Source: a virus
Lineage: Duplodnaviria > Heunggongvirae > Uroviricota > Caudoviricetes
Length of the DNA stretch: 7,792 nucleotides
Direction: 5' to 3' (one strand)
IMG/VR virus record: IMGVR_UViG_2663762810_000001
Translations under genes and position numbers: made by a program
The notes under the pieces: model-generated
The model's database searches: none
Seen by the model: only the letters and a program-made list of their open reading frames with translations
What the model was told of the DNA's origin: nothing
Part shown: piece after piece, positions 1-7,792 of the stretch
How the letters are laid out: every line of letters starts with the position of its first letter
Position numbering within the stretch: the first letter of the stretch is position 1

Positions 1-556
1 AGTCACCACTGCCGGAGCCTTCATAAGCAATATCAATGGCCACGGATTCGGTCGGGTTAAACTGCACGCCAGCCCCCCACGCCAGAGACGTGTTGCTGTG
101 GCGACCGTCATCACTTCCGGTCAGCACGTCGTGCGTTTTCCCCTTGTTGTCAGTTACGCGGAGATAATCCCCGGAGAAAGTCGACACACGGCTGTAAGCC
201 ATACCCGCCATCGCATACGCGCTGAACCATTCATTCACGCGCACAGACGGCCCCGCCATTACGCTGAACCAGCGGTTACGAACGGAATCTTCATGCCAGC
301 GGGTATTGCTGTAACGGGTCAGCTGGCGATTCTTGTCTCCTGCATAGCTGAATGACGTAACCAGCCCCAGCGTATCCGTAAACTCGTAGCGGTATTTCAC
401 GTTAATCCCGTTCAGATCATCGCTGCCGGGTACGTTGGTCCGGGCATGAAGATACCCCGCGCTCAGTGTGGACTGATGTTCAGACGCCCATGAAGGCGCA
501 CCGGATACGGCCAGACAGATGGCTGCGGACAAAATTGCTGCACAAACTTTACGCAT
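1..556 (-). CDS. lom: Lom outer-membrane protein (Ail/Lom/OmpX/PagC family), 3'-partial; about 20 C-terminal codons lie beyond the window start
   Basis: Minus-strand ATG at 556..554 preceded by GAGG (spacer 5 nt). My hand translation begins MRKVCAAILSAAICLAVSGAPSWASEHQSTLSAGYLHARTNVPGSDDLNGINVKYRYEFTDTLGLVTSFSYAGDKNRQL..., a signal peptide followed by near-identity to lambda Lom as I recall it. Frame stays open to position 2. Position immediately downstream of J matches lambda gene order. Not listed in the ORF track because it has no stop inside the window. Confidence 0.85.
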   Translation of the reverse strand, partial: MRKVCAAILSAAICLAVSGAPSWASEHQSTLSAGYLHARTNVPGSDDLNGINVKYRYEFTDTLGLVTSFSYAGDKNRQLTRYSNTRWHEDSVRNRWFSVMAGPSVRVNEWFSAYAMAGMAYSRVSTFSGDYLRVTDNKGKTHDVLTGSDDGRHSNTSLAWGAGVQFNPTESVAIDIAYEGSGSGD

Positions 557-580
557 AATTACCTCTCGCTTTTCTGCAAT

Positions 581-604
581 AAAAAAGGCGTCATTCCTGA
601 CGCC
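581..604 (-). terminator. Rho-independent terminator downstream of J (minus strand)
   Basis: Inverted repeat ggcgtca (587..593) / tgacgcc (598..604) with a 4-nt loop (ttcc). On the minus strand the stem is followed by TTTTTT (complement of aaaaaa at 581..586). It lies 23 nt past the J stop and upstream of the lom start. Confidence 0.6.
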
Positions 605-626
605 CTTTATTGGGGTTATAAATATT

Positions 627-3600
627 TCAACGAATACTGATGCCGGAAGCAGCCTTTTTGGTCACAATCACCGTACAGTCGGTGATATTACCTGCCCCCT
701 GATTGCCTTTCTGGAAAATCTTAAACTCCAGAGTGACGCTTCCTCTGCCACTCGGCATATCAATAACCGCACTGTAACTACCGGGAATGGCCCCTTTAGT
801 TTCTCTGGATGCGATTAATACGCCGTTTTTGCGAACTTCAAAACCATAACCTGTGTATCGCGTGCCTCCGGGGTTATTTCCGCTCCCCGGATCGTCATAC
901 GCCACACCGTTAAAAATAATGGGCGGAATAATGATTTGACGGTCAAAGTTATGATCATCGCTGATAGTGACTGTAACCGTCCCGTTTGGTGTTTCCGTGT
1001 TACCCCACGTACCAGCCTTCTTCGGGAATGATTTGGATACTGTTTTAACAAAATCGCCTCTGACCTGATTCGCCTCCAGCATGCCCTTAATCGTACAGTT
1101 CTCATTTATCTTGACGTTGTTTAGCGTCCCGGCGTTCGCATTCACACTGCCACTGATATCCGCATTTTTCGCCGTCAGTCGCCCGTCCGGTGTCAGGGAA
1201 AATGCCGGAGGATTACCGCCGCTGGTAATGGTGGGAGCCGTCAGGCGTTTCAGGAACACGTCGTTCATGAATATCTGATCGCCCTGCCCAACAAACATCG
1301 GCTTTGTGTTGCCATTCGCAGGATTAATCATCGCAATCCTGTCTGCCGCCAGCAGCACCTGACTCTGCATGCCGTCAGGGGTGTTCTCAATACCGGCACC
1401 AATACCCGCGATATAAAGGCGTCCGTCCTGCATCTGCTGCAGCTTCACAGCCCACATGCTGTTCAGGTTATTATTTGTATCAACCTGAACCTTCTGTATC
1501 TGCTGGATCGCTGCACTCTGGTCTTCCAGTTTCTTATTGACGGTCTGTGTGATTTCATTGCTGACATCCGTAATGGATGTCCTGATTTCAGCCAGGTCAG
1601 GCGCAAGCTGACCGTTATCAATCTGCGTCCACAGCTCCTGAGCCAGATGGGTTTTCCCTATCTCGCCTTTGAAAAAATCCAGATAGCCGGATGCGTCATC
1701 ACTCGGCTGACCAACAGCCTCCACGAATGCCGATTTGCCAACGGTGTTCACACTGCGAACGTAAAAATAATAATTATGGCCCGGCCTGATATTGATACTG
1801 GCGGCTATCCAGTACAGCGCCGTGCCAAGATAGCGTGCTGTGGTTTCAACCTGCCTGATATCGGTAATCCGCTTTTCCGAGAACCAGAACTCAAACTGTA
1901 CCGTCGGGTCATAAACGGCAAGATGCGGCGTGGCGGTTATCTGAAAATACCCCGGCGTCAGCTCAATCCGCGACGGTGCTACCGGTGCGGCAATCCGGAA
2001 CGATACCGACGCCGGATCGCCCTGCTGTCCCCACGCATTTACCGCCCGGACTGTCAGCGTGTACCGCCCCAGCGCCAGTTGCGTGAAGCGGTATGTGGTT
2101 TCCGTCGTCCGGGCCGTGCTGACCAGCCGCTCACTGCCGTCATCCGCTGCCACGGTCAGGCGAAGCATAAAGCTCACCCCCTTCACCACCTTCGGCGTGT
2201 CCCAGCGCGCCAGCACCTGGTATTCCCCGCTGTCTGCGGTGACTTCTGCGGTCAGGTGCTGTACTGCTGGCGGCGTGACGCCATTCACCGTGCCGCTCTG
2301 GTCGCCGTCAAAGTGCGCCCCGTTATCCACGATGGCCTCTTTTGCCGGTACATGCTGCACGGCGGTGATGGCATACGTGCCGTCGTCGTTCTCACGGATA
2401 CTCACGCAGCGGAACAGGCGCTGGCGCAGCGTCGGCAGCTTCAGTCCCCACACGCTGTATCCGGCAACGCCGTCAGGAACACGGCTCACTTTCACCTTCA
2501 CGCCGTCGGTGACGGACTGGACCTCCACGCTCACCGGATTGCCACTTCCGTCAACCAGGCTTATCAGCGTGGTGCCGGAGGATGGCAGCGTGATTTCACG
2601 GTCGAGCGTCAGCGTCCGGGTCTGGCTGTTCACCGCCAGCACGCGACCACCGGTGCTGATACCGGCATAGTCATCATCGCAGATTTCAATGACATCGCCC
2701 GGTACATGGCGAAGCCCTTCAGCACCCACGCTGAAATCCACGGTCTGCGTCTCCAGCAGTTCCGTTTTAATCAGCCACAGCCCGGCGCGGTGTGCCTGCC
2801 CCCGGCTGGTACAGCCAAAGGCATCCATCTTCGTGACATTACGACCGTAACGGGCAATGGCCTGCGTATCTTCAACAAGCTCTGTCGCCGTCTCCCAGCC
2901 GTTGTTCGGGTCAATCCAGTTCACCTCAACGGCATTATGGCGGTCCTTCAGGGCGCTGAAGCTGTAGCGGAACGGCGCGCCATCATCCGGCATCACCACA
3001 TTACTGCGGTTATAGGTCCACACCTTATCCGACGGTCGGTCCTGCACGAACGTCAGCGTCTGCCCGTTCCATACCGGCATACAGCGCATCGCCGAGCAGA
3101 AATCACTGAGCACATCCCACGCCTTTCGCTGTGTGGTCAGGTACGCATTACAGGCGATGCGCGGCTCCGTGCCGCCAAAGCCGTCCGGCACCGACTGGTC
3201 GCAATACTGGCCGATGACATACAGCGCCCATTTGTCCACATCCGCCGCACCAAGACGTTTCCCCATGCCGTAGCGCGGATGGGTCAGCATATCCCACAGA
3301 CACCATGCCATATTGTTGCTGTATGCCGGTTTAAACGTCCCGTCCCAGATACCGCTGTATTGCCGCGTCTGCGGGTTATAATTTGACGGCACCTGCAGAA
3401 TACGCCCGCGCAGATGATAATTACGGCTCACCTGCTGGCTGCCGAACTGCTCCGAGTCCACCTGCACGCCGACCAGTGCCGTGTTCGGGTAGCACTGTTT
3501 CACATCGATGATTTCAGTGTATGACGACCAGAGCGTTTTGTTCTGCAGCTGGTCTGTGGTGCTGTCCGGCGTCATCCTGCGCATCCGGATGTTGAACGGG

Positions 3601-4124
3601 CGCGGCGGCAGGTTACCCACCACCACCGAGGCCAGATACTGCGAGGTGGTTTTGCCCTTAATGGTGATGTCTTTTTCCGTCACCCAGCCACCATTACGCT
3701 GTATCTGAACCAGCAGGCGGACTTCCGACGGATTCCTGTCCCCCTTTGAGGTGGTTTCCACCAGTGCCTGCACGCCGAAGGTAAAACGCAGTCGGTCAAT
3801 GTTTGCCGACGTGATGGTCCGAGTGATCGGCGTGTCGTATTTCACTTCCGTACCCAGCACCGTCTCGGAGCCGGAGGATTCAAATCCCTCCGGCGGTGTC
3901 TGCTCCTGCTCACCGGCCCGGAACACCACCGTGACGCCGGAGATGTTGGTATTCCCCTCACTGTCCAGCACTGGCGTACTGTTCAGCAGCACGCTTTTTA
4001 ATCCATCCACCGGACCTTCAACCGGCCCTTCGCTGATGGCATCAATCACACTCAGCAGCTGCGTGGATTTCAGGTTGTCCTTCGCTTCGCGCGGGGTATG
4101 CCCCTTACTGCTGCCTTTACCCAT
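627..4124 (-). CDS. J: Tail-tip / host-specificity protein J (central tail fibre), 1165 aa, lambda-like with a divergent C-terminal region
   Basis: ORF-track protein begins [34 protein letters not shown]..., which matches the lambda gpJ N-terminus as I recall it, and similarity continues for about 1000 residues. Minus-strand GGAG lies 8 nt upstream of the ATG at 4124. It follows gene I after a 60-bp gap, the same spacing I recall for lambda. The last ~150 residues (roughly 627..1095) do not match lambda J as I remember it. Confidence 0.95.
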
Positions 4125-4184
4125 TCGTCATGCTCCATAAACGATAAAACCGCCCGGAGGCGGTTTCACATAAAACGTTTTTCA

Positions 4185-6035
4185 TCAGCGACCAATCACC
4201 ACAACCTGACCACCATCACCTTCATCTGCTGTGCTGATCTCCTGAGATACCACACGTGATCCCACGCGCATTTCACCGTACAGAACGGGCAGAACATTGC
4301 CCTGGGCAACCATATTATCCAGTGAAGAAAAATAGGTGTTCTGTTTGCCGTTATCCGTTGTCTGTGTGCGGGGGGTTTTGGGTTTAGGGGCCAGCATCTG
4401 TGCAACACCGCCAAGCGTCATACTGGCACCGAGAGAAAACAGCAGATTACTCGCCATAATTCCTACCCCCGGCATCCATATAGCAACCGCCATAACAGCC
4501 GCCCCCAGCACAGCCTGAAACACACCGCCACTTTTGGCTCCTGCCAGACGCGGCACGATATGGATCACAGCACCATTTGCCAGCGGTTCATTAAGACGGG
4601 CTGATAATTCCGTTTCACCTGTATCACGCCCGGCAATGCGTACCTGATACCAGCCGTCGCTCAGCTTCTGACGAAACGCCGGGATCTGCATGGCCAGCGC
4701 CCGGATGGCTTCGGCCCCCGTTTTCACACGCAGATCGATGCGGCGGACAAATCGTTGTAAATCCCCGTAAAGGCAGATGCGTGCCATGCCTGGTGACGCC
4801 AGAGGGAGTGTGTGCGTCGCTGCCATTTGGGAGTCGATACCGGCGGTCAGGTAAGCAACACGATCAGGAACGGGCGCTGAATAATGCTCTTTCCGCTCTG
4901 CCATCACTTCAGCATCCGGACGTTCGCCGATTTTCGCTTCCCACGTCTCACCGAGCGTGGTGTTCACGAAGGTTTTACGTTTTCCCGTATCCCCTTTCGT
5001 CTTCATCCAGTCTTTGACAATCTGCACCCAGGTGGTGAACGGGCTGTACGCTGTCCAGATGTGAAAGGTCACACTGTCAGGCGGTTCAATCTCTTCACCG
5101 GATGACGAAAACCAGAGAATGCCATCACGGGTCCAGATCCCGGTCTTTTCGCAGATATAACGGGCATCAGTGAAGTCCAGCTCCTGCTGACGGATGACGC
5201 AGGCGTTATGCTCGCAGAGATAAAACACGCTGGAGGGGTCATCCGGCGTCCATTTGAGGCCAAACGGCGTCTCTTTATCGCCAAATTTAAGGTACTGCTC
5301 CTCCCCGCAGTGCGGGCAGGCAACATGAAAACGCATAAAATGCGGGGATTCACTGGCTGCACGCTCAATCTGGCATGTGCCTCTCACTTTGGGCGTGGAG
5401 CCACGGATGGACTTTGGCCAGACCGAGCCTTCAATACGCTTATCGCCCAGGAACGTCGGAGAGCCTTCCTGTTCAATATCCTCATCAAAGGCAGCAAGTT
5501 CATCATAACCCGCCACATCCACCGACTTTTCACGGTAGTTTTTTGCCGCTTTACCGCCCAGGCACCAGAAGCCACGACCATTGGAAAAACGCTTCATGGT
5601 GAGCGTGTTATCCCGGTGCTTTTTGCCATACCACGGAGCCAGCGCCAGCAGCGACGGAATATCGCGGATGGTCGGCTCAACGTGGGTTTTCATAAAGTTC
5701 TCGGCATCACCATCCGTCGGCAACCAGATAAGGGTGTTGCGCTGCTTATGCTCTATGAAGTAGGCATAAACACCCAGCAGCATTTTGGAATAACCAACAC
5801 GGGCAGACTTCACCACATTCACCTCGCGGACGTAGTCACTGCCCATCGCATTCATGATGGCCCGCTGAAAGGGCAGTGTTTCCCAGCGCCCTTCCTGGTA
5901 TGCGGATTCTTTCGGGAGATAGTAATTGGCATCCGCCCATTCAACGGCGGTCTGTGGCTCCGGCCGGAACAGTGAGCGAAGCCCGGCGCGGACAAAATGC
6001 CGCAGCCTGTTAACCTGACTGTTCGATATATTCAC
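4185..6035 (-). CDS. A::I: In-frame fusion ORF: terminase large subunit gpA residues 1-403 (A-derived part 4827..6035) joined to a full-length tail assembly protein I (213 aa, I-derived part 4185..4826); probable deletion remnant, likely non-functional as a terminase
   Basis: Residues 1-403 (MNISNSQVNRLRHFVRAGLRSLFRPEPQTAVEWADANYYLPKES...DRVAYLTAGIDSQ) match lambda gpA as I recall it, including the GTG start (complement of cac at 6033..6035) that overlaps the Nu1 3' end. Residue 404 onward (MAATHTLPLASPGMARICLYGDLQRF...SQEISTADEGDGGQVVVIGR) matches lambda gpI from its own Met to its C-terminus. The junction is the minus-strand sequence GGT ATC GAC TCC CAA | ATG GCA GCG (window 4826/4827). Total 616 aa with no internal stop. 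Confidence 0.85.
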   Translation of the reverse strand: MNISNSQVNRLRHFVRAGLRSLFRPEPQTAVEWADANYYLPKESAYQEGRWETLPFQRAIMNAMGSDYVREVNVVKSARVGYSKMLLGVYAYFIEHKQRNTLIWLPTDGDAENFMKTHVEPTIRDIPSLLALAPWYGKKHRDNTLTMKRFSNGRGFWCLGGKAAKNYREKSVDVAGYDELAAFDEDIEQEGSPTFLGDKRIEGSVWPKSIRGSTPKVRGTCQIERAASESPHFMRFHVACPHCGEEQYLKFGDKETPFGLKWTPDDPSSVFYLCEHNACVIRQQELDFTDARYICEKTGIWTRDGILWFSSSGEEIEPPDSVTFHIWTAYSPFTTWVQIVKDWMKTKGDTGKRKTFVNTTLGETWEAKIGERPDAEVMAERKEHYSAPVPDRVAYLTAGIDSQMAATHTLPLASPGMARICLYGDLQRFVRRIDLRVKTGAEAIRALAMQIPAFRQKLSDGWYQVRIAGRDTGETELSARLNEPLANGAVIHIVPRLAGAKSGGVFQAVLGAAVMAVAIWMPGVGIMASNLLFSLGASMTLGGVAQMLAPKPKTPRTQTTDNGKQNTYFSSLDNMVAQGNVLPVLYGEMRVGSRVVSQEISTADEGDGGQVVVIGR

Positions 6036-6555
6036 TCAGCAACCCCGGTATCAGTTCATCCAGCGCGGCTGCTTTGTTCATGGCTTTGATGATATCCCGT
6101 TTCAGGAAATCAACATGTCGGTTTTCCAGTTCCGGAAAACGCCGCTGCACCGACAGGGGGATCCCGTCGAGAATACTGGCAATTTCACCTGCGATCCGCG
6201 ACAGCACGAAAGTACAGAATGCGGTTTCCACCACTTCAGCGGAGTCTCTGGCATTCTTCAGTTCCTGTGCGTCGGCCTGCGCACGCGTAAGTCGATGGCG
6301 TTCGTACTCAATAGTCCCTGGCTGGAGATCTGCCTCGCGGGCCTGCCGCAGTTCTTCAACCTCCCGGCGCAGCTTTTCGTTCTCAATTTCAGCATCCCTT
6401 TCGGCATACCATTTTATAACGGCGGCAGAGTCATAAAGCACCTCATTACCCTTGCCACCGCCTCGCAGAACGGGCATTCCCTGTTCCTGCCAGTTCTGAA
6501 TGGTACGGATACTCGCACCGAAAATGTCAGCCAGCTGCTTTTTGTTGACTTCCAT
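6010..6555 (-). CDS. nu1: Terminase small subunit Nu1 (cosB-binding, wing-helix DNA-binding N-terminus), 181 aa
   Basis: ORF-track protein MEVNKKQLADIFGASIRTIQNWQEQGMPVLRGGGKGNEVLYDSAAVIKWYAERDAEIENEKL...EYIEQSG is essentially lambda gpNu1 over its full length as I recall it. The 3' end overlaps the A start by 26 nt as in lambda. It lies directly downstream of cosB. Confidence 0.95.
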   Translation of the reverse strand: MEVNKKQLADIFGASIRTIQNWQEQGMPVLRGGGKGNEVLYDSAAVIKWYAERDAEIENEKLRREVEELRQAREADLQPGTIEYERHRLTRAQADAQELKNARDSAEVVETAFCTFVLSRIAGEIASILDGIPLSVQRRFPELENRHVDFLKRDIIKAMNKAAALDELIPGLLSEYIEQSG

Positions 6556-6576
6556 TGTTCATTCCACGGCCAAAAA

Positions 6577-6775
6577 CAGAGAAAGGAAACGACAGAGGCC
6601 AAAAAGCCCGTTTTCAGCACCTGTCGTTTCCTTTCTTTTTAGGGGGTGTTTTAAATAAAAACATGAAGTTACGGCGAAGAAGAACGGAAACGCCTTAAGC
6701 CGGAAAATTTTCATAAATAGCGAAAACCCGCGAGGTCGCCGCCCCGTAACCTGTCGGATCGCCGGAAAGGACCCG
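6577..6775. other. cos: cos site (cohesive-end packaging site): cosB with Nu1-binding R1, R2, R3 elements and IHF-site region, cosN, and the expected cosQ position
   Basis: Positions 6733..6744 (aggtcgccgccc) are the complement of GGGCGGCGACCT, the 12-nt lambda cohesive end. The adjacent 6745..6757 complement reads ...CCGACAGGTTACG, the lambda right terminus. Three copies of the R-element core GGAAACG sit between cosN and Nu1: R3 about 6680..6695, R2 6621..6635 (inverted), R1 6581..6595. R1 and R2 form a perfect 15-bp inverted repeat (gaaaggaaacgacag / ctgtcgtttcctttc). The AT-rich stretch 6640..6672 corresponds to where IHF site I1 lies in lambda. cosQ is expected about 6760..6775 by position. 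Confidence 0.9.
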
Positions 6776-6780
6776 CAAAA

Positions 6781-6795
6781 TGATAATAATTATCA
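6781..6795. promoter_or_regulatory. Perfect 7-1-7 palindrome TGATAAT-A-ATTATCA, Fur-box-like; function unknown
   Basis: The sequence tgataataattatca at 6781..6795 is a perfect inverted repeat of the form tGATAATnATTATCa, which is one common description of the Fur-box half-site arrangement. It lies about 35 bp on the right-arm side of cosN and about 150 bp upstream of the 64-aa ORF. Confidence 0.3.
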
Positions 6796-6943
6796 TCTGC
6801 ATGTCACAACGTGCATCTACGCAATCAAACCACGTCAAATAATCAATTATGACGCAGATATCGTATTAATTGATCTGCATCAACTTAACGTAAAAACAAC
6901 TTCAGACAATACAAATCAGCGACACTGAATACGGGGCAACCTC

Positions 6944-7138
6944 ATGTCAACGAAGAACAAAACCCGCAGAACAACAACCCGCAACATCCGCTTTCCTAAC
7001 CAAATGATTGAACAAATTAACATCGCTCTTGAGCAAAAAGGGTCTGGGAATTTCTCAGCCTGGGTCATTGAAGCCTGCCGTCGGAGACTAACGTCAGAAA
7101 AGAGAGCATATACATCAATCCAGAGTGATGATGGATGA
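6944..7138 (+). CDS. Hypothetical 64-aa protein with ribbon-helix-helix-like pattern (possible CopG/Arc/MetJ-type DNA-binding protein)
   Basis: ORF-track protein MSTKNKTRRTTTRNIRFPNQMIEQINIALEQKGSGNFSAWVIEACRRRLTSEKRAYTSIQSDDG. A basic N-terminus is followed by a short strand-like segment (RNIRF) and two amphipathic helix-like segments (NQMIEQINIALEQKG / FSAWVIEACRRRL), as in RHH folds. A G-rich weak SD (GGGG) sits 7 nt upstream. It is transcribed in the same direction as bor, opposite to the late operon. I recall an equivalent ORF at the right end of lambda but am not certain it is annotated. Confidence 0.45.
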   Translation: MSTKNKTRRTTTRNIRFPNQMIEQINIALEQKGSGNFSAWVIEACRRRLTSEKRAYTSIQSDDG

Positions 7139-7245
7139 ACATCCCGGTTTCTTCCACCATCGCACCGGAAAAGCGACTATGAGGGTAACCCTGCGTCTGT
7201 CAGCACAGTAAAACCCGGTGTGCATCGTTTTTGATTATTCCCGCA

Positions 7246-7300
7246 CACTCACGCAGAAGGAATTCCCCGTCGGGCTACGGTCATGGTTAATGCGGGAATA
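7246..7300. repeat. 10-bp perfect inverted repeat TATTCCCGCA ... TGCGGGAATA with a 35-nt spacer, upstream of bor
   Basis: tattcccgca at 7246..7255 and tgcgggaata at 7291..7300 are exact reverse complements. The spacer contains an EcoRI-like gaattc and ccccgtcggg. Could be a protein-binding site or a stem in the bor 5' leader region. Confidence 0.35.
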
Positions 7301-7500
7301 CGGCGACGATACAGCGCAGCTAAAAGGGTAATAGACGGATAGACCGGTTTATTTCATTCCACAGGATTCTGAGTGTCCCCAACTTCCTCCAATAGTCTGA
7401 GCGTACACCTATATAGTTTTAATTTTCATCAATCCATTTAACTATCGTTTAATTGTTGTCACATAGGATTCTGCCGTTTTTAACAATGCAGGATAATAAG

Positions 7501-7792
7501 ATGAAAAAAATGTTGTTTTCTGCCGCTCTGGCAATGCTTATTACAGGATGTGCTCAACAGACGTTTACTGTTGGAAACAAACCGACAGCAGTAACACCAA
7601 AGGAAACCATCACCCATCACTTCTTCGTTTCGGGAATTGGACAGGAGAAAACTGTTGATGCAGCCAAAATTTGTGGCGGCGCAGAAAATGTTGTTAAAAC
7701 AGAAACCCAGCAAACATTCGTAAATGGATTGCTCGGTTTTATTACTTTAGGCATTTATACTCCGCTGGAAGCGCGTGTGTATTGCTCACAAT
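7501..7792 (+). CDS. bor: Bor lipoprotein (serum-resistance lipoprotein, Iss/Bor family); all 97 codons present, stop codon truncated by the window end
   Basis: ATG at 7501 with AGGA 7 nt upstream. My translation is MKKMLFSAALAMLITGCAQQTFTVGNKPTAVTPKETITHHFFVSGIGQEKTVDAAKICGGAENVVKTETQQTFVNGLLGFITLGIYTPLEARVYCSQ, with a lipobox (LITGC) and near-identity to lambda Bor as I recall it. Absent from the ORF track only because no stop lies inside the window. Position and orientation relative to cos match lambda. Confidence 0.9.
   Translation, partial: MKKMLFSAALAMLITGCAQQTFTVGNKPTAVTPKETITHHFFVSGIGQEKTVDAAKICGGAENVVKTETQQTFVNGLLGFITLGIYTPLEARVYCSQ

Follow-up and report, generated by a model that had tools for sequence, protein, structure and literature searches.

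The window analysed here, a stretch of 7792 nucleotides that is one entire draft contig ending inside lom on one side and at bor on the other, raises the question of what kind of J gene is preserved in this lambdoid locus, which receptor its product may recognize, and how the gene came to stand there. The features concerned are the following, with positions in the window and strand.

1–556, minus strand: lom, encoding the Ail/Lom outer membrane protein; codons 1–185 of about 199 are present (PHROG 108, match 1–185 of 199).
587–604, no strand assigned: GC-rich hairpin just 3′ of the J stop codon, from a pattern scan.
627–4124, minus strand: J (tail tip attachment/host specificity protein), a single unbroken ORF of 1165 amino acids plus stop.
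630–1124, minus strand: receptor-binding ('specificity') module (RBD) of J, residues ~1001–1165, supported by segment identities, Pfam and an AF2 model.
1125–1274, minus strand: conserved linker, J nucleotides 2851–3000, residues ~951–1000, 93% identical to lambda at the nucleotide level.
1335–1694, minus strand: second variable module of J, residues 811–930 (alpha-helical shaft and top of the beta-prism fibre).
1695–4124, minus strand: conserved N-terminal 810 residues of J (hub domains and two FNIII/Ig domains).
4185–6035, minus strand: A′–I fusion ORF of 616 amino acids, with Pfam matches to GpA_ATPase, GpA_nuclease (partial) and Lambda_tail_I.
6010–6555, minus strand: nu1 (terminase small subunit), intact (Pfam Phage_Nu1, E=5e-100).
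6733–6744, minus strand: 12-base cohesive end of cosN, GGGCGGCGACCT, an exact match to lambda positions 1–12.
7501–7792, plus strand: bor (serum-resistance lipoprotein), at the contig end (PHROG 260, match 1–97 of 97; Pfam Lambda_Bor).

The integrity of J, claimed by a previous sequence-only reading of this DNA, is borne out by comparison with lambda J (1132 amino acids). BLASTP produced one alignment, of residues 1–1164 onto 1–1131; the two proteins are colinear and 82% identical overall, with 0 frameshifts and 0 premature stops from end to end. All six gpJ Pfam models (FNIII-A_GpJ, Phage-tail_3, Ig_J, Ig_J_second, Phage_Tail_Tip and Ig_GpJ_C) scored above their curated cut-offs and in the same order as in lambda, which amounts to the full gpJ architecture. 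By this domain series and its colinearity, the window J qualifies as a predicted full-length tail tip attachment protein of the lambda type.

The similarity to lambda J is, nevertheless, unevenly distributed along the protein. Residues 1–810 are 97.0% identical to lambda, with the corresponding DNA being 89–99% identical and free of mismatches over stretches as long as 206 nt, whereas the identity falls to 45.7% (28 gap columns) in residues 811–930, rises to 86.2% in residues 931–1010 and falls again to 38.4% (13 gap columns) in residues 1011–1165. The previous description of the first ~1000 residues as matching lambda thus applies only outside residues 811–930. As for the last ~150 residues, which had been said not to match lambda, they are indeed strongly diverged, and the alternative that they might prove close to lambda J after all does not agree with the value of 38.4%; they are still, however, an alignable homologue. 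The divergent block had been placed at positions 627–1095, which is correct to about 30 bases, as blastn similarity of the J DNA to lambda ends at position 1071 and identity in 150-nt bins drops from 93% to ~50% past J nucleotide 3000 (window 1124). Compared with lambda gpJ itself (P03749; PDB 8IYK, 8XCJ and 8XCK), the window protein has the same domain order, RBD fold and Pfam family, but it departs from lambda in the shaft module, which is 28 residues longer and has an identity of 46%, and in the RBD, where the identity is 38% and indels affect those loop regions through which lambda gpJ touches LamB.

What, then, is the divergent C-terminus? Residues 1029–1164 (window 633–1040) match PF12421 (Ig_GpJ_C) with E=4e-25 and 88.8 bits, well above the gathering threshold of 26.2 bits, and a phmmer search of the RBD against PDB retrieved 9wca (E=4e-36) and lambda gpJ 8xcj (E=1e-24). 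Structure prediction, which had been proposed as a check, gave an AF2 model with a pLDDT of 78, for which Foldseek found 9wcb, 9wca, 8xck and 8xcj at TM scores of 0.67–0.70 and E ~1e-15. The best match was the A8 gpJ class (9wcb represents A8 gpJ with OmpC), and the model also superposes on lambda gpJ with LamB (8xcj) at a TM score of ~0.7. These Pfam, PDB and fold matches exclude an unrelated, non-homologous domain; judged by sequence and by the predicted fold, the end of J is homologous to the lambda RBD, though strongly diverged from it, and does not represent a foreign domain.

The search for the closest RBD family, likewise proposed beforehand, led to a sharply delimited class. It comprises 74 phage records that are 94.8–98.1% identical to the window over the last 155 residues and includes the named phages mEp460 (98% in the RBD), Ayreon (95%), cdtI and 2851; no matches fall between 60% and 90%, and the next level below the class lies at 45% or less. 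Membership of the LamB-specific lambda class, for which we required at least 90% identity to lambda residues ~980–1132, is contradicted by the 38.4% identity and by the lack of any blastn match past position 1071. The same threshold applied to the A8 RBD places the window outside the OmpC-binding A8/phi330 class, with 46% identity to the A8 RBD and 43–45% to class members by tblastn. Among RBD classes whose receptor has been established by experiment and whose structure is solved, that of the A8/phi330 proteins (PDB 9WCA and 9WCB) is nevertheless the closest, differing from the window RBD in loop lengths as well. We also considered the Eligo 1A2 variant, but the window's protein and DNA strings have no match in the Nature 2024 supplement, and the 1A2 C-terminus (...SDLLVVVMKKATAGITIS), as read from supplement text with dropped bases, belongs to another RBD class.

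The second divergent segment, previously described as Q/N-rich and heptad-like, indeed has both properties. Its Q/N content is 20.6%, as opposed to 10.6% for the whole J, and a hydrophobic periodicity of 3.5 residues extends over residues 843–893, a value reached by 19 of 2000 shuffled sequences. Relative to lambda, it contains an insertion of 28 residues, i.e. four heptads, at about residues 836–863 (window ~1536–1619). The domain names shaft and beta-prism follow Ge & Wang (2024, PMC11101478). This module is 100% identical to those of Ayreon and the UR21 prophage J.

Between the two variable modules lies the conserved linker, flanked by bins with 42–67% and ~50% identity to lambda. Residues 961–990 are 93–97% identical in lambda, Ayreon, mEp460, PhiR30_1 and UR21; for phi330, which is more distant, the value is 87%. 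Such a distribution suggests that the linker, at window positions 1125–1274, is likely the crossover site between the modules, and it was because of this conserved linker that Brodel et al. (2024, PMC11338833) set the fusion point of their engineered gpJ at lambda residue 964. Identities in 30-residue bins and in whole segments further indicate that shaft and RBD assort independently: lambda J combines a short shaft with the LamB RBD, mEp460 J a short shaft with the RBD of the window class, the J proteins of the window and Ayreon a long shaft with the mEp460/Ayreon-class RBD, the UR21 prophage J a long shaft with a 1A2-like RBD, and PhiR30_1 J a short shaft with the A8 RBD. The window J may accordingly be viewed as three blocks, namely a lambda-like hub/FNIII part (residues 1–810), a long shaft (811–930) and the RBD (~1001–1165). 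Maddamsetti et al. (2018, PMC6646904), who included mEp460, cdtI and Ayreon among nine lambdoid proteomes compared, reported that the J 'specificity region' (lambda residues 960–1132) circulates as an independent module with its own phylogeny and lineage-defining indels; the boundaries of their module equal those of the divergent block described here, and we see no substantive difference between the two.

The allele itself is widespread. The exact J protein is already present in NCBI as an E. coli host specificity protein J, in a 90% cluster with 34,633 members; coliphages carrying the allele have been sequenced by the dozen, and E. coli prophages with it number in the thousands. The J proteins of Ayreon (MF807953), mEp332, cdtI, ev099 and PhiR42_1 have 1165 residues and are 95–96% identical to the window J at the nucleotide and 98% at the amino acid level; the Ayreon-type J has the RBD as well as the long shaft in common with it, but sits in complete plaque-forming or inducible phages, whereas the window J lies behind a deletion of head and tail-shaft genes. 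Carriers of the RBD class include Stx1a and Stx2c phages, some Stx2a and Stx2d phages and cdtI phages. All named relatives of the window come from Escherichia or Shigella, which leads us to reject a host outside Escherichia. By these sequence comparisons, the window J is an ordinary, already known natural allele and nothing unusual.

Which receptor this RBD class uses is a question that homology cannot answer by name, because RBD classes 35–46% identical to each other use different porins, LamB or OmpC. Of the gpJ-type classes for which a receptor has been reported, that of lambda binds LamB, and those of 434, A8/phi330 and 1A2 bind OmpC (for A8 and 1A2, see Brodel et al. 2024, PMC11338833; for phi330, PMC12502783). 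A full-text literature search revealed no receptor for mEp460, mEp332, cdtI, Ayreon, 2851, Kati or the PhiR phages, with Refardt (2011), which may tabulate that of mEp332, outside the texts covered. Phage 434 is absent among the 60 of the 74 class members listed. In lambda, loops of gpJ insert into LamB and the tail opens (Ge & Wang 2024, PMC11101478). By homology with lambda, the J trimer of a functional phage carrying the window allele would close the tail tip, and four variable loops at the bottom of its C-terminal Ig-like domains would enter a trimeric porin of the outer membrane, an insertion that would trigger tail opening as it does with lambda and LamB or A8 and OmpC. Since the bottom loops are precisely what differs, the receptor specificity of the window allele should differ from that of lambda, and the earlier suggestion of a different receptor is a reasonable expectation given the other natural classes that use OmpC. 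The use of OmpC cannot be confidently transferred from A8/phi330, because the RBD is 46% identical and the loop lengths are not the same. We consider a trimeric porin the probable receptor, OmpC being the leading candidate at somewhat short of even chances, followed by another porin or outer-membrane protein as a serious contender, and LamB as a distinctly less probable one.

That the divergent C-terminus might still target LamB, as a variant adapted to a particular LamB allele with no switch of receptor, was already raised in the sequence-only reading. Such a variant would fit the fold and family shared with the lambda RBD, and the hosts on record for several phages of the class derive from K-12 and hence possess LamB. 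It sits less well with the low identity to the lambda RBD and the indels in all variable loop regions, with the OmpC specificity of the most similar class whose receptor is known, and with the fact that 434, A8/phi330 and 1A2 all use OmpC, LamB being used in lambda; we therefore regard it as improbable, although worth bearing in mind. Comparably speculative is the idea that the RBD class recognizes a receptor other than LamB, OmpC and OmpF, undescribed for lambdoid central fibres, and that remnants of this kind constitute a standing pool of such specificities. If true, the Stx1a and Stx2c phages would also draw their specificity from this remnant pool. On the same speculative line, the four additional heptads of the shaft, which assort independently, might tune the reach of the fibre through O-antigen or capsule.

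The surroundings of J document how the prophage was reduced. By blastn, lambda position 1918 is joined to lambda position 14770 at window 4828/4829, and the contig lacks the equivalent of lambda 1919–14769, which comprises the 3′ part of A and the genes from W to K. On the nu1/A′ side the window is 97% identical to lambda 1–1918 at the nucleotide level, and about 402 codons of A′, the terminase large subunit, are fused in frame to a complete gene I (window 4185–4826). None of the tail genes M, L, K, H and V adjoins J in the window, but the earlier statement that every other tail gene is lacking does not hold, as gene I is complete. Since stf and tfa, the immunity region and the integration site would all lie past the contig ends, this census of genes covers the bor-to-lom contig only. 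The truncation of lom reflects the contig end and not a deletion, and intact relatives carry a full lom of 199 amino acids after J. A scan of the window for promoters and terminators yielded no more sites than in shuffled sequence; the hairpin at 587–604 is singled out here because Ayreon and mEp460 have an annotated rho-independent terminator at this position.

Although the evidence consists of a single junction in an assembly of the short-read type, in which the window is a whole draft contig of 7.8 kb, the junction would be readily explained by a single illegitimate deletion that removed the equivalent of lambda 1919–14769, joined A in frame to the complete I, and left bor, cos, nu1, A′–I, J and lom. 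Homology at the junction is limited to a 'CA' microhomology of 2 bp together with an imperfect match, GGTAT(A)CCGAC. Having lost essential morphogenesis genes, the locus qualifies, as far as a single draft contig allows, as a putative defective lambdoid prophage. In window positions 1–4829 (I–J–lom), three differences, all of them synonymous, separate it from intact prophages with complete head and tail gene sets; this points to a very recent deletion and strongly supports one of the two options previously offered. Among complete E. coli genomes, none contains the whole window at 99% identity or more; the nearest architectures, in UR21/11-869 and AJ1, represent comparable independent deletions with other junctions.

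It may be asked whether the A′–I join is an assembler chimera, the real J lying beside K, L, M and H in an intact prophage. The window is, after all, a short contig taken whole from a draft assembly, I–J–lom is 99.94% identical to intact prophages elsewhere, and a 100%-identical Logan contig (SRR1783866, window 212–4777) stops 51 bp before the junction, as it would at a graph branch. De Bruijn assemblers, however, join sequences where k-mers overlap exactly over tens of bases, whereas the sides of the junction share only the 2-bp overlap and an imperfect similarity of 10–11 bp; the same contig is, moreover, reported from two samples, and deletions of the same type with other junctions exist in two complete genomes. 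A chimera is thus quite unlikely, and we favour with considerable confidence the interpretation of the locus as a very recently deleted lambda-like E. coli prophage with an ordinary three-block J allele.

On this account, the J of the remnant owes its integrity to the recency of the deletion and not to any demonstrable selection. That J has been kept by selection, as a donor cassette for host range or in a domesticated role for the host or passing phages, seems to us very improbable: the three of three synonymous differences are weakly compatible with purifying selection, terminase-to-I/J deletions sparing I–J–lom recur in other strains, and phage fitness rose when lambda J recombined with a relict copy, but three substitutions are too few and may predate the deletion, having arisen in active phage lineages, J is frameshifted in the comparable AJ1 remnant, so that such copies decay, no mechanism selects in the host for a gene benefiting a superinfecting phage, and the exact remnant was found in one contig only.

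A recently stranded J could still serve infecting phages. The product of the remnant J cannot, presumably, be mounted on a tail, but its shaft and RBD modules may yet pass, through homologous recombination, into a lambdoid phage that superinfects the cell, and the previously suggested role as a host-range reservoir is plausible, with direct precedents from experiments. Recombination between lambda J and ECB_00512, a relict gene of E. coli B resembling J, was accompanied by a doubling of phage fitness (Borin et al., bioRxiv 10.1101/2020.11.02.365361), and lambda gains DNA from defective prophages at frequencies of 2e-6 to ~2e-4 (De Paepe et al. 2014, PMC3945230). ECB_00512 (E. coli B REL606) and the genes of DLP12, Rac and Qin (K-12) resemble the window J in being defective-prophage genes with long homology to lambdoid phages; recombination into infecting lambda has been demonstrated for them, whereas for the window J it is possible in principle. 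In addition, ECB_00512 seems to be N-terminally shorter than J (positions 1545–2796 of J correspond to 882–2217 of ECB_00512), while the window J is full length. A clean swap of the RBD into lambda would be hampered by poor homology downstream of the module, where blastn detects only two patches in lom with ~80% identity.

With a receptor assigned to this very common RBD class, the host range of toxin-converting phages would become easier to predict, and lambda vectors engineered for delivery would gain a further module; the question is better served by the isolated phages Ayreon, mEp332 and mEp460 than by the remnant, which matters little by itself. What the locus does is illustrate two established facts: that the J gene of lambdoid phages is a mosaic whose receptor-binding end is swapped as a cassette, and that defective prophages keep intact copies open to recombination with infecting phages.

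The J gene is intact, as one open frame of 1165 codons, and comparison with the 1132-residue lambda J supports the sequence-only reading in placing a diverged C-terminus at window positions 627-1095 and a second divergent segment inside the protein. The segments compare as follows (residue numbers refer to the window's J unless lambda is named).

Identity of the window's J to lambda J by segment
Residues 1-810: 97.0%
Residues 811-930 (the shaft module): 45.7%, with 28 gap columns
Residues 931-1010: 86.2%
Residues 1011-1165 (within the receptor-binding domain, RBD): 38.4%

At the DNA level, identity in 150-nt bins is 42-67% over J nucleotides 2401-2850, comes back up to 93% at 2851-3000, and lies at 47-56% from 3000 to the gene end.

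This allele is very common and already known. The whole gene shares 95-96% DNA identity with Ayreon, PhiR42_1, Kati, mEp332, ev099, cdtI and phi458, and the Ayreon J protein is 98% identical. The closest family of the C-terminus is the mEp460/cdtI/Ayreon/2851 class (hereafter the window's class): 74 phage records share its last 155 residues at 94.8-98.1% identity, among them mEp460, Tritos, Perceval, the Stx2c phage 2851, Stx2a_WGPS6 and many Stx1a/Stx2c phages. The next-best RBD class is at most 45% identical and nothing falls between 45% and 94.8%, so that J receptor-binding domains form discrete classes. An identical 1165-aa protein is present in NCBI ("host specificity protein J [Escherichia coli]"), and the 90% cluster of the protein has 34,633 members. 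Annotated fragments of the window's class come from E. coli, E. albertii and Shigella sonnei, and close relatives in species-representative genomes are restricted to Escherichia, setting aside one contig of a Collinsella sp. MAG. That contig (JAGZNZ010000056.1, 1350 bp) carries an E. coli-type J RBD of the window's class at 97% identity, and its assignment to Collinsella is almost certainly a binning error.

The C-terminus is homologous to the lambda receptor-binding domain, though diverged from it. Residues 1029-1164 score 88.8 bits (cut-off 26.2) against Pfam Ig_GpJ_C (PF12421), and phmmer against PDB sequences retrieves "A8 gpJ 713" (9wca; E=4e-36) and lambda gpJ bound to LamB (8xcj; E=1e-24). 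Structure prediction, which the sequence-only reading had proposed, gave an AlphaFold2 model of residues 988-1165 (mean pLDDT 78) whose predicted fold is that of the solved lambda and A8 gpJ RBDs: Foldseek matched it to 9wcb (A8 gpJ bound to OmpC of EDL933), 9wca, 8xck and 8xcj (E ~1e-15, TM ~0.7), with no comparable match beyond these four. The Pfam, PDB-sequence and fold matches together rule out a foreign domain. An alignment of many natural variants reveals a conserved framework (GD.VK...FP, G.T.TV..DD..FDRQ, NG..I, DMP.G.G..L.F and V.KK...GI.I) broken by four variable stretches with indels. Lambda gpJ inserts four bottom loops into LamB (Ge & Wang 2024, PMC11101478), and the variable stretches, by position rather than residue-level mapping, would be their counterparts. 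Compared with lambda or A8, the first two variable loops of the window's RBD are longer and the last one is shorter. The window's class (630-1040 in the window) also lacks a cysteine that all other aligned classes have at one position, in the context Y(S/D)xC or W(T/D)xC plus a following aliphatic residue; its cysteine sits instead in the C-terminal strand (ITDCTV).

The internal segment had been described as Q/N-rich and heptad-like, and both properties are borne out: its Q/N content is 20.6% (10.6% in the whole protein), and a hydrophobic periodicity of 3.5 residues at residues 843-893 was reached by just 19 of 2000 shuffles. According to Ge & Wang 2024 (PMC11101478), the equivalent stretch of the lambda structure forms the three-helix "alpha-helical shaft" and the top of the beta-prism fibre; the 28 additional residues of the window's shaft amount to four heptads. 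The shaft module (window 1335-1694) and the RBD module (window 630-1124) assort independently, in at least four combinations among natural J genes.

Shaft and RBD modules in natural J genes
Lambda: short shaft, LamB-class RBD
mEp460: short shaft, RBD of the window's class
Window and Ayreon: long shaft (28 extra residues), RBD of the window's class
UR21/11-869 prophage: long shaft, 1A2-like RBD
PhiR30_1: short shaft, A8-class RBD

Exchange of fibre length is therefore separate from exchange of receptor specificity. Between the two modules lies a conserved linker (residues 961-990), the position corresponding to the engineering fusion point at lambda residue 964 used by Brodel et al. 2024 (PMC11338833). 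Such exchange is the behaviour already published for the J "specificity region" (lambda residues 960-1132), which circulates as a module; mEp460, cdtI and Ayreon were among the nine phage proteomes compared in that study (Maddamsetti et al. 2018, PMC6646904).

The phage late genes of the window follow the gene order of lambda, all of them on the minus strand.

Features of the window
7501-7792, plus strand: bor, at the contig end
6944-7138, plus strand: DUF3950/ylcI-like gene
6733-6744: exact cosN
6010-6555, minus strand: intact nu1
4185-6035, minus strand: 616-aa ORF (A'-I)
627-4124, minus strand: J
1-556, minus strand: first 185 codons of lom

Two blastn blocks (lambda 1-1918 with window 4828-6744, 97%; lambda 14770-18002 with window 1628-4829, 91.5%) abut, so the equivalent of lambda 1919-14769 is missing: A has lost its 3' part, and entirely absent are W, B, C, nu3, D, E, FI, FII, Z, U, V, G, T, H, M, L and K. 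The earlier statement that every other tail gene is lacking thus holds for H, M, L, K, V and others, but not for gene I, which is complete. The 616-aa ORF joins a terminase fragment A' (~402 codons; ATPase domain and the beginning of the nuclease domain) in frame to the 213-aa gene I, 3 bases upstream of the I ATG. This chimeric ORF was found in only this one contig, and its frame was probably kept by chance. The exact cosN and intact nu1 persist although A is truncated, and this chromosomal cos could in principle be cut by the terminase of a superinfecting lambdoid phage.

The window is the entire contig JXWI01000040.1 (7792 bp) of the draft assembly GCA_000948905.1, and statements on the flanks of the locus are therefore unsupported. 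The visible sequence stops at bor and inside lom, accessory genes that both recur in other lambdoid prophages retrieved for comparison and are probably genes where short-read contigs split. At the A'|I junction (4828/4829) the parental sequences share just "CA" and an imperfect GGTAT(A)CCGAC match, which fits an illegitimate deletion. That the join is an assembly chimera is improbable, given that an assembler's k-mer join would need a longer shared sequence and that the contig is reported in two samples. As to the age of the deletion, window 1-4829 (lom', J, I, to the junction) matches prophages of three further assemblies at 99.94% identity, and these prophages have full C, D, E, FI, FII, Z, U, V, G, T, H, M, L, K, I, J, lom, stf and tfa. 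Each of the three base differences falls within J and is synonymous, since the J protein is identical. The deletion is therefore very recent, one of the two readings that had been proposed, and this explains why J is intact. Two complete E. coli genomes hold independent deletions from packaging genes to I/J with I-J kept: UR21/11-869 (NZ_OU342919.1 4676788-4683018) has A'-K'-I-J, with the 1A2-like RBD, beside tRNA-Ser, and AJ1 (NZ_OZ547217.1 3730461-3734991) has nohD-I-J, with J frameshifted, at the bio/att-lambda site. Together with ECB_00512 of E. coli B, they suggest that such I-J remnants recur.

The proposal that this J is a reservoir for superinfecting lambdoid phages is plausible, and it has experimental precedent at comparable loci. 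During coevolution lambda J took up ~1.3 kb of the relict gene ECB_00512, and in competition the phage growth rate doubled when the host was the most resistant one, malT- ompF- (Borin et al., bioRxiv 10.1101/2020.11.02.365361). DLP12, Rac and Qin likewise donate markers to lambda, at frequencies of 2e-6 to ~2e-4, chiefly via Red-beta (De Paepe et al. 2014, PMC3945230). On the left the window offers lambda 2.4 kb at 89-99%, including uninterrupted matches as long as 206 nt, and a 150-nt linker at 93%. On the right the homology to lambda is poor and consists of two lom patches (56 and 84 nt) at ~80% (blastn). Judging by these matches, a lambdoid phage whose lom resembles the window's would make a better recipient than lambda PaPa. 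The original observation is confirmed and its interpretation partly supported.

The lambda RBD class uses LamB, and the A8 and 1A2 classes use OmpC (Brodel et al. 2024, PMC11338833; for A8 also the title of 9wcb). Phage phi330 is OmpC-dependent, as established by Keio knockout and complementation (PMC12502783), and OmpC is cited as the receptor of phage 434. Our comparison puts the phi330 RBD at 99% identity to the A8 class, which ties together two OmpC assignments made independently. The annotated start of the phi330 "tail fiber protein" (PV189401.1 17482-20610) aligns with approximately residue 118 of J, so that the true start may lie further upstream. Identity of the window's class is 46% to A8/phi330, 42% to 1A2-like and 38% to lambda, and because classes equally far apart use different porins, its receptor is not readable by homology; we found no assignment in the accessible literature. 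We provisionally infer a trimeric porin. OmpC is the most likely candidate, at somewhat less than even chances; a receptor other than OmpC or LamB is quite conceivable, and LamB itself is rather unlikely. Several members of the window's class have K-12-derived recorded hosts (K12 for Ayreon, MG1655 for mEp332 and PhiR34_1, MC1061 for phi458), so the receptor is presumably present on K-12. The allele, the modular J and the recombination-reservoir concept are all already known.

Follow-up and report, generated by a model that had tools for sequence, protein, structure and literature searches.

Packaging from a lambda-type cos requires cosB and cosN for initiation and cosQ and cosN for termination (PMC4669245). 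The small terminase subunit (TerS) binds cosB and the large subunit (TerL) nicks cosN, and the terminase held on the cosB-bearing end translocates that end first (PMC4669245; PMC4856287). Terminases of the cos type need a downstream cosQ and cosN in order to terminate (PMC4669245; PMC6687093), and passive prophage DNA is packaged by a helper phage only between two tandem cos sites (PMC4669245). On infection, a phage of the same specificity starts packaging at the cos of a prophage and takes the adjacent bacterial DNA into its heads. Where the prophage carries a single cos, the full head stalls the motor, leaving a tailless, non-infectious particle; the alternative outcome is a downstream crossover with phage DNA, which yields a recombinant phage (Feiss et al., 2015). 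Packaging that aborts after initiation at a prophage cos is also said to reduce the yield of the helper (Feiss et al., 2015).

Two kinds of element come closest to the locus described here. One is the DLP12 prophage of Escherichia coli K-12, which has the layout borD-(ybcV-ybcW)-ylcI-cos-nohD-aaaD'-tfaD, aaaD' being an A gene truncated near codon 103, where it runs into tfaD. Recombination between lambda and DLP12 has been measured, and about half of the junctions adjoin cos; recombinants with the DLP12 nu1 are viable, and this nu1 works in lambda (De Paepe et al., 2014; PMC3945230). The other kind is the Gram-negative cos-PICIs (EcCICFT073, Rpp), which are capsid-less elements with a cos usable by the TerL of a lambda-like helper (PMC9026076). 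PICIs own a different cosB and retarget the helper TerS via Rpp. They excise and replicate, and the resulting concatemers provide the second cos.

Here we describe a lambda-type cos that lies beside a full-length Nu1 gene and a truncated large terminase gene on a short draft contig. It is highly probable that this is a genuine lambda-type cos with its Nu1, carried on a freshly deleted fragment of the DLP12 family, and that its use by a helper phage would end in dead-end packaging or in recombination. What the window contains is an ordinary cos of lambda specificity, of a kind already known and with consequences already described.

The contig and its genes

The stretch analyzed, hereafter the window, is the entire 7,792-bp contig JXWI01000040.1 of the draft assembly GCA_000948905.1. 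One of its ends lies inside lom and the other coincides with bor's last codon; both genes are shared among lambdoid prophages. This suggests that repeats interrupted the assembly and that the strain has one or more further lambdoid prophages. The first-pass annotation of this DNA had spoken of a prophage, of a chromosomal cos and of an element that cannot make capsids; on a 7.8-kb draft contig that ends in lom and bor, these terms were overstated.

The lom gene (2-556, minus strand) encodes an Ail/Lom outer-membrane protein that covers positions 1-185 of the 199 in the Pfam Ail_Lom profile and is cut by the contig end. The tail tip and host specificity protein J (627-4124, minus strand; 1,165 aa) is recognized by its Pfam J domains. 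It is followed by an in-frame fusion of residues 1-403 of the large terminase subunit gpA to the tail assembly protein I (4185-6035, minus strand; 616 aa), identified by Pfam and alignment, with the junction at 4828/4829. The Nu1/nohD-type terminase small subunit (6010-6555, minus strand; 181 aa) is full length and covers the whole Pfam Phage_Nu1 profile. On the cosQ side of cos lies a ylcI-like DUF3950 gene (6944-7138, plus strand; 64 aa; Pfam DUF3950), which is placed as ylcI is in K-12 DLP12 and its relatives. The last gene is a bor/iss lipoprotein gene (7501-7791, plus strand; Pfam Lambda_Bor) that is annotated as iss or borD in the relatives and stops at the contig end. A search of the whole window against Rfam gave no match.

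Head genes are absent on the contig by gene calls and Pfam, as had been noted at first pass. Lambda alignment, gene calls and Pfam agree that W, B, C, Nu3, D, E, FI, FII, Z, U, V, G, T, H, M, L and K are all missing from the contig.

J is 1,165 aa long here and 1,132 aa in lambda. Its C-terminal receptor-binding part, encoded in the 3' part of the gene (window 627-1600), has strongly diverged from lambda J, which suggests that its receptor specificity may differ from that of lambda. Beyond lambda 18002 the nucleotide likeness to lambda is patchy. The interval between ylcI and bor (7139-7500) is short. It has neither ybcV nor ybcW (DUF1398), which are present there in K-12 DLP12 and in UR21/11-869, and it also lacks about 1.1 kb of lambda (46975-48092). 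Most of the differences between the window and its closest relative are clustered at 7333-7405.

The cos site compared with lambda

The reverse complement of the window was aligned to the lambda cos junction (J02459). The aligned part runs from lambda 48092 through 1918 and from window 7155 down to 4828, with 97% identity; bp 1 of lambda falls at window 6744, on the minus strand. On the basis of this alignment, window 6580-6774 (minus strand) reads as a genuine and complete cos of predicted lambda specificity, with the order cosQ-cosN-I2-R3-I1-R2-R1.

The heptamer GGGTCCT of cosQ, the packaging-termination subsite, lies at 6768-6774 (minus strand) and is identical to lambda 48473-48479, which we take to be the cosQ position of Wieczorek & Feiss 2001. 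There is no indel between cosQ and cosN in the lambda alignment, and their distance is that of lambda. The cosN subsite, which is 16 bp by definition (PMC9026076), occupies 6731-6746 (minus strand) and is an exact match. It consists of the 12-nt cohesive end GGGCGGCGACCT (6733-6744) with 2 bp on each flank. The sequence GGGCGGCGACCT occurs once in the window, where 0.02 occurrences are expected by chance, and in the alignment the stretch across the cos junction from lambda 48487 to lambda 45 is identical. The nick sites are predicted at 6745/6744 on the minus strand and at 6733/6732 on the plus strand.

The I2 spacer (6695-6727, minus strand; lambda bp 18-50, extent after PMC4856287) is required and spacing-critical; it carries the single substitution T46C and is free of indels. 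R3, the critical binding site of TerS (Nu1), lies at 6680-6695 (minus strand; lambda bp 50-65, coordinates after PMC9026076) and matches lambda in 16 of 16 positions. The same is true of the TerS binding site R2 (6621-6636, plus strand; lambda bp 109-124), which is inverted relative to R3 and R1 as it is in lambda, and of R1 (6580-6595, minus strand; lambda bp 151-166), a TerS binding site whose role in lambda is accessory (PMC4669245). The R core CGTTTCCKTTCT has exactly three matches, on the minus, plus and minus strands, and none of 200 shuffled sequences reached three. Lambda bp 1-135 is free of indels, so the spacing between cosN and R3, known to be critical (PMC9026076; PMC4856287), is preserved.

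The I1 region from R3 to R2 (6637-6679, minus strand) is the least conserved part of cos and has six substitutions relative to lambda, at bp 71, 73, 80, 97, 102 and 105. Its IHF-consensus-like core (window 6654-6666, lambda 79-91) was located by a consensus scan rather than from a paper. The best match to the IHF consensus lies at the lambda position, and through A80C it has two mismatches to WATCAANNNNTTR against one in lambda. IHF is accessory for lambda (PMC4856287). The spacer between R2 and R1 has a 1-bp deletion relative to lambda. A80C and this deletion could lower the efficiency of the site; both are also present in prophages with intact packaging genes.

Altogether, window and lambda differ at 16 of 251 bp. 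Only one of the differences falls within the 103 bp of defined subsites, and the other 15 fall within the 148 bp of spacers, namely I1, the R2-R1 interval with its deletion and the segment upstream of cosQ (Fisher p=0.003). Such sparing of the subsites is the trace that would be expected from purifying selection in a working phage lineage.

The first-pass annotation had described a cos with a conserved cohesive end and three conserved R elements, and this agrees with the identity of cosQ, cosN, R3, R2 and R1 to lambda. Its further statement that cosB is fully intact from R3 through I1 and R2 to R1 is confirmed for the R sites, each 16/16, with two small corrections, the six substitutions in I1 and the deletion between R2 and R1. 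R2 is a perfect reverse complement of R1, as had been said of an inverted repeat of 15 bp; the repeat is 16 bp long and is simply lambda's own.

Immediately upstream of cosQ, at 6780-6809 on the minus strand, there is a sequence that resembles a sigma-70 promoter (GTGACA-16 nt-TATCAT, 10/12). It overlaps an AT-rich palindrome at 6782-6797 that lambda has too. Promoter and terminator pattern matches around cos were no more frequent than in shuffled sequence, and they were set aside.

Nu1 and the truncated large terminase

Nu1 is complete, as had been annotated, and 179 of its 181 residues are those of lambda. Residues 1-72 are all identical, so that the DNA-binding domain is lambda's, with the recognition helix (17-24) and the wing (31-39) of its winged helix-turn-helix. 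The start of the gene lies about 190 bp from the nick, again as in lambda. A comparison of cosN and the R elements with the lambda and phage 21 types had been proposed as a check; against lambda, there are no point differences in cosN or in the R elements. Since the R elements and the recognition helix and wing of Nu1 are those of lambda, the predicted packaging specificity is supported as lambda type and not phage 21 type.

In lambda, cos adjoins a working terminase and head operon, whereas the cos of the window adjoins a truncated A. The gpA portion of the fusion, residues 1-403, is identical to lambda at 400 of 403 positions, and it is joined in frame to the whole of I, from I's own ATG. 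Pfam finds in the 616-aa reading frame a complete ATPase domain, positions 2-87 of the 294 in the nuclease profile, and Lambda_tail_I. The large subunit thus stops at residue 403 without about 70% of its nuclease domain and without its C-terminus, in agreement with the first-pass reading that it lacks the nuclease region. What remains of gpA includes the Nu1-binding N-terminus and the ATPase domain. The GTG start codon of A was considered as a decay mutation and ruled out, because lambda and the intact relatives share it.

Relation to DLP12 and to PICIs

The window shares the order bor-ylcI-cos-Nu1-A' with K-12 DLP12. In both, an orphan lambda-type cos of near-identical sequence accompanies a Nu1 homologue of full length and a large terminase that is truncated. 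They differ in where A is cut, at codon 403 with a fusion to I in the window and at about codon 103 with a junction to tfaD in DLP12. They also differ in ybcV and ybcW, which lie between bor and ylcI in DLP12 and are both missing in the window, and in R3, which bears one substitution in DLP12 that the window does not have. With the bor-ylcI-cos-nohD/Nu1-truncated A synteny present and the morphogenesis genes lost, the window is probably a fragment of a defective lambdoid prophage of the DLP12 family.

The window resembles a cos-PICI in being capsid-less with a cos that a lambda-like TerL could use. Identity as a PICI was rejected because Nu1, not Rpp, adjoins cos and because the R sites of cosB all equal those of lambda. 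Unlike in PICIs, the cosB is the phage's own and Nu1 occupies the rpp position. The contig has no PICI genes; Pfam found no integrase, alpA regulator or replication module on its 7.8 kb.

Origin and age of the probable deletion

The junction at 4828/4829 joins codon 403 of A to the start codon of I and reads GGTATCGACTCCCA followed directly by AATGGCAGC. Intact A reads ...CTCCCA/GCTGG at the breakpoint (slash) and intact K/I reads ...CCGACA/AATGGC. The two share an exact microhomology of 2 bp (CA) amid the loosely similar GGTAT..CGAC. About 13 kb (in lambda coordinates) would recently have been lost between codon 403 of A and the start codon of I, probably through illegitimate recombination at this microhomology.

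At 99.1-99.4% identity, the closest relatives of the right-hand part of the window all belong to E. coli. Over window 4828-7792, identity is 99.4% to the DLI.6n prophage (CP103974) and 99.1% to that of MS 196-1 (CP146681). Both of these prophages keep an A of 641 aa, W, portal, protease, D, E and tail genes, whereas the window jumps from codon 403 of A straight to I. Over A', Nu1 and cos (4828-6798) there is 1 SNP in 1,971 bp relative to the DLI.6n prophage, which has a full-length terminase. The cos is identical in 243 of 243 positions (window 6556-6798) in four complete E. coli genomes, and every difference from lambda within 6556-6798 is common to prophages with full-length terminase and head genes. 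The allele is thus that of apparently functional phages.

Both relatives have damage of their own in other places. An IS66-family element separates the decoration and major capsid genes of DLI.6n (CP103974), where an IS3 element also adjoins a frameshifted ren; in MS 196-1, rusA is split by an IS3 element. The insertion sequences are at 5327-7942 and 22054-23267 in CP103974 and at 19053-20266 in CP146681. The closest relatives with a full-length terminase may therefore not be fully viable phages.

One SNP in 1,971 bp from a relative with an intact terminase means either a very recent deletion or, with lower probability, a junction created by an assembly error. The second reading, in which the fusion of A to I is a chimeric short-read join of two lambdoid prophages and cos, Nu1 and A come from an ordinary and possibly intact prophage, is in our view unlikely. 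It would account for several features of the record. The window is a whole 7,792-bp draft contig whose two ends fall in repeated genes, lom and bor, and its left (1-4829) and right (4828-7792) parts have different closest relatives. Among about 15 billion catalogued proteins, the fusion protein is recorded from a single contig. Scanning the GTDB representative genomes for the exact junction pattern gave no matches, and megablast of the junction against 5,426 complete E. coli genomes gave no single-piece match, only other deletions. Against a chimera speaks the junction itself: an exact microhomology of 2 bp appears too short for a mis-join in a k-mer graph and is typical of illegitimate recombination. 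Distinct real deletions from A' to I or J exist in finished genomes, and K-12 DLP12 has one of its own; mosaic ancestry is, moreover, normal among lambdoid phages. A recent deletion therefore remains the preferred reading.

On the reading of a recent deletion, cos and Nu1 have stayed intact because they lay outside the lost segment and there was no time for decay. The first-pass annotation had called them retained, a word that implies maintenance. With A'-Nu1-cos 1 SNP in 1,971 bp away from an intact relative and the fusion on one contig, this reading does not stand, and the intactness of cos and Nu1 carries no sign of selection under either a recent deletion or a chimera. Two lessons for annotation follow the same line. 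Intactness beside a very recent deletion is no evidence of selective retention, and a short, repeat-bounded draft contig is no basis for claims on the abilities of a whole prophage or genome.

Expected outcome of helper packaging

With a TerL that has lost most of its nuclease domain and its portal-binding C-terminus, and with no head genes, the element should be unable to cut or package itself. By analogy with lambda, a terminase of lambda specificity from a co-resident or infecting phage would bind R3 and R2 with IHF and nick cosN. Translocation from cosN would then proceed toward Nu1, A'::I, J and lom, that is, in the direction of decreasing coordinates; the direction proposed at first pass is the one that lambda biology predicts. 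The helper packaging described by the Feiss laboratory, in which a lytic terminase of the same specificity initiates at the cos of a repressed prophage, is exactly what had been proposed at first pass. Helper cleavage at a prophage cos thus appears to be a sound idea, and one already published (Feiss et al., 2015).

The first-pass annotation had gone further and proposed mobilization of the element or transduction of its genes and of neighbouring chromosome. In the Feiss-laboratory system, productive packaging needs two tandem cos sites; with a single site, the product is a stalled particle without a tail or a recombinant phage, not a transducing particle. The window holds one cos only. Since termination needs a second cosQ and cosN, the transduction route is weakly supported, and it goes against what the literature leads one to expect unless another cos is located downstream at a distance of about one genome length. 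Termination of the headful or lateral type, without a second specific site, does not fit a single cos in the window and a cos-type terminase. In the account we prefer, packaging without a downstream cos at the right orientation and distance would not terminate and would leave a stalled, tailless, non-infectious particle. One consequence would be a small tax on the helper phage. Another would be break-stimulated or downstream recombination that moves prophage cos and Nu1 alleles into the phage, as for K-12 DLP12.

That the orphan cos is nevertheless a significant helper-dependent route of transduction for J, lom and flanking host DNA is, on balance, very unlikely. In its favour, the cos is lambda-like throughout and the direction predicted for packaging is right. 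E. coli genomes carry several lambda-type cos sites (see below), so a second site in the same orientation some 38-51 kb downstream could permit packaging from cos to cos, as between tandem prophages. The classical 'doc' particles of Sternberg and Weisberg from 1975 could reportedly transduce after nuclease trimming. Literature searches found nothing on 'doc' particles and single-cos packaging, nor on cos mutants that revert through a defective prophage, nor any paper on assembly GCA_000948905.1. Weighing on the other side are the need for cosQ and cosN at termination, the published fate of a lone prophage cos, and a window that has one cos and ends with the contig.

Orphan cos sites in E. coli

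Among 5,426 complete E. coli genomes, a lambda-type cos that covers at least 80% of the 245-bp query was present in 3,972, and any match to it in 4,591 (85%). The median is 2 places per genome and the maximum is 8. Phage records with a lambda-type cos numbered 87, among them lambda, HK630, Stx1a-converting phages and ECOR-derived phages. In other finished genomes, independent and distinct deletions join a truncated A to K'/I/J or to tfaD with ylcI-cos-nohD kept; examples are NZ_OU342919.1, NZ_CP049118.1 and K-12 DLP12. The query of this search for remnants demanded both A and I sequence, and its matches are biased by that. The recurrence of cos-nohD-A' remnants was considered as a sign of selection and dropped for this reason.

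It is extremely improbable that cos, Nu1 and the nuclease-dead TerL form a domesticated module selected as a decoy or dominant-negative terminase against phages of lambda specificity, or as a reservoir for recombination. The idea draws on the recurrence of such remnants in K-12 DLP12 and other genomes, on the Nu1-binding N-terminus and ATPase domain that the truncated gpA retains, and on the reduced helper yield attributed to abortive initiation. The recurrence is subject to the bias of the query, a fusion seen on one contig and 1 SNP from an intact relative gives no signal of maintenance, and late-gene expression needs the Q/pR' region, which is off the contig.

We consider it highly improbable as well that orphan lambda-type cos sites collectively have a selected anti-phage or gene-transfer function of which this locus would be one instance rather than debris. 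Such a function would operate through directly oriented pairs, spaced by about 38-51 kb, that allow helper packaging of defined chromosomal segments from cos to cos, or through Nu1 and a nuclease-dead TerL that act as a decoy.

The locus is best seen as a clean example of an orphan intact cos in a decaying lambdoid prophage, with little weight as a discovery. The known consequences of such a cos are abortive packaging by phages of the same specificity and an exchange of cos and terminase alleles that feeds phage mosaicism. In the complete E. coli genomes, 37 of the places with a lambda-type cos sit on plasmids.

Follow-up and report, generated by a model that had tools for sequence, protein, structure and literature searches.

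The palindrome TGATAATAATTATCA, found at positions 6781-6795 of the window (the whole stretch of 7,792 nucleotides analysed here), is a bona fide and already described Fur operator, equal in sequence to the 'nohB/nohD' Fur site of the K-12 prophage DLP12. The main explanation, which is considered quite probable, is that of a high-affinity Fur operator, likely acting by occlusion of a promoter embedded in it, with an output that appears weak and varies from strain to strain. What may be new, as suggested by the comparison of cos sequences, is that many lambda-like phages keep such a box a few bp from cosQ. The value of the result is that of a pointer to a top-ranked Fur operator preceding a phage terminase gene.

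The palindrome and its surroundings

The window is a defective lambdoid prophage, whose + strand corresponds to the minus strand of lambda. Gene J (627-4124, - strand) was placed by the gene order read from the window. It is followed by an ORF located on the same strand (4185-6035; Pfam GpA_ATPase, GpA_nuclease and Lambda_tail_I), in which the ATPase domain and the beginning of the nuclease domain of terminase gpA are joined to the lambda tail assembly protein I. Since gpA runs into gpI within a single ORF, a deletion has removed the head genes along with most of the tail genes, and the prophage is defective; its cos site is probably a relic. The gene for the terminase small subunit Nu1, a homologue of NohA and NohD, follows at 6010-6555 (- strand; PF07471, E = 5e-100). 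The cohesive-end sequence of cosN (6733-6744, - strand), which reads AGGTCGCCGCCC on the + and GGGCGGCGACCT on the - strand, was located by comparison with lambda and DE3, whose annotation includes a 'cos site'. The 7 bp of cosQ (6768-6774, - strand; AGGACCC on the + and GGGTCCT on the - strand), the lambda counterpart of which is 48473-48479, are separated from the palindrome by 6 bp. On the other side of the palindrome, the + strand encodes a 64-aa DUF3950 protein of the YlcI/YnfO family (6944-7138; PF13132, E = 1.8e-20, supported by the RefSeq annotation of homologues) and bor (7501-7792; PF06291, E = 6e-31), which is partial, as the window ends within the gene. Coordinates and Pfam matches therefore bear out the context given in the initial annotation, with the palindrome lying between cosN/cosQ and the 64-aa ORF, and bor beyond. 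The segment from cos to this ORF is found in 4601 of 5426 complete E. coli genomes; in K-12 it is represented by ylcI-nohD in DLP12 and by ynfO-nohA in Qin.

A perfect 7-1-7 palindrome was indeed read at exactly 6781-6795, and the likeness to Fur operators originally noticed amounts to 14/14 matches on the 7-1-7 motif TGATAATnATTATCA and to 16/19 on the classical 19-bp consensus GATAATGATAATCATTATC. When up to 2 mismatches are allowed, the palindrome is the sole match to TGATAATNATTATCA in the window, for a chance expectation of 0.02, and any such match was present in 4 of 200 dinucleotide shuffles of the window. The best 19-mer register (16/19) covers 6776-6794; five more overlapping registers score 13-15 at the palindrome, and elsewhere in the window the highest score is 13. 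A score of 16/19 was attained in 1 of 2000 first-order Markov randomisations of the window. Taken together, the six registers, scoring 13-16/19 with a 6-bp offset, form an extended cluster at 6776-6800 (no strand), where overlapping 6-bp registers are found as in Fur operators; from its layout, the cluster would probably take two or more Fur dimers.

The site, thought to be undescribed when it was first noticed, is known from publications of 1994 to 2007 under the name of nohB/nohA Fur site. The K-12 genome was scanned with an information-theory Fur model by Chen et al. 2007 (PMC2189734), whose Table 4 reports nohB, centred at 579824 (U00096.2), with 25.3 bits in the third row among strong clusters. 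The nohB cluster is made up of 4 overlapping sites within 28 bp (PMC2189734). For nohA, the same study gives a centre at 1634624 with 22.3 bits, together with a 12.6-bit site at 1634630, 6 bp off (PMC2189734). This site was chosen as one located in a promoter region by using the Fur model along with a sigma-70 model, and is reported at '-233' (PMC2189734), a value which equals the 233 bp between the start codon of Nu1 and the centre of the palindrome, located upstream of Nu1 in the window.

The published nohB and nohA coordinates were converted to the current K-12 record, and both fell on the centre base of the palindrome, i.e. position 4102 of the DLP12 locus (L003) and position 2101 of the Qin locus (L006). 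Across 6776-6798, DLP12 and the window have the same sequence, and the scoring with a Fur weight matrix originally proposed is thus already in print, with 25.3 bits for an identical sequence (PMC2189734). The Qin sequence equals that of phage lambda across 116 bases compared around cos; in lambda, the palindrome occupies 48452-48466, 6 bp from cosQ (48473-48479). The gel shift that had been suggested has likewise been published, this Qin/lambda allele being shifted by 150 nM Fur (Chen et al. 2007, PMC2189734). According to the same paper, nohA had been cloned earlier by Vassinova and Kozyrev, through in vivo selection of Fur-binding fragments. Direct-binding evidence is thus provided by the gel shift for the Qin/lambda allele; for the DLP12 allele, which is that of the window, the evidence consists of the prediction and of the 1994 Fur titration paper by Stojiljkovic et al., as cited for nohB by Chen et al. 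2007 (PMC2189734).

Conservation of the box beside cosQ

Lambda-like cos sites were collected by two routes, one starting from Nu1 homologues (one genome per species, plus IMG/VR) and the other from a cosQ-cosN DNA pattern excluding the box; a box was called when at least 11/14 positions of the 7-1-7 motif were matched. In a first pass, 72 of 105 unique cos sequences reached this score and the other 33 scored 8 or less, none being found at 9 or 10; all the boxes but one (10 bp) end 3-7 bp from cosQ. By requiring a longer flank, 116 unique sequences were obtained, which were grouped into 47 left-flank families on the basis of unrelated DNA farther from cos. In this check of conservation across lambdoid prophages, which the initial annotation had proposed, the box is present in 29 of the 47 families, which are not to be taken as phylogenetically independent. 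The position relative to cosQ and cosN is fixed where the box is present, since in 28 of the 29 families the gap to cosQ is 3-7 bp (mostly 5 or 6 bp), in a sample partly retrieved by a fixed cosQ/cosN pattern. The remaining family, with a 10-bp gap, is the Klebsiella locus L038. The background for such matches is 3.4e-4 per position, and box scores in the 47 families are bimodal (11-14 vs 5-8). No box is found in 18 of the 47 families, and 31 of the 186 cos sites that precede a Nu1-family gene are likewise devoid of it; the presence in all cos sites expected of a packaging sub-site was therefore not observed.

Boxes located 3-7 bp from cosQ are carried by lambda, phi80 and N15, as well as by prophages from at least 8 enterobacterial genera; the association of box and cosQ thus extends over lambdoid phages of very different make-up. 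Citrobacter, Kluyvera, Kosakonia, Klebsiella, Buttiauxella, Dryocola and Phytobacter are among the genera concerned. In phi80 a perfect box (46088-46102) falls within the feature 'cosQ; aka R4 region' (46084-46138), and in N15 the box CGATAACTATTATCG (46313-46327) overlaps the stop codon of gene 59. Information content drops to about zero directly past the box on the side away from cos, and the centre base is free to be C or T when read on the top strand of lambda, which corresponds to G or A on the + strand here (A in the window). Conservation within the box is inflated by the 11/14 threshold used for the call; among columns not subjected to this selection, T-13, G-12, A-10, A-9 and T+8 to T+10 are conserved in the 29 families, as expected from a second Fur register 6 bp away. 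In the lambda-type family, variants spare the arms and are concentrated in three places, namely the centre base, the far flank and the gap separating the box from cosQ. The comparison of cos variants also revealed that the box occurs independently of both the DUF3950 ORF and the FNR box described below. A literature search joining the Fur box with the cos site or the terminase gave nothing relevant and, within the collection searched, no paper linking the nohA/nohB Fur site with cosQ.

Several other features were observed in the collected loci. In the Buttiauxella locus L034, two perfect TGATAATCATTATCA boxes about 35 bp apart are located within 70 bp of cosQ, and the Citrobacter locus L030 carries an extra Fur-like repeat, ATGATAATCAATATTGAAT...AATAATCATTAAG, beyond the cosQ-adjacent box, on the side away from cos. 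Box-less cos sites fall into a few recurrent types (L168, L170, L205, L222, L272; also L094, L110, L124, L137). In one of them, a GC hairpin followed by a T-run, resembling an intrinsic terminator, ends 2-3 bp from cosQ; another shares the motif ATTRCGAA..ACCAGAAC. In some loci of the terminator type, the first ORF past cosN is not Nu1-like, as for the small helix-turn-helix protein in L205; such loci may be phage satellites, and a search in this direction gave, for the downstream protein, weak helix-turn-helix matches only. Finally, assemblies assigned to non-enteric organisms (Kitasatospora, Paenibacillus, Shewanella, Bradyrhizobium, Psychrobacter and others) contain a Nu1 96-100% identical to that of the window, on contigs either short or about 48.4-48.5 kb long (e.g. 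L010-L019, L024-L026), which are almost certainly contamination by lambda control DNA.

Fur occupancy, transcription and rival explanations

Fur ChIP-exo and RNA-seq of fur mutants are available for nine strains (Gao et al. 2023, PMC10164565). The ChIP check suggested by the initial annotation gave a divided answer, with a peak on the homologous box of CFT073 and none at either copy of MG1655. In CFT073, the iron-replete peak P53 (1424699-1424711; PMC10164565) maps onto AAACGAGAATAAT of the homologous box. This cos-adjacent site is a degenerate box, TGATAATTATTCTCG, matching 12/14 positions and located 5 bp from the cosQ of a different lambdoid prophage, whose terminase small subunit belongs to another type and whose DNA and genes away from cos are unrelated to those of the window. 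In the fur mutant of this strain, C_RS26755, C_RS07340 and C_RS07370 change by +2.9, +2.3 and +2.1 log2, respectively (PMC10164565); the sign of the fold change refers to the fur mutant vs the wild type, as confirmed with fepA and fhuA. All three genes belong to the CFT073-specific Fur regulon, and C_RS07370 is a gene of the terminase/head operon (PMC10164565).

In K-12, the MG1655 ChIP-exo list contains no peak at the DLP12 or Qin copy (PMC10164565), and in the W3110 list the interval 562538-594929, within which the DLP12 cos falls, is free of peaks, while no peak is attributed to nohD, ynfO or ydfO. For BL21(DE3), a search of the ChIP-exo data by coordinates gave nothing at the DLP12-like copy. 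Read mapping would be an unlikely cause of the missing K-12 peaks, as the sequences of the two copies differ enough around the box. RNA-seq of the MG1655 fur mutant shows ybcW and nohD unchanged and borD at -1.2 log2, and no derepression of nohD or nohQ was found in the MG1655 or W3110 fur mutants (PMC10164565); borD is down by 1.0-1.2 log2 in the mutants of both K-12 strains, according to the published RNA-seq. The W3110 fur mutant also shows decreases of 2-5 log2, at low counts, for ybcV, ybcW, ylcI, nohD, ynfO and ydfO, and a 16-fold decrease for appY; MG1655 does not show any such decreases. Fur can thus occupy the element in cells, and in K-12, under the tested conditions, there is either no occupancy or no measurable output. 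Silencing of these AT-rich prophage regions by H-NS would be a plausible reason for the silence in K-12.

A promoter scan detected, on the - strand, a sigma-70 promoter-like site (6780-6807; 10/12 matches) directed toward cosQ, cosN and Nu1. It consists of a -35 element, GTGACA (6807-6802), and a -10 element, TATCAT (6785-6780), separated by a 16-nt spacer; hexamers spaced within the 16-18 bp range thus overlap the operator, with the -10 lying in an arm of the palindrome. As the -10 of this cos-directed site is inside the palindrome, Fur would most likely act by occluding a promoter at the cos-proximal edge of the prophage. According to the proposed mechanism, iron-loaded Fur dimers would sit on the 7-1-7 core and on the overlapping register 6 bp farther from cosQ, covering the -10 hexamer TATCAT of a predicted promoter that runs through cosQ, cosN and cosB to Nu1. 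Transcripts from this predicted promoter would begin in or near cosQ and cross cos into Nu1. The regulatory output appears to be weak and to depend on strain and context. Other cos families do not share the -35 element, and a promoter scan of CFT073 found no promoter across the box. Promoter occlusion does not explain the tight and widespread linkage of the box to cosQ.

Beyond the Fur box as seen from cos, the 64-aa ORF is preceded by a perfect FNR box, TTGATCTGCATCAA (6870-6883, no strand, 0 mismatches), a separate site whose centre lies 67 bp before the ATG. A -10-like hexamer, GACAAT (6905-6910, + strand), which was read by eye from the sequence and stays under the threshold of the promoter scan, would put this FNR box near -41.5, in a class II geometry, for the 64-aa ORF. 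This FNR site is already published for the Qin copy: Myers et al. 2013 report the motif at 1634706 (score 16.68) within a ChIP-seq peak assigned to nohA/ynfO, and describe the driven gene as 'indistinguishable' between the two. A dedicated FNR-dependent promoter, about 80-130 bp from the Fur box, is the more likely source of transcription of the 64-aa ORF. PdhR sites are also found near ybcV/ybcW and ynfO/ydfO; they are unrelated to the palindrome.

These data bear on the model of the initial annotation, in which Fur represses a transcript starting close to the box and running away from cos, through the 64-aa ORF and toward bor, placing this cargo under iron control. The model finds its counterpart in CFT073, where loss of fur raises the expression of two genes, assigned to the transcription unit TU53 at P53 on the side away from cos, by a factor of 5 to 8 (PMC10164565), and where ORFs on the strand leading away from cos start about 30-100 bp past the box, the match of these ORFs to the two old locus tags being presumed. 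In addition, TATCAT also occurs on the + strand at 6791-6796, the palindrome being symmetrical, and Myers et al. proposed an activation of nohA/ynfO by FNR that is hidden by Fur repression. In K-12, however, neither a ChIP-exo peak nor derepression is found: ybcW is unchanged in the MG1655 fur mutant, ylcI, ynfO, ybcW and ybcV are down in that of W3110, and the decrease of borD in both strains is contrary to derepression. In the window, no + strand promoter was found at the box in the scan, where the best -35 candidates match 3/6 positions. With a promoter built on the perfect FNR box of the ORF itself, the Fur box would lie near -130 relative to the likely start, too far for simple occlusion; moreover, the Fur box is kept in 49 unique cos variants lacking both the 64-aa ORF and the FNR box. 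A literature search for ylcI or ynfO together with Fur gave nothing relevant, and these genes do not appear in the main text of Beauchene et al. 2015. Given the putative FNR promoter, and as the scan yielded none on the + strand at the box, a control of the ORF and of bor by iron is the weaker reading in the window, and is on the whole rather unlikely, although iron control away from cos can hold in other prophages, as the CFT073 data indicate. A second alternative raised at the outset, namely that the palindrome is merely Fur-box-like and serves as the operator of another dimeric protein, for which the DUF3950 protein, FNR and IHF were considered here, is extremely improbable, in view of the published Fur binding and of the independence of the box from the DUF3950 ORF. 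The neighbouring ORF looks ribbon-helix-helix-like by eye, but the same 49 variants have the box and not the DUF3950 ORF, which rules out its product as the binder; the sequence of this protein gave no significant match when compared with solved structures. An FNR ChIP-seq summit has been reported at 1634625, i.e. at the centre of the box, in 25-bp bins; the refined peak (1634702) and the motif at 1634706 fall, however, on the separate perfect FNR box, 82 bp off, and FNR is thereby ruled out as well. A scan for the IHF consensus near the palindrome found no match with up to one mismatch. Conservation beyond the palindrome, furthermore, tracks the 6-bp register of Fur.

Two other explanations were considered. 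The box might be an accessory packaging element, in which Fur bound 3-7 bp before cosQ slows or pauses the terminase so that cosQ and cosN are recognised, or else modulates termination. The strong positional linkage described above, both as number of families and against the background, is in line with this idea, as are the presence of the box in lambda, phi80 and N15, with the phi80 record placing it inside the cosQ/R4 feature, and the arrival of packaging at cosQ from the side of the box. Mutants with slower translocation are known to suppress cosQ mutations. On the other hand, the box is not required, as shown by the families and the Nu1-followed cos sites which lack it, and its gap to cosQ varies over 4 bp, leaving the helical phase unfixed. 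Saturation mutagenesis by Wieczorek and Feiss, in 2001, is said to delimit cosQ to 7 bp, and purified terminase and IHF package DNA without Fur. An accessory packaging role is considered distinctly improbable. Even less probable is a decoy function, by which hundreds of copies of the box on replicating phage DNA would titrate Fur and derepress host iron uptake during lytic growth. The site ranks among the strongest predicted clusters of K-12, relatives such as L034 and L030 carry two boxes, and a decoy role would agree with the recovery of the site from a cloned fragment through in vivo Fur capture (Vassinova and Kozyrev, as reported in PMC2189734) and with the 1994 Fur titration paper cited there for nohB; a decoy, however, has no need of a position adjacent to cosQ. 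Accessory packaging, regulation of cargo genes and Fur titration each have a low individual probability. More generally, it is rather unlikely that the box is a conserved and selected accessory element of the lambda-like cos module, linking iron status or a bound host protein to packaging or to Fur titration. Were the linkage functional, it would bring a host metal regulator into phage packaging, into the control of prophage cargo or into a remodelling of iron uptake in the lytic phase.

Comparison with known Fur sites and cos regions

The closest known counterpart of the high-affinity Fur operator proposed here is the K-12 DLP12 nohB/nohD site, which shares with the window the 15-mer, the sequence across 6776-6798, the distance of 6 bp from cosQ and that of 233 bp upstream of the Nu1 homologue. 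Two substitutions just beyond the core, at 6775 and 6799, distinguish the two sites, and nothing material differs. The two prophages are less alike than their sites: compared with DLP12, the window has the gpA::gpI fusion and a full J gene, and lacks ybcV and ybcW. The K-12 Qin nohA site, and the lambda sequence at 48452-48466, correspond to the same element in the same position; this allele differs in the centre base, which is G on the strand of the window (A in the window), and in a few flanking bases.

The 7-bp cosQ (GGGTCCT) is invariant among the lambda-like phages compared in PMC4669245. The box immediately adjoins this cosQ/R4 region of lambda-like phages and is co-inherited with it; unlike cosQ, it is found in 29 of the 47 families and is not a defining part of cos. 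The classical Fur boxes (fepA-entD, fhuA, cirA) share with the site their match to the consensus, the overlapping 6-bp registers and the overlap with a -10 hexamer, and the classical 19-bp consensus can itself be read as overlapping 7-1-7 motifs. Unlike these iron-uptake boxes, the site in the window has no adjacent iron-related gene and lies inside a phage packaging region, and its K-12 copies show no robust Fur-dependent expression. The palindrome, which holds nothing new as a Fur site, is among the strongest and longest-known non-iron Fur sites of E. coli.
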